The position numbers were made by a program, and so were the translations under genes. This document shows, in pieces, positions 1 through 64,000 of a DNA stretch of 64,000 nt. A model generated the notes under the pieces. That model ran no database searches. It saw only the letters and a list, made by a program, of their open reading frames with translations, and was not told the origin of the DNA. Origin of the DNA: Alphaproteobacteria bacterium. Lineage in GTDB: Bacteria; Pseudomonadota; Alphaproteobacteria; GCA-2731375. Where the stretch lies: positions 42,627 through 106,626 of the forward strand of contig CBDDBZ010000022.1 in NCBI GenBank assembly GCA_965225945.1, in the 5' to 3' direction. The first letter of the stretch is position 1; every line of letters starts with the position of its first letter.

Positions 1-146
1 TCATGGCGATCCCGCAACGCCACGCGCTCGTCCTCGGCCATCCTGCGATGCGGGAACCCGAGGAACTGTTCGCAGCGGCAACGCACTTGCCAATATTCAA
101 CGGGTTCATGGCAATTCGAGCATACATCCATCGCAGCGGCCGCCAT
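1..146 (-). CDS. 5' part of a hypothetical protein with an N-terminal Zn-ribbon; runs off the window edge
   Basis: Manual translation: MAAAAMDVCSNCHEPVEYWQVRCRCEQFLGFPHRRMAEDERVALRDRH..., with CxxC...CxC and no stop before base 1. Confidence 0.4.
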   Translation of the reverse strand, partial: MAAAAMDVCSNCHEPVEYWQVRCRCEQFLGFPHRRMAEDERVALRDRH

Positions 147-344
147 ATCGTCAACGAAATCGTGCGATGTCAATCTAGCAGTGCAATCACCCACCTAACA
201 ATACGCAAGCATGGCAACCGTATTTGCGCCCAATTTCATTAGAGCACTTTCCGACCAGGTTGAATCGTTTGATGGGCCAAATCGGCCCCTGGGGCAGGCG
301 CGCCGCGCCGCGCGATGTGGTTCATCGGGCAAGCGGCGCAACGC

Positions 345-509
345 ACCCCAGGGGCCGAGCGATGCGCCCATGCCGACGAGGCCGCCTTCCGCCTCGACAA
401 GGAGCAATACGGCATCGGACTTCACCTTGGTGCCGATATCGGTGCGATGGCGCCGCTCCGGGGGAACGGGATCGGACATGGGGATGGCGCGTACCGCCGA
501 AATTTTCAT
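345..509 (-). pseudogene. Truncated N-terminus of a mandelate racemase/muconate lactonizing (enolase superfamily) enzyme
   Basis: MKISAVRAIPMSDPVPPERRHRTDIGTKVKSDAVLLLVEAEGGLVGMG is a typical MR/MLE capping-domain start with an RBS (GGGAG); resemblance stops after about 52 codons. Confidence 0.6.
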
Positions 510-1439
510 CGCTCAGCTCCCTTGCTCGAGGCGTCGCGGCCCACGGCGGCCTTGGTCCGGGCCGGCCCGGGCGTCACGCCGTCATCGAGCGCGCCAGGCG
601 CGCCGACAAGGCCTGGGCCCACGTCCTGCACGGCTCGAACGGCTACCTGATGCTCGTGCGTTTGCTCCAGGGTCTCGGCTTCGGAATCATGCTCAGTTAC
701 GTCGGTTTCTTGGTCTCGTGAGCTCGCGGCGATGGCTCGAGGACCGGAATCAAGCCGCCAGCGTGTCAATCGACGCCGAATTTTGCCCCCTATCGGCGTG
801 CAAAATCGAGCCCCCTTCCCTGCGCTCGCTCGGAGGTTGTCCATAGGGGGACCCGCGCACGCCGTCTAGTGCCCACCGACACGGAGCGGCGCGCGCTGGG
901 GGCGGTGGTTCAGATAGCGGCGGAAGCGCTGATCGACGGCGGCCAGACGGTGACCTTCAGCTTCGACGTGATGGGCCGTCGTCTCTCCAAGACCGTGGAC
1001 GGCGTCGCGAGCCTCAGAGAGTGGCGCCCACCTCGATGGTCGCCAGCATCCTGGCGAGGCAGTCGACCATCTCGTCGAGCGCATCGTCGTGATCGAAGTC
1101 GGTGATCCGCGGCCGCCGCGTGCCGCCTTCGCTGCTCACGTCACGGCACAGCTTGCCACTGTCCCAATCGGCAAACACCGCATACTCCATCTTGCCGAGG
1201 CGGAAGCCGTACGCGTGATCGTTGTCATGCACCTTGATCTGCGGCGTCTCCCGCAGGATCTCCGAGATTCCCGCGGCATCGACCTTCTTGCGGAACGCGG
1301 CAAGATTCTGCCTGCCGAGGTCGAAGGTGGCGCTGCGCATATTTTCCTCGAACTCGGCCATCTCCGCCGCGATCTCCGCGGCGCGTCGCTTGATTGCCTC
1401 GGTGCGGTCATTCATCAGCCCCTCCCCCCCGTCCATCGA

Positions 1440-1905
1440 CTCGGCCTGGCGGGCCTCTTCGCCCTTGCGAGCCTCTCCGGCCTTACGTGGCTTCTCGGCC
1501 TTGCGGGCCTCCTCGGCGAGGCGCTTCTCTTCGGCGAGCCGGGCCTCCGCGGCCTTGCGCGCTTCCTCGGCCTCGCGGGCCTCCTCGGCGAGGCGCTTCT
1601 ATTCGGCGAGCCGGGCCTCCTCGGCCTCGCGCGCTTCCTCGGCGAGGCGCTTCTCTTCGGCGAGCCGGGCCTCCGCGGCCTTGCGCGCTTCCTCGGCCTC
1701 GCGGGCCTCCTCGGCGAGGCGCTTCTCTTCGGCGAGCCGGACCTCCTCGGCATTGCGGGCTTCCTCGCCCTTGCGAGCCTCTCTGGCCTTACGTGCCTTC
1801 TCGGCCTTGCGGGCCTCCTCGGCGAGGCGCTTCTCTTCGGCGAGCCGGGCCTCCGCGGCCTTGCGCGCTTCCTCGGCCTCGCGACGTTCCTCGGCGAGCT
1901 GTGCC
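1440..1905 (-). repeat. Coding tandem repeats (AEEARKAAEARLAEEKRL-type)
   Basis: Recurring units such as ctcggcgaggcgcttctcttcggcgagccgggcctc and gccttgcgcgcttcctcggc. Confidence 0.9.
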
Positions 1906-2287
1906 TCCGGTTGCTGCCGAGCCGTGGCGGCGGCCCTTTATCTTTGAACCATCGCCGAAATGTTCTGTGATCGCGATCTGAGCTTCGTCGTCCACCATCG
2001 CGAAATAGGCCGCCACTTCCTGGCTTTCCTTATCGATTCGGACAATGATGGCCCGGCTGTCGAATATGATCGGCCCGGTCGGGAAACTCGCCGAAAACGT
2101 GATATCGACGCGGTCGGTTATGTCGCAGTCGATGACACAGGGTTTCAACATGAACGCACGGGAGGACCAATCGTTCAAGTTAAAGGCCTGCCCGTTGATT
2201 TCAACCATCCCGTGATCGACCTGCTCGCGCGGCTCTTGACGATCGACCTTCAGGCTCCTTTTTAAGCCCTTCATGCGCTTAAATGAT

Positions 2288-3312
2288 GGCTCAATTCGTG
2301 AATTGTATGCATTAGTGATAGAGTGCCTGGAACGTCAGGAGGTTGGGTTATGGACGGCAAGGGTTTCCAGGTGTGGCTTTCGGCGGCGCGCGGGCTGACG
2401 CGCGCGCAGCGGCGCGAGGCGCTCGCGGTGCTGTCGGGCCGGAGCGAGGGCGAGGCATCGAAGGCCGCGATCGAGCTTGGTGTGGACGAGGCCCGGCGCT
2501 GTCCGCACTGCGCGAGCGAAGGGGCGGTTTCGCGCGGTATGGCGCGGGGTCTGCGGCGCTACCAGTGCAAGGGCTGCGGCAGGACCTTCAACGCGCTGAG
2601 CGGTACGCCGCTGTCGGGCTTGCACCACAAGGAACGCTGGCTGTCGTTCGGGGCGTCGCTGGCGAAGGGGGAGACGGTGAAGGCCTCGGCGGCGCGCTGC
2701 GACGTGGCGGTGAGCACGGCGTTCCGCTGGCGTCACCGGTTTCTGGCGGCGGCGCGGAGCGATTCGGAGGTGCTCAAGGGGATCGTGGAAGCGGACGAGA
2801 CCTACGTCCTGGAGAGCCGGAAGGGCGCGCGCGGGCTGGGGCGCAAGGCACGGCGGCGGGGCGGCAAGGCGAAGAAGCGCGGCCTCTCGCGCGAGCAGGT
2901 ACCGGTTCTCATGGCGGCGGACCGGAGCGGAACGACGGTCAGCGCGGTGCTGCCCAGGGTCGATGCGGCGGCGCTCACGGCTGCCCTCGACCCGGTGGTC
3001 GCGAAGGACGCCCTGCTGGTCTCCGACGGCGGCGCGAGCTACCCACCGTGCGCCGCCGCGCTCGGGGTGAGCCACGAAGCACTCAACCGCTCGATGGGGG
3101 AACGGGTTCGGGGCGATCTGCATGTGCAGACGGTGAACAGCCGCCACAGCCGGTTGAAGGACTTCCTGCGTCCCCGCCGCGGCATCGCCACCCGCTATCT
3201 GGACAACTACCTGAGCTGGTTCCACCTCGTCGGCCTCGCCCCCGGCGCCAATGACCGAGCCTGCCTCGCCGCCGCCGTAACAAGGTGACGCATACAATTC
3301 ACGAATTGAGCC
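2288..3312 (+). mobile_element. IS1595-family insertion sequence (1025 bp)
   Basis: Perfect 23-bp IRs ggctcaattcgtgaattgtatgc (2288-2310 and 3290-3312); 8-bp TSD taaatgat (2280-2287 and 3313-3320). Confidence 0.95.
2350..3288 (+). CDS. IS1595-family transposase
   Basis: Zn-ribbon CPHC...CKGC, HTH (VSTAFRWRHRF), catalytic motifs VEADETY / LVSDG / HVQTVNS, and GIATRYLDNYLSW. Confidence 0.92.
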   Translation: MDGKGFQVWLSAARGLTRAQRREALAVLSGRSEGEASKAAIELGVDEARRCPHCASEGAVSRGMARGLRRYQCKGCGRTFNALSGTPLSGLHHKERWLSFGASLAKGETVKASAARCDVAVSTAFRWRHRFLAAARSDSEVLKGIVEADETYVLESRKGARGLGRKARRRGGKAKKRGLSREQVPVLMAADRSGTTVSAVLPRVDAAALTAALDPVVAKDALLVSDGGASYPPCAAALGVSHEALNRSMGERVRGDLHVQTVNSRHSRLKDFLRPRRGIATRYLDNYLSWFHLVGLAPGANDRACLAAAVTR

Positions 3313-3759
3313 TAAATGATAATAGCATCGTCCTCCCCCCTGCAGCTCCAGAAGGCGATCGCCCGGGGTCGCGCGAGGCGGATGCCCGGCAACTCCGGAG
3401 AGGCCCCGGGTGGACGCTGGCGCCCGCCCGCGTCGCGCACTCGCTGCGCGGCGGCCCTTCCCCGCCACCGGCGGGATCGCATTCCCCCCTGGGCCCGCAC
3501 GCCGGCTGGCTTGTCATCGCGCGCCTGCCGGGGCCTTTGGGGTGGGTGGGTTACCTGGGATTCCCCCAGATAGCTCCCCACGGTTGCCGACGATGGTAGC
3601 ATAAAGGACGTCGCAACCACAATTGCCGTTGTGAGCCGGGTGATGCGCGTCCGTCTCGGCGGATCGGCGACCCTCACGGAGCCGTTCCCCGAGAGACCAA
3701 AAGGACATGCCTCGCCGCACTCACCGGCCCAGAAGCGCACGACTTGGCGCTCGACTACG

Positions 3760-3900
3760 GGCAAAAGCAAGATCACCGGAATGGCGGGCGCGCGCCCTGG
3801 CGGGCCTTGGCGATGCTGAATACTTCAAAGGTCGCAGGCTCGAGGCTGACGGGTTCTTCAACCGCTGCATCGACCTCTGCCGCGAGCACGGCGACGCGGC
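3760..3900 (+). pseudogene. Short TPR-like remnant resembling TPR regions of alphaproteobacterial adenylate/guanylate cyclase-TPR proteins
   Basis: ARSPEWRARALAGLGDAEYFKGRRLEADGFFNRCIDLCREHG in an otherwise uninformative ORF; no clear start or stop context. Confidence 0.35.
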
Positions 3901-5528
3901 GCCGTTCGCCGAGACCCCGAGCGCGCGGTCGAGCGCGGCGCGTGAGGCGTTGTCCGCTACGGAGCGGGACAACGTTGGCGTCGCGAGCCTCGGAGAGTGC
4001 CGCCACCTCGATGGTCGCCAGCATCCTGGCGAGGCACTCGACCATCTCGTCGAGCGCGTCGTCGTGATCAAAGTCGGTGATCCGCGGCCGCCGCGTGCCG
4101 CCTTCGCTGCTCACGTCACGGCACAGCTTGCCACTGTCCCAATCGGTAAACACCGCATACTCCATCTTGCCAAGGCGGAAACCGTATGCGTGATCGTGAT
4201 CATGCACCTCGATCTGCGGCGTCTCCCGCAGGATCTCGGAGATTCCCGCGGCATCGACCTTTTTGCGGAACGCGCCAAGATTTCGCATACCGAGGTCGAA
4301 GATGGCGGTGCGCATAGTTTCCTCGAACTCGGCCATCTCCGCCGCGATCTCGGCAGCGCGTCGTTTGATCGCCTCGGTGCGGTCATTGATCGGTTCCCCA
4401 CCGACGTCGATCGGGTCGGCCTCGCGCGCTTCCTCGGCCCTGCGCTTCTCTCCAGCGAGGCGCGCTACCTCGGCCTCGCGTGCCTTCTCGGCCTTGCGCT
4501 TCTGTTCGGCGAGCCGGACCTCCTCGGTCTTGCGCTTCTGTTCGGCGAGCCGAACCTTCTCGGTCTTGCGCTTCTGTTCGGCGAGGCGCGCTTCTCGACC
4601 TTGCGCTTCTGTTCGGCGAGGCGCGCTTCCTCGGCCTTGCGCTTCGCTTCAGCGAGGCGCGCTTCCTCGACCTTGCGCTTCTGTTCGGCGAGGCGCGCTT
4701 CCTCGGCCTTGCGCTTCGCTTCAGCGAGGCGCGCTTCCTCGGCCCTGCGCTTCTCTCCAGCGAGGCGCGCTACCTCGGCCTCGCGTGCCTTCTCGGCCTT
4801 GCGCTTCTGTTCGGCGAGCCGGACCTCCTCGGTCTTGCGCTTCTGTTCGGCGAGAGCTTTACGCAGGAAAATGGGTGCACACTACATATAGTGGGTCTGG
4901 GTGCCGAACCTTCTCGGTCTTGCGCTTCTGTTCGGCGAGGCGCGCTTCCTCGACCTTGCGCTTCTGTTCGGCGAGGCGCGCTTCCTCGGCCTTGCGCTTC
5001 GCTTCAGCGAGGCGCGCTTCCTCGGCCCTGCGCTTCATCTTCTTCGGCGAGGCGCGCTTCCTCGACCTTGCGCTTCTGTTCGGCGAGGCGCGCTTCCTCG
5101 ACCTTGCGCTTCTCTTCGGCGAGCCGGGCCACCTCGGCCTCGCGGGCTTCCTCTACGAGCCGTGCCCTCGCGGCGATCCTTTGCTTTGAATCATCGCCGA
5201 AATGCTCTGTGATCGCGATCTCGGCCTCGTCGTCCAGCATCGCGAAATTGGCCGCCAGTTCCTGGTTTTTCTTATCGATTCGGACAACGATGCCCTGGCA
5301 GTCGAATTTGATCGGCCCACTCGGGAGGTGCGCCGAAAACTTGATATCGACGCGGTCGTTTATCTCGCAGTCGATGACACAGGGTTTCGCCATGAACGCG
5401 CGGGCGGACCAATCGGTCACGTAAAAGGCCTGGCCATTGATTTCAACTATGCCGTTCCAGATTTCCTCGCGTTCCTCTCGGCGCTTGGCAAAGCGCTTCT
5501 TGCGCTTAAAGGATTTCAGCATCGTCAT
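3773..5528 (-). pseudogene. PilZ / 12-aa charged repeat / unknown C-terminal domain protein, copy 2; frameshifted in the repeat tract
   Basis: MTMLKSFKRKKRFAKRREER...VEINGQAFYVTDWSARAF...VVRIDKKNQELAANF (PilZ), RKVEEARLAEQK repeats, C-terminal domain nearly identical to copy 1 ending ...EARDANVVPLR. Indels near 5035 (+4), 4854-4902 (+49) and 4594 (-1). Confidence 0.75.
4415..5160 (-). repeat. 36-bp coding tandem repeat array with a higher-order duplication of about 300 bp
   Basis: Unit cttgcgcttctgttcggcgaggcgcgcttcctcgac; the block starting near 4430 recurs starting near 4738. Confidence 0.9.
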
Positions 5529-6042
5529 CTCTTGCTCCAGCTCCAGAAGGCGGATCGCCGACACAATTCCGGCACCCTGTGGTCCCTCCCAGCCGCTCGC
5601 GAGCCGATGGCCCGAAAGAGGCATTACTCGTGCCCAACAGGATTCTTCAACCCCGTCGTTCGGAGATATTTAACATGGACCGGTCTGCCCTACATCACCC
5701 GTTTGAGCATAAAGTTGGATAAGTGATAAATTTGACATTCCCATGCTTCGAGGGACTAGAGGGACTTCAGGGGCTCTCCCGTGACATCATGCGCCTCGGC
5801 TTCCGCCGTGTGTGGCGGCCCGTCTCGCAGGGATGGCGTCGTCTTGGAGCGTGGGGGGATGTCCCTTGCGTCCTTTATGACACAGCTGCATCTGCACGGC
5901 TTTACTGTAACTACCTCATGTCCCGCTCCGGTTTGGCTTCACGCAGGAACGATTGAATCGCTTGGCCGCAACTGATGGTGTGGGATTCCCATGGGGGTGT
6001 TTAGTCTATATGTTGAGGGGTTGATTGACGAAGACGCAATAA

Positions 6043-7382
6043 GCTTGTGTAGCGTGAGGTCTGGAAATTTGGCTTCGCCCCGCGCCGGGGTATACCCCGG
6101 CGCGGGGCGATCCGTCATTTTGGTTATCCATGAAAGCGTCCAAACAAACATGGAGAACCAGTATGCGGAAAGACCAGGATAGCGCTGTCGAGGCTTTGGT
6201 GGAACAATTGATCGAAGGCGGTAGCGAGAACATGGCGACGGTCTTCGCCGGCCTTTTCAATCTCGCCATGCGGATCGAGCGGGAGAGGTTCTTGGGCGCC
6301 GGCCACTATGAGCGCACGCCCGAGCGGCGGGGATACGCCAACGGCACCAGACCCAAGAAGATCGACACCCCGGCCGGTACGGTGAGGCTCGAGGTTCCCA
6401 AGACCGCCGGTCATGAGGCGCCTTTTTACCCCCAAGCCCTGGAGCGCGGACGGCGCTCCTGCCGCGCTGTCATGCTGGCCGTGGCGGAGATGTATATCAA
6501 AGGCGTCTCCACCCGTGACGCCGAGGCGGTGATGCGCGAGTTCGGCCTGGAGAGCCTGTCGTCGAGCCAGGTCAGCCGCGCCGCCAAGCTCTTGGATGGG
6601 GAGCTGGATGCCTGGCGCAACCGGCCGCTGGGCGAGATCCGCTACCTGCTCCTCGACGCGCGCTATGAGAAAGTCCGAGAGGGTGGCGTGGTGCGCGACG
6701 CCGCCGTGCTCTCGGTGATCGGCATCGGCCCCGACCAGCGCCGCCGGGTGCTCGGTGTTTCCTGTGCGCTCTCCGAGGCCGAAGTGCACTGGCGCGCCTT
6801 CCTGGAGACCCTGGTTGCCGGTGGCATGCGCGGTGTCGCCTATATCGTTTCCGATGATCATCCAGGCCTCGGCGCCGCGCGCAAGGCCGTCCTCGGCGGC
6901 GCCGTCTGGCAGCGCTGTCAGTACCATCTGGCTCAAAACGCCATCCATCACGCCCCCAACCTCGCCATCCGAAAGGCCATCGGCAAGGAGCTGCGCCGGG
7001 TCTGGAACGCCGCCGACGGCAAGGCCGCCGAGGCCGAGCTGGGCCATCTGGTGGCGGCCTACCGCGACAGCGCCCCCAAGCTCGCCGATTGGCTGGAGAC
7101 GGCGATCCCCGAGGGCCTCGCCGTCTTCGCCCTGCCCGAGCGCCACCAAAAGCGCATGCGAACCTCGAACCCCATGGAGCGATCCATCCAGCAGGAGATC
7201 AAGCGCCGCACCGTAAAGGTCAGGGTCTTTCCCAACGAGGCCTCGCTCGAACGTCTGGTCACCGCCATCCTCGTCGAAATCGACGAGAAATGGGAAACCA
7301 CCGAAAAACCCTACATCACTTGGAAAGCAGAGGATGACTGATCAACGGCGTTCCGAATTTCCACACATCAGGTTGCTCAATC
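6043..7382 (+). mobile_element. IS256-family insertion sequence (1340 bp)
   Basis: 8-bp TSD cgcaataa (6035-6042 and 7383-7390); imperfect IRs gcttgtgtagcgtgaggtctggaaatt vs gattgagcaacctgatgtgtggaaatt (20/27). Confidence 0.92.
6163..7341 (+). CDS. IS256-family (Mutator-like) transposase
   Basis: GYANG, EMYIKGVSTR, LLDARYEKVR, VSDDHPGL, WQRCQYH, RTSNPMER, VRVFPNEASL motifs. Confidence 0.95.
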   Translation: MRKDQDSAVEALVEQLIEGGSENMATVFAGLFNLAMRIERERFLGAGHYERTPERRGYANGTRPKKIDTPAGTVRLEVPKTAGHEAPFYPQALERGRRSCRAVMLAVAEMYIKGVSTRDAEAVMREFGLESLSSSQVSRAAKLLDGELDAWRNRPLGEIRYLLLDARYEKVREGGVVRDAAVLSVIGIGPDQRRRVLGVSCALSEAEVHWRAFLETLVAGGMRGVAYIVSDDHPGLGAARKAVLGGAVWQRCQYHLAQNAIHHAPNLAIRKAIGKELRRVWNAADGKAAEAELGHLVAAYRDSAPKLADWLETAIPEGLAVFALPERHQKRMRTSNPMERSIQQEIKRRTVKVRVFPNEASLERLVTAILVEIDEKWETTEKPYITWKAEDD

Positions 7383-7870
7383 CGCAATAACTAGACGTAT
7401 TGAAGCCGTTCGTGGTCAGTTTGATGAGCTTGTGTGGAAGCTGGAACTGCAGAAAGTCACCGCTGCACAGATGGCCAGCCTGAACATCCAAGGACGTGAT
7501 TTCCAGCCAGAATGGATTTACACCATCTCACCGAGAAACCAACACTGAAGCAGTCGTTCTTGCGCAGCTCCTTAATACAGGGAGGCCCTGAATGTTCCTG
7601 TTTTATTCGCACGATGGAGTTAGGCTTGGCGCATATGGGCTGGAGCTTGTGGAGGGCTGTGCGAGGCGCGGGAGGTTGGCGTTTCAAGGACACTACGGAT
7701 CGGAGGCGGGCAGCATCGAGGCGCTGGTCCGGCCGCGCTGGCCGCAAGGCCATGTCCGCACCCGCTTGCGCAAATGGTTCCTGGCGCCATGGTGGATGGC
7801 GCGCGACGAGATCGCGTGGCTGATGGCCCACAATTCGCACCAAGCGTGACGCTGGCGCGTCGCGCGGCAC

Positions 7871-8415
7871 CTAGAACGGAATTTCGTCGTCCAGATCGCC
7901 GCCGCTCGGGCCAGCGCCGCCGAAGTCGCCGCCGCCACCACCGGGCGGCCGCCGCCGCCCCGGTCGTCTTGGCCGCCGCCGCCCCGGTCGTCTTGGCCGC
8001 CGCCGCCCCGGTCGTCTTGGCCGCCGCCGCCATAGTCGTCTTGGCCGCCCTCGCCGCCACCGGCCCGGCTGTCGAGCATCGTCAGCTCGCCCCGGTAGCG
8101 CTGCAGGACGATCTCCGTGGTGTAGCGGTCCTGGCCCGATTGGTCGGTCCACTTGCGGCTCTGGAGCGCGCCCTCGATATAGATCTTGGAGCCCTTGCGC
8201 AGATATTGTTGCGCAATGCGGCCGAGATTCTCGTTGAAGACCACGACGCGATGCCACTCCGTCTTCTCGCGCCGCTCGCCGGTCTGCTTATCCTTCCAGC
8301 TCTCCGACGTCGCCATGCTCAGATGGACGATCGGATCGCCGTTCTGGGTGTGCCGGACCTCGGGATCGCGCCCGAGATTGCCCACCAAAATGACCTTGTT
8401 GACGCTGCCCGCCAT
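7871..8415 (-). CDS. ssb: Single-stranded DNA-binding protein; 1-nt frameshift near 7945, probably a sequencing error
   Basis: [19 protein letters not shown]...TEWHRVV...[11 protein letters not shown]; the acidic tip DLDDEIPF* is in the adjacent frame; divergent from uvrA. Confidence 0.95.
7950..8046 (-). repeat. Four 24-bp repeats encoding GGGGQDD(R/Y) in the SSB linker
   Basis: gccgccgccgccccggtcgtcttg three times plus one variant. Confidence 0.9.
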
Positions 8416-8767
8416 GCTTCCCCCCCCCCCCCCGGGTTTTCGGCCTCGAATCGGCCGCCCCACCCGGCCGATTCGCCTCGCCCGACTATAGGCGCTCCGA
8501 AGCCCTTCCCGCTAGCGCAATATCGGCACGAATCGAACCGGTGCGGTGCCATCCGTTTGGATGAAATTGCTCTATTTCCCAAGAGGGTAGAGCAGCTTTA
8601 GCCGCCAATTGGATCGCCGGAAGCAATTTCCTGTTGGACGGATGCTGCTCTCGCCGGCAATACCTGCTATTCAAGGGTCGGACGCGCAAGCATCGGGGCG
8701 GCGCGCTCGATCGCTATCCACACGAGTTGCCCGTCGTCGGCGACGGCCCCATGGTGACACGGTAAGC

Positions 8768-11746
8768 ATGCATAAGGCCATATCCGTTCGCGGCGCACGC
8801 GAGCACAATCTGAAGAACATCGACGTCGACATCCCGCGCGACAGGCTGGTGGTGATCACCGGGCTTTCGGGCAGCGGCAAGTCCTCCCTCGCCTTCGACA
8901 CGATCTATGCCGAGGGCCAGCGGCGCTATGTGGAAAGCTTGTCCGCCTACGCGCGCCAGTTCCTGGAGCTGATGCAGAAGCCGGACGTCGATCATATCGA
9001 GGGCCTGTCGCCGGCGATCTCGATCGAGCAGAAGACCACCTCGCGCAACCCCCGCTCCACCGTCGGCACGGTGACCGAGGTCTACGACTACATGCGCCTG
9101 CTCTGGGCCCGGGTCGGCGTGCCTTATTCGCCGGCGACGGGCCTGCCAATCGAGAGCCAGACGGTGAGCCAGATGGTCGACCGGGTGATGGCGATGGCGG
9201 AAGGCACCCGGCTCTACCTGCTGGCGCCGATGGTGCGCGGGCGTAAGGGGGAATACCGCAAGGAGCTGGCCGAGCTGATGAAGCGTGGCTTCCAGCGGGT
9301 CAAGATCGACGGCGCCTTCCACCTGATCGAGGAGGCGCCGGGGCTCGACAAGAAGCGCAAGCACGAGATCGATGTGGTGGTCGACCGGGTGGTGCTGCGG
9401 CCGGACCTGGAGGCGCGCCTCGCCGACAGCCTGGAGACGGCGCTGGGGCTGGCTGACGGCATCGCCGTCGCGGAGGACGCGAACACCGGCGAGCGGACCA
9501 TCTTCTCCGCCCGCTTCGCCTGTCCCGTCTCCGGCTTCACCATCGACGAGATCGAGCCCCGCCTGTTCTCCTTCAACAACCCCTTCGGCGCCTGTTCGGC
9601 CTGCGACGGACTCGGCCGGGAGCTTTTTTTCGACGCCGACCTGGTGGTGCCGGACCCGGAAAAGACGCTCCGCAAGGGGGCGATCGCGCCTTGGGCCAAA
9701 TCGACCTCGCCCTATTACCTACAGACCCTGGACAGTCTGGCGCGGCACTACGGCGTCTCGATGACGGAATCGTGGCGCGAGCTGCCGGAGGCGGTGCGCC
9801 ACGCCATCCTCTTCGGCTCGGCCGACGAGCCGGTGGAAATGCGCTACGACGACGGGCTTCGTGCCTACAAGACCAAGCGGCCGTTCGAAGGGGTGATCCC
9901 GAACCTGCAACGGCGCTGGCAGGAGACCGATTCCGCCTGGTTGCGCGAGGAGATGGAGCGCTTCCAGGGGGTGACCGCGTGCAGCGCCTGCGGCGGCAGC
10001 CGGCTGAAGCCGGAGGCCCTGGCGGTCAAGCTCGACGGCCGCCACATCGGCGAGGTCTCCACACTCTCGATCCTGGCGGCGCGAGACTGGTTCGCCGGGC
10101 TCGACGCCAAGCTCGACGCCAAGCGCTCGGAGATCGCCAGCCGCGTCCTGAAGGAGATCAACGATCGCCTCGGCTTCCTGGTCAACGTCGGACTGGAGTA
10201 TCTGACCCTATCGCGCCATTCCGGCAGCCTCTCGGGCGGCGAGAGCCAGCGGATCCGGCTCGCCTCGCAGATCGGCTCGGGCCTGTCGGGCGTGCTCTAC
10301 GTGCTGGACGAGCCCTCGATCGGCTTGCATCAGCGCGACAACGCGCGGCTGCTGCAGACCCTGGTCGAGCTGCGTGATCTCGGCAATACCGTGGTCGTGG
10401 TGGAGCACGACGAGGAGGCGATCCGCGCCGCCGACCATGTCGTCGACATGGGTCCCAGGGCCGGCCGGCACGGCGGCGAGGTGGTGGCGGTGGGCACGGC
10501 GAAGGCGATCATGGCGGTGCCCGAGAGCCTGACCGGCCAGTATCTCGTCGGCCTGCAGCAGATCCCCGTGCCGAAGAGGCGGCGCAAGGGCCATCCCAGG
10601 CAGAAACTCACCATTCGGGGGGCGAGGGCCAACAACCTCGCCGACCTCACCGCGACGCTGCCGCTCGGCACCTTCGTCTGCGTCACCGGGGTCTCGGGCA
10701 GCGGCAAGTCGACGCTGATCATCGAGACCCTCTATAAGGCCCTGGCGCGGTTCCTGAACGGCGCCCGCGACGCGCCCGGCACCTTCGATGCCATCGAGGG
10801 CCTGCATTACCTCGACAAGGTGATCGACATCGACCAATCGCCGATCGGCCGCACGCCGCGCTCCAACCCCGCGACCTACACCGGCGCCTTCACGCCGATC
10901 CGCGAGTGGTTCGCCGGGCTGCCGGAAAGCACGCTCAGGGGCTACAAGCCGGGGCGCTTCTCCTTCAATGTCAAGGGCGGCCGCTGCGAGGCCTGTCAGG
11001 GCGACGGGCTGATCAAGATCGAGATGCATTTCCTGCCCGACGTCTATGTCACCTGCGATGTGTGCATGGGCCGGCGATACAATCGCGAAACCTTGGAAAT
11101 TACCTTTCGTAACAAATCGATAGCCGACGTTCTTGATATGACGGTGGATGAAGGAGCGGAGTTTTTCCAGGCCGTGCCGCTGATCCGCGACAAGCTGGTG
11201 ATGCTGCAACGGGTCGGCCTCGGCTACATCCATGTCGGGCAGCAGGCGACGACGCTCTCGGGCGGCGAGGCGCAACGGGTGAAGCTTTCCAAGGAGCTGT
11301 CCAAGCGGGCCACGGGCCGCACGCTCTATATTCTGGACGAACCCACCACGGGCCTGCATTTCGACGACGTGCGCAAGCTGCTCGAGGTCTTGCAAGCACT
11401 GGTGGAGACCGGCAACACGGTGGTGGTGATCGAGCATAATCTGGAGGTGATCAAGACCGCCGACTGGATCCTCGACCTCGGGCCCGAGGGCGGCGACGGC
11501 GGCGGCCGGATCGTCGCCGAGGGGACGCCCGAGGCGGTCGCCAAAAGCGCCGAGAGCCACACCGGATCCTATCTCGCCGAATATCTCGGCGTGCGGCGCA
11601 AGCGCGGCCGGGCGGCGGCCCGGGCGAAGACGCCGAAGCGGGCCAACGGTGCCGCGCCGAAGAAGCCACGCAAGCCCCACAAGAGCCGCGCCGCGCCGCG
11701 CCGGGGCGAGGTGCGGCCCGAGGCGTCGGGCCAGGGCGGTGCGTGA
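8768..11746 (+). CDS. uvrA: Excinuclease ABC subunit A
   Basis: [13 protein letters not shown], two Walker A motifs ([16 protein letters not shown]), Zn fingers, LSGGE signatures; basic C-terminal tail. Confidence 0.99.
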
Positions 11747-11765
11747 CCACCGACGGACCAGGCGG

Positions 11766-12262
11766 ATGAGCGAGATCGACGCCAAGCAACTGCAGTTCAC
11801 GATCAATTTCCTCGCCGCCGAGGATCGCCTGCTGTTGCGCGGAAGCTTCCCCGACGGCACCGAGATCCAGCTGCTGCTGACCCGCCGCTTGACCCGCGGC
11901 ATGTTGCAACTGGTGGACCAGGTCTCGACCCGCATCGTGCGCGGCGACATCCCCGATCCCGCGAAGCGGCGGTCCAGCAGGCCGACTTCAGCCAGACCTA
12001 TCGGACCGGCGAGGTGCATCCCTCGATGGCGGAAGGTCCGAAGCTGGTCACCGGCCTTTCGATCACGCCCAAGGCGGGGGACCGCTTAGCGCTCGCCTTC
12101 ACCCTCGACAAGGGCGAGAAACTGGCCTTCACCCTCGGCAACGACCATGTCTGGGGCCTCATAGACCTGGTCGCCCGGCAGGCCGCCGCCGCCGAATGGG
12201 ACTTGCCCGCGCCGACCAACGCCACGACCGCGACCAAGGCCCCCGCGGGCCCGGTGAACTGA
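11766..12262 (+). pseudogene. Conserved hypothetical protein, frameshifted near 11970
   Basis: MSEIDAKQLQFTINFLAAEDRLLLR...LLTRRLT continues in another frame as AVQQADFSQTY...PKLVTGLSI...AAEWDLP. Confidence 0.6.
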
Positions 12263-12316
12263 CGCGCGGCCGCCTCTCCGCTTGTAGAGCATGATCCGAC
12301 CATATGGAGACGTTTG

Positions 12317-13123
<807 letters not shown>

Positions 13124-13502
13124 GAAGCTGAATTGGAAAGTCGCCGAAGCCGGCGGGCGCCGGGCGGGTCGGCGAAGGCTCGGCGCCCGGCCTCGCGGCG
13201 AATGGGTACTCTCAAGCGGCCTCGATGGCTACCTGGCCGTACTATTATACCGGGCGCTGCAGCTTTATGATTACAACAATTACTACCGTTTGAGGTCAGC
13301 CGCGCGCCGACGGTGCGATCAATGTCGGGATGACGACCATGTCGCCTTCTTCCGTCTACCCGAATATTGGGTATAAGACGCCGTGTAATTCCCGCATTCT
13401 ACCGGCCTTGCCTCGCCGATTTCGGCTCTCTCGCTCGATCGCCGTATTTGCTCGATCGCGGGAGCGCGCCGCCCCTCAACCCGCGAGGTACAAGATAGTT
13501 AA

Positions 13503-14963
13503 CAGCCCGTTGATTAAGTGGCTTTTTCCGGCTCTCACTCCCAGATGAGGAATGCGGCGGCGAAAACCGTCTGGCCGCTTTGCGAGACCCCCAGTGCGAC
13601 CAGCATGGCCCCGGTGGGCGTGAGCAGCACGAAAATACCGCCATATCCGCCCGCCACGGCCTCGCGCGGGGTGCCGGCGCCGATGAGTTGGCGCATCAGC
13701 AACGATAGGTTGTGGCCGGCGACGTGGAGCAGGTATCGCTTGTGCACGTTCTCGCGGCCCCGAAGCCAGGTCCGGCGCATGCCGCCGCGATCGAGGTTGT
13801 GGGCGAAGGAGCGCTCGACGATCTCGGCGCGCAGCTTGAAGGCTTCCTTGGCCACCCCCGATAACAGCCGGGTCCGGTTGTTGGTGACCGCGCGCCGCGC
13901 CGCCTCGTCGCCGCGCCAGCGCGCGAAGCCCTTCTGCTTGGGCTCGGCGATCCGGGTCTTCCACGGGCCGTTGTCCAAGGCCTTCAAGACCGCCCGTGAG
14001 TGATAGCCTTTGTCGGTCACACATTCGGCCGGGTCCTCTGCCGTCGGCGCCGCGTCAACGCTCGCAAGGTTCTCCTTGGCCGTCTCCAACGTTTTGGGAA
14101 GCGTCGTCGTGTCGCCCTCGTCGGCCGGGTGCAGCTCGGCGGCCACCACCGCGCCGGTGTCCAGATCCACCGCGTGCTCGGGCTTGTAGGCCAGATGCGT
14201 CGTGCCGTCCTTCATCTTGGCGATCTTGGCCTCGGGGTCGCTCTTCGAAACCCAGTCCTCGTTGGAAAGCTTCTTGCCCTTGCGCTTGCGGTCCAGACGC
14301 GCCAGGTCCTCGGCCGTGGGCGTCTCGATGCCGCTCTCCCGGGCCAGGTGCTCCAGCATCTCCCGGTAGCCTTCACCCGTGTCGCGCCGCACGATGTTGC
14401 GCAGCGCCGCGTTGGCCTCCATGGTCGAGGCATCCACCCCGATGCGCTCGCCCTTCACCAGACCCGCCTCGCCGATCAAGGCCAGAACCCAGTCGAAGAC
14501 CGCCGCGTGGACTTCATGGGGCAGGCGCGCGCGGGTCTTCGACAGCCAGGAATGGTCCGGCACCCGCTCACGGCTCCCCAGTCGCAGGAACTCCCGCAGC
14601 GACAGGGAATCCGAGCAACGCCACTCCAGACCGCGCTCTGAGTCGATGCCCTCGAAGTAGCCCACCAGGTGCATGCGGAAATAGCGCCCGGGCGGCACCG
14701 AGGGCGCGCCCATCCTGGCCGCGTAATAGGGCCGGCAGCTCGCCTCGGCAAAGGCGTCGAAGCCGCCCTCGATCAGCACCGACTGCAGGCGGTCGTAAAA
14801 CACATGACCCGGCGAGCGCGGCATCTCCGCCCAGCCCACCATCAAGTCCCCCTGACGATCCTTCTGCTGTCCCATCGCCATCGGCGAATCCTCCGGTCAA
14901 ATCAGAACATCAAAGAATCAGACCAGGCCGCTTGCGTCCAGTGCCGACTTCGTCAACGGGCTG
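13503..14963 (-). mobile_element. IS1182-family insertion sequence
   Basis: IRs cagcccgttgattaagt / acttcgtcaacgggctg (15/17); TTAA duplicated at 13499-13502 and 14964-14967. Confidence 0.88.
13535..14881 (-). CDS. IS1182-family transposase (DUF772 + DDE)
   Basis: GAPSVPP..., GIDSERGLEWRCSDSLSLREFL, VPDHSWLS, GVDASTMEANA, TDKGYHS, VERSFA. Confidence 0.88.
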   Translation of the reverse strand: MAMGQQKDRQGDLMVGWAEMPRSPGHVFYDRLQSVLIEGGFDAFAEASCRPYYAARMGAPSVPPGRYFRMHLVGYFEGIDSERGLEWRCSDSLSLREFLRLGSRERVPDHSWLSKTRARLPHEVHAAVFDWVLALIGEAGLVKGERIGVDASTMEANAALRNIVRRDTGEGYREMLEHLARESGIETPTAEDLARLDRKRKGKKLSNEDWVSKSDPEAKIAKMKDGTTHLAYKPEHAVDLDTGAVVAAELHPADEGDTTTLPKTLETAKENLASVDAAPTAEDPAECVTDKGYHSRAVLKALDNGPWKTRIAEPKQKGFARWRGDEAARRAVTNNRTRLLSGVAKEAFKLRAEIVERSFAHNLDRGGMRRTWLRGRENVHKRYLLHVAGHNLSLLMRQLIGAGTPREAVAGGYGGIFVLLTPTGAMLVALGVSQSGQTVFAAAFLIWE

Positions 14964-15260
14964 TTAACGCCAGCACCCAAATGCTCATGCCGGTGAGCAA
15001 GTAGGTAAACGTGACTCTCCACCTGAGCGTCTGCATGGTATATTCCCCTCTCTTGTCGCTTGTTCCCCAGCGCGTCGCCGCTTCGCCTTTTCATAAAACT
15101 TTAGGCTAATTTCCGGTTTTGCAAGTGACCACCATCACCTCGGCGTAAATAAATCCGCCGTGACACGAAAATCGGCTCCGGGGAGACGCCGCCACCGCAC
15201 CGGCCAGCCGAGCGCTACGGCCCGGAATATCGGGACCAAGGTCAAGACGGCGGACGCCCT

Positions 15261-15740
15261 TCAGCCGTCGTCCTCGAGATGTCCGAGATGGTCCAGAACG
15301 CCCTGCAGAATGTAGGCGGCGGCGAGCTTGTCGACCAGCTCCGCGCGGCGCTTGCGGGTCGTGTCCAACTCTTCGATCAGCATCCTCTCGACCGCCCGGG
15401 TGGACAGCCGCTCGTCCCAGAAGACGATCGGAATATCACGCAATTCCAAAAGGTTGCGGGCGAATTGTCGTGTCGCCTGGCAACGCGGACCCTCGCTGCC
15501 GTCCATGTTGACAGGCCAGCCGAGGACTAGGCCGGCGACGCCGCGATGGTTGATGATTTCCAGCAGCCGGGGGCCAAGCTCGCGGAAGCGTCCCCGCGCC
15601 AAGGTTTCGAGCGGCGAGGCGACGCGCCGGTCTGGGTCCGAAATCGCGACGCCGACGGTCTTCGAGCCGAGATCGAGGCCGAGCAGGCGGGTTCCCTCGC
15701 CCAATGCGCCGAGCAGGTCCCGAGGCTTGTCTAACAGCAT
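15261..15740 (-). CDS. yqgF: Pre-16S rRNA nuclease YqgF/RuvX
   Basis: [46 protein letters not shown]; divergent from gatC. Confidence 0.95.
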
Positions 15741-15866
15741 CGCCGATGATAGGTTCCGCGCGCTTTTTCGCCTGCCGCGCCGGCCCTCCCCGAGCGCTCG
15801 CGATCGGCCCCGGGCCACCGGCGAATTGCGCGAATCCCGCTTTGCATGACGCAGGGAACGTCGCAC

Positions 15867-16154
15867 ATGTCGGTCGACAAGGCCACCGTTCGCCGCATCG
15901 CGCATCTGGCCCGCATCGGCGTCGCCGAGGACGAGCTGGAAGCTCTCGCGAGCGAGCTGTCGAAGATCCTCGCCTGGATCGAGCAGCTGCACGAGGTCGA
16001 CACCGAGAACGTGGCGCCCCTGGCGAGCGTCAACCAGGGCGCGCTTCGCCCGCGCGACGACGTGGTGAACGACGGCGGGCGGCCGGGCGACGTGCTGGGA
16101 GGCGCGCCGGACCGCCACGACGACTTCTTCGCCGTGCCGAAGGTGGTGGAATGA
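15867..16154 (+). CDS. gatC: Asp/Glu-tRNA amidotransferase subunit C
   Basis: [17 protein letters not shown]...FFAVPKVVE. Confidence 0.97.
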
Positions 16155-17641
16155 GCCCGCGCGAGCTTGGCCGGCTCTCCATCGCCGAGGCCCGCCGCCT
16201 GCTCGAGCGGCGGGAGATTTCGTCGCGCGAGCTCACGAAAGCTTGCCTCGGGGGAATCGAGAGGGCGCACGCGCTGAACGCCTTCACCACCCCGACGCCA
16301 GAGGTCGCGCTGGACATGGCGGCGGCGGCGGACGCCCGCATGGCCCGGGGCGAGGGCGGATCGCTGGAAGGCATCCCGCTCGCGATCAAGGACCTCTTCT
16401 GTACCCGGGGTATCGAGACGACGACGGCGAGCCGCATCCTCAGGGGCTTCCGGCCGAGCTATGAAAGCACGGTCACCGCCAAGCTCTTCGCCGAGGGCGC
16501 GGTGATGCTCGGCAAGACCAACATGGACGAGTTCGCCATGGGCTCCTCCAGCGAAAACAGCGACTTCGGCCCCGTGGTCAATCCGTGGCGCCGCGCCGGC
16601 GACGACCGCCCGCTCTCGCCCGGCGGTTCCTCCGGCGGCTCGGCTGCGGCCGTCGCCGCTGGCCTCGCCCTCGGCGCGATCGGGACCGACACCGGCGGCT
16701 CGATCCGCCAGCCGGCCTCGCTGACCGGCGTGGTCGGCTGCAAGCCGACCTACGGGCGCTGCTCGCGCTGGGGGGTCGTCGCCTTCTCCTCCTCTCTCGA
16801 CCATCCGGGACCGCTGGCCCGCAGCGTCGTCGACGCGGCGATCATGCTCAGGGCGATGGCCGGTCACGATCCCCGCGATGCGACCTCGGCCGATCTGCCG
16901 GTGCCCGATTTCGCCGCCGCCATCGGCGGCGATCTCGCGGGGCTGAAGATCGGCATTCCGCGGGAATATCGGGTCGACGGCATGGCCGACGCGGTGGAGG
17001 ATCTCTGGAGCCGAGGGCGCGCGTGGTTGAGCGAGGCCGGCGCCGAGATCGTCGATATCTCCTTGCCGCACACGAAATATGCGCTGCCGACCTATTACAT
17101 CGTGGCGCCGGCCGAGGCCTCGTCCAACCTCGCGCGTTACGACGGCGTGCGCTTCGGTCTCAGGGTCGAGGGCGACGACATCGACGCCATGTATGAAGCG
17201 ACGCGAGCCGCCGGCTTCGGTGCCGAGGTCCGCCGTCGGGTGCTGATCGGCACCTATGTGCTCTCGGCCGGCTACTACGACGCCTACTACCTGAAGGCAC
17301 AGCGGGTCCGCCGCCTGATCCGGGATGAATTCGAGCAGGTCTTTCGGAACGTCGACGCCATCCTGACGCCAACCACGCCGGAGGCCGCCTTCGCCATCGG
17401 CGAGAAGACGGACGATCCGATCGCCATGTACCTGAACGACGTATTCACCGTGCCGGGCGATCTTTCGGGCATTCCCGGCATTTCCGTGCCTGCGGGGCGC
17501 GACGCCGACGGCCTGCCGCTTGGCTTGCAGGTGATGACGCGGTCCTTCGACGAGGCGACGATGTTTCGGGCCGCGGCCGTGATCGAGGCGGCGGCGGGCT
17601 TCGAGGCGGCGCCCGAACCGTGGTGGCGGAGCGCGCCATGA
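16151..17641 (+). CDS. gatA: Asp/Glu-tRNA amidotransferase subunit A
   Basis: [52 protein letters not shown]. Confidence 0.98.
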
Positions 17642-19107
17642 GCGAGACCAACCCCGATCTGGTCGCCGGCGCGAGCGGTGCCTGGGAGCTCGTCATCGGC
17701 TTGGAGATCCATGCCCAGGTGGCGTCGCGATCGAAGCTCTTTTCCGGTGCCGACACGGCCTTCGGCGCGGCCCCCAACAGCCAGGTCAGCCTGGTCGACG
17801 CGGCGATGCCGGGCATGCTGCCGGTGATCAACCGGATCTGCGTCGAGGCGGCGGTGCGCACCGGGCTCGGGCTCGGGGCCGAGATCAACCGGGTCTCGAT
17901 CTTCGATCGCAAAAACTATTTCTATCCCGACCTTCCCGCCGGCTATCAAATCTCGCAGTACAAGAACCCGATCGTCGGCGAGGGCGTGATCCGGGTCGAT
18001 CTCGCCGACGGCCGCGTCCGCGAAGTCGGGATCGAGCGGCTGCATCTGGAGCAGGACGCGGGCAAGAGCCTGCACGACCAGCACCCGAAGCTGACCTATG
18101 TCGACCTCAACCGCGCCGGCGTCGCGCTGATGGAGATCGTCTCCAAGCCGGACATGCGCTCGCCCGAGGAGGCGGGCGCCTACTTGCGCAAGGTCCGCGC
18201 CATCCTGCGTTATCTCGGCACCTGCGACGGCAACATGCAGGAAGGCTCGATGCGGGCCGACGTCAACGTCTCGGTGCGCCGTCCCGGCGCCGCGCTCGGC
18301 ACCCGGACCGAGACCAAGAACCTGAACTCCATCCGCTTCGTGCAAGCAGCGATCGCGTTCGAATGCCGGCGCCAGATCGAACTCGTCGAGGCCGGCGGCG
18401 AGGTGGTCCAGGAGACCCGCCTGTTCGACACCGAACGCGGCGTCACCCGGGTGATGCGGAGCAAGGAGGAGGCACACGACTATCGCTATTTCCCCGATCC
18501 CGACCTGCCGCCGCTGGTGCTGGACGAGGCGATGATCGAGCGTATTCGGGCCGAGCTGCCGGAACTGCCCGATGCCAAGCGGGCCCGCTACGTCGCCGCT
18601 CTCGGCCTCTCCGACGACGACGCGGGCGTGCTGGTCGCGGAGCAGGAGACCGCCGCGTTCTTCGAGGCCGTGGCGGCGGGCCGTGAAGCGAAGACGGTGG
18701 CCAACTGGGTGATGGGGGACTTCTTCGCCCAGTTGAACCGGGCCGGCCTGGAGGTGGCGGAAAGCCCGGTTTCCGCCGCGCAATTGGGGGCTCTGCTGGA
18801 CCTCGTGGCGGCCGGCACGATTTCCGGCCGGATCGCCAAGCAGGTCTTCGAGACCATGTTCAAATCCGGCGAGGACGCCGCCCACATCGTCGCGCGCGAC
18901 GGCCTGCGCCAGGTCTCCGACACAGGCGCGATCGAGGCGATGATCGACCAAGTGATCGCCGACAATCCCGAGCACGCGGCCGAGGTCCGGGGCGGCAAGG
19001 ACAAGCTGGTCGGCTGGTTCGTCGGCCAGGTGATGACCGCGAGCGGGGGCAAGGCCAATCCCCAGCTGGTAAACCAGATGCTCAAAGACAAACTGATGTC
19101 GAGTTGA
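17638..19107 (+). CDS. gatB: Asp/Glu-tRNA amidotransferase subunit B
   Basis: [36 protein letters not shown]. Confidence 0.98.
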
Positions 19108-19112
19108 CGGCG

Positions 19113-20285
19113 ATGGTGGACGACACGGAATCCGGCGAGGGCTGGAAACCCAGGACCCGGGCGGCCCAAGCCCTCGGCTGGATCGATTCCCGGACCCGCG
19201 CCGTCGCGCCGCCGCTCCACCTCTCCACGAACTTCATCCGCGATCCCGACAACCGGTATCGCGCCGGCTACGGCTACGCCCGCGACGAGAACCCGAGCTA
19301 TGACCAGGCCGAGGCGCTGCTGGCCGAGCTCGAAGGCGGCGCCGGGGCCAAGCTCTTCGCCTCCGGCATGGCGGCGGCGACGGCGGTGTTTCAGACGCTC
19401 AGGCCGGGCGATCACGTCATCGCGCAGGAGGTGATTTATTGGGGACTCAGGCGCTGGTTGGCCGAGCATGCGACGGCCTGGGGTCTCGACGTCGAGTTCG
19501 TGCCGACTTGGGACACAGGCGCGCTCGCCCGCGCGGTGCGCCCGGGCGCGACCCGCCTGGTCTGGATCGAGACCCCGGCCAACCCGATGTGGCACATCGT
19601 CGATATCGAGGCGGCGGGGAAGATCGCCCATGGCGCCGGCGCCCGCCTCGCCGTCGACGGCACGGTGGCGACGCCGGTGCTGAGCCGGCCGCTGGCGCTC
19701 GGCGCCGACCTCGTGATGCACTCGGCGAGCAAGTATCTGAACGGCCACGGCGACATCATCGGCGGCGCGCTGGTCACGGCGCGGGCCGACGCGGCCTGGG
19801 AGGCGATCGCCCGCCAGCGCCACGACGCGGGCGCGATCCTGGGGCCGTTCGAGGCCTGGCTGCTGCTGCGCGGCATGCGGACGCTGCATTTGCGGGTGTG
19901 GGCGAGTTCCGAGGGTGCGTTGAGGCTGGCGCGCCATTTCCAGGGCCACGAGGCAATCGCCGAGGTGCTCTATCCCGGCCTCCAGGGCCATCGCGGCCAC
20001 GAGATCGCCGCACGCCAGATGTCCGGCGGCTTCGGCGGCATGCTATCGCTGCGCCTCGCCGGCGGCGAAGCGGCGGCGATCGCCACGGCGGCCGGGGTGA
20101 AACTCTGGAAGCGGGCGACCTCGCTCGGCGGGGTCGAGAGCCTGATCGAGCATCGCGCCTCGATCGAGGGAACGCAGACGCCGGTGCCGGGAGACCTGCT
20201 CCGGCTCTCCGTCGGCATCGAGGACCCGGGCGACCTCATCGCCGACCTGGAAGCCGCCTTGGCCTCCGCCGCCGTGGCGAGCTAG
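19113..20285 (+). CDS. PLP-dependent trans-sulfuration enzyme (cystathionine gamma-synthase/lyase family)
   Basis: YARDENP, FASGMAA, IETPANP, HSASKYLNGHGD (PLP Lys), SLGGVESL, RLSVGIED. Confidence 0.92.
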   Translation: MVDDTESGEGWKPRTRAAQALGWIDSRTRAVAPPLHLSTNFIRDPDNRYRAGYGYARDENPSYDQAEALLAELEGGAGAKLFASGMAAATAVFQTLRPGDHVIAQEVIYWGLRRWLAEHATAWGLDVEFVPTWDTGALARAVRPGATRLVWIETPANPMWHIVDIEAAGKIAHGAGARLAVDGTVATPVLSRPLALGADLVMHSASKYLNGHGDIIGGALVTARADAAWEAIARQRHDAGAILGPFEAWLLLRGMRTLHLRVWASSEGALRLARHFQGHEAIAEVLYPGLQGHRGHEIAARQMSGGFGGMLSLRLAGGEAAAIATAAGVKLWKRATSLGGVESLIEHRASIEGTQTPVPGDLLRLSVGIEDPGDLIADLEAALASAAVAS

Positions 20286-20335
20286 AATCGCGCCTGCTGG
20301 CGCCCTCCCCTCACCGCCCAAGGAGTCTCACCTCG

Positions 20336-20953
20336 ATGATCGATCTCTACACCTGGAAGACCTCGAACGGTCGCAAGGCGACCATCATGCTCGAGGAATG
20401 CGGCCTTGCCTATAACCTGCATCCCATCAACATCGGCCAGGGCGATCAGTTCACGCCCGAGTTCATCGCCATCAATCCCAACAGCAAGATCCCGGCGATG
20501 ATCGACGACGAGGGGCCGAACGGCGAGCCCTACACGATGATCGAATCCGGCGCGATGCTGATGTACTTGGCGGAGAAGACCGGCAAGTTCATGCCCTCCG
20601 AGATGGCGGCCCGCTACGAGGTCATCCAGTGGCTGATGTTCCAGATGGGCGGCATCGGCCCGATCTTCGGCCAGGTGCACCACTTCAAGCGGGCGGCGAG
20701 CGAAGAGGTGCCCTACGCCATCGACCGCTACTTCACCGAATGCAAGCGGCTCTACGGCGTGCTGAACGGCCGTCTCGACGGCCGCGAGTATCTGGCCGGC
20801 GAGATCTCGATCGCCGACTTCGCGACGCTGCCTTGGGTCTTCCGCCACGATTGGCAGGAGGTCGAGCTGAGCGAGTTCCCCAACGTCGCGCGCTGGTACC
20901 ACACGCTGATGGCGCGCCCGGCGCTGGCCCGGGGCATGGAGCTGCCGGAATAG
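20336..20953 (+). CDS. Glutathione S-transferase, Nu class (YfcG-like)
   Basis: MIDLYTWKTSNGRK, INPNSKIPA, ESGAMLMYLAEKTG, QWLMFQMGGIGP, SIADFA. Confidence 0.92.
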   Translation: MIDLYTWKTSNGRKATIMLEECGLAYNLHPINIGQGDQFTPEFIAINPNSKIPAMIDDEGPNGEPYTMIESGAMLMYLAEKTGKFMPSEMAARYEVIQWLMFQMGGIGPIFGQVHHFKRAASEEVPYAIDRYFTECKRLYGVLNGRLDGREYLAGEISIADFATLPWVFRHDWQEVELSEFPNVARWYHTLMARPALARGMELPE

Positions 20954-21112
20954 AGCCGATGGCGCCAAGCGGCGGGTCGGACCCGCGCGAAGGCGCCTCG
21001 GTCGGGCGCGTGCGTGCGGCGCTGGCCGCCGCCGGCTCGGAGGCCGAAATCACTCTATTGGCCGAGACCGCGCGCACGGCGGGCGATGCCGCCGCCAGCC
21101 TCGGCTGCCCCC

Positions 21113-21213
21113 TGGTGGTCTGATTCAGACGGATGGGTACCATCCGTCTGAATCAGACCACCAATCTTCAAAAGGATTGTGGTGCAAACCAAACATTGTT
21201 TGGTTTGCACCAC
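21113..21213. mobile_element. 101-bp double-hairpin MITE/RIME-like element
   Basis: 24-bp perfect stem 21113-21163 (loop gta), linker caatc...gattg, 17-bp perfect stem 21179-21213; ctgg repeated at 21112 and 21213. Confidence 0.85.
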
Positions 21214-21608
21214 TGGGCGCCATCGTCAAGTCCCTGGTCTTCGTCGTCGGCGAACGGCCGGTGATGGCGCTGGTCGCCGGCGATCGACGGCTCGACACCG
21301 CGGCGCTGGCGGCGACGCTCGGCCTCGACGGCGAGGTCGAGCGGGCCGACGCGGAGCTGGCGCGCCGGGCGAGCGGCTTCGCCATCGGCGCCATCGCACC
21401 CGTCGGCCACGCGCAACCGCTCGCCATCGCGATCGACGCCAGCCTCGGTCGTTTCGCGACCCTCCACGCCGCCGCCGGCCACCCCCGCTGCGTCTTGTTA
21501 GCGGTGGTTCCAGGGTGCGCTTATATGGTGCTCTTTTTGAGCGGTCGGTGGCGGTTGGCTGACGGGATGCTTTTGGGCTTGGCTGATTTTGTTTCGCGCT
21601 GTGGCTAT

Positions 21609-22505
21609 TCAGTCGAGGGGCCGGTCATCGATCTGGAGCGGTTCGCCGGCGCGGTCGCGCATGAGCATGTCGTTCCAGTCCAGGCCGTCGAGGGCAGGGC
21701 GCAGGCGGACGACCCTGCTGTCGTTTCGGATGAGCCGTGCCGCGGCGTCATCGCCCTGGCGGGTGGCGTCGTAGGCGCAGAAGATCCGGCCGGGGTTCCA
21801 GGCCTCGATCCATTCGGGGAGGCTTGCGGTGGCGCCGCCGGTTGAGACCACGGCGCATCCCTTGCGCCCGGCCGGGACGAGGTGGAGGGAGAGGACCGAC
21901 AGGGCGTCGATTGCGTTCTTGGCGAGGATGACGGAGTTCGGCCAGTCGGGTTCCCACGACATCCAGAAGCCGCCGCGCGCGGCGGCGCCGGTCGGCGCGA
22001 GGCGGCGTGGCGCCGCGGCAGGGACGATCTCGGCGCCGAGAGCCTCGCCGGCCGCGTTTCGGCGGACGAACACGGCGTTGCCGTGGCGGTCGGCGTAGAG
22101 CAAGCCGAGGTCGCGGCACAGGGCGACGAGCACATCCGCGAGGCCGCGCTGCTCGACGAGGTAGCTCTGGATGGCGGGCCAGTGGCGGTCCGGGCACGGC
22201 GGCTTCGGGTGGCGATCGGCCGGGAACCGGTCACGGCACGGCAGTTTCGAGAAGAAGCCGAGGGCCTCGGGCACGGTGCACCGGCAGGCATGGATTACCA
22301 GGTCGATCGCTCCGCCCCCGCCCTCGCCGCGCAGATGTTCGTAGAACATAAAGCCGTTGATGCTGACGACGGATCCGGGACGCCTCCAGCGCGCGGCATC
22401 GGTGGGATCGCGGCGGTAGCCGAGGCGGCGGACGACGTCTTCGAGGGGATAGCCTCGCAGGGCCTCGGCCCGCACCCGCCGGTCCCAGAGGCGGGGACCA
22501 TCCAT
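21609..22505 (-). CDS. DUF3991 + Toprim-like (primase-like) passenger protein
   Basis: GGGGAIDLVIH, YLVEQRGL, LYADRHGNAVF, GAEI, AIDALS, VSTGG, CAYDAT..GD, DWND. Confidence 0.8.
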   Translation of the reverse strand: MDGPRLWDRRVRAEALRGYPLEDVVRRLGYRRDPTDAARWRRPGSVVSINGFMFYEHLRGEGGGGAIDLVIHACRCTVPEALGFFSKLPCRDRFPADRHPKPPCPDRHWPAIQSYLVEQRGLADVLVALCRDLGLLYADRHGNAVFVRRNAAGEALGAEIVPAAAPRRLAPTGAAARGGFWMSWEPDWPNSVILAKNAIDALSVLSLHLVPAGRKGCAVVSTGGATASLPEWIEAWNPGRIFCAYDATRQGDDAAARLIRNDSRVVRLRPALDGLDWNDMLMRDRAGEPLQIDDRPLD

Positions 22506-22507
22506 GG

Positions 22508-23296
22508 CTACGCCGGCGGCGGTTCCCCGCGGTCCTGCGCGCCGGCCTTGCCGGCTCGCCGCCGGCGGCGGGCGGCGCGGCGCTGCTTCTGGCGTTCCTC
22601 GGCCTCCTTGCGGCGCCAGGACTCGGCGTCGATGGCGATGATCTCGGCGTTGTGGACGAGGCGGTCGACCAGGGCGACGAGGCAGGCGGCGTTGGGGAAG
22701 GCCTCACCCCACTCGGCGAAGGGCCGGTTGGTGGTGATTATGGTGGAGTTCTGCTGGCTGCGGCTGGAGACGATGTTGAACAGCAGATCGGCATGGCGGT
22801 TGCTGTAGGACAGGTATCCGACCTCGTCGATCACCAGCAGGTGCTGGCGGGCGTAGAAGCGCAGCCTGCGCTGAAGCAGGGTGTCGCTGTCGAGGGCGGC
22901 GAGCTCGCCGAGCATGCTGGCCGCGGTGGCGAAGCGCACGGTGTGGCCCTCGAGGACGGCGCGGTGGGCGATATTGGCGGCGATGGTCGACTTGCCGACG
23001 CCGTTTGGGCCGACCAGGACGACGTTGGCGGCCTCGTTGAGGAACTCGAGGCTCATGAGATCCTCGACGGCCATGCGGTCGCAGCGGCGCGGCCATGCCC
23101 AGTCGAAGTCGGCGAGCGGCTTGAACTGTCCGAGGCGGGCGTCGGCGAGGCGGCGCTTGAGGCTGCGGCTTCGCCGTTCCTCCTCTTCCCAGGCGACCAG
23201 CGCAGCGGGCCAGTCATGCCCGGCGACCTCGCCCCAGTGGGCGGCGAGGCCGTGCAGGCCGAGCGCCCGGGCACGGCCCATGAGGGTATCGTTCAT
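22508..23296 (-). CDS. istB: IS21 helper AAA+ ATPase
   Basis: [43 protein letters not shown]. Confidence 0.95.
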
Positions 23297-24798
23297 TGCT
23301 CGCTGTCCTCCTCGGGTTCGCCGGCCAGCCCGTCGTATCCGACGAGGTCGTGATCGCGGACAGTGATGTCGCGCACTCTCGGATCGCCGGGCAGTTCGAC
23401 GGGGATGGGCGGGGGTTGGTGCCGCAGCTCGCGCCGCCGGGTCAGGCTCAGGCGCACGGCGTTGGGATGGGGAACGTCCCGCTTCAGGGCCTCGTCGATG
23501 GCCGCCTCGAGCTCGGCGGCGCCGTAGGCGTCGAGGAGGCGCAACAGGGCGGCGACGGTGGCGCCTATATAGCCGCCGCGCTGGGCGGCCTCGGCGAGCA
23601 GGCGCTCGCTGTTGGGCGCGGCCTGGACCAGCCGGTCCTGGCCGCGAAGGCGGCGGGCATGGCTCTTGCGCCTGACCAGCTCGGCGATGTGCTCGGGGTT
23701 CTCGATGCGGGCCGCCTTGTCGAAGCTGCGCGGATGGCTGGCGATGACGTCCACACCGTCGAGGATGCGCACCTCGTCGAGCGTCGCGACCACGACGAGG
23801 GTGCGCCGCACATGGGTGTGCGGCACGCTGTAATCGTTGAGATCGAAGCGGGCGTAGGGGGTCTTGCCGATGGCGACCTCGACCCGGTCGTGGTCGGGGA
23901 AGGGATCGCCGGGCAGCGCGATGAGAGAGCCGCGTTCCCGCTCGAAGGCCTCGCGCACGGTGATCGAGCGGTCTTCGGGCCAGGGGCGGTCGGCGGCGAT
24001 GCCGTGGCACCAGGCCAGGGCCTGGGCGTTGAGATCGTCGATATCGCGCCACCGGCGGGCGGCGAAGAAGCTGGTCCGGACATAGCGAATCGCCCGCTCC
24101 ACGCGCCCCTTCTCGTTGCCGCGCGCGACCGCGACGGGCTTGGGCAGGAAGTGGTAGTGGCCGGCGAGGTCGAGGATCCGGGGATTGAACCGGATGGCGG
24201 CGCCGCGGCGCTCCAGCACGACGCTCTTCAGGTTGTCGTACCAGAGCTCGCGGGGCACGCCCTGCCACGCCTCGAAGGCTTCGACATGGCCGCGCAGGAA
24301 GTTGCTCATCCCGGCGTCGAGGTAGAAGCGCAGGAAGATCCGCCGCGAGTAGCTGAGAACCATCACGAAGCCCATCAGGCGGCGCTCCGCGCGGCCGATC
24401 GTCACCTTGCCGAAGTGTCCCCAGTCGACCTGGGCCTGCTCGCCGGGAAGGGTCTTGAGGCGCAGATAGGCCTCGGCCACGGGCCTGGGCCTGAAGTGGC
24501 TGAGCAGATGACGGAAGTGGTCGCCGCCGCCCGGATAGCCGCGTTCGCGCACCATCTGGTAGAGCCGGCTGGCGGGCAGCGTCGGCCAGGATGCCAGCGT
24601 CTCGGCGATGAACGGCACGTATGGATCGATCATCGACGGCCTGGGCGACCTCGCGTCCCGGGGCTCGCCGGCCGCGGTGAGGAGGCGCTCGACGGTGTAG
24701 CGATGCACGCCGAGCTGGCGTGTGATCGTGCCGACCGTCCACTTCTCGACGTGATACAGGCGCAGGATCTCCGCGCGGGTCTCCTTGTCGATGGTCAT
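23293..24798 (-). CDS. istA: IS21 transposase
   Basis: N-terminal [39 protein letters not shown]. Confidence 0.95.
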
Positions 24799-25235
24799 CT
24801 CACCCCCTTTCCCGTCGGGCGCAGCCCCGGATAGACCGCCTGCCCGCAGAACCGGCCGCAGCGATCGCAGCGGAAGACCCTGGCGGGCCGCTCGTGCCCG
24901 AAGGGCCGTGTTCCGGGACGCCCTGCCGGCGTCCGCGCCACAACAGGACGCCGCCGCGCGGCGGTCAAAGGGTGATGCGTCACTTCCTGCCCGCGGCGCC
25001 GATTCACCGGCGTCCGGCGCCGCCGGCGTTCGCGATAGCGCCGCTGGCGCTCAGCATGCTTGTGACGGCCCCGCCGGCTGTTCTGGTAGCGCTGCCCGGC
25101 ATGGCGCTGCGATCGCCGGCGCACCCGATCGCTGCAGCTCCGTGAACAGTAGATGTTGCCGTGGTCGCAGTGCCGGCAGAGAACCACCTGTTGATGGCAC
25201 GAGGCGCAGTTGAACAGGCGGGCGGTGTTCTTCAT
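24795..25235 (-). CDS. Cys-rich (Zn-finger) basic protein, first gene of the IS21 element
   Basis: [34 protein letters not shown], Arg-rich helix, C-terminal CDRCG; stop overlaps the istA start (ATGA). Confidence 0.75.
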
Positions 25236-25706
25236 CGCGCAGCCGATGAGAACGGGGTGGACCCACGCCCAAACCCGCACGATACTGCGCATATGGGTCG
25301 TGCCTTGCATGGCTCGGGGGGTGCGGTGCCGGTCGTTGCCAGCAAGCAAACGGGGCCGGCGCCGCATCGTTCTCAGCGGCCCGAGTGTACTCCCGCGGCT
25401 CCCCTTGTCAGGTCCGCGGAACCGCCGCCGCCAGCCAGCCAAAACAGGAATCGAGACGCCCGCCCGCGGTGGATAAGCAGCCCGCCGCCGCCAGACTCTT
25501 GGCGGTCGCCGCGGCGGGCTACTTACCCACCGCTGCGCCGAGCCAACTCCCGCCTGCAAACCACGCAGCTACAGCGCCACGATGCCCGATGTCGCTGAAA
25601 TCACCATCTAAGCGCGGTTTTTCATCGCCACCGACACGTCTTCGCCACGAGCCTCGACGAGCTCGTCCGGCTCACCGGCGGCGTGGTCTTGGCGGCGATT
25701 TCATCA

Positions 25707-25729
25707 TAAACCCGCCGTTAACGGTTAAT
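25707..25729 (+). promoter_or_regulatory. Possible CtrA site upstream of the Sel1 gene
   Basis: taaa-cccgccg-ttaac-ggttaa matches TTAA-N7-TTAAC with one mismatch, plus an extra half-site. Confidence 0.4.
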
Positions 25730-25794
25730 CCGCCACACTCTCCGGGACGTCGAGAGACAGCGAGCGGCCAGCGGGCCGAGCGACGGAGGGAGAG

Positions 25795-26070
25795 ATGGCG
25801 AAGGGTCGCCGAAAAAAGAGCATCGAGGCCTGCCGGCACGACACGGAGGCCGGCACCTCGGAGGCGCAATTTCGCCTCGGGCTGATCTATTCCACCGGCT
25901 CGAGCGAGGCGCCGCTGGACTTCATCCTGGCGCACAAGTGGCTCAACCTCGCGGCCCGGAGCGGCAACGGCGAGGCCCGCGAGCTCCGGCGCGAGATCGC
26001 CGGCGACATGAGCCGCGACCAAATCGCCCGGGCGCAACGCCTCGCCCGCGAGTGGCTCCAGACCCACTGA
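25795..26070 (+). CDS. Small Sel1-repeat protein
   Basis: AQFRLGLIYSTG...DFILAHKWLNLAARSG...MSRDQIARAQRLAREW; RBS GGAGGGAGAG. Confidence 0.9.
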   Translation: MAKGRRKKSIEACRHDTEAGTSEAQFRLGLIYSTGSSEAPLDFILAHKWLNLAARSGNGEARELRREIAGDMSRDQIARAQRLAREWLQTH

Positions 26071-26318
26071 TACCATCCGCCATAAATGGCGATTCCCCGA
26101 TCGCCCAACGGGTTATTCGTCGCCACGCGTGCGCGTGGCATGGCCCGGCCAGCCCGCTCCGGGTTTTCTCCCCTGGCCAAACCACCCGAGCGAGCCGGCC
26201 GGGCCAGGCGGTGCGCCGGGCCTCCCGCTCCTGGGTGGTTGGGCGGGGGAGCGGGAGGCCTGGCGCGCCGCGCGAGCGGCGATCAAAAATAGCTGCCGCC
26301 GGGTAGCAACCTCGAACC

Positions 26319-27239
26319 TCAGCCTCGGGTGAGGGCCCGGGCGAAGTCGCCGGCATCGAAGGGGCGGAGGTCGTCGAGCCCCTCGCCCACGCCGACGAAG
26401 TGGATCGGCAGGCCGAAGCGGGCGGCGACCGCCACCAGCACGCCGCCCCGGGCCGAGCCGTCGAGCTTGGTCATCGCCAGGCCGGAAACGGCGGCGACGT
26501 CGCGGAACACCTCGACCTGAAGAAGCGTGTTCTGCCCCGTCGTCGCGTCCAGCACCAACAGGACGTCGTGAGGCGCGCTCTCGTCCAGCTTGGCCACGAC
26601 CCGGCAGATCTTGGCGAGCTCCGCCATCAGGTCCTGCTTGTTCTGTAGCCGACCGGCGGTGTCGACCAGCAGGACGTCGGCGTCGAGCGCGCGGGCCCGC
26701 TCCAGCGCCTCGTAGGCGACGGCGGCGGCGTCCGCGCCGACCTCGCGCGCCACCACCTCGGCGCCGACGCGGCGGCCCCAGATGGCGAGCTGCTCGATCG
26801 CCGCCGCGCGGAAGGTGTCGCCGGCGGCCAGCACCACCTTGCGGTCGGCCTCGATCAACGCCTTGGCCAACTTGGCGATGGTCGTGGTCTTGCCGGTGCC
26901 GTTGACGCCGACCACGAGGATGACGTGGGGCCGATGGCCCGGGTCTATGAGCAAGGGCACCGCCACCGGCTCCAGGATCTCCTCGACCACGCCGGCCAGC
27001 GCCTCGCGCACGTCCTCGTCGGTGACGTGCCGGTCGAACTTCTCGGCCTCGAGGCGCGCCGTCACCTCGGCGGCCACCACCGGGCCCAGGTCGGCGGCGA
27101 TCAGCAGCTCCTCCAGCTCGTCGAGCGCGTCGCGATCCAAGCGCCGGCGGGCGACGGCGCCGGAGATCTGCTGGCCGAGACGACCGGCGCTGCGGCCCAA
27201 ACCGGCCGTCAGGCGGCCGAGCCAACCGCCCTCGCTCAC
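26319..27239 (-). CDS. ftsY: SRP receptor GTPase
   Basis: GVNGTGKTTT, DTFRAAA, DTAGR, TKLDGSARGG, GVGEG. Confidence 0.97.
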   Translation of the reverse strand: MSEGGWLGRLTAGLGRSAGRLGQQISGAVARRRLDRDALDELEELLIAADLGPVVAAEVTARLEAEKFDRHVTDEDVREALAGVVEEILEPVAVPLLIDPGHRPHVILVVGVNGTGKTTTIAKLAKALIEADRKVVLAAGDTFRAAAIEQLAIWGRRVGAEVVAREVGADAAAVAYEALERARALDADVLLVDTAGRLQNKQDLMAELAKICRVVAKLDESAPHDVLLVLDATTGQNTLLQVEVFRDVAAVSGLAMTKLDGSARGGVLVAVAARFGLPIHFVGVGEGLDDLRPFDAGDFARALTRG

Positions 27240-28504
27240 GCCGCCGGCACTCCGAGCAGCCGTTCGCCGTCGCTGGCCAGCAGGCGCACTCTCGCCAGCG
27301 CGCCCGGCCTTTGCTCGCTCGTTTCCCCCCTCGTTTTCCCTGGGGGCAGGTCGACGAGGTCGAAATGCTCCGAGCGGCCGGTGGTGGGCGTCTCCATCAC
27401 CAGTTGGGCCATCGTGCCCACGCGCGCGTCGAGATGGCGCGCTCGGGCCACCCGGCCGGCGGCGCGAAGCCGGCCTGCGCGCTCGCGCCGGATCGCCTTG
27501 GCCACCGCCGGCATCCGCGCGGCCGGCGTCCCGGCACGTTCCGAATAGGCGAAGACATGGAGGTGGGCGAGGCCCGCCTCGTCGATGAAGTCGAGGGTTC
27601 GCCGAAACGCCGCCTCGTCCTCGGTCGGGAAGCCGGCGATCAGGTCGGCGCCCAGCGCGATGTCGGGGCGGAGCGCGCGCAAGCGCCGGCAGAGTGCGAG
27701 CGCCTGGTCCCGTCCGTGGCGCCGCTTCATCCGCTTCAAGATCAGGTCGTCACCGGCTTGCAGGCTGAGATGCAGATGCGGCATCAGCCGGGGCTCCTCG
27801 GCCACCAAGCGCAACAGGTCGTCGTCGAGCGCGGCCGGATCGATCGAGCTCAGCCGGAGGCGCGCCAGGCCGGGCACCGCCGCCAGCAGGCGCCGCGCCA
27901 TCCGGCCGAGGCGCGGCCGGCCCGCCAGATCGGCGCCATAGGAGGTCATGTCGACGCCGGTCAGCACGATCTCGTTATAGCCCCGCGCGACCAGCGCGCT
28001 GGCCTGCTCGACCACGGCTGCGAGCGGCACGCTCCGGCTCGGGCCGCGGGCAAAGGGGATGATGCAGAAGGTGCAGCGATGGTCGCAGCCTTGCTGGACC
28101 TGCACGAAGGCCCGCGCGCGGCCGTCGAAGCCCTCGATCAAATGGCCGGCGACGTCGGCTGCCTCCATGATGTCGTTGACCCGGACCCGAGCCTCGTCGT
28201 CGGGCCTGAAATTGATCGCCTCCAGCTTCTCGGCGTTGCCGAGGACGCGATCGACCTCGGCCATGGCGGCGAAGCGCTCCGGCTCCAGTTGCGCGGCGCA
28301 GCCGGTGACGATCAGGCGCGCGCCCGGCCGCTCGCGGCGCGCCCGGCGAACGGCCTGGCCGGATCGGCGAACCGCCTCGGCCGTCACCGCGCAGGTGTTG
28401 ACGATCACCGCATCGGCGAGGCCGGCGCGCGCCGCCTGCTGGCGGATCAGCTCGCTCTCGAAGGCGTTGAGGCGGCAGCCGAGGGTGACGACGTCCAGGC
28501 TCAT
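27236..28504 (-). CDS. mtaB: tRNA t6A37 methylthiotransferase (radical SAM)
   Basis: [26 protein letters not shown]; conserved dapF-mtaB-ftsY order. Confidence 0.93.
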
Positions 28505-29367
28505 GCCGCCCGCTCCGCCGCCGGACCGAGGAGGCTCGCGTCCACCACGCCGGTGAAACTGGTCGCCACCGGCCCGGTCATCACCACCTGGCCGTCGCTC
28601 ATCCGCCAGGCGACCCCGAGCTCGCCGCCGTCGACCTCCACGGTGAGCTCGCGCTCGACAAGTTCGCGACGGATCGCCGCCACGGCGGCGGCGCAGGCGC
28701 CGGAGCCACAGGCCCGGGTCAGGCCGGCGCCGCGCTCCCACACCCTGAGGCGTAGGTGTCGACGGTCGCGGACCTGGGCGACGGAGATGTTGGCGCGCTC
28801 GGGAAACAGCGGATCGCTCTCCAAAATTGGACCGACGGTGGCGAGATCGATCGCGCGCACGTCGTCGACGAAGAAAACGGCGTGCGGGTTGCCGATCGAA
28901 AGGGCGACCGGATCGGCCAGCACCGGCTGGTTGGCCTGGCGAAGCGATAGCTCCAGGTGGAGCGTGTCCATCTCGCGCGCCAGCGGCACGTCGGTCCACG
29001 CGAGGCCGGGCACGCCCATGGCGACGGAGATGGCGCCGGCCCCCGCCGCCCGGGCCACGAGAATGCCCGCCAGGGTCTCGATCCGGATCTCGTCCCGCCC
29101 GAGATCGGCCATCACCAGGGCCGCGACGCAGCGCGCGCCGTTGCCGCAGGCCTCGACCTCGCCGCCGTCGCTGTTGCGGATCCGCATGAAGACGTCGGCT
29201 TCGCCCGACGGCTCGACCACGATGAGCTGGTCGCAGCCGACGCCGGTCCGCCGGTCGGCGATTCGGCGCGCGGCCTCGGCGTCCGGCGCGAACGGCCGCT
29301 CGCGCGCGTCGACGACGATGAAATCGTTGCCGAGTCCGTGCATCTTGATGAAGCTACGTGGGCTCAT
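28501..29367 (-). CDS. dapF: Diaminopimelate epimerase
   Basis: [34 protein letters not shown]. Confidence 0.97.
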
Positions 29368-29681
29368 GGGCAGGGGATATACGCGTAATGGAGCGCCGAA
29401 TCCAGGCCCCGTCGCCGGAAGATCTCGGAGATCGCCCGTCTCGTCGACCCGAGCCCCAAGACGACACGGCGGGAGTGGCGGGCTTTCCCATTTCCGGCAT
29501 TCGGAACGGCCGCCGATATCGATGTTAAGCCTTTGTTTTTATTATGCTTTAATTGGGCCACTTTCCCATAGATGATTGGGAATGGGAACGTTCATGACCG
29601 CATGCAAGCAGGTAGGGTAAGGTTGGCGTCGCTTCCGCGATGAACCGCGGTCCGGGCAACCCGGGAAATCTCGGGCTCCAG

Positions 29682-29710
29682 TTGACAAAATACGGATATC
29701 CCGTATTTCA
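29682..29710 (+). promoter_or_regulatory. Sigma70-type promoter with an overlapping operator palindrome
   Basis: TTGACA at 29682-29687 followed by aaatacgg-atatc-ccgtattt (29688-29708), just upstream of the HTH gene. Confidence 0.65.
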
Positions 29711-29725
29711 TGAAAAGATATTACC

Positions 29726-29992
29726 ATGAATCAAATCAATGATCCTGATAACAAGCCACTGAGTGATGGTGAATTACATCGGATGAAGAAAACGCCTCGG
29801 GCCAAGATCATCCGTAGGTCGTTGAAGTTGAGCCGGGAAGAATTTGCCGCTGCCTATCAAATTCCCATAGGAACCCTTCGAGATTGGGAACAGCACCGAT
29901 CGGTACCAGATAAAGTTGCGAGTTCTTATCTAAAGGTTATTGCTAGTGAGCCAGAGATTGTTCGAAAAGCGTTGGAATCTTCTGCCTCTTGA
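29726..29992 (+). CDS. XRE-family HTH protein resembling a HigA-type antitoxin; no toxin partner
   Basis: DPDNKPLSD, IIRRSLKLSREEFAAAYQIPIGTLRDWEQHRSVPD...YLKVIASEPE. Confidence 0.85.
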   Translation: MNQINDPDNKPLSDGELHRMKKTPRAKIIRRSLKLSREEFAAAYQIPIGTLRDWEQHRSVPDKVASSYLKVIASEPEIVRKALESSAS

Positions 29993-30000
29993 CACTATGG

Positions 30001-30840
30001 CTAACCCGGCTTCCGCGCCGACAACACGCGAATATGAGCACTCAGCCGAAATTTTCCTTCGGATAGGTAAAGCGCATGGGCTTCAGCGATTTTTTCGTCC
30101 AAGGCAGATAACTCTTCCTTGCTCATATCCCGCATCGCCGAGCCAAGGTTCATGCCAACGATCGGTTGCCAAAACGGTATGCTCGCCGGAATGCTGGGTT
30201 CGAACCTCAGATCCGTCTCCGAAGCATCACTAAATCCAGCGGCCTCGAAAATGCGTGTGAGCGAGCCTTGCTCCGCATAAGCGGCGGGATGTGCAGCTGC
30301 CTCTTCATCCAACAGGTTCAATTGCGCATTGGCGGCGTCGAGTGCCACGCTGAGCACTGTATTGTCTTTCATTAGGCCCCAAACCATCAATGCGACATGG
30401 CCACCAGGACGCAAGACCCGCAGGATTTCAGCCGCTGTTTTATCAGGCGCTTCTGAATACATGAAACCAAAGCGACTGATGACTTGATCGAAGCTATTAT
30501 CGTCAAACGGTAGCGCCTGCATGTCAGCCTGCTGAAAAGACATGTTGGCCAGGTCCTTTGCTTTCGCTCGCCGTTCTGCGACCGCCAGCATTTCCGTGGA
30601 GTAATCACTTGCTGTCACACGGCCGCTCGACCCCACGGTTTCCGCCGCAGTCAAAGACGGTTCACCGGCACCGCAAGCCAGGTCGAGTACCTTATTTCCA
30701 GCAGCGATATTGGCGGCATCAATCAATGGACGGTTAAAGCCTTCGGCTTGTGGTGCTACAGTCTCCGCCCACTTCTCCCAATCGGCTGCGAGGTCGGCCC
30801 AATAATTGTGCTGCCAGTCATAGTAATTTTGTTCGCCCAT
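30001..30840 (-). CDS. Class I SAM-dependent methyltransferase (UbiE/Methyltransf_11-like)
   Basis: VLDLACGAGEP, ADMQALPFDDNSFD, RVLRPGG; visibly lower GC than the flanks. Confidence 0.9.
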   Translation of the reverse strand: MGEQNYYDWQHNYWADLAADWEKWAETVAPQAEGFNRPLIDAANIAAGNKVLDLACGAGEPSLTAAETVGSSGRVTASDYSTEMLAVAERRAKAKDLANMSFQQADMQALPFDDNSFDQVISRFGFMYSEAPDKTAAEILRVLRPGGHVALMVWGLMKDNTVLSVALDAANAQLNLLDEEAAAHPAAYAEQGSLTRIFEAAGFSDASETDLRFEPSIPASIPFWQPIVGMNLGSAMRDMSKEELSALDEKIAEAHALYLSEGKFRLSAHIRVLSARKPG

Positions 30841-31200
30841 GTCGTCCTCCCCCGATACCAGTTAAATAGTATCATCTTCGAGTAGAACCTAGCATATCGG
30901 CCCATCGCATTGCGCATTAGCCTCATTCGTAATTTTCTATCTGAGCTATCGCCCAATGTCAGGTTATAGCTATGAATCCCCTAACCAGCCGCGTCGCCGC
31001 AACGGGGATTGTACACCCAATTCCAGACCTCACGCTACACAGCCGTGCAAAAAAGGCGGGGAAGCGCAAGCGGCGCCACCATCTATATATCTAAAGGACG
31101 TTATGTAATATTGGCACCAGATTGACGGCATCTCGTGGCTCGAACGCCCTTGCGCGCCCACCAGCGTCCGCTGATGGGCCGGAAACGAGGGCTCCACATT

Positions 31201-31234
31201 ATGAGGATCGAAAAGACATGAGGATCGAAAAGAC
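31201..31234 (+). repeat. Exact 17-bp tandem duplication
   Basis: atgaggatcgaaaagac twice. Confidence 0.9.
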
Positions 31235-31559
31235 CGAGAGCCCGATACCGGCCATTGCTCGCCGACCGCCCGTCCGGGAAGGACCCGCGGACCGACTGTG
31301 GCTGCGATATCAGGTCTTCAAGTTCATGTAGCCCAACCTCAAATCAGAAACAGACCGGCCGGCATGGGAAATAGTCAACGTCCCGGGTCAAAATAAGAAT
31401 TGCCGCCCCGTCCCCCGCGCGCCGACCCGCTTGACAGCTTGGGGTGCCAGTCCTAAATAGCCTGGCGTTTCGACGCTGGCGCCGGGTCCAGCACCGGCCG
31501 TTTCCGCCTGGCCCCGCGACGATCCGCCGGCAACGTGCAAACCAGGAGCGGTATCCGCG

Positions 31560-32906
31560 ATGTTCGACAGCCTGAGCGGCCGTCTGGGCGAGGTATTCGA
31601 GCGCTTGACGAAGCGCGGCGTGCTCTCGGAGGGGGACGTCGAGGCGGCGCTCTCCGAGGTGCGCCTGGCCCTGCTGGAGGCCGATGTCGCGCTCCCCGTC
31701 GCCCGCGACTTCATCGCGAAGGTCAAGGCGCGCGCGGTGGGCCACGAGGTGCTGCGCTCGGTCACGCCCGGCCAGATGGTGATCAAGGTCGTCCACGACG
31801 AGCTGGTCGAGATGCTGGGCGCTTCGAGCGTGGAACTCGACCTGAACGCGCCGCCGCCGGTCGCGATCCTATTGATCGGCCTGCAAGGCTCGGGCAAGAC
31901 CACGACCACGGCCAAGATCGCCAAGCGCCTGGCGGAGCGCGAGCGCAAGCGGGTCCTGATGGCCTCGCTCGACACCCGCCGCCCGGCGGCGCAGCAACAA
32001 CTCGCGATCCTGGGCGAGCAGGCGGGCGTGGCGACCTTGCCGATCGTCGAGGGCCAGACGCCGGTCGCCATCGCGAAACGGGCGATGCAGGCGGCCAGGC
32101 TTCAGGGCATCGACGTGGTGCTGCTGGATAGCGCCGGGCGTCTCCATATCGACGAAGCGCTGATGGCCGAGGTGGCGGAAGTGAAGGCGGCGAGCCTGCC
32201 TCACGAAACCCTGCTGGTGGCCGACGCGCTGACCGGCCAGGACGCCGTCAACGTCGCCGACAGCTTCAACAAGCGGGTCGGCTTGAGCGGAATCGTGCTG
32301 ACCCGGATCGACGGCGACGGCCGGGGCGGCGCGGCGCTTTCCATGCGCGCGGTAACCGGGTGCCCGATCAAGTTGATGGGCGTCGGCGAAAAGCTCGATG
32401 CCTTGGAAGGTTTCCACCCGGAACGGATCGCCGGCCGCATCCTCGGCATGGGCGACGTCGTCTCCCTGGTGGAGAAGGCGGCGGAGACGATCGAGGAGGA
32501 AGCGGCCGAGAAGCTCGCGGTCAAGGTCCGGAAGGGTCAATTCGACCTCGAGGACATGCTGGGCCAACTGCGCCAGATCAGCCGGATGGGCGGGCTCGAG
32601 GGCTTGATGGGGATGCTGCCGGGGATCGGTAAGGCCAAGCAGCAGCTCGCCAAGGCCAAGATCGACCCGGCGATGATTGCCCGCCAGGAGGCGATCATCC
32701 TCTCGATGACCCCGGGCGAGCGGCACAATTCCAAGCTGATCCACGCCTCGCGCAAGCGACGGATCGCCACCGGCTCCGGCACCTCGGTGCAGGAGGTCAA
32801 CAAGCTGCTGAAGCAGCACAAGCAGATGGTCTCGACCATGAAGAAGGTCAACAAACTCGGCAAGCGCGGCCTGATGCGCCACGGCTTGCCCGGCCTCGCG
32901 CCCTGA
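31560..32906 (+). CDS. ffh: Signal recognition particle protein
   Basis: [36 protein letters not shown] domain. Confidence 0.98.
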
Positions 32907-32944
32907 GCCGGGCGCGCCGGGATAACGATAAGGACATTGACGCG

Positions 32945-33307
32945 ATGACCCTGAAGATTCGACTGGCCCGAGGCGGGGCCAAGAAGCGGCCGCACTATCG
33001 CATCGTCGTGGCGGATTCCCGCGCGCCCCGCGATGGCCGCTTCATCGAGCGCCTGGGCACCTATGATCCGGTCCTGCCGAAGGACCACGCAGACCGCGTG
33101 ACGCTTCGCGAGGAACGTATCCGCTACTGGCTCAGCAAGGGCGCGCAGCCGACCGACCGGGTGGCGCGCTTCCTGGGCCAGGCGGACATCATCGCCATGC
33201 CCAAGCACCACAACCCCGAGAAGGCCAAGCCCAAGACCAAGGCGCAAGCGCGCCAGGAGGCGGCCGCCGCCGCAAGCGCGGAAGCCCAGGGCCGCGGCGC
33301 GGGCTGA
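32945..33307 (+). CDS. rpsP: 30S ribosomal protein S16
   Basis: [29 protein letters not shown]. Confidence 0.98.
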
Positions 33308-33340
33308 GCCCCCCGCCTCCGATGGGCGTCGGTGTCGATC

Positions 33341-33853
33341 ATGCGGGAGTCGAAAGCCGCTAGGGTCTGCCTGGGCGTCATCGGCGCGCCGCACGGCTTG
33401 CGTGGCGATCTGCGCGTTCGCTGTTTCACCGAGGAACCCGAGGACGTCGGCGCCTATGGCCCGGTCCGCGACGAGACCGGAGCGGAGTGGCGGCTTCGCG
33501 TCAAGGAGCGGCGCAAGGAGGCTGTCGTGGCCCATCTCGACGGGATCGAGGATCGCGACGCGGCGGCGGCCCTCAACGGCCGGCGACTCTTCGTCGCCCG
33601 CGACGCGCTGCCGCGAACCGAGGAAGATACTTACTATCACGCCGACCTGCTGGGCCTCGAGGTCGTCGACGGCGACGGCCGCGGGATCGGCACCATCCAC
33701 GCCATTTATGATTTCGGCGCCGGCGACATCCTCGAATTCGCGACGCCAGAGGGCCGCTTGGAGATGGTGCCCTTCACCCACGAGTCGGTTCCCGTGGTGG
33801 ATCTGGAGGGCGGCCGCGTCGTCGTCGAGCGGACGCCGGAGGAAGCGACATGA
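33341..33853 (+). CDS. rimM: 16S rRNA processing protein RimM
   Basis: [26 protein letters not shown]; operon position. Confidence 0.95.
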
Positions 33854-34614
33854 GCACCCCCCTGGCCGCGCCGATCTGGCGGGCATGGGTCCTGACGCTG
33901 TTCCCGGAGATGTTTCCGGGCCCGCTCGGCGCCAGCCTCGCCGGCCGCGGCCTGGAGGGCGGGCTCTGGCGTCTCGAAACGGTGGACATTCGCGGCTTCG
34001 CGCGCGATAAACACCGCACCGTGGACGACGCGCCGTTCGGCGGCGGTCCCGGCATGGTCATGCGAGCGGACGTCGTGGCCGGCGCGATCGACGCGACCCG
34101 CGAGGCGGCACGCGCGGTCATCGGGGCCGTTCCCCGCACCGTCTGCATGACGCCGCGCGGCGCCCCGCTCGGCCAGTCGAAGGTTCGCGCGTTGGCCGAC
34201 GGGCCGGGTCTCATCGTGCTTTGCGGTCGCTTCGAGGGAATCGACCAGCGCGTGCTGGAGGCCCGGGAGGTGGAAGAGATCTCGATCGGCGACTTCGTCC
34301 TCTCGGGCGGAGAGCCGGCGGCGGCTTGCCTGATCGACGCGGTGGTGCGGCTGTTGCCCGGCATCGTCGGCGACCCGGCGGCGCTGGAGGAGGAAAGTTT
34401 CTCGCGGGGGCTTCTCGAATACCCCCAATACACGCGCCCCCAGGCCTGGGAGGGGCGCGAGGTGCCGGCGGTCCTGCTGTCGGGGCATCACGAACGGATC
34501 GATGCCTGGCGCCAGGACCAGGCGGAAGAGACGACACGGACCCGGCGGCCGGATCTCTGGCAGGCCCGACCGGCCGGGTCGCAAGCGCGAGGATCGAAGG
34601 ATGACGTTGCTTGA
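33850..34614 (+). CDS. trmD: tRNA (guanine37-N1)-methyltransferase
   Basis: [40 protein letters not shown]. Confidence 0.98.
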
Positions 34615-35005
34615 GCAGTTCGAACGCGATGAGGTGGAACGGCTCGCGGCCGGGAAGGAGCTGCCGGATTTCGGGCCGGGCGACACGCTCCGAGTCCACG
34701 TCCGGCTGGTCGAGGGCGCCCGGGAGCGGGTGCAGGTCTTCGAGGGCGTCTGCATCGGGCTGAAGCGGGCCGGCCTGAACTCCGCCTTTACCGTGCGCAA
34801 GATCAGCTACGGCGAAGGCGTGGAGAGGGTCTTCCCGCTCTATTCGCCCAGGATCGAGAAAATCGAGATCAAGCGTCGCGGACGGGTCCGCCGTGCCAAG
34901 CTCTATTATTTGCGCGGCCGTACCGGCAAGCGGGCGCGGATCGCCGAGCGGCAGGATTCCCGGGACAAGGCCAAGCGAGGCAAGCAGCGCGCCCGGGCTG
35001 GGTGA
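34601..35005 (+). CDS. rplS: 50S ribosomal protein L19
   Basis: [35 protein letters not shown]. Confidence 0.98.
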
Positions 35006-35049
35006 CGCGCGCTCGAACTGAGGACAACAGGGGGGGAAACCTCGTAGCC

Positions 35050-36456
35050 ATGGCCACGCCTAGCACGCTCCACGACAAGATTTGGGATAGCCACCTCGTT
35101 CACCAGCGCGACGACGGCTTCTGCGTTCTCTACATCGACCGCCACCTGGTGCACGAGGTGACCAGCCCGCAAGCCTTCGAGGGCCTGCGCCTCTCGCGAC
35201 GAGCGGTGCGCCGGCCGGACGCCACGCTCGCCGTGGCCGACCACAACGTGCCGACCACCGATCGCAGCCAGGGCATCGAAGACCCGGAATCGCGCCTCCA
35301 GGTGGAGACGCTCAGCCGCAATTGCACGGAGTTCGGCGTGCCGCTCTTCGATATGGACGATTCGCGCCAGGGCATCGTCCACATCATCGGCCCCGAGCAG
35401 GGCTTCACCCAGCCCGGCAACACCATCGTCTGCGGCGACAGCCATACCGCGACCCACGGCGCCTTCGGCGCGCTCGCCTTCGGCATCGGCACCTCCGAGG
35501 TCGAGCACGTGCTGGCGACCCAGACGCTGATCCAGCGGCGCTCCAAGAACATGCGAATCGAGGTCGAAAGCGATCTTCCCGCCGGCTGCACGGCCAAGGA
35601 CCTGATCCTGGCCATCATCGGCAAGATCGGCACCGCCGGCGGCACCGGCCATGTCATCGAGTATGGCGGGCCGGCGATCCGCGCGCTCTCGATGGAAGGG
35701 CGGATGACGGTCTGCAACATGACCATCGAGGGCGGCGCGCGGGCCGGCCTGATCGCCCCCGACGAGACCACGATCGACTACATGCGCGGCCTGGCGATGG
35801 CGCCCCGGGGCGCCGACTTCGAACGCGCCGCCGAGTATTGGCGCGGTCTGCCGAGCGATGCGGGCGCGCGCTACGATACCGAGGTGACCTTGAACGCGGC
35901 CGAAATCGTGCCGCACGTCACCTGGGGCACCAGCCCGGAGAACGTGGCTCCGATCACCGCCACTGTACCGAACCCGGCCGAGGTCGAGGACAAGGATCGC
36001 CGCGCCTCGATGGAGCGTTCACTTCGCTACATGGGGCTCGAGGCGGGAACGCCGCTTACCGAGATCGCGATCGACCGCGTCTTCATCGGCTCCTGCACCA
36101 ACGGGCGGATCGAGGACCTTCGCGCCGCCGCCGAGGTCGCCAAGGGCCGGCGCGTGGCCGAGCACGTCGACGCCATGGTGGTCCCCGGCTCGGGTCTGGT
36201 GAAGCGCCAGGCGGAGGCCGAAGGCCTCGACCGGATCTTTCTGCAGGCGGGCTTCGAGTGGCGCGAGCCCGGCTGCTCGATGTGTCTGGCGATGAACGCC
36301 GACCGGCTGGAGCCGGGCGAGCGCTGTGCCTCGACGTCGAACCGCAACTTCGAGGGGCGCCAGGGCTTCGGCGGGCGGACCCATCTGGTGAGCCCGGCGA
36401 TGGCCGTCGCCGCCGCGGTCTCCGGGCATCTCGCCGACGTCCGCGATCTCGCCTGA
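35050..36456 (+). CDS. leuC: 3-isopropylmalate dehydratase large subunit
   Basis: [48 protein letters not shown]. Confidence 0.98.
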
Positions 36457-36467
36457 GGGAAGGCACG

Positions 36468-37091
36468 ATGGAGAAATTCGTCAAGCTCGAGAGCGCCGCC
36501 GCGCCGATGCGGATGATCAATATCGACACCGACCGGATCATCCCCAAGCAATTCCTGAAGACGATCGAGCGCTCCGGCCTCGGCAAGTTCCTCTTTTACG
36601 ACATGCGTTACAACGCCGACGGCAGCGACAATGCGGATTTCGTGCTCAACCAGCCGGCCTATCGCCAGGCCCAGATCATCGTCGCCGGCGACAACTTCGG
36701 CTGCGGCTCCTCACGCGAGCATGCGCCCTGGGCGCTGCGGGATTTCGGCGTGCGCAGCGTGATCTCGTCCTCTTTCGCCGACATCTTCTACAACAACTGC
36801 TTCAAGAACGGCGTGCTGCCGATCCAGGTCTCGCCGGAGCAGTTGGAAGATCTGATGGGCGACGCCGAGAAGGGTGGCAACGCGCGCCTGACGGTCGACC
36901 TCGAAGCCCAGACCATCATGCGGCCCGACGGCAGCGAGGTCCGTTTCGAGGTCGAACCCTTCCGCAAGAATTGCCTGTTGGAGGGACTGGACGACATCGA
37001 CCTGACGCTCGAGCACGACACCGAGATCGACGCTTTCGAGGCCGCCCAGAAACAGCGTCAGCCGTGGCTCTACGGCTCGCCCGCCGAGTGA
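36468..37091 (+). CDS. leuD: 3-isopropylmalate dehydratase small subunit
   Basis: [36 protein letters not shown]. Confidence 0.98.
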
Positions 37092-37170
37092 GTCGCCCGG
37101 CCACCGTTCTTGGCGACCGCCACATGCATGAATGCGCGCCACGGGGCGCGCGGGAGATGGGAGGCTCGCC

Positions 37171-38283
37171 ATGAGCACCAACAGGAAACTGCTGATGCTG
37201 CCGGGCGACGGCATCGGACCCGAGGTGATGCGCGAAGTGCGCCGGGTGATCGCCTGGATGGACAAGCGCCGCGCCGTCAGCTTCGAGATCGACGAGGACG
37301 TGGTCGGCGGCGCCGCGATCGACGCCCACGGGACGCCGCTCACCGACGCGTGCATGGATAAGGCGATGAACGCCGACGCCGTTATCTTCGGTGCCGTCGG
37401 CGGGCCCAAATGGGACGGCCTCCCCTTCGAGCAGAAGCCCGAGAGGGGCATCCTGCGGCTGCGCAAGGACATGGACCTGTTCGCCAACCTGCGCCCGGCG
37501 ATGTGCTTCGACGCGCTGACGTCGGCCTCCTCGCTGAAGCCGGAGCTGGTGACGGGCCTCGACCTCATGATCGTGCGCGAGCTCACCGGCGGGATCTATT
37601 TCGGCCAGCCGCGCGGCATCGAGAGGCTCGACGATGGGCAACGCCGCGCCATCAACACCCAGGTCTACACCACGAACGAGATCCGTCGCGTCGTCCGCGT
37701 CGCCTGCGAACTGGCAGGCAAGCGCAGCGGCCGCGTCACCTCGACCGAGAAAGCAAACGTGATGGAATCGGGCATCCTGTGGCGCGAGGAGGCCCAACAC
37801 ATCCGCGACACGGAATTCGCCGACATCGAAATGGATCATATTTACGCCGACAACTGCGCGATGCAGCTCGTCCGCTCGCCCAAGCAGTTCGACGTGATCG
37901 TCACCGACAACCTGTTCGGCGACCTGCTGTCGGACGTCGCTGCGATGCTGACCGGTAGTCTCGGCATGCTGCCCTCGGCCTCGCTCGGCGCCGCCGACGA
38001 GACCGGCCGCCGCCGCGCCCTCTACGAGCCGGTGCACGGCTCGGCGCCCGACATCACCGGCCGGGAGATCGCCAATCCGATCGCCATGATCCTGAGTTTC
38101 GCCATGGCGCTGCGCTACTCTTTCGATCTGGCGGACGACGCGAAGCTGATCGAGGACGCGGTCGACAACCTGCTCGCCGGCGGCATGCGCACCGCCGACA
38201 TCATGGAAGTTGGCAAGGCCCGCGTCTCGACCTCGGTGATGGGCGAAAGCCTGGTCCGCGAACTCGACAAGCTCGCCGCCTGA
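37171..38283 (+). CDS. leuB: 3-isopropylmalate dehydrogenase
   Basis: [46 protein letters not shown]. Confidence 0.98.
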
Positions 38284-38314
38284 ATACGGCCGCACCACGA
38301 CGACGGAGCACCTC

Positions 38315-39079
38315 ATGCACCTCTTCGATCTGAGCGGCCGCGTCGCCGTCGTCACCGGCGGCAACGGCGGCATCGGTTTCGCCATGGCCAAGGGCATGGC
38401 CGGCGCGGGCGCCGCAATCGTCGTCGCCGGCCGCAACGAGGCGAAGAACGCCGCTGCCGTCGGCGAACTCGAGGGGCTCGGCATCGAGGCGATGGCACAC
38501 TGCATCGACATCACCGACGAGGCGGCCTGCCACGGGATGGTGGCGGCGACGCGGGCCCGCTTCGGCCGCCTCGACATCCTGGTGAACAACGCCGGCATCT
38601 CCATCCGCGGGCAGCCGCAAGACCTGGCGCTCGCCGAATGGCGCGCCGTGATCGACACCAATCTGACGGCGGCCTTCGTCTGCTGTCAGGCCGCATACCC
38701 GGCGATGATCGAGGCCGGCGGCGGCAAGATCGTCAATATCGGTTCCATGATGTCGCTCTTCGGCGCGCCCTTCGCCACCCCCTATGCCTCCAGCAAGGGC
38801 GGCATCGTGCAGATGACCAAGGCGCTCGCCACCGCCTGGGCCAAGGACAACATCCAGGTCAACGCCGTGCTGCCGGGCTGGATCGACACCGAACTCACCA
38901 TCAACGCGCGCCGCGAGGTCGAAGGTCTGCATCAACGCGTCCTCGACCGCACGCCCGCCGGGCGCTGGGGCGTGCCGGACGACCACGCGGGAATCGCCGT
39001 GTTCCTGGCGGCGCCCGCCTCGAATTTCGTCACCGGCGCGACGATCGCGGTCGACGGCGGCTATTCCGCGCAGATCTGA
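38315..39079 (+). CDS. SDR oxidoreductase (KduD/gluconate 5-dehydrogenase-like)
   Basis: TGGNGGIG, NNAG, YASSK, VDGG. Confidence 0.9.
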   Translation: MHLFDLSGRVAVVTGGNGGIGFAMAKGMAGAGAAIVVAGRNEAKNAAAVGELEGLGIEAMAHCIDITDEAACHGMVAATRARFGRLDILVNNAGISIRGQPQDLALAEWRAVIDTNLTAAFVCCQAAYPAMIEAGGGKIVNIGSMMSLFGAPFATPYASSKGGIVQMTKALATAWAKDNIQVNAVLPGWIDTELTINARREVEGLHQRVLDRTPAGRWGVPDDHAGIAVFLAAPASNFVTGATIAVDGGYSAQI

Positions 39080-39244
39080 TTTTCACCTCCATGACCGCGC
39101 GTGTCGGATTTGCCACAGGGCGACGCGGATCGGGAGGCCGCGTGGATGAGCCATCGACCGCCGAGGCTAGGGGAATGCTAAATTGAGAAGAACGATCCTC
39201 CCACGGTTCCGATGTTCGCGTTGTGGTGAACGGGACCTGAGCGG

Positions 39245-41248
39245 ATGGACGAGCGAAGACGCGCGAGCGAACAACGCCATAAGGCCCAGGGAGTGAAACG
39301 TCGAACTTATTTGAACCTGATTGGACTGCCGCGATCACGTAAGCGGCAGTTGCTCGTCCTCGCCGATCTTCTCGCCCTGCCGATCTGTTTGTGGCTGGCG
39401 GTGGCGTTGCGGCACGGCCACCCTTTCCCGGCCGAGTTTCCGAGCCCGTGGCTGATCCTCGCCGTCACGGTGCCGTCGATCCCCGCGTTCCACGCCTTCG
39501 GCGTCTACCGCTCGGTTCTCCGCGCGTCGGGCGCGCCGTTCCAATTGACGATCGCGGCCGCGGCCATGTTCTCGGCGCTCCTGCTCGTCCTCGTCGGCTG
39601 GTTGTTGGCGCCGCCGAATCTCGACGCCACGATCCCGGTGATCTTCTGGATGACCACGATGCTCGCGATGGCCGGCGTCCGCGCGGCCGCCCGCCTCTTC
39701 CTGCAGCATCTCGGAGCCGAGCTCAGGGACCAGCAGCCGATCGGTATTTACGGTGCCGGCGCCGGCGGGATCCAATCGGCCGCCGCGCTGGCGTTGGGGC
39801 GTGAATATAATCCGGTCTTCTTCGTCGACGACGATCCGGCGCTGCATGGAACGATCGTCCACGGCGTCCCCGTCTGGACGCCGGAGGCCTTGCCGGATCT
39901 CGTCCGCCGCTACGACGTAAAGCGCATACTGCTGGCGATGCCATCGGCCGGCCGGGCGCGGCGCCGCGAGATCGTCGAGGATCTGCAGTCGAGCGCCGTG
40001 CGCATCATGACCATGCCCGGCCTGGCGGATCTGGTGTCCGGCGCGGCGCAGGTCGACGACCTGAAGGAGATCGAGATCGAGGATCTCCTCGGTCGCGATG
40101 CGGTGCCACCGATCCGTGATCTGCTGGAAGGCGACATTCGGGGCAAATCCGTGATGGTGAGCGGGGCCGGCGGCTCGATCGGAAGCGAGCTCTGTCGCCA
40201 GATCGCGCGGAACGCGCTGGCCCGCATGGTGTTGATGGATTTGAGCGAGTACGCGCTCTACGCCATCGAGAACGAGATCCGCGATGTCGTCCTCGAGGCG
40301 GGGCTCGCGACGGAGGTCGTGGCGCTGCTCGGCAGCACCGTCCGGCAGCGCCGCATGAGCCACGTCATGCGTCAATTCGCCGTTCAAACGATCTATCACG
40401 CCGGCGCCTACAAGCACGTGCCCCTGGTCGAGCAGAACATCGTCGAGGGCGTGCGCAACAACGCCTTCGCCACCTGGCGCTTGGCGGAGGCGGCGATCGA
40501 GAGCGGCGTCGCGACTTTCGTGCTGATCTCCACCGACAAGGCGGTGCGGCCGACCAACGTGATGGGCGCGACCAAGCGTTTGGCCGAACTCGTGCTTCAG
40601 GGGTTGGCGCGGGAACAGGCGGTCACGCGATTCACGATGGTGCGTTTCGGCAATGTTCTCGGCTCCTCGGGCTCGGTCGTCCCGCGCTTTCGCGAACAGA
40701 TCCGCGGCGGCGGTCCCGTGACCGTGACCCACCCCGACGTCACCCGCTTCTTCATGACGATCTCGGAAGCCGCCAGCCTCGTCCTCCAAGCGGGCGCCAT
40801 GGGCACCGGCGGCGAAGTCTTTCTGCTCGAAATGGGGGAGCCCGTGCGCGTCGTCGATTTGGCCCGGCGAATGATTAGGCTGATGGGCCTCGAGGTCAGG
40901 GACATCGACAATCCCGGTGGCGATATCGCCATCCAGTTCGTCGGCCTTCGCCCCGGCGAGAAGCTCTACGAGGAGCTGCTGATAGGTAACGATGCCAGCG
41001 GCACCACGCATCCCCGCATCATGCGCGCGGAGGAGAAGTCGCTGCCCTGGAGCCAGGTGGCGAGGCTGCTGGACGAATTGGACCGCGCCTGCCGCGCGGT
41101 CGAAATCGAGACCATCCGCGCCTTGCTCGGCCAAGTCGTCGACGGCTACCAGCCGAGCGGGCCCACGGTCGACCCGATGGCCTCGATACCACGACGCGGG
41201 CTCGAGGGCGAGAGCTTGGAGACCCCCGGCTCGGAAAGCATTCACTGA
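39245..41248 (+). CDS. Membrane-bound UDP-GlcNAc 4,6-dehydratase (WbpM/PglF/CapD family)
   Basis: N-terminal TM helices, GAGGSIGSELCRQ, AYKHVP, STDKAVRPTNVMGATK, RFGNVLGSSGSV, GLRPGEKLYEEL. Confidence 0.93.
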   Translation: MDERRRASEQRHKAQGVKRRTYLNLIGLPRSRKRQLLVLADLLALPICLWLAVALRHGHPFPAEFPSPWLILAVTVPSIPAFHAFGVYRSVLRASGAPFQLTIAAAAMFSALLLVLVGWLLAPPNLDATIPVIFWMTTMLAMAGVRAAARLFLQHLGAELRDQQPIGIYGAGAGGIQSAAALALGREYNPVFFVDDDPALHGTIVHGVPVWTPEALPDLVRRYDVKRILLAMPSAGRARRREIVEDLQSSAVRIMTMPGLADLVSGAAQVDDLKEIEIEDLLGRDAVPPIRDLLEGDIRGKSVMVSGAGGSIGSELCRQIARNALARMVLMDLSEYALYAIENEIRDVVLEAGLATEVVALLGSTVRQRRMSHVMRQFAVQTIYHAGAYKHVPLVEQNIVEGVRNNAFATWRLAEAAIESGVATFVLISTDKAVRPTNVMGATKRLAELVLQGLAREQAVTRFTMVRFGNVLGSSGSVVPRFREQIRGGGPVTVTHPDVTRFFMTISEAASLVLQAGAMGTGGEVFLLEMGEPVRVVDLARRMIRLMGLEVRDIDNPGGDIAIQFVGLRPGEKLYEELLIGNDASGTTHPRIMRAEEKSLPWSQVARLLDELDRACRAVEIETIRALLGQVVDGYQPSGPTVDPMASIPRRGLEGESLETPGSESIH

Positions 41249-41305
41249 ACTCGATCTCGGGGCATTGCCCGCGTCGCCGAGTCGCGTCGCGACCGGAGGC
41301 GTTCG

Positions 41306-42988
41306 ATGCCGCTCGAGGCCGATTACATCATCGTCGGAGCCGGTTCCGCGGGCTCGGCGATGGCCTATCGGCTGTCCGCCGACGGTCGCCATCGCGTCCT
41401 CGTGCTCGAATATGGCGGCGGTGACGCCGGCCCTCTCATCCAGATGCCGGCGGCGCTCGGCTATCCGAGGAACATGGCGCGCTACGACTGGGGCTTTGTC
41501 ACCGAACCGGAGCCGCATCTCGGCGCTCGCCGCCTCGCCTGCCCCCGCGGCAAGGTCGTCGGCGGCTCCTCCTCGATCAACGGCATGGTCTACGTCCGGG
41601 GCCATGCGCGCGACTTCGACCATTGGGAGGAGATGGGGGCCGAGGGCTGGGGCTACCGTCACGTACTGCCCTACTTCAAGCGGATGGAATGTTGGCACGA
41701 CGACGGCGGCGATGCCGTCGCCGGGCGGGCCGATCCAGCTTGGCGCGGGCGAGAGGGTCCGCTCCACGTCACCCGCGGCAGCCGCGACAATCCCCTCCAC
41801 CACGCCTTCATGCGCGCCGGCGAGCAAGCGGGGTATCGACTGACGGCGGACTACAACGGCGCCGGGCAGGAAGGCTTCGGGCCGATGGAGATGACGGTTT
41901 GGCGCGGCCGGCGATGGTCGGCCGCCAACGCCTATCTGAAGACGGCGCTGCGTCGCGAGAACTGCCAACTGCGGCGCTGTCGGGCGCGACGGGTTCGCTT
42001 CGAGGGACGCCGCGCCGTCGGTGTCGAGGTCGAGCGGGGTGGCCGCGTCGAGCTGCTCCGCGCGCGGCGCGAGGTGATCCTCGCGGCCTCCTCGATCAAC
42101 TCGCCCACCCTGCTGAAGTATTCCGGCATCGGCCCCGGCGAGGAGCTCGCCGCGCACGGGATCGAGGTCGTGGTCGAGCGGCCGGGGGTCGGCGAGAACC
42201 TACAGGACCATCTGGAAGTCTATGTGCAGTTCACCTGCCGGCGACCGATCACGCTCTATCGCCACTGGAACTGGTTCTCGAAGCTGCTCATCGGCGCCCG
42301 CTGGACATTCCTCAAGAGCGGTCTCGGCGCCAGCAGTCATTTCGAGAGCGCGGCCTTCATCCGCTCGCGCGCCGGCGTGGAATACCCCGACATCCAGTAT
42401 CATTTTCTGCCGATCGCGGTCCGCTACGACGGCAAGGCGGCGGTCGAATCGCACGGTTTCCAGGCCCATGTCGGGCCGATGCGCTCCCCCTCGCGCGGCC
42501 ATGTGCGCCTTGCCTCCCCCGATCCGACCGCGCCGCCCCGCATCAGCTTCAACTACATGTCCGCGCCCGAGGATTGGGAGGACTTCCGACGTTGTATCCG
42601 CCTGACACGGGAGATCTTTCGCCAGCCGGCCTTCGCCGACTACCTGGGTTCGGAAATCGCGCCGGGGGCGGCGATCGACGACGACGAGGCCCTCGATGGC
42701 TTTGTCCGCGAGACGGTCGAGAGCGCCTATCACCCTTGCGGCACCTGCAGGATGGGCGCAGCGGACGACGCGGGCGCGGTGGTCGATCCGACCTGCCGGG
42801 TGATCGGTGTCGACGGCCTGCGCGTCGCCGACAGCTCGATCTTTCCCCAGATCACGAACGGCAATCTGAATGCACCCTCGATCATGGCCGGAGAGAAGGC
42901 GAGCGATCATATCCTCGGCCTCGCCCCGCCACCGCCGGCCAACGACGCGCCCTGGATCCACCCGCATTGGCGCGAACGGCAGAGATGA
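41306..42988 (+). CDS. betA: Choline dehydrogenase (GMC oxidoreductase)
   Basis: [55 protein letters not shown]. Confidence 0.92.
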
Positions 42989-43096
42989 CCGGGGAATAAG
43001 AGCGCCGAACGCGTCGGTCGTGGTAGGCAGGATGCGTCGCGCGCGCTATCTTCTTTCGAGGCACGCGTGATCCGCCGCGCGTCATGAGACGAGAAT

Positions 43097-45450
43097 ATGG
43101 AGCCGCCCGAATCCAGCGATAAGAACGGCCCGCCGAAGCAGGAGCCGAAGCTTCGCCTCAGGGCCAGGAACATGGGCCAGACGCCGCCCGCCGCCGCCGA
43201 GGGCGATGCCGGCGGCGGCGCGACGAAGCCCGAGGTCGCGGCGTCGCCAGACGCGCCGCCCAAGGGAAATGGCCAGAACGCCGCGCCGGAACCGGGTGGG
43301 AGTTGCCGAGCTCGGCGCTCAAGTCCGAGGCGAACGATCCGTTGCTCGGATGCCTGGTGGCGGTAACCAAGCACTTCGGCCGTCCGAGCACGCCGCAATC
43401 GCTGATCGGCGGCATGCCGCTGGAGGGCAACCGGCTGACGCCGGCCCTCTTCCTGCGTGCCGCCGACAGAGCCGACCTGAGCGCCCGGATCGTCAAACGC
43501 CGCTTGAACGCGCTGCCGAAATACGTGCTGCCGGTGGTCCTGTTGCCGAAGGGGCGGACCGCCTGCGTCCTCTTCAGGCGGGTCGGCCAGGACAAGGCGG
43601 AGGTCCTCTTTCCCGAAACCGGGGACGGCAGCGAGACCATGGATCTCGACGTGCTGGCCGCCAGCTATGACGGCCACGCCATCTTCCTGCGGCCCCGCTA
43701 TCACTATAGCCAGGTGCAACGCGAGGTGCTGCTGGGCCGCGGCCGCTCCTGGTTTTGGGGCACGCTCGCCCGCTTCTGGAAGACCTATTGCGGCGTCATG
43801 CTCGCCGCCGCCTTCGTCAACCTTCTGGCCCTAGCCTCGCCCCTCTTCGTGATGAACGTCTATGACAGGGTGGTGCCGAACCAGGCGAAGGAGACCTTGA
43901 CGGTACTGGTCATCGGCATCGGCTTGATCTTCGTCTTCGATTTCATGCTCCGATGGCTCAGATCGCATTTCGTCGACAACGCCGGCAAGCGCGCGGACGT
44001 GCTGATGTCGAGCCGTATCTTCAATCACGTGCTCGGCATCACCATGAAATCGCGCCCGGCTTCCTCCGGTGCCTTCGCCAACCAGTTGCGCGATTTCGAG
44101 TGGCTGCGCGAATTCTTCACCTCCGCGACCGTCGTCGCCCTGATCGACTTGCCGTTCCTCGGCCTCTTCATCCTGGTGATCTGGATGATCGCCGGCCCCG
44201 TCGCCTTCATTCCGGCCTTCGCCGTGCCGTTGGTGATCGTGATCGGGTTGATGCTGCAGGTCCCACTGCGCCGCGCGGTCCGCCAAGCGACGGCCGAGGG
44301 CTCGCAGAAGCACGGCGTGATGATCGAGACCATCGCCGCCCTCGACACCGTGAAGAGCCTCGGTGCCGAGGGCCGCATGCAGCGCGAGTGGGAGAAGTAC
44401 GTCGGCACCTCGGCCAACACCGGCATGCGGGTGCGCAACCTCTCCGGCGTCGGCATCAACGTGACCCAACTCATCCAGCATTTCGTCACGGTGGCGGTGG
44501 TGGCATTCGGCGTCTACCGGATTGCCGACGGCGAGATGACGATCGGTGGCCTGATCGCCTGCACGATCCTCACCGGCCGCTGCATGGCGCCGCTCGGCCA
44601 GGTGGCGAGCATCATCTCGCGCCTGCACCAATCGATCGCCGCGCTGAAAACCCTCAATCAGATCATGGCGATGCCGGTCGAGCGGCCGGTCGACGCGCGC
44701 TATCTCTCGCGCGAGCGGCTGGACGGCGGAATCACCTTCGAGAACGTCAGCTTCAGCTATCCCGACAGCGAAGTGCCGGCGCTGCGCGACATTTCGTTCA
44801 AGATCGAGCCCGGGGAGAAGGTTGCGATCATCGGCCCGGTCGGCTCGGGCAAGTCGACGATCTCGCGCCTGTTGATGAAACTCTACGAGGTCGATGGTGG
44901 CGCGGTCCTGGTCGACGGCACCGATATCCGGCAGATCGATCCCACGGACATCCGCAAATCGCTGGGCGTGCTGTTGCAGGACGTGATTTTGTTCCATGCC
45001 AGCGTCCGCGACAACATCGCCATGGCGACACCGCATGCCGACGACGACATGATCTTGCGCGCCGCGCAACTGGCGGGCGTGCATGATTTCATCAGCCAGC
45101 AGCCGCAGGGCTACGACCTGATGGTCGGCGAGCGCGGACAGACCCTCTCCGGTGGGCAACGCCAGTGCATCGCCCTCGCCCGCTCGCTGCTGCCCGATCC
45201 GCCGGTCGTGATATTGGACGAGCCGACGAGCATGATGGACATGCCGGCGGAGAACGCCTTCAAGCGGCGCATGCGCGACTATCTGGCCGGCAAGACCCTG
45301 GTTCTGATCACGCATCGACCCTCGCTTCTGGACCTGGTCGATCGGATCATCGTGATCAGCCGAGGCCGGGTGGTGGCGGACGGGCCGCGCGAGGAGGTGC
45401 TGAAGAAAGGCCGGGCCGACGCGAAGCGCGCGGCCGCGGCGGGCGACTAG
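43097..45450 (+). CDS. Type I secretion ABC transporter, LapB/LssB type (C39-like, TM and ATPase domains); 1-nt frameshift near 43294, probably an error
   Basis: DPLLGCL, LFVMNVYDRVVPN, DLPF, GPVGSGKST, LSGGQRQ, LDEPT; adding one G to ccgggtggg joins MEPPES... to WELPSS... Confidence 0.92.
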
Positions 45451-45464
45451 GGCCGAGGGACCAA

Positions 45465-46790
45465 ATGGCGCGCAGACGGGACTGGCACGACGCCGAGTTC
45501 GCCTCCGAGGTGGAGGGCTCCATGGTGCAGGGTCCGAATCCGGCCCTCAACACCGTCTTCATCCTGATCATCTGTCTCCTCGTCAGCGCCTTCTTCTGGG
45601 CCTACAAGTCGGAGGTCGACGAGGTCACCCGGGGCCAAGGCCGAATTATTCCCTCGTCCAAGACCCAGGTGGTGCAGAACCTCGAGGGCGGCATCCTGAA
45701 GGAGATCTTCGTCAAGGACGGCGATAGAGTCGAAGTCGGCGAGGTGCTGATCAGGATCGACAACACGGGCGCGGCCGCCAGCTACGGCGAGTTGAAGGCA
45801 AACCGCTTCGCGCTGATGGGCCGGGTCACCCGCCTCACGGCGCAGGCCGAGAACAAGCCATTGCGCTTCCCGGCCGAGCTGATGGCCGAGTCGCGGCAGA
45901 TCGCCCTCAACGAGGAGCAACTCTTCAACGCCAGCGAGAGCGCGCTGCAATCGCAGATCTCGATCCTTCGCGTGCAGGCCGATCAACGCAAACAGGAGTT
46001 GGCGGAGCTATTCGGCAAGATCAACAAGCTGAAGGCGAGCCTTGATCTCGCCAACGAGGAGTTGCAACTGACCGAACCGTTGGCGAAAAAGGGGATCGTT
46101 CCGGCGATCGACCTGATCCGCATCAAGCGGCAGGTCGCCGAGCTTTCGGGCGAACACAAGATGACGAAACTCGCGGTACCGAGAGCCCGCTCCGCCGTCA
46201 AGGAAGCCAATCGCCGCATCGAGGAGAAGTTCAATACCCGTCGCACCGAATCCCTGACCGAGCTGAACCAGTCGCGGGCCGAGTTGGCCCAGGTCGAGGA
46301 AACCATCAACGCCGCGCGCGACCGGGTGGTGCGAACCGATGTCGTCTCCCCGGTCAGGGGCATCATCAAGGAGTTGAAGGTGCGGACCGTGGGCGGTGTC
46401 ATCAAGCCCGGCATGGATCTGGTCCAGATCGTGCCGGTCGACGATACCCTGTTGGTCGAGGCCAAGATTCGCCCCTCCGACATCGCCTTCCTCAGCATCG
46501 ATCAAGTGGCGACGGTGAAGCTCACCGCCTATGACTTTTCGATCTATGGCGGGCTCGACGGGCGGCTGGAGCGGATCAGCGCCGATACCATAACTGACGA
46601 TGACGGCGAGGAATTCTATCACGTAATCATCCGCACCGATCAGAACTACTTGGAGCGCGGCGAGAAGAAGCTGCCGATCATCCCGGGCATGGTCGCCAGC
46701 GTCGATGTCCTGACCGGCCGCAAGACCATTCTCGACTATCTCCTGAAGCCCATCCTCAAGACGAGGAACGAGGCGTTGAGCGAGCGGTGA
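45465..46790 (+). CDS. Type I secretion membrane fusion protein (HlyD/LapC)
   Basis: TM helix, VDEVTRGQG, QNLEGGI, SPVRG, GGVIKPG, TAYDFSIYGGL, PGM...TGRKTILDYLLKP. Confidence 0.95.
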   Translation: MARRRDWHDAEFASEVEGSMVQGPNPALNTVFILIICLLVSAFFWAYKSEVDEVTRGQGRIIPSSKTQVVQNLEGGILKEIFVKDGDRVEVGEVLIRIDNTGAAASYGELKANRFALMGRVTRLTAQAENKPLRFPAELMAESRQIALNEEQLFNASESALQSQISILRVQADQRKQELAELFGKINKLKASLDLANEELQLTEPLAKKGIVPAIDLIRIKRQVAELSGEHKMTKLAVPRARSAVKEANRRIEEKFNTRRTESLTELNQSRAELAQVEETINAARDRVVRTDVVSPVRGIIKELKVRTVGGVIKPGMDLVQIVPVDDTLLVEAKIRPSDIAFLSIDQVATVKLTAYDFSIYGGLDGRLERISADTITDDDGEEFYHVIIRTDQNYLERGEKKLPIIPGMVASVDVLTGRKTILDYLLKPILKTRNEALSER

Positions 46791-47509
46791 CGGCGGTGTG
46801 GCCCGGCATTCGACGGCGAACGGCCGGCGCGGCGCTGGCCGCGCTGGTTCTCGGCGTCGGCATTTCCGCCTCGATACCGGCGCGAAGCGGGACGGCGACG
46901 GTGGGGCTGTTCGGCTATCTGGAGTTTCCCTCGCCCGACCTCGCCGCCTTGCCGGTCTGGCTCGACGTATTTTCCCGCCTCGAGACCGACCGCGAGCGCG
47001 CGCGGGCTTGCGACGAGGACGAGGCGGCTTGCGGCGGCACGATCGTCACCGTGTGGCGCGCCAAGGTTCAGGAGCTGGCGAACCTCGACGTCGAGTCGCA
47101 GCTGCAAGAGGTCAATCGCTACGTCAACGGCCTCGCCGAGCTCGGTCCGAGCCCGACGAAGGGCGGGACGGAGCGCTGGACCGCGCCGTTCGAGTTTCTG
47201 GAGAAGGGTGGCGCCGCGGCCGATTTCGCGGTCATGAAATTCGCCACGTTGCGCGATCTCGGCATGGCCAACGAGGCGATGCGCATCGCCGTGGTCTATG
47301 ACGCGCTTCGCAACCGGCGCCACGCCGTGCTCGTGGTCCGCCACGCAAGCGGATTCCGCGTCCTCGACACCTGGAGCGACGCCGTGCTCGATGCGTCGCG
47401 GGTTAAATACTACGTGCCATTCTATTCGGTGAACGAGACGACCCGATGGGCACACGTCGTGAACCGGCCCCTCGGCGCGGCCGGACGCGCTGACGATGAG
47501 GCGAAGTGA
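46787..47509 (+). CDS. LapG-like transglutaminase-like cysteine protease (BTLCP/C93), catalytic Cys replaced by Ala
   Basis: Signal peptide, VNRYVN, W-T-A-P-F-E-F, GAAADFAVMKF where GDCEDYAIAKY is expected, HAVL, VLD, PFYSVNE. Confidence 0.85.
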   Translation: MTAVWPGIRRRTAGAALAALVLGVGISASIPARSGTATVGLFGYLEFPSPDLAALPVWLDVFSRLETDRERARACDEDEAACGGTIVTVWRAKVQELANLDVESQLQEVNRYVNGLAELGPSPTKGGTERWTAPFEFLEKGGAAADFAVMKFATLRDLGMANEAMRIAVVYDALRNRRHAVLVVRHASGFRVLDTWSDAVLDASRVKYYVPFYSVNETTRWAHVVNRPLGAAGRADDEAK

Positions 47510-49602
47510 TCATGTCCGAGTCGAACTCCCCCGCCACCGCGCTCGAGATGTTGAGCTTGCCGGCCCAGCGATCCGGACGCGCCGGCGGCAAGTGGATGCT
47601 CGCCCTGGCGTCGAGCCTGGTCCTGTCCGTCCTTTGCGTCGGCATCATCGTCCTGGATTACTCGGTCCGCGACGAGGAAGCGAGCCTGCTGGGGAGCACG
47701 AGCGATCGCCTGCAGGTCTCGGCGACGGGCCGCGCCGAGGTGCTGTCGGAATGGCTGAAGGGCCGGCTCGCGCTGGCGGAGCCGATTTCCGAGAGCGATC
47801 TTTTTCTGCTGTTCGCGGCGGAGGTCGACCTGGCGGGCCCCGGATCGGTGGCGGCGGGGCCATTGGGCGATCAACTGGCCTATATGCAGGCGAGCCTGGC
47901 CGCCTTCCAGCGCCAGGCCGGTCTGCTCGGCGCCTATCTGGCGAACCGGGACGGCGTGGTCTACGCCGCTGGCCCCGATGCACCGAGCCTGGTGGAGAGA
48001 CAGCGCGAAGCGGTCAAGGCGATGTTCCCCGAGGGCCGAGCGACCATCCTTCCGCTACGCGAAAGCTCGGACGGCTTGGTGCTCGATCTGCTGGTGCCGC
48101 TGCACCCGCCGCAGAGCGTTTCGGCGGCGGACGCCAAGCGGACCGTCGGCGTGCTGGTGATGACGCTGCTCGCAGAGCGCCGGATCAAGAACGCGATGGC
48201 ACCGAGTTCGCTGGCCAATCAGGGCGAGGTCGCCCACCTGTTGCAACTGTCCCAGGGACGCCACCTGGCGATCCGTCCGGGTGAAAATCCGGCGTTGGCG
48301 CCGACCACGCTCGAGGCGGGTGACAAACCCAGGGCCGTCCACTTCGACGAGCGCGCGGGCATCGACGGCCGGCCGGAGTGGCTGTCGGTCGGCGTCGTGG
48401 TCTCCGGGGCGCCTTGGGTGGTGCTGGAGGAGATCGCCAAATCACGAGCGCTGGAGCCGCTGGGCGGCCATCGCCTGTTCGGCGGGCTGATCGTCGTGTT
48501 GTCGACGATCGGATTCGCGGCGGCGGCGCTCGCCTTCTGGTGGCGCCAGGGCAGCGAGACCAATCGGGCGATGGCCCGGCAATATCACGAGCTGGCCGGC
48601 CGTCTGCAGACCCAGCGGCAATTGCTCGACTCGATCAACGCCTCGATCCAGGAACACATCACGGTCAAGGACGCGGACGCGAAGTACATCTACGCCAACC
48701 CGGCCTTCGCGCGGGTGGTGGGGCTGCCACTCGACTCCTTGATCGGGTTGACCGATCGCGCGCTCTTCCAGTCCGAAGAGGCCGAGCAACTGGCCGCCGA
48801 GGATGCCGAGATCATCGCCGGCGGCGAGGTGGCGAGCCAGCTCGTCTCCATCGACGTGGCCGGCGTCGAGCGCCAGTTCCAACTCTCGAAGGGGCCGTTC
48901 CTGGACGACGAGGGACGTCGCATGGGCGTCGTCTCGGTGGCCCGCGATATCACCGAGGTCCTGGAGGCCCAACGCCTGCGCGAGACCGCGGTGATGAACA
49001 CGATCCACGCCCTCTCCAACACCATCGAAGCGGTCGACCCCTATCTCTCCGGGCATTCGCGCAAGCTCGAGCGCGTCGCCAGCGGCATCGGTCGCGTTCT
49101 CGGCCTCTCCGATCCGGAAATCGCGACCCTGGAGATCGCCGCCAACCTGTCGCAGATCGGCAAGCTTTCGGTGCCGGCGGAGATCCTGACCAAATCGGGA
49201 CGCCTGACGGAAGCGGAAAAGGCCGAGATCCAGGACCATATCCGCCATGCCGACCGCATCCTGGGCGATTTGGAATTCGGCTTGCCCGTACGCGAGGTGA
49301 TGCTGCAGATGCATGAGCGGCTGGACGGCAGCGGCTATCCGCTCGGCCTCGCAGGCGATGCCATCGACATCTCGGGCCGAATCCTCGGCGTCGCCGACGT
49401 CTTCGTTGCCCGCACCAACCCCCGTTCCTATCGCGACGGCGCGCGCTCGGCCGACATCCTCGAAATCCTGACCAAGAACCAGAATCGCTACGACATCCGA
49501 GTGATCGAGGCGCTGACCAGCTTCCTGGCGGGCGACGAGGGCGCCGCCATCGCGCCGGACGGTACCCAGCCCTCGGAGGCGGCATCGCCGGAGCCCGAGT
49601 AG
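47506..49602 (+). CDS. Membrane protein: TM / periplasmic domain / TM / PAS / degenerate HD-GYP
   Basis: Two TM segments, PAS (KDADAKYIYANPAF...RDITE), DPYLSGHS, LSQIGK instead of LHDIGK, HERLDGSGYP, ADVF. Confidence 0.88.
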   Translation: MIMSESNSPATALEMLSLPAQRSGRAGGKWMLALASSLVLSVLCVGIIVLDYSVRDEEASLLGSTSDRLQVSATGRAEVLSEWLKGRLALAEPISESDLFLLFAAEVDLAGPGSVAAGPLGDQLAYMQASLAAFQRQAGLLGAYLANRDGVVYAAGPDAPSLVERQREAVKAMFPEGRATILPLRESSDGLVLDLLVPLHPPQSVSAADAKRTVGVLVMTLLAERRIKNAMAPSSLANQGEVAHLLQLSQGRHLAIRPGENPALAPTTLEAGDKPRAVHFDERAGIDGRPEWLSVGVVVSGAPWVVLEEIAKSRALEPLGGHRLFGGLIVVLSTIGFAAAALAFWWRQGSETNRAMARQYHELAGRLQTQRQLLDSINASIQEHITVKDADAKYIYANPAFARVVGLPLDSLIGLTDRALFQSEEAEQLAAEDAEIIAGGEVASQLVSIDVAGVERQFQLSKGPFLDDEGRRMGVVSVARDITEVLEAQRLRETAVMNTIHALSNTIEAVDPYLSGHSRKLERVASGIGRVLGLSDPEIATLEIAANLSQIGKLSVPAEILTKSGRLTEAEKAEIQDHIRHADRILGDLEFGLPVREVMLQMHERLDGSGYPLGLAGDAIDISGRILGVADVFVARTNPRSYRDGARSADILEILTKNQNRYDIRVIEALTSFLAGDEGAAIAPDGTQPSEAASPEPE

Positions 49603-49639
49603 TGGGGCCTGCCCGGGTTAGCTCCGGTGAGTACGCCCG

Positions 49640-50869
49640 GTGTCGATGATCGCGCGCGTGACCGGCCTGTCGGCGCGCGCGCAGGCGCCGATGTTCCTGG
49701 TCGGCATCGGCCATGGCGGCACCCATGTGGTGACCGCGACCTTCTACGTCCTGCTGCCGTTCATCCAGGTCGAACTGGGCCTGAGCTATTTCGAGACCGG
49801 CTTGCTGGCGACGATCTTTCACGCCGCCGCCTTCACCGCCAACTTGGCGAGCGGTCTCGCCGTCGACATGAGCGGCCGGCGAGTCGCCTTCCAGATCACC
49901 GCGCTGATGGCGGGGGGGCTGGGCCTGGTGGGCTTCGGCCACGCGGCGGACTTCACCACGCTGGCGATCCTGATCGCGCTCATCGGGGCGGCGAACAACC
50001 TTTGGCATCCGGCGGCGATCTCCTACATCTCCAACCGATTTCCGAAGAACCGGGGTTACGCGCTGTCGATCCACGCGCTCGGCGCCAACCTCGGAGACGC
50101 GGCGGCGCCGCTGCTGGCCGGCATGTTGATGATCGGGCTGACCTGGCGGGCGACCGCGGTGATCTCGGCACTGCCCTCGCTGCTGCTGGCGTTGCTGCTG
50201 CTGGCCCTGCTCAAGCCGACCGGCACGCGCGGACGGGAGAGCGCGGGCATGAGCACCCGGGACTACCTCGCGGGTCTCCGCCGAGTGGTCACCACGCCCT
50301 CGGTCCTGCTGCTTTGCTGTCTCGGCGGATTCCGCAACCTCGCGCAGAGTGGGATTCGCACCTTCCTGCCGCTCTACCTGATTCAGGTGATGGCGATGGG
50401 GCCGTTCCTGTTCGGCCTGACTCTCTTCAGCCTGCAGATGGGCGGCATCGTCGCCTCGCCCGTCGCCGGCATCTGGTCCGACAGGATCGGCCGCCGTCCC
50501 GTGCTGCTGGCCGGCCTCGGCGCCGCCACGGTGGCGATCGTGGTGCTGACGCTGATCGGCGATCCGGTCATGTTCATCGTCGGCGTCTCGGTGCTGGGCT
50601 TCGCCCTCTTCGCCGTGCGCCCGGTGCTGCAGGGCTGGATGATGGACCTGACGCCGAGCGCTCTCGGCGGTTCGGCGACGAGCTTGATGTTCGGCGTGCA
50701 GGCGCTGTTTTCGGTCATGGCGCCGGCGATCGGCGGCCTGATCGCCGACAGCCATGGACTCCTGGTGGTGTTCTATTGCCTGGCCGGCTCCATGTGCATC
50801 GCCAACCTGCTCGGCTATCTGCTGCCGAAAGACGCGCCGACCCGCGCCCGAGCCGGCGCCGGGGATTGA
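49640..50869 (+). CDS. MFS transporter (Fsr-like)
   Basis: About 12 hydrophobic segments, GLAVDMSGRR, WHPAA, GIWSDRIGRR. Confidence 0.9.
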   Translation: MSMIARVTGLSARAQAPMFLVGIGHGGTHVVTATFYVLLPFIQVELGLSYFETGLLATIFHAAAFTANLASGLAVDMSGRRVAFQITALMAGGLGLVGFGHAADFTTLAILIALIGAANNLWHPAAISYISNRFPKNRGYALSIHALGANLGDAAAPLLAGMLMIGLTWRATAVISALPSLLLALLLLALLKPTGTRGRESAGMSTRDYLAGLRRVVTTPSVLLLCCLGGFRNLAQSGIRTFLPLYLIQVMAMGPFLFGLTLFSLQMGGIVASPVAGIWSDRIGRRPVLLAGLGAATVAIVVLTLIGDPVMFIVGVSVLGFALFAVRPVLQGWMMDLTPSALGGSATSLMFGVQALFSVMAPAIGGLIADSHGLLVVFYCLAGSMCIANLLGYLLPKDAPTRARAGAGD

Positions 50870-51130
50870 GGCCGCCCGATGGGTGACTCCCCTGTCCCCA
50901 CCCCCATCGAGGGACGATCCCTGAAGGTGGATCCGTTCTCGGGGAGGCGGACCACGACCTTCATGCACGGCTGCGTCCGGCACCGACATGACTGGCGACG
51001 TGGCCGAAGACGACCCTCGACGAATGCACTGGTCGTGAACGGTGTTTGTCGTATACCTTCGGAGTCAAATTCCAGGTCATCTGAATGTCGGCTAAATGAT
51101 CTATCTGGCTGGAGACTAGACGTTGTCTAA

Positions 51131-51720
51131 GAGGCTGACTGAAAAAGGGTTGAAGGGAATCAGTGACTTGTGGGTTCTTTGTTGTGGCTAAGCAGCAAAG
51201 GGGGCACAAGATACGGACCGCGACCACGCGCAAGAAGTCTGCCCGGGACGGCACTCGGTTTGCTAGCGATATGACGGACGAGGAGTGGGGGTTGGTCGAA
51301 CCGCTGCTACCCTCGCCGAGATCGACCGGCCGTCACCGAACGACGGATTTGCGTGAGGTGGTGAACGCGCTGCTCTACGTCGCCGAGACCGGTTGCCGGT
51401 GGCGGATGCTGCCCGAGGAGTTTCCGCCCTCTTCAACGGTTCGGGGTTATTTCTACCGCTGGCGCGACGAGGGGCTATTGGCCCGCATCAACGAACACCT
51501 GGTCATGCCGGCGCCTCTGGCGGCAGACCGCGCGGCCTCTCCCTCGACCGATGGCGAGGTCTCTACCTCGGCCGACCGCGAGGCCGCTTCCTCGGCAGAC
51601 AGCGAGGCCTCTCCCTCGGCAGACAGCGAGGCCTCTCCCTCGGCCGGCGTGATCGACACCCCCTCGGTGAAACCCAGGGAAAGCGGTGGTCCGCGTGGCC
51701 ATGACGCGGGCAACAAGAAA
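51131..51720 (+). mobile_element. Left-end remnant of an IS5-family (IS1031/IS427-like) element, fused in frame to the downstream gene
   Basis: taa|gaggctgactgaaaaag end-like sequence; RFASDMTDEEW..EPLLP...DLREVVNALLY..TGCRWRMLP.EFPP.STV.GYF.RW...EASPSAGVIDT.SVK..ESGGPRG.DAG.K; no right end seen. Confidence 0.85.
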
Positions 51721-53925
51721 AATCTGGTGGTCTATGTGGCCGACAAGGAAGGCGAGACCTTCGAGGGACGCATCATCGTCGCCCGCAATCAGCGAATATC
51801 CGATTTTCTGAACGCGGAGAACGCCTTCGTCCCCATCGAGTTGCATGACGGGACGATCCATCTGCTCGGTCGGCGCGCGATCAGCCGCGTGGCGCCGCGA
51901 GAGGACGACGTCGGCGCGCCGGCCCGCGGCTCCTACGACCTCTCGGGACAAGCTTTCAAGCTGACCAAGCGGAAGTCCGCCGTCTCGGTGCTCACCAATG
52001 ACGGCGAGGTGTTCGAGGGTCATTTCTTCGTCACCGGCGATCAGCGACTATCCGAGCTGCTGAACAGGGAAAGCGTCTTCTTCCCCTTCGAATTCCTCGA
52101 CGGAAAAATTCATCTGATCCATCGGAGCGTGATCAGCCGCGAGATACCACGAGAAGAGGACGGTGGCGCGCCGACCGAAGGCGCCTACTACGTCTTGGGA
52201 CAAACTTACAAGCTGACCAAGCGAAAATCCGCCGTCTCGGTGGTCGCCGAGGACGGCCAGATCCTGGAGGGAAATTTCTTCGTCACCGGCGATCAGCGAC
52301 TATCCGATTTGCTGAACGGAAGGAACGCCTTCGTCCCCTTCGAAATTCATGGCGCTACAATCCATCTGCTCGCTCGGAGCGCGATCAGCCGCGTGGTGCC
52401 GCGAGAGGACGACAGTGGCGCGTCGACCCACGTTTACCAAGCACAAGTGCCTTTCAAGCAGCCGAAGCGGAAGACCGCCGTCTCGCTGGTCACCAAGGAC
52501 GGCGAATTTTTCGAGGGACATATCTTCGTCGCCCGCGATCAGCGAGCCTCTGATGTGCTGAACGATGGCAGCCTCTTCGTCCCCTTCGAATTCCTCGACG
52601 GAAAAATTCATCTGATCCATCGCAGTACGATCAGCCGCGTGGTACCACGTGAGGAGGAAGGTGGCGCGTCGGAAGGCGTCTACTTCGCACAAGAAACTTT
52701 TAGTCAGTCGAAGCGGAAGTCCCCCATATTGGTGGTCGCCAAGGACGACGAGGCCTTCGAGGGACATTTCTCCGTCGGCGGGACCGAGCGAATTTCCGAT
52801 CTGCTGAACGCGGAGAGCGAGTTCGTTCCCTTCGAACTCCTCGACGGCACGATCCATCTGCTCGCTCGCAGCGCGATCCGCCGCGTGGTGCCGCGAAAGG
52901 ACGACGGTGGCGAGTCGGGAGGCTCCTACTTCGCACAAGCATCTTTCAAGCAGCCGAAACGGAGGTTCCCCGCCGCGGTGATCACCAAGGACGACGAGGT
53001 CTTCGAGGGACACTTCTTCGTCCCCGGGCGTCAGCGATTATCTCAGGTTCTGAAAGTAGAGAACGCCTTCGTGCCCTTCGAACTTCTCGACGGTACGATC
53101 CAGCTGCTCAATCGGAGCACGATCAACCGTGTGGTCCCGCGAGAGGACGAGGACGAGGACGAGGACGAACCTTCGGCCGAATTCGTTCGCGATGTCTTCA
53201 GGGGATCGGCGCGGGAAGGTGACTTGGTGATGGAAGGTGCCGTCGAAGATATCACCGTCGACGATCCGGCCACGCTCGCCGAGGCCGCCACGGATGCCGA
53301 CCTCGAAGGTCGAACCGGCCCTGCTCGAGGTCGTTCCAGACTTCATGATCCGATCGGGTGGGCCGGGACGCAGTGGGATCGAACCAGGGATCGAACCAGT
53401 GGACCAGAAATCGTGGCGCTGGCGGGCGCGACGGTGCTTCTGCTGATCGTCGCGATAATAGCGTCGACGATGTGGATCGGAGATGGCGAGCGGGGCGATG
53501 TTCTTCCCGAATACCAGAACGGCATGGCGGCGCTTGCAAGTGCCGATTACGAAACGGCGCGCGGTGTCTTTCGGCCCTTGGCGGAACAGGGTGTCGTCAG
53601 GGCGCAGGTCCAGCTCGCTCTCATGCACGAAAATGGCTACGGCGTGCCGCAAGATTACGTTGAAGCCCGCAATTGGTATCTAAAGGCCGCCGCCGAGGGC
53701 GATGTCCAGGGCCAATTGGCGCTCGGGCGCATCTATTTCATGGGCCTCGGGGTTTCGCAGGACCTGGTCCGGGCATACATGTGGTTCATCCTCGCGGCGG
53801 AAAAGGGCGATGCCTCGGCGATGAGATACCGTAACGACGCCCGGGCCGTGATGACCGGTCCCGAGATCGGCGAGGCCGAGCGCAGGGTGCGCGAATGGCG
53901 CGAGAGACACCAGGCCTCCGAGTGA
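51163..53925 (+). CDS. Fusion protein: IS5 transposase N-terminal (HTH) part + six Sm/Hfq-like repeats + TM + Sel1 repeats
   Basis: Uninterrupted 920-codon frame (start could be GTG 51163 or ATG 51271); six 82-84-aa repeats; TM IVALAGATVLLLIVAIIASTMWI; AQVQLALMHENGYGVPQDY and GQLALGRIYFMGLGVSQD. Confidence 0.85.
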   Translation: MTCGFFVVAKQQRGHKIRTATTRKKSARDGTRFASDMTDEEWGLVEPLLPSPRSTGRHRTTDLREVVNALLYVAETGCRWRMLPEEFPPSSTVRGYFYRWRDEGLLARINEHLVMPAPLAADRAASPSTDGEVSTSADREAASSADSEASPSADSEASPSAGVIDTPSVKPRESGGPRGHDAGNKKNLVVYVADKEGETFEGRIIVARNQRISDFLNAENAFVPIELHDGTIHLLGRRAISRVAPREDDVGAPARGSYDLSGQAFKLTKRKSAVSVLTNDGEVFEGHFFVTGDQRLSELLNRESVFFPFEFLDGKIHLIHRSVISREIPREEDGGAPTEGAYYVLGQTYKLTKRKSAVSVVAEDGQILEGNFFVTGDQRLSDLLNGRNAFVPFEIHGATIHLLARSAISRVVPREDDSGASTHVYQAQVPFKQPKRKTAVSLVTKDGEFFEGHIFVARDQRASDVLNDGSLFVPFEFLDGKIHLIHRSTISRVVPREEEGGASEGVYFAQETFSQSKRKSPILVVAKDDEAFEGHFSVGGTERISDLLNAESEFVPFELLDGTIHLLARSAIRRVVPRKDDGGESGGSYFAQASFKQPKRRFPAAVITKDDEVFEGHFFVPGRQRLSQVLKVENAFVPFELLDGTIQLLNRSTINRVVPREDEDEDEDEPSAEFVRDVFRGSAREGDLVMEGAVEDITVDDPATLAEAATDADLEGRTGPARGRSRLHDPIGWAGTQWDRTRDRTSGPEIVALAGATVLLLIVAIIASTMWIGDGERGDVLPEYQNGMAALASADYETARGVFRPLAEQGVVRAQVQLALMHENGYGVPQDYVEARNWYLKAAAEGDVQGQLALGRIYFMGLGVSQDLVRAYMWFILAAEKGDASAMRYRNDARAVMTGPEIGEAERRVREWRERHQASE
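51523..51642 (+). repeat. Five 24-bp repeats encoding ADxEASPS
   Basis: gcagacagcgaggcctctccctcg twice exactly plus three diverged units. Confidence 0.9.
51721..53143 (+). repeat. Six tandem domain repeats, period 246-252 bp
   Basis: KR(K/R) anchors at 51967, 52219, 52465, 52711 and 52957; consensus VSVxTxDGExFEGHFFVxxxQRxSDxLNxxxxFVPFExxDGxIHLxxRSAISRVVPRE. Confidence 0.95.
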
Positions 53926-54235
53926 AGGCGGCGCCGGCCCGCTCGTCGGCTCGATGGCGCGCGGCCCCGCCGCGTGGGCCCTCGCCCGTCAGGGGCCGCC
54001 CGCTCGGTGCGCGGGAGGTAGGGAGGGGCTTTTGAGCGGACCCTTCCAAGGGGTCATATCCGACATTCCCCAGATAGGCCCCGGTTCTGAGTGTCTGAGT
54101 AGACATTCGAGTTTTGGATGGCAATCTGGAACTTGATGAGCGACACTTATGACGCTTTCTTAGCGTTCGGTATCCAAGCTCTAGGGGCGCGACGGGACCG
54201 AGAGTCCAACACACTCTCGACCGGCGCCTTTATCG

Positions 54236-55666
54236 TCAGTCTACAAGAACGTACTCCAGGCCGAGGGGGATGTTGACGTAGCCGCTGGCGCAGTCGTCGG
54301 CGGCGGGGCCGACCATGGCATTTCCGGCCAATTTGACTGTATCGGAAATAATTTGGATGCCACAGGGCCCATCTATGGTGGAGCCTCCAACGATCTCCAC
54401 CAGTTGAGTCGGCATATAGACCGCGCCGTCCAGGATGACCGGGTCGCTGCCGGCAAGTTTCCACCAGAAGTCTCCCGGAGTCGATGCAGGATCACCGAAG
54501 AACAAAACACCGGCGTAATAATCCGGGGATGGATAAGCCATGGGTGGATCATATTGCGGGATTGGTGCCGAGAGGGTTATGCTGTTGCTGCTCCCTGTGA
54601 TGTGAATATTTCCATAGTTGCCGATGCCATCGTCTGTGTTGTAAAACATGACTCCACCTGGCATGTTTGTGTACGTATTGGAGTTGCCCGCTATCGACAG
54701 TCCTCCGCCCCTGAGGACATATATCCCAGGGGCAAATTCGACAGTCATACTATTCCCGCCGAAACTGAGTCCTCCACAATAAGTGCCGGGCGTCATCATC
54801 ACCATCGCGTAATTCGTGTTGTAAATCAGATCGGTATGAGCAGCATCACAGACAGGGACGACAGGCGGCGGCTGCATGTATGCGAGTGGGTCGATTGGCA
54901 TATAATCGCAACCCTCAGTGATGTCTGGCGGGTCCGGATACCATGACACCCCTCCGCTTTCTTTGATACCGCCCGCGATGCAGACTTCCCCCACAGCAAT
55001 ATCGGCGGTCCCCGTTGTCGTTATGCCCTCCGGATCGTCCGACCAGGCCGCGATGCCACATTTGCCGAGGTCCGTGTTGTTGGTGCCAGTTATCTGGATG
55101 GCGTTCTTCTCGGTTTTATTGAGAGAGAGAATGCATGCCGTACCATCGCCGGGGCCGGCGTAGGCGACGGCTTTCGCGGTCACGTCCGTCTGCCTGAAAC
55201 CGATCACGGCCGCGAAAAACAGGCCAAGCGGATTACCATTCACCTGAGCACGACGCGCGATCACTTTGACCGCGTCGGCTTTTTCGCCGGTTGGAATGTC
55301 GCTCAGGGCATAGAAAGTCCTGGTGTCCGGATCCCAATGCCCTGGCTTGACATCCGAGGTCGCGACGATGTTGCCATGGTTCGCGAGCGACATGTTCTTT
55401 TGAGCGTAGGTACGTGCCTCGCCGACGATGGTGCTCTGTTCCGTGGTGCCGAGGGTGCCGGTGTTCGTCGGAATCACCACCACACCCGCCAAGGCGGACG
55501 CGTCCGCCGCCCCTTGCAATTGCGTGCGGGTCCAGTAGAGATGACCGCCGTCGATCGCCAGCGCGGCAAATCCGATCAAAACCACCGACAGAAGCGCAAC
55601 CATGATGGCGACCGCGCCCTGCCGGTCGTCCCGGAACGAGGTCAGGAATAGCCAACATCGTTCCAT
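54236..55666 (-). CDS. TadG-like Flp pilus assembly/tip protein
   Basis: FRDDRQG/AVAIMVALLSVVLIGFAALAIDGG...LQGAADASALAG, TadG C-terminal motif (VKVIARR...LFFA), Gly-rich beta domain (PGTYCGG, PGIYV). Confidence 0.88.
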   Translation of the reverse strand: MERCWLFLTSFRDDRQGAVAIMVALLSVVLIGFAALAIDGGHLYWTRTQLQGAADASALAGVVVIPTNTGTLGTTEQSTIVGEARTYAQKNMSLANHGNIVATSDVKPGHWDPDTRTFYALSDIPTGEKADAVKVIARRAQVNGNPLGLFFAAVIGFRQTDVTAKAVAYAGPGDGTACILSLNKTEKNAIQITGTNNTDLGKCGIAAWSDDPEGITTTGTADIAVGEVCIAGGIKESGGVSWYPDPPDITEGCDYMPIDPLAYMQPPPVVPVCDAAHTDLIYNTNYAMVMMTPGTYCGGLSFGGNSMTVEFAPGIYVLRGGGLSIAGNSNTYTNMPGGVMFYNTDDGIGNYGNIHITGSSNSITLSAPIPQYDPPMAYPSPDYYAGVLFFGDPASTPGDFWWKLAGSDPVILDGAVYMPTQLVEIVGGSTIDGPCGIQIISDTVKLAGNAMVGPAADDCASGYVNIPLGLEYVLVD

Positions 55667-56393
55667 GCGCAGACTTGGCGAGCATGGGACGGACCTCAAT
55701 CGGAACACGCCTTGTCGCTGCATCATGGACCTTTCGGTCTCGTCGCTCACTCCCTGGTCAACCGGGGGGCGCGCCTCGATAGCGGCCACCTCCCCGTAAA
55801 CGGCCGCGAGTGCCCCAGGGATACCGGCCGTCACGGGCGTGGTGTCAGTGGTGTCGGCCATCATGGTGCCCCCGAATATTGCCTAGCGCCTTCGCTCCCG
55901 AGAATATGAGCAAAATTGTCGGAATTCAAAGTGCGCTCCATCACACCCAAAACAAAACACCGTGCTCTCTGAGCGTGGCGTGGCACCGGTTGGCGTGGCC
56001 GCACGGGTGGCAGGCAAGGCTTGGCGGCGGCGAGGACCTCGCCGGGGCGTCCTCGGCGAGCCGAGGCAACGCGCGGAGGTGGCCTATCCGCTCGCCGGAG
56101 AAGCGCCACGGGCGGATCGAAACCCGCTTCTCACGATCCCTCTTCCCGCATGGTCGACTGCGCGATCATCGTGCCGGAGTCGAAGAAACCGAGGATGTCG
56201 CCCAGGGCGATCGCGCTCCGGGGTACCGTCACTCTCACGGTGACATCCGAGGCATCGGGGCAAAGCGTCGCGTCCACGACGGCCGGGCTGCAGGAGGCGA
56301 CGCTGAAACTCCCCACCGCCAGGCCGGAGAGGTAATCGCAGGGACTTATAAAGCCCACTTGACGGTGGCGGGCGGACTCCCGACTATTCGGGG

Positions 56394-56846
56394 ATGTTCA
56401 AATTCTTCGGCAACAGGTGGTTCACTGTGATCGGGGCGGGTTCTTTTGCGCTGGGCATTCCCGGCGCCTTGGATGGCTTCCGCATTTGGGGCGACTGGCT
56501 CAGCTTCATGAGCGGCACGCCTTCAACCGTGGCGGTTACCATCGGCGGCATGTTTATATTCTTGTGGCTGCTAAGCAAGTCACTCGATTGGCGTAGTCTT
56601 CGGAGACGGGATCGTGAGTTCTTGGCCGCGATGGAGGAGTTCACATCGTCGTCTCCGGATCATCCGCACACTCGGAGGCTACGGCTCCTGCGCCGTCTCG
56701 GCCACATAGGCCTTGGTGCTCCCCATCCAAAGGCCGACGATGAGTTTTGGGATGACTACGAGCGGCTCATGATGGCGAACGCGCGGGACAAGCGTTATCA
56801 GGATGCCAAAGAATTCGGCCAGAAGGTCAAAGGAATGAGAGAATGA
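56394..56846 (+). CDS. Passenger hypothetical membrane protein (two N-terminal hydrophobic segments)
   Basis: 150-aa ORF just downstream of a TTGAC at the inner edge of the left IR. Confidence 0.7.
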   Translation: MFKFFGNRWFTVIGAGSFALGIPGALDGFRIWGDWLSFMSGTPSTVAVTIGGMFIFLWLLSKSLDWRSLRRRDREFLAAMEEFTSSSPDHPHTRRLRLLRRLGHIGLGAPHPKADDEFWDDYERLMMANARDKRYQDAKEFGQKVKGMRE

Positions 56847-56850
56847 TCCC

Positions 56851-57154
56851 ATGACAGAAGATGAACGCGCGACCGCGGTTCTAGAGAACATCAGGCGTCG
56901 CGACGAACTCCGCCGCGATATTCAGATTCTCGAACAAAAGCTAAAGAATGATGGCCGCGCCATAGAGCGCCTTGTCGGAGAATCCGTCCAATGTCCGTCA
57001 GTCCGTACGGGAGCTCGATTTCGAGCTATCTAACGGCCAGATCAGTACCCTGAATTGCGACGATCTCCGCCGCGCGGTAGTTGACCTCAAAGAAGCTCAA
57101 GACGAACTGTTGTCCGTGAATATGGTCTTGGAACCAGGGATCTCTGAGAGATGA
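56851..57154 (+). pseudogene. Passenger coiled-coil hypothetical protein, frameshifted near 56970
   Basis: MTEDERATAVLENIRRRDELRRDIQILEQKLK... continues in the next frame as LSENPSN...LRRAVVDLKEAQDELL... Confidence 0.5.
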
Positions 57155-57929
57155 GACCTGGGATGCCTGATCCAGCCCGGGACTTCGCGGATGGTGATTT
57201 CAAGTAGTCTTTATAAGTCCCTAATCGCAGGCAACGAACTCCGCCGTGCCGGCCGTCGCCGAAGTGCAGACGGTGGCGGTTCCCCCACCAGCGGTCACCG
57301 CCTTGACCGAGAGCGCTCTCGCGCCCTCCCGGGCGGCGTTGGTTATGCTGGACTGGACGTAGAATGCGTATCCAAACCGGATGATTCCAGGGATCATCAA
57401 TAGAACGAGCAAAATCGGAATGATAAACGCGAATTCAATCGCGGGTCCGCCACTTTGGTCGGTGGTAAAGCGCCTGATCATATTCACATCAGCACCGCCA
57501 CATAAATACGTCATTATTGCAACCGAATGCCTGGAATGCTCGCCAGTACATCCGCAAGCGATGCAATATACCACGATCATATGCCCCTTCAAACCCGAAA
57601 ATCAAGAACTCTCCATGCCATTGCTCGCATTGCGCAAGTCTTCGAGGGCTCGGAATACGGAACAACTGGAATCCAAACGGTCACGGTCGGGAAGCGGGTT
57701 CCCCCGCTTCCCCCGCGCAAAACCCGGCCCGCGGCACGACCCGACCGGGCATCCGCCTCTGAGGTTCGACGCCAAATCGATCTCGAGGCCAGGGATGAAG
57801 GATCCCGGGCTCGGGGCGCCATCACACGCGAGCCGAGCGCGATCCGCCCTTGCTCGATCCGCGGGCGCGCGCCCTCGCCGCCACGATTTCCGCGCCACAC
57901 CAAGCTAGGCCGAGCCGGCGCCGCCCGGT

Positions 57930-59264
57930 TCATGGCGAGGTTTCGCCGACCTCCCAAGGCCTGTCACCGGCCCACTTGCGCCAGCGCCCGAGATCGGCGG
58001 CGGTCAGGGCGACGCGGAGCCGTAGGGCGGTCTCGTCGGCCTCGCGGGCCACGACCTCGCCGTGGGCATGCAACCAGGCGAGCGCGGCGCCGTCGTCCGG
58101 GGCCAAGCACACGTCGAGCAGTTGCCGCGCCGGCGCCAGCATCTGGTCCAAGCGGGCGAGAAGCCGCTCGCACGCCTCGCCGCTCAACGCCGAAAGGGCC
58201 ACCCGATCCGGCCGATCGCCGTCGCTCGCGCCCACCTCGGCCCGGCCCGAGGGATCCAGCAGGTCTATCTTGTTCCAGACCTCGAGCAGCGGGGGTCCGT
58301 CCGCGCCGAGCAGGTCGAGTTCGCCCAGCACCGTCTCGACGTCGAGACGCTGGGCCTCGCGGTCCGGGTGGGCGATGTCGCGGACGTGCAGGATGACGCT
58401 CGCCTCCCGCAATTCCTCGAGGGTCGCGCGGAAGGCCACCACCAGATGGGTCGGCAGCTCGGCGACGAAGCCGACCGTGTCGGCCAAGAGGATCCGCCCG
58501 GCGCGCGGCAGATCGATGCCGCGCAGGCTCGGGTCGAGGGTGGCGAAGAGCTGATCCTCGGCGAAAACCGCGGCCCGGCTCAGCCGATTGAAGAGGGTCG
58601 ACTTGCCCGCGTTGGTATAGCCCACCAGCGCCACCACCGGATGGGGCGCCTGGCGCCGGCGGCGGCGCTGCAACTCGCGCGTGCGTCGAACGCCGTCGAG
58701 CCGCTTGGCGATCGACTCGATCCGCCGGTCGAGCATCCGCCGGTCAGCCTCCAATTGGGTTTCACCCGGCCCGCCGACGGCGCCGAGACCACCGCGCTGG
58801 CGCTCCAGATGAGTCCAGGTCCGGACCAGCCGGCCGCGCTGGTAGGTGAGCTGGGCGAGATCGACTTGGAGCCGGCCCTCGCGGCTTCGCGCCCGGGCGC
58901 CGAAGATCTCCAGGATCAGGCCTGTCCGGTCGATCACCTTGCAATTGAAGGCGGTTTCGAGATTTCGTTGCTGCACGGGACCGAGCGGCGCGTTCACCAC
59001 CACCAGTTCCGCCTCGAGCTCGCGCACGGCATCGGCGAGCGCCACCACCTTGCCGGTGCCCAGCAGCGTCTTGGCCCGCGCGCGCGGGAGCGGCACCACT
59101 TCGCCATGGACGACCTCGAGGTCGATGGCGCGCGCGAGGCCCACCGCCTCTTCCAGCATCGCCTCCGGGGTCCGCGCCGCGGCGCGGCCGACATCGGGAT
59201 GGATGACGAGGCAGCGCCCGCTGGCGCCCGGCCCGCCCTCGGCGGCGTGAAACCGTTCGCTCAC
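57930..59264 (-). CDS. hflX: GTPase HflX
   Basis: [51 protein letters not shown]; GTG overlaps the hfq stop. Confidence 0.97.
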
Positions 59265-59518
59265 GCCGACTCGGTCACCTCCTCGGTCTGCGCGGGGTCG
59301 TAAAGCTGTACCGGTGTCGCCGGCATGACCGTCGAAATCGCGTGCTTGTAGACCAACTGGATGTGGGCGTCGCGCTTCAACAGCACGCAAAAGTTGTCGA
59401 AGCCGCTGATCGCGCCTTGCAACTTGACGCCGTTTACCAGGAACACCGTGACGGGAGTGTGGTTTTTGCGGACATGGTTGAGAAACACGTCCTGGACGTT
59501 GTGCGAGCGTTCTGACAT
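59261..59518 (-). CDS. hfq: RNA chaperone Hfq
   Basis: [24 protein letters not shown]...FDNF...[13 protein letters not shown]. Confidence 0.99.
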
Positions 59519-59711
59519 CGGAAAGCGAACCCTTTATTCGTTGTTACGCCATTCTTCCTTGTCATCTCGGGGCCGGCGCCCCGATACACGAGGGGATGCC
59601 GCCACCTCTGGCCGTTCGGATCGCGTCCCACGCCGGTTCGGAGGCGGCACCTCCCCTACATGGTCGGGAATCCCGGCAATAGCAAGCTTCGCCCCCTCGC
59701 CGCCCCTTCGA

Positions 59712-61088
59712 TCAGAAGAAGTCGATCCGAACCGAGAACATCTTCTCCACCTGGCGGACCCGGTCGGCGAGCGCGAACATGATCACCCGGTCGCCGGTCT
59801 TGATCACCGTATCGCCCCGAGGGATCACGATGGTGCCCTCGCGGACCACGGCGCCGACGATGACGCCGGAGGGAACGCGCGCCTCGCGCAAGGGTTGGCC
59901 GACCAGGGGGGAGGTCTCCATCGCCTCGGCGTCGATGATCTCCGCCATGCCGTCGCGCAAGCTATAGACGCCGCGAATGCGGCCGCGCCTGACGTGTCGC
60001 AGGATCGAGGAGACCGTGGTCGCGCGCGGATTGACCGCGACGTCGATGCCGAGGGAGGAGATCAGCGGTCCGTAACTCGCGTTGTTGATCAGCGTCACCA
60101 CCCGTTCGGTGCCCTGGCGCTTGGCCAGCAGCGAGACCAGGATGTTGACTTGATCATCGTCGGTGACCGCGACCACCGTTTCCGTGCTCTCGACGTTCGC
60201 CTCGCTCAGGATCTCGCGGTCGAGCGCGTCGCCGTTGATGACGACGGCGTGTTCCAGCCGGTCGGCGACCAGGCGCGCACGCTCGGGATTGCGCTCGATC
60301 AAATTGACGCGCACGCCACTGTCCTCGCCCTCGATCAGGCCCGCGATATAGAGGCCGATGTTGCCGCCGCCGACAATGATCATCCGCCGCGCCTCTTGCT
60401 CCTCGTGACCGAACAGCGCCATCGCGCGGGCGACGTGATTGCTGTCGGCGACGAAATAGATCTCGTCGCCCGCCCGCATCTGGTCGTCCCCGGTCGGCAC
60501 CACCATCCGGTCGCCCCGGACGATGGCGACGACGACGATGTTGAGATCGGGGAACAGCTCGGTGAGCTGGCGCATCGGCGTATCGCTCACCGGGCAATCC
60601 TCGCCGACGAAGACACCGATCACCTGTACCGCGCCTTCGGCGAAGGGAATGGTGTCGAATGCGCCGGGTACGTGCAGGCGGCGCACCACGGCTTCCGCGA
60701 CCTCGATCTCGGGCGAGATGATGACGTCGATCGGCATGTGGTCGCGGCTGAACAGATCGCGCCAGATCGGATTGAGGTAACTCTGGGCGCGGACCCGGGC
60801 GATCTTGGTCGGCACGTTGAAGAGAGAATGCGCGACCTGGCAGGCGACCATGTTCACCTCGTCGGCGTAGGTCACCGCGATCAGCATGTCGGCGTCCTCG
60901 ACGCCGGCCCGCTCCAATACATCCGGATGCGAGGCAAAACCAATCATTCCTTGCGCATCCAAGGTGTCGTTGACCCTTTGGATCAACTGCGGGTTCGTGT
61001 CGACAATGGTGATGTCGTTGTGTTCCTCCGCAAGTTGACGGGCGATCGGGAAGCCGACCTGGCCGGCCCCGCAGATGACGATATTCAC
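59712..61088 (-). CDS. trkA: Trk potassium uptake NAD-binding subunit
   Basis: GAGQVG, DEVNMVACQVA, ISPE, second RCK GGGNIG; lies downstream of ntrX. Confidence 0.96.
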   Translation of the reverse strand: MNIVICGAGQVGFPIARQLAEEHNDITIVDTNPQLIQRVNDTLDAQGMIGFASHPDVLERAGVEDADMLIAVTYADEVNMVACQVAHSLFNVPTKIARVRAQSYLNPIWRDLFSRDHMPIDVIISPEIEVAEAVVRRLHVPGAFDTIPFAEGAVQVIGVFVGEDCPVSDTPMRQLTELFPDLNIVVVAIVRGDRMVVPTGDDQMRAGDEIYFVADSNHVARAMALFGHEEQEARRMIIVGGGNIGLYIAGLIEGEDSGVRVNLIERNPERARLVADRLEHAVVINGDALDREILSEANVESTETVVAVTDDDQVNILVSLLAKRQGTERVVTLINNASYGPLISSLGIDVAVNPRATTVSSILRHVRRGRIRGVYSLRDGMAEIIDAEAMETSPLVGQPLREARVPSGVIVGAVVREGTIVIPRGDTVIKTGDRVIMFALADRVRQVEKMFSVRIDFF

Positions 61089-62524
61089 GCCTCGGCCGGG
61101 ACCAGGTCCGGCGCGGCCTCGGTGGCGAGGCCCTTGCCGCTAGCGTTGCGGTGGTGCACGCCCAGCGCCTTCAGCTTGCGGTGCAGCGCCGAGCGCTCCA
61201 TGCCGATAAACTCGGCGGTGCGGGAAATGTTGCCGCCGAAGCGACCGACCTGGGCCATCAGATACTGCCGTTCGAAGACCTCGCGCGCTTCCCTCAGCGA
61301 AAGCGACATCACCTCCTCGTTGTTGCTCGGCAACAGCGAGGACGGCGTCGGCATGCGCACCTCCTGGGGCAACATCTCGGCCCGGATGGCCTCGCCGGTG
61401 TCCGCCGGGCTCATGATCAGCACCTGCTCCAGGATGTTGCGGAGTTGACGCACATTTCCGGGCCAGCCATAGCTCTGCAGCGCCACCAACGCCTCCTCGC
61501 TGATCCGCCGCGCCGCCAGGCCCAGCATCTCGGCCGAGCGGGCCATGAAATAGTCGACCAGCAACGGAATGTCCTCCGTGCGTTCGCCGAGCCCCGGAAC
61601 GTCGACCGGCACCACGTTCAGGCGGTGGTAGAGATCCTCGCGGAAGCGGTGCTGGCCGATCTCGACGCGGAGGTCGCGGGCCGTGGCGCTCACGATGCGG
61701 ACGTCGACCTCGACCTTTGAGCCGCCACCGACCCGCTGGAAGCTCTGGTCGACCAGGCAACGCAGGATCTTGCCCTGGGTCTCGTAAGGCATGTCGGCGA
61801 CCTCGTCCAGGAACAAGGTGCCGCCATGGGCCTGCTCCAACAGGCCGACCCGGTGCATGCCCGAGCCGTTGCCGCCCTCCTCGGCGCCGAACAGCTCGAT
61901 CTCCACCCGCTCCGGCGACAGCATCGCCGCGTTGAGGGCGACGAATGGCCCCTCGGCGCGATCGGACAGCGCGTGCAGATGGCGGGCGACGACCTCCTTG
62001 CCGGAGCCGGCCGGGCCGGTGATCATGACCCGGCTGCGGGTCTGGGCGACCTTCTGGATCGCGGCGCGAACGGCGTTGATCGCCGCGCTCTGGCCGATGA
62101 TCTCGGTCTCGCGCACGGCCTTGCTCCGGAGTTCGCGATTCTCCCGCACGAGGCGTGCCGCGCTGATCGCACGCTCGACGATGAGCATCAGCTTGTCGGC
62201 CTCGAAGGGCTTCTCGATGTAGTCGTACGCCCCCCGCTTGATGGCCGAGACCGCGGCTTCGATGTTGCCGTGCCCCGAGATCATGACCACCGGGACCTCG
62301 TCGTGCTCGCGCTTCAGGAAGTCGAGCAATTCCAGGCCGTCGTGTCGGCTACCTTGGAGCCAGATATCGAGAATGACGAGCGAGGGTCGTCGTGCCGCCA
62401 TGGCGGTGAGAAAGCCCTCGCTGTCGCTAGCAATACGTGTGTCATATCCCTCGTCTTGCAGTATTTCGGAGAGAATTTCCCGGATGCCGACCTCGTCGTC
62501 GACGATCAGAATATCACGAGCCAT
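61085..62524 (-). CDS. ntrX: Response regulator NtrX (REC-AAA-HTH, no GAFTGA)
   Basis: LDIWLQGS, ISGHGNIE, GPAGSGKE, LDEVADM, GNISRTAEFIGMERSALHRK. Confidence 0.96.
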   Translation of the reverse strand: MARDILIVDDEVGIREILSEILQDEGYDTRIASDSEGFLTAMAARRPSLVILDIWLQGSRHDGLELLDFLKREHDEVPVVMISGHGNIEAAVSAIKRGAYDYIEKPFEADKLMLIVERAISAARLVRENRELRSKAVRETEIIGQSAAINAVRAAIQKVAQTRSRVMITGPAGSGKEVVARHLHALSDRAEGPFVALNAAMLSPERVEIELFGAEEGGNGSGMHRVGLLEQAHGGTLFLDEVADMPYETQGKILRCLVDQSFQRVGGGSKVEVDVRIVSATARDLRVEIGQHRFREDLYHRLNVVPVDVPGLGERTEDIPLLVDYFMARSAEMLGLAARRISEEALVALQSYGWPGNVRQLRNILEQVLIMSPADTGEAIRAEMLPQEVRMPTPSSLLPSNNEEVMSLSLREAREVFERQYLMAQVGRFGGNISRTAEFIGMERSALHRKLKALGVHHRNASGKGLATEAAPDLVPAEA

Positions 62525-64000
62525 GGGCTACCCCGTCCATTTCCGTCAGGTTGTCGTTGCCGTCGCTTTCGGTGCGCGCCGCGCGTCGGCGCGGCAGGAC
62601 GACGCGGACCACCGCGCCGCCTCCCTCCCGGTCGTCCAGCGCCAGGCGCCCGCCGTGGTCCTCGACGATCTTTTGGGTGATCGCCAGGCCGAGGCCGCTA
62701 CCTTCCTTGCGCGTCGTCACATAGGGCTCGGTCAGGCGCTCCCGTTCGTCCTCGGGAAGCCCCCGGCCGTTGTCGGCGATTTCGATCGTCACCGTTTCCG
62801 CGTCGGCCACGAGCGCCACGTCCACCCGTCCAAGCGCCGACCCGGCCGCATCGTCGCCCCGGCCCTCGATCGCCTCGGCCGCGTTCTTCAACACGTTGGT
62901 CAGCGCCTGGCCGATCTGTCGCCCGTCACAGTCGACGGCGACCGCGCCCTCGGGCAGGGCGAGCGCGAACTCGATGCCGCCGTGCGCCACCTGTCGCGTG
63001 AACACCGACTGGCGCACGAGCTCGGCCAAATCCGCCCGCCGGATGACCGGCGCGGGCATCCGTGCGAAGGCGGAAAACTCGTCCACCATGCGGCCGATCT
63101 CGCCGACATGGCGAATGATGGTGTCCGTACAGCGGGTGAAGACCTCGTGGTCGGTCTGGATCTGTTTGCTGTATTTGCGCTTGAGCCGTTCGGCCGAGAG
63201 TTGAATCGGCGTCAGCGGGTTCTTGATCTCGTGCGCGATGCGACGGGCGACGTCGGCCCAGGCGGCGGTGCGCTGGGCGGTGACGAGTTCGCTGATGTCG
63301 TCGAAGGTAATGATGAAGCCGCCGTGATCGCGCGCCGGCGCCCGGTCGGTGTCGACGCGGACGTAGAGCGTCCGGCGCCGCGCGCCCCGGATCAGGGTGA
63401 TCTGACGCTCGACGACGCGGCCGGGCCGGTTCCGCGCCTCCTCCAGCAGGGCCGCGAGTTCCGGCGCCACCTCATCGAGCCGGCGGCCGCTCATCTCCTC
63501 GAGATCGGTCTCCAGCAGGTCGGCGGCGGAACGGTTGGGAAGATTTATCCGGCCGTCCCGGTCGGCGCCGATCACGCCGGCGGAAACGCCGCTCAACACC
63601 GCCTCGGTGAACCGCCGCCGTCGGTCGAGCTTGCGGTTGGCCTCGACCAGATCCTCGCGTTGCGAGGCCAACTGTCGGGTCATGCGGTTGAAGGCCCGCG
63701 AGAGGGTGCCGATCTCGTCGTCGGGGCCGGTGATCGGCACCACCGCCGTGAGATCGCCGTCCCGGACACGCTCCGTCGCCATCACCAACCCGGCGATGGG
63801 ACGCACGATGGTGGTGGCGAAATGCAGGCCCAACCAGACCGCGACGACCAACAGCAGCAGCGCCACGACGATGAAGATCAGCACCGACGTGACCTGGATG
63901 TCGGACCGCATGCTTTCCAGCGTCTCGTACTCGGAAAATACGTTCCGCGTGCGTTCGGCATGGCCCAACACCACCGGATCGACAAACCGGCCGACGTACA
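62514..64000 (-). CDS. ntrY: Sensor histidine kinase NtrY (5' end outside the window)
   Basis: HAMP, PAS, AWADVARRIAHEIKNPLTPIQLSAERL, DNGRG, GSGLGL. Confidence 0.96.
   Translation of the reverse strand, partial: YVGRFVDPVVLGHAERTRNVFSEYETLESMRSDIQVTSVLIFIVVALLLLVVAVWLGLHFATTIVRPIAGLVMATERVRDGDLTAVVPITGPDDEIGTLSRAFNRMTRQLASQREDLVEANRKLDRRRRFTEAVLSGVSAGVIGADRDGRINLPNRSAADLLETDLEEMSGRRLDEVAPELAALLEEARNRPGRVVERQITLIRGARRRTLYVRVDTDRAPARDHGGFIITFDDISELVTAQRTAAWADVARRIAHEIKNPLTPIQLSAERLKRKYSKQIQTDHEVFTRCTDTIIRHVGEIGRMVDEFSAFARMPAPVIRRADLAELVRQSVFTRQVAHGGIEFALALPEGAVAVDCDGRQIGQALTNVLKNAAEAIEGRGDDAAGSALGRVDVALVADAETVTIEIADNGRGLPEDERERLTEPYVTTRKEGSGLGLAITQKIVEDHGGRLALDDREGGGAVVRVVLPRRRAARTESDGNDNLTEMDGVAHGS

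Follow-up and report, generated by a model that had tools for sequence, protein, structure and literature searches.

Hfq is the bacterial Sm protein and works as a homohexameric ring; Sm/Hfq proteins in general are textbook rings of separate subunits. The locus described here lies in a 64,000-nucleotide stretch of alphaproteobacterial DNA (the window) and encodes six tandem units, proposed in a first-pass annotation to be Sm/Hfq-like, in one membrane protein. It raises the question of whether such units could form a ring within a single polypeptide chain. No description of a membrane architecture with six tandem DUF6812 domains, the Pfam family to which the units belong, was found in print.

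The listing of open reading frames and its translation give one open frame of 920 amino acids at 51163..53925 on the forward strand. The annotation had placed the protein at 51721-53925; the end is correct, while 51721 falls at residue 187 of the longer frame, and the 186 residues ahead of it are transposase-derived. The frame is a chimera, consisting of a transposase N-terminus, six DUF6812 domains, a linker, a transmembrane (TM) helix and a Sel1 module. The first-pass annotation had named misassembly of the array as a concern. The six-fold array recurs on contig C31 of this genome, as a second copy, and in a genome of the same genus (G002); in run X1, 30 of 30 bins are covered by Logan contigs, for which neither joints nor indels are reported. 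The features are as follows.

51123..51131, forward: what is left of the six-repeat gene's native start (TTG TCT AAG), from base-level alignment with the uninterrupted C31 copy
51132..51714, forward: 583-bp insert, the left end and 5' part of an IS5-type element (blastn against the C31 copy)
51163..53925, forward: chimeric open frame with a GTG start; an alternative ATG at 51271 would give 884 aa (ORF listing, translation, Pfam)
51271..51489, forward: DUF4096 domain (IS4/IS5 transposase N-terminal), aa 37-109 (Pfam PF13340, E 4.2e-28, 97.9 bits, profile positions 1-75 of 76)
51521..51646, forward: 24-bp tandem repeat, 5.2 copies, coding for SADSEASP-like units (TRF)
51724..51975, forward: DUF6812 repeat 1, aa 188-271 (envelopes from an hmmsearch with the repeat profile; in the 486-aa AF2 model, strands at 2-59)
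51976..52227, forward: DUF6812 repeat 2, aa 272-355 (repeat alignment, hmmsearch, AF2)
52228..52473, forward: DUF6812 repeat 3, aa 356-437 (same evidence as repeat 2)
52474..52719, forward: DUF6812 repeat 4, aa 438-519 (same evidence)
52720..52965, forward: DUF6812 repeat 5, aa 520-601 (same evidence)
52966..53157, forward: DUF6812 repeat 6, aa 602-665 (same evidence)
53158..53409, forward: acidic low-complexity linker, aa 666-749, opening with an EDEDEDEDE run after repeat 6 (translation)
53410..53478, forward: single TM helix, aa 750-772 (Kyte-Doolittle 19-aa maximum 2.78)
53503..53922, forward: C-terminal Sel1/TPR-like module with two Pfam Sel1 stretches, the best at aa 813-847 (Pfam Sel1, E 2e-20)

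The acidic linker, single TM helix and Sel1 repeats agree with what had been read from the translation at first pass. A 6-bp tandem repeat (GAGGAC x4.3, TRF) is found at 53143-53168, and the linker turns arginine-rich just ahead of the membrane segment. No second hydrophobic segment above 1.5 was found in the 920-aa frame by Kyte-Doolittle analysis. The Sel1 assignment (PF08238) scores 72.9 bits against a cut-off of 30.7. There are three K+R in the 15-aa flank on the N-terminal side of the TM helix and one on the C-terminal side, by which count the N-in topology is the likelier one, in line with the cytoplasmic repeats originally proposed; the Sel1 module is probably periplasmic. The native protein would thus have three parts: a large cytoplasmic part with six DUF6812 domains, an acidic linker of about 85 aa with one TM helix, and a small periplasmic Sel1 module.

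Comparison with the C31 copy explains the chimeric start. Window positions 51096-51131 and 51715-53248 adjoin each other in the C31 copy (blastn of the window against L010), whose gene starts TTG CCT AAG GAA AAT CTG (MPKENL). In the window the TTG remnant, preceded by GGAGA at 51111-51115, is separated from its gene, and its frame meets a stop after 22 codons. The insert breaks off immediately ahead of the DDE domain and continues in frame into native codon 4, so that residues 1-186 represent the shortened N-terminus of an IS5-type transposase, attached three codons inside the native gene. In BLASTP this part matches a 273-aa IS5-like transposase of G002 over residues 21-137 of the latter (44% identity, E 2e-39), up to GHDAGNK/GFDAGKK, and the 24-bp repeat corresponds to a 32-aa insertion relative to it. 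The N-terminal DUF4096 expected of the IS5 family is present; there is no Pfam match to a DDE catalytic domain in the 920-aa frame, the alignment stopping at residue 137 of 273, and the insert does not have two terminal inverted repeats, its right end joining the native gene directly. Judged by these sequence comparisons, the IS5-type part is a truncated relic and not a transposase. The left junction is bridged with 0 differences by 440-nt contigs of runs X1, X3 and X6, from three studies. An IS5-type element probably landed three codons into the gene and was later truncated, in which case the protein could be made in this genome only with 186 transposase-derived residues fused in frame ahead of it, or by starting internally. 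For experiments the window chimera is a poorer choice than a single-copy homologue or the uninterrupted form, as in P0003, which starts like the C31 copy.

The insertion also raises the alternative that the locus in this genome is an inactivated, decaying gene, and that its open frame yields no working protein, whatever the intact ancestor did. The insertion would have cut the gene from its start, which now runs into a stop, and the in-frame fusion would be a one-in-three accident of a later deletion. A search for sigma-70-like promoters in 50800-54300 found 0, with 0.6 expected. The value of dN/dS between the three copies is 0.76-0.88, similar in repeats, linker and Sel1 (1.17 for the linker against G002), and the other copies are themselves damaged: the G002 copy has an in-frame stop in repeat 5 and an independent IS5-like element at its start, in the same place as in the window, and the C31 copy has its TM region deleted and an in-frame stop ahead of Sel1. 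As deposited (P0003), the C31 copy would put Sel1 in the cytoplasm, a misfit with a role in transmembrane coupling. Against decay, the 734 native codons in the window are free of stops and frameshifts. From 296 random substitutions 7.3-8.8 stops are expected and one is seen (P <= 0.007), which suggests that the open frame has been under selection; P0165, close to the G002 copy, has Arg where the latter has its stop. In addition, the fusion is in frame, AAGGGA lies four bases upstream of the GTG at 51163, and the occurrence of the same left junction in three runs from three studies indicates that this is not a private lesion of one assembly. An RNA-library run has contigs over 51080-51543, 52755-52956 and 53336-53491, which could be DNA carry-over. 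Overall, we consider it rather unlikely that the gene is dead. The first-pass annotation had passed over the transposase chimera, the lesions and dN/dS of about 0.8 in the genus copies, and the single-copy DUF6812-TM-Sel1 forms found elsewhere.

The repeats themselves are well defined. TRF reports a 246-bp period at 51744-53150 (5.7 copies, 74% matches, score 1247), and the FEG motif occurs at residues 200, 284, 368, 450, 532 and 614, a spacing of 84, 84, 82, 82 and 82, as expected for the six repeats of 82-84 aa that were initially proposed. The six units have a mean column identity of 68% and 16 invariant columns. A resemblance to DUF6812 had been suggested at first pass, and is borne out by Pfam (PF20660), which finds six stretches at 95.8 bits against a gathering cut-off of 27.1; 85 of the 86 aligned family domains match DUF6812 at E <= 1. 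Repeats at the same position are 87-100% identical to those of C31 and 71-85% to those of G002, compared to 47-77% for different positions. The segments of roughly 25 aa (YFAQ..KRK), originally described as aromatic/basic linkers, are better described from the alignments as a conserved N-terminal extension of the DUF6812 domain itself: single-domain proteins begin MYYAS..PKRK. Repeat 1 is without this YYA..KRK extension.

The first-pass annotation compared the repeats by eye with a genuine Hfq about 6 kb away. This protein is encoded at 59264..59518 on the reverse strand, 5.3 kb past the gene end (85 aa, Pfam Hfq E 2e-32, 111 bits). An 86-sequence DUF6812 alignment was compared with a 30-sequence Hfq alignment using hhalign, giving a probability of 77.4%, E 2e-5 and a score of 31.8 over 55 columns, equivalent to Hfq residues 15-69, the whole Sm core with b1 to b5 colinear. 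In 200 column shuffles of the Hfq alignment the mean score was 10.7 (sd 2.5, max 21.4) and none reached 31.8, which is about 8 sd above these controls; the reversed alignment scored 10.8. The profile similarity over the Sm core is therefore statistically supported, and the alignments made by eye (beta1-G-beta2, and the Sm2-like IHLLARSAISRVVP against Hfq) are returned in the same register. A profile search of 177,635 distinct PDB sequences gave six matches at E<10, five of them Hfq (E 0.31-1.5) and colinear in Sm1 and Sm2. After DUF6812 itself (85), the sub-threshold Pfam matches most often met with in the 86 members were Hfq_1 (5), DUF903 (3) and Hfq (2), and P0004 matched SM-ATX at 28.1 bits, below the cut-off of 29.8. 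No window repeat reaches the Pfam threshold of any Sm-clan family. The Hfq HMM (PF17209) matches neither the 920-aa protein nor a single repeat at E <= 1-10, and matches only 2/86 family members at E <= 1.

AlphaFold2 was used to predict the structure of a single unit (aa 423-505, window 52429-52677, in the region of repeat 4). The model has a pLDDT of 87.3 and contains five strands and one short helix, in the order b1-b2-short helix-b3-b4-3/10 turn-b5, with the 3/10 turn at the position of Hfq YKHA. Foldseek ranks YgdR/DUF903 and Hfq from several species highest (TM by target 0.57-0.74, E 3e-3 to 4e-2), with no match for the single unit at E <= 1e-3 (best 2.8e-3). VIA-align was run on 48,161 chains; judging from the entry titles, Hfq, Sm, LSm, SmAP, RimP, Gemin or 'Sm-like' proteins account for about 39 of the 50 rows listed; the best Z is 5.9 and none is >= 8, and such values can reflect a common arrangement. 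The N-terminal helix that is a defining Sm feature is not predicted with confidence before b1 in the single-unit model, where residues 1-12 are coil (block pLDDT 67), and the six-repeat model has only 4-residue helical turns in some linkers, at low confidence. The neighbours of the model, mostly Hfq, LSm and DUF903, favour the proposed Sm fold, which falls short in its Z of 5-6 and its missing helix.

These shortfalls are what would be expected if DUF6812 were unrelated to Sm/Hfq, a generic SH3-like small β-barrel that had converged on a similar strand pattern. The VIA-align list also includes the BirA C-terminal domain, a designed SH3 barrel and the PHF19 Tudor domain, and every PDB sequence match has E > 0.3. 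Convergence does not readily account for a profile score so far above the shuffles with all five strands in one colinear alignment, for the predominance of Hfq among the PDB sequence matches and of Sm-type entries among the structural ones, or for the b4-b5 turn at the YKHA position, and we regard it as quite improbable. At domain level the results support a distant relationship of DUF6812 to the Sm/Hfq barrel, or a structural analogy with it. Each unit would be a divergent five-stranded barrel of this type, similar in size to Hfq, with a 12-residue insertion (the R..DLLN helix) between b2 and b3 that Hfq does not have, and whose R..D..N is near-invariant across the family. The basic YYA..KRK extension would occupy the position of the helix 1 end and the basic rim patch in Hfq. 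The DUF6812-Hfq alignment retains the basic patch before b1, and the 'K/R-x-x-I' of the b4-b5 turn falls at Hfq YKHAIS, with K/R at the Lys of YKHA; these residues are ascribed functional roles in Hfq. The His of YKH, presumably part of the proximal pocket, is not kept.

We turn to the arrangement of the six units. The AlphaFold2 model of the 486-aa six-repeat region has a pLDDT of 80.6 and a pTM of 0.70. The pTM is the model's own confidence, and by our estimate independent 60-aa domains in a chain of this length would give about 0.2, so the prediction argues against beads on a string. Foldseek found no global PDB match for the whole model (TM ~0.1). The best overall explanation, to which we give a little less than an even chance, is an inner-membrane protein with six-fold-amplified Sm/Hfq-like units and a probable pseudo-hexameric assembly, carrying the IS5-type fusion in this genome. 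Single-copy forms may oligomerise via the Sm-like domain, and six covalently linked, position-specific units could come together as a single fixed assembly, for which a pseudo-hexameric ring beneath the membrane is the likeliest form. Such an assembly might couple a periplasmic protein-protein (or cell-wall) contact of Sel1 to a cytoplasmic ligand, with RNA and a hexameric partner (for instance a CpaF-like ATPase) as candidates. A single-chain ring would have one TM helix and one Sel1 module, and a hexamer of the single-copy form six of each, so the two are not equivalent.

The units could instead be Sm-like barrels that do not close into a ring, forming a row of ligand-binding modules that are independent or packed in pairs, comparable to tandem Tudor or KOW domains, and raising avidity for a cytoplasmic ligand beside the membrane. 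The only multi-domain Foldseek matches are of this kind (the Spt5 KOW chain 7xn7_W, 53BP1 tandem Tudor and Spindlin, all at TM ~0.1), and the linkers of 22-25 aa are all below pLDDT 50. TRF also detects a period of 492 bp, and repeats 2 and 4 are more alike than any other pair (71%); both point to an array that grew two repeats at a time and not to selection for six as such. A pTM of 0.70 is nevertheless hard to obtain with about 100 disordered residues in 486 unless all six domains are mutually placed, and Hfq proteins, the closest relatives in sequence, are obligate rings. Exactly six units are present in all three full-length genomic copies read (window, C31 and G002), and the database proteins P0002 and P0004, in which the gene is called from inside repeat 1, still have six stretches each. 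A copy-number survey had been proposed as a check on the hexamer; in the best 150 of 250 matches there is one domain in 117 proteins, two in 29, three in two, six in one and eight in one spurious partial match. Two-domain members are thus common, as an array would allow, and 4-, 5- and 7-copy forms are absent among these 150. The series 1, 2, 3, 6 is weak support for a hexamer, because one and two dominate most domain families. We think an open array unlikely, and less likely than the pseudo-hexameric assembly. The fullest form of the latter is more doubtful still: a natural single-chain pseudo-hexameric Sm/Hfq-like ring under the inner membrane, evolved from a self-assembling one-domain DUF6812-TM-Sel1 protein and linking a periplasmic Sel1 contact to a six-fold cytoplasmic partner (membrane-held RNA or a hexameric CpaF-type secretion ATPase), with DUF6812 as a previously unrecognised bacterial branch of the Sm superfamily.

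DUF6812 is present in 34 of 301 genomes sampled across the class, about a tenth. One DUF6812 is combined with two Sel1 repeats in P0023, P0030, P0034, P0037 and P0077, and inspection by eye shows a TM stretch in P0023 and P0030; three DUF6812 domains occur together with a TM helix in P0016; and a split form is found at L022, where a DUF6812 gene lies 15 nt from a secreted 9-Sel1 protein. From these architectures the ancestral form is, as far as can be judged, one DUF6812 with TM and Sel1, and the six-repeat gene probably arose inside one genus by six-fold amplification of this more widespread protein.

Several known systems share parts of this design. The window protein differs from Hfq in having its six units in one membrane-anchored chain fused to Sel1. 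Covalently linked Sm units occur in tandem two-domain Hfq proteins such as a 211-aa protein encoded by G169, which unlike the window protein have two genuine Pfam Hfq units and are soluble, without TM or Sel1; an early phyletic survey of Hfq reportedly noted duplicated Hfq proteins. The Sm, LSm1-7 and LSm2-8 heteroheptamers resemble it in having diverged, position-specific paralogous units, and LSm and Sm chains are among the structural neighbours of the DUF6812 unit, but eukaryotic Sm/LSm proteins come from seven separate genes, belong to nuclear/cytoplasmic RNA machinery and carry canonical Sm1/Sm2 motifs. YgdR/YgdI, the DUF903 lipoproteins, give the best single-unit Foldseek matches (3fif, 2rb6, 2ra2 and 2rd1; TM by target 0.71-0.74), and three of the 86 family members match Pfam DUF903 weakly; they are small periplasmic single-domain lipoproteins of unknown function with no known ring. 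An Sm domain within a membrane channel, MscS, is mentioned in PMC3710371. The MscS middle β domain is likewise an Sm-like barrel around a symmetry axis on the cytoplasmic side of an inner-membrane protein, although MscS is a homoheptameric channel with one such domain per chain, three TM helices and no Sel1, and it is absent from the listed Foldseek and VIA-align rows. The layout of cytoplasmic domain, one TM helix and periplasmic Sel1/TPR module is that of PodJ, and the Sel1 part alone matches Sel1 regions of proteins named 'localization factor PodJL' at 33-34% identity. PodJ differs in its coiled-coil cytoplasmic part and in carrying the peptidoglycan-binding domain PF01471, for which Pfam finds no match in the 920-aa protein. 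We rejected a PodJ-type localisation factor, with PF01471 absent and the similarity confined to the Sel1 part.

The step from a homomeric to a position-specific heteromeric ring is normally reconstructed only from paralogous genes. If the pseudo-hexameric ring is correct, one polypeptide with six diverged Sm-like units, together with extant one-, two- and three-unit relatives, would display this transition within a single family, and would provide a ring whose positions can be mutated one at a time. The analysis also gives an uncharacterised Pfam family a likely fold and a likely ancestry, and suggests Sel1 proteins and CpaF-like ATPases as testable partners. In two unrelated lineages, single-domain DUF6812 genes have a CpaF-type secretion ATPase gene directly upstream; the six-repeat gene itself adjoins a TadG-like pilus gene, which is convergent with it and not co-transcribed.

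The gene studied (window positions 51163 to 53925, forward strand) forms one uninterrupted reading frame of 920 codons. Its Pfam domains are as follows.

Pfam domains of the 920-aa protein
aa 37-109: DUF4096, N-terminal domain of IS4/IS5 transposases, E 4e-28
Six stretches: DUF6812 (PF20660), 95.8 bits against a cut-off of 27.1
Two repeats: Sel1, E 2e-20

According to Tandem Repeats Finder, positions 51744-53150 consist of 5.7 copies of a 246-bp unit, with 74% matches. In the protein the six unit starts are spaced by 84, 84, 82, 82 and 82 residues, and the mean column identity across the units is 68%. Repeat 6 is followed by the run EDEDEDEDE and by a linker of low complexity, and the Sel1 module comes after the sole hydrophobic segment of the protein, residues 750-772 (Kyte-Doolittle 2.78). 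Pfam, Tandem Repeats Finder and hydrophobicity therefore confirm the layout described in the first-pass annotation, and the six Pfam stretches show that the resemblance to DUF6812, which it also noted, was correct. The protein has no N-terminal signal sequence, and the 15-residue flanks of the hydrophobic helix carry three Lys plus Arg on the N-terminal side against one on the C-terminal side, which by the positive-inside rule makes an N-in, Sel1-out topology the likelier one.

The YFAQ..KRK segment that had been taken as a linker belongs to the DUF6812 domain itself. The pattern YYA/YFAQ...KRK lies ahead of b1 in repeats 2-6, and single-domain proteins begin with the same pattern (MYYAS...PKRK). 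We rejected misassembly as the source of the array, because DNA identity between its repeats is only about 75%, and because the same array recurs in a second gene copy on another contig of this assembly (C31) and in a genome of the same genus (G002). Parts of the window without cover in sequencing runs X3, X6 and X15 carry no evidential weight.

A profile of the six repeats matched 250 proteins at E <= 1e-3 among 1.84 billion representatives. For comparison with Hfq, an alignment of 86 sequences was used, consisting of 81 single-domain members and five units from the window. Its profile gave six matches at E < 10 to all PDB sequences, five of which are Hfq (E 0.31-1.5, colinear over b1-b2 and b4-b5). 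With hhalign, the probability was 35% against the window's own Hfq and 77.4% (E 2e-5, score 31.8) when the target was 30 aligned Hfq proteins drawn from the phylum's genomes. The latter alignment covers 55 columns, equivalent to Hfq 15-69, with one 12-residue insertion on the DUF6812 side, and sets the KRK of the DUF6812 extension against the basic end of Hfq helix 1. As controls, 200 column shuffles of the Hfq alignment scored 10.7 +/- 2.5 (maximum 21.4) and the reversed alignment scored 10.8. Sub-threshold Pfam matches in the 86 family members, after DUF6812, were to Hfq_1 (5/86), DUF903 (three) and Hfq (two), and a protein atlas search returned DUF6812 clusters only. At the level of the domain, the hhalign and PDB matches back the Sm/Hfq likeness that had been noticed by eye, and we consider a distant Sm/Hfq relationship of DUF6812 to be well supported and probable. 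The window repeat is not Hfq proper, because no window repeat reaches a Sm-clan Pfam threshold. DUF6812 differs from Hfq in having an inserted helix, which bears the near-invariant R..D..N of the family; five residues of the unit (G30, R39, D42, N45 and F50) are at least 90% conserved across the 86 sequences.

AlphaFold2 was used to predict the structure of one unit from the 86-row alignment, with a pLDDT of 87.3. The elements of the model are listed here.

Predicted secondary structure of one DUF6812 unit, in order
13-22: b1
27-35: b2
40-44: helix
50-55: b3
60-64: b4
3/10 turn
68-73: b5

Structural comparison of this model, which had been proposed as a check, supports the likeness in part. 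Hfq is among the best Foldseek rows, together with YgdR/DUF903 lipoproteins (TM by target 0.57-0.74), the Hfq rows being from Listeria, Staphylococcus, Bacillus, Aquifex, Caulobacter, Pseudomonas, Thermotoga and Synechocystis. No Foldseek match to the single unit has E <= 1e-3, and unlike Sm/Hfq the unit has no confident N-terminal helix. VIA-align against 48,161 chains gave a best Z of 5.9; no chain reached 8, and the tool grades such a result as middling. Judged by their titles, about 39 of 50 listed entries are Hfq, Sm, LSm, SmAP, Edc3/Scd6 LSm, Gemin6/7, RimP or Sm-like.

The six-repeat region (486 aa) was also modelled with AlphaFold2, giving a pLDDT of 80.6 and a pTM of 0.70. Every repeat is folded like the single unit, and all linkers have pLDDT below 50. 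In this model the six domains are placed confidently relative to each other, because six independent 60-residue domains would give a pTM of about 0.2 (our own estimate from the pTM formula); the alignment used is deep over repeat 3 only, which may limit the model. Compared as a whole with the PDB by Foldseek, the model has no meaningful global match (TM about 0.1). A complex prediction of repeats 1-3 with repeats 4-6 from the same alignment, run without controls, gave a score of 0.05 and a mark of 0.32, and speaks neither for nor against a ring. On these models we put closure of the array into a ring at close to an even chance, if anything slightly less. Domain order, repeat number, the IS fusion and the family relationships are shown by the data. 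In the mechanism envisaged beyond these, DUF6812 units would self-associate in the manner of Sm domains, and six units would form one fixed assembly, probably a ring. Such a ring might bind RNA or a six-fold partner, and might be positioned or regulated via the periplasmic Sel1 module.

A survey of copy number had been suggested as a further indication of a hexamer. Domains were counted in the best 150 of the 250 matches.

DUF6812 domains per protein, best 150 of 250 matches
One domain: 117 proteins
Two domains: 29 proteins
Three domains: 2 proteins (P0016, P0130)
Six domains: 1 protein (P0004)
Eight domains: 1 protein (P0019, spurious)

The eight-copy form was rejected as spurious: the eight stretches of P0019 (3041 aa) cover only profile positions 6-37, within an adhesin-like 208-aa repeat. 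The survey thus finds a series of 1, 2, 3 and 6, which is compatible with an assembly of six units, though by itself it supports a hexamer weakly. Five proteins of 320-362 aa (P0023, P0030, P0034, P0037 and P0077) pair a single DUF6812 with two Sel1 repeats, and P0023 and P0030 have a TM stretch, judged by eye; P0016 combines its three domains with a TM. DUF6812 was found in 34 of 301 genomes sampled over the class, mostly once, and the six-fold array in the window's genus only. Given the one-domain DUF6812-TM-Sel1 relatives and the restriction of the array to one genus, the gene is best read as a genus-level six-fold amplification of a more widespread one-domain protein. The array of six is older than the window, C31 and G002 copies and unchanged in number since, because repeats at the same position are 71-100% identical among them, against 47-77% between different positions. 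A search for longer proteins with the 86-sequence alignment returned five, all of the six-repeat group, with a crowding warning, so other multi-copy forms are possible. The six-repeat alignment gave 23 pattern matches on genome contigs, none of which was confirmed.

The window's genome has 17 domain matches in all, and besides the two arrays it holds five further single loci.

Further DUF6812 loci in the window's genome (contig:positions)
C38:335472-335720
C39:684439-684666
C34:369583-369831
C4:10358-10603
C5:39351-39557

Elsewhere in the class most positive genomes have one or two, and one (G187) has eight. PF20660 was above cut-off in Thermus thermophilus, one of 14 control genomes, and therefore reaches past the window's phylum. 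P0018 (283 aa) joins a response-regulator receiver domain to a pair of DUF6812, hinting that DUF6812 may act as an output module in two-component signalling.

The transposase piece at the start of the gene can be explained by comparison with C31, where the gene begins TTG CCT AAG GAA AAT CTG (MPKENLLVYV...), directly ahead of repeat 1. A base-level comparison divides the window as follows.

Window segments compared with C31
50521-51063 and 51096-51131: match to the C31 upstream region
51132-51714: 583-bp insert, behind the third native codon (native TTG at 51123)
51715-53248: match to the C31 gene body, 91.5%

The insert product is 44% identical (E 2e-39) to residues 21-137 of an IS5-like transposase that is complete in G002 (273 aa). 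The insert is a truncated IS relic whose remaining frame is in phase with codon 4 of the native gene, because the transposase alignment ends at GHDAGNK / GFDAGKK, just ahead of the catalytic domain. The transposase-derived part contains a 24-bp unit (SADSEASP-like) in 5.2 copies at 51521-51646, which is absent from the related G002 transposase. The frame from the native start is now stopped after 22 codons. The left junction is real, since it is spanned with 0 differences by contigs of three runs, which come from three studies. The G002 orthologue has a complete IS5-like element at its 5' end (L017 4531-5352), which is an independent hit at the same spot, because it is only 44% identical to the window's and in the opposite orientation. 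IS5-type elements seem to land repeatedly in the first codons of the gene; the window's truncated one lies in the orientation of the gene. A scan of 50800-54300 found no sigma-70-like promoter.

Pairwise dN/dS (Nei-Gojobori) is 0.78 for window and C31, 0.88 for window and G002, and 0.76 for C31 and G002; by region, window against G002, it is 0.84 for the repeats, 1.17 for the linker and 0.83 for TM plus Sel1. The control, a TadG-like neighbour (dS 0.56, omega 0.62), is a poor yardstick because it is fast-evolving and far more diverged. In the G002 copy, an in-frame stop takes the place of the conserved Arg in repeat 5; P0165, a close relative from another source, has Arg there. In the C31 copy the TM region is missing, and an in-frame stop lies ahead of Sel1. 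The frame was held open through most of the divergence, because 296 random substitutions in the gene would be expected to produce 7.3-8.8 stops and one is observed (P <= 0.007). We read the gene as fast-evolving and recently relaxed or strain-variable, rather than long-dead. The chimeric locus in the window may be inactive, a rival reading that we rate as less likely than the main one.

C31 is 99.8% identical to the window over 543 bp upstream (L010 872-1414; MFS 3' end and spacer), and only 91.5% over the gene body (L010 1456-2989). A single duplication does not account for this mosaic; possible causes are recombination, mixed strains in the assembly (contamination 5.58%) and a higher rate of change in the repeats. 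On C31, IS256- and IS110-like fragments lie just upstream of the gene. Contig C36 of the same genome carries a second Hfq match (414159-414350), with a score exactly equal to that of the window hfq, as well as 80-88% identical pieces of the IS fragment; a duplication of the region, or the presence of another strain in the assembly, may account for this.

Sm fusions and MscS are described in PMC3710371, whose passages on tandem, fused or duplicated domains contain no multi-Sm chain. Our literature search found no paper naming DUF6812 or PF20660, which is a catalogued, uncharacterised family, and a phrase search found none on tandem or multiple Sm, LSm or Hfq domains. Within the reach of these searches, a membrane-anchored chain that joins six Sm-like units to Sel1 is undescribed, and its interest would be much higher if a closed ring were demonstrated. 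Covalently linked Hfq units already exist, two per chain: in genome G169, a 211-aa open frame (L059 1234-1869, minus strand) encodes two genuine Hfq domains, one after the other. A two-domain Hfq was reportedly noted in an early survey of Hfq.

Upstream of the gene, on the same strand, are HlyD-like, BTLCP (LapG-like) protease, PAS + HD_5 and MFS genes, and downstream is a convergent gene for a TadG-like pilus protein. The first three lie in a row at 45165-49602, a set which we take to be reminiscent of adhesin-release control systems. A tie to the nearby hfq was dropped, because hfq is 5.3 kb further on, on the other strand, and in its usual neighbourhood with hflX and trkA.

Functional leads come from relatives. 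In genome G184 (L022 2-1800, minus strand) a gene for a 114-aa DUF6812 protein lies 15 nt upstream of a gene for a 480-aa protein with nine Sel1 stretches and a signal-peptide-like start, a split version of the DUF6812-Sel1 fusion. Recurrent fusion or adjacency to Sel1 is to us the best lead, and a link with CpaF-like ATPases the second. Among 32 loci, of which L022 is one, the single-domain DUF6812 gene is divergent from maoC-ribF in eight, and in three (two lineages) it follows a gene for a CpaF-like T2SSE ATPase at a distance of 14 nt or with an overlap of 4 nt. In these pairs (L039 39-1716, 14-nt gap; L041; L042 119-1719, 4-nt overlap) DUF6812 is directly downstream, and the adjacency occurs in two genera of different families.
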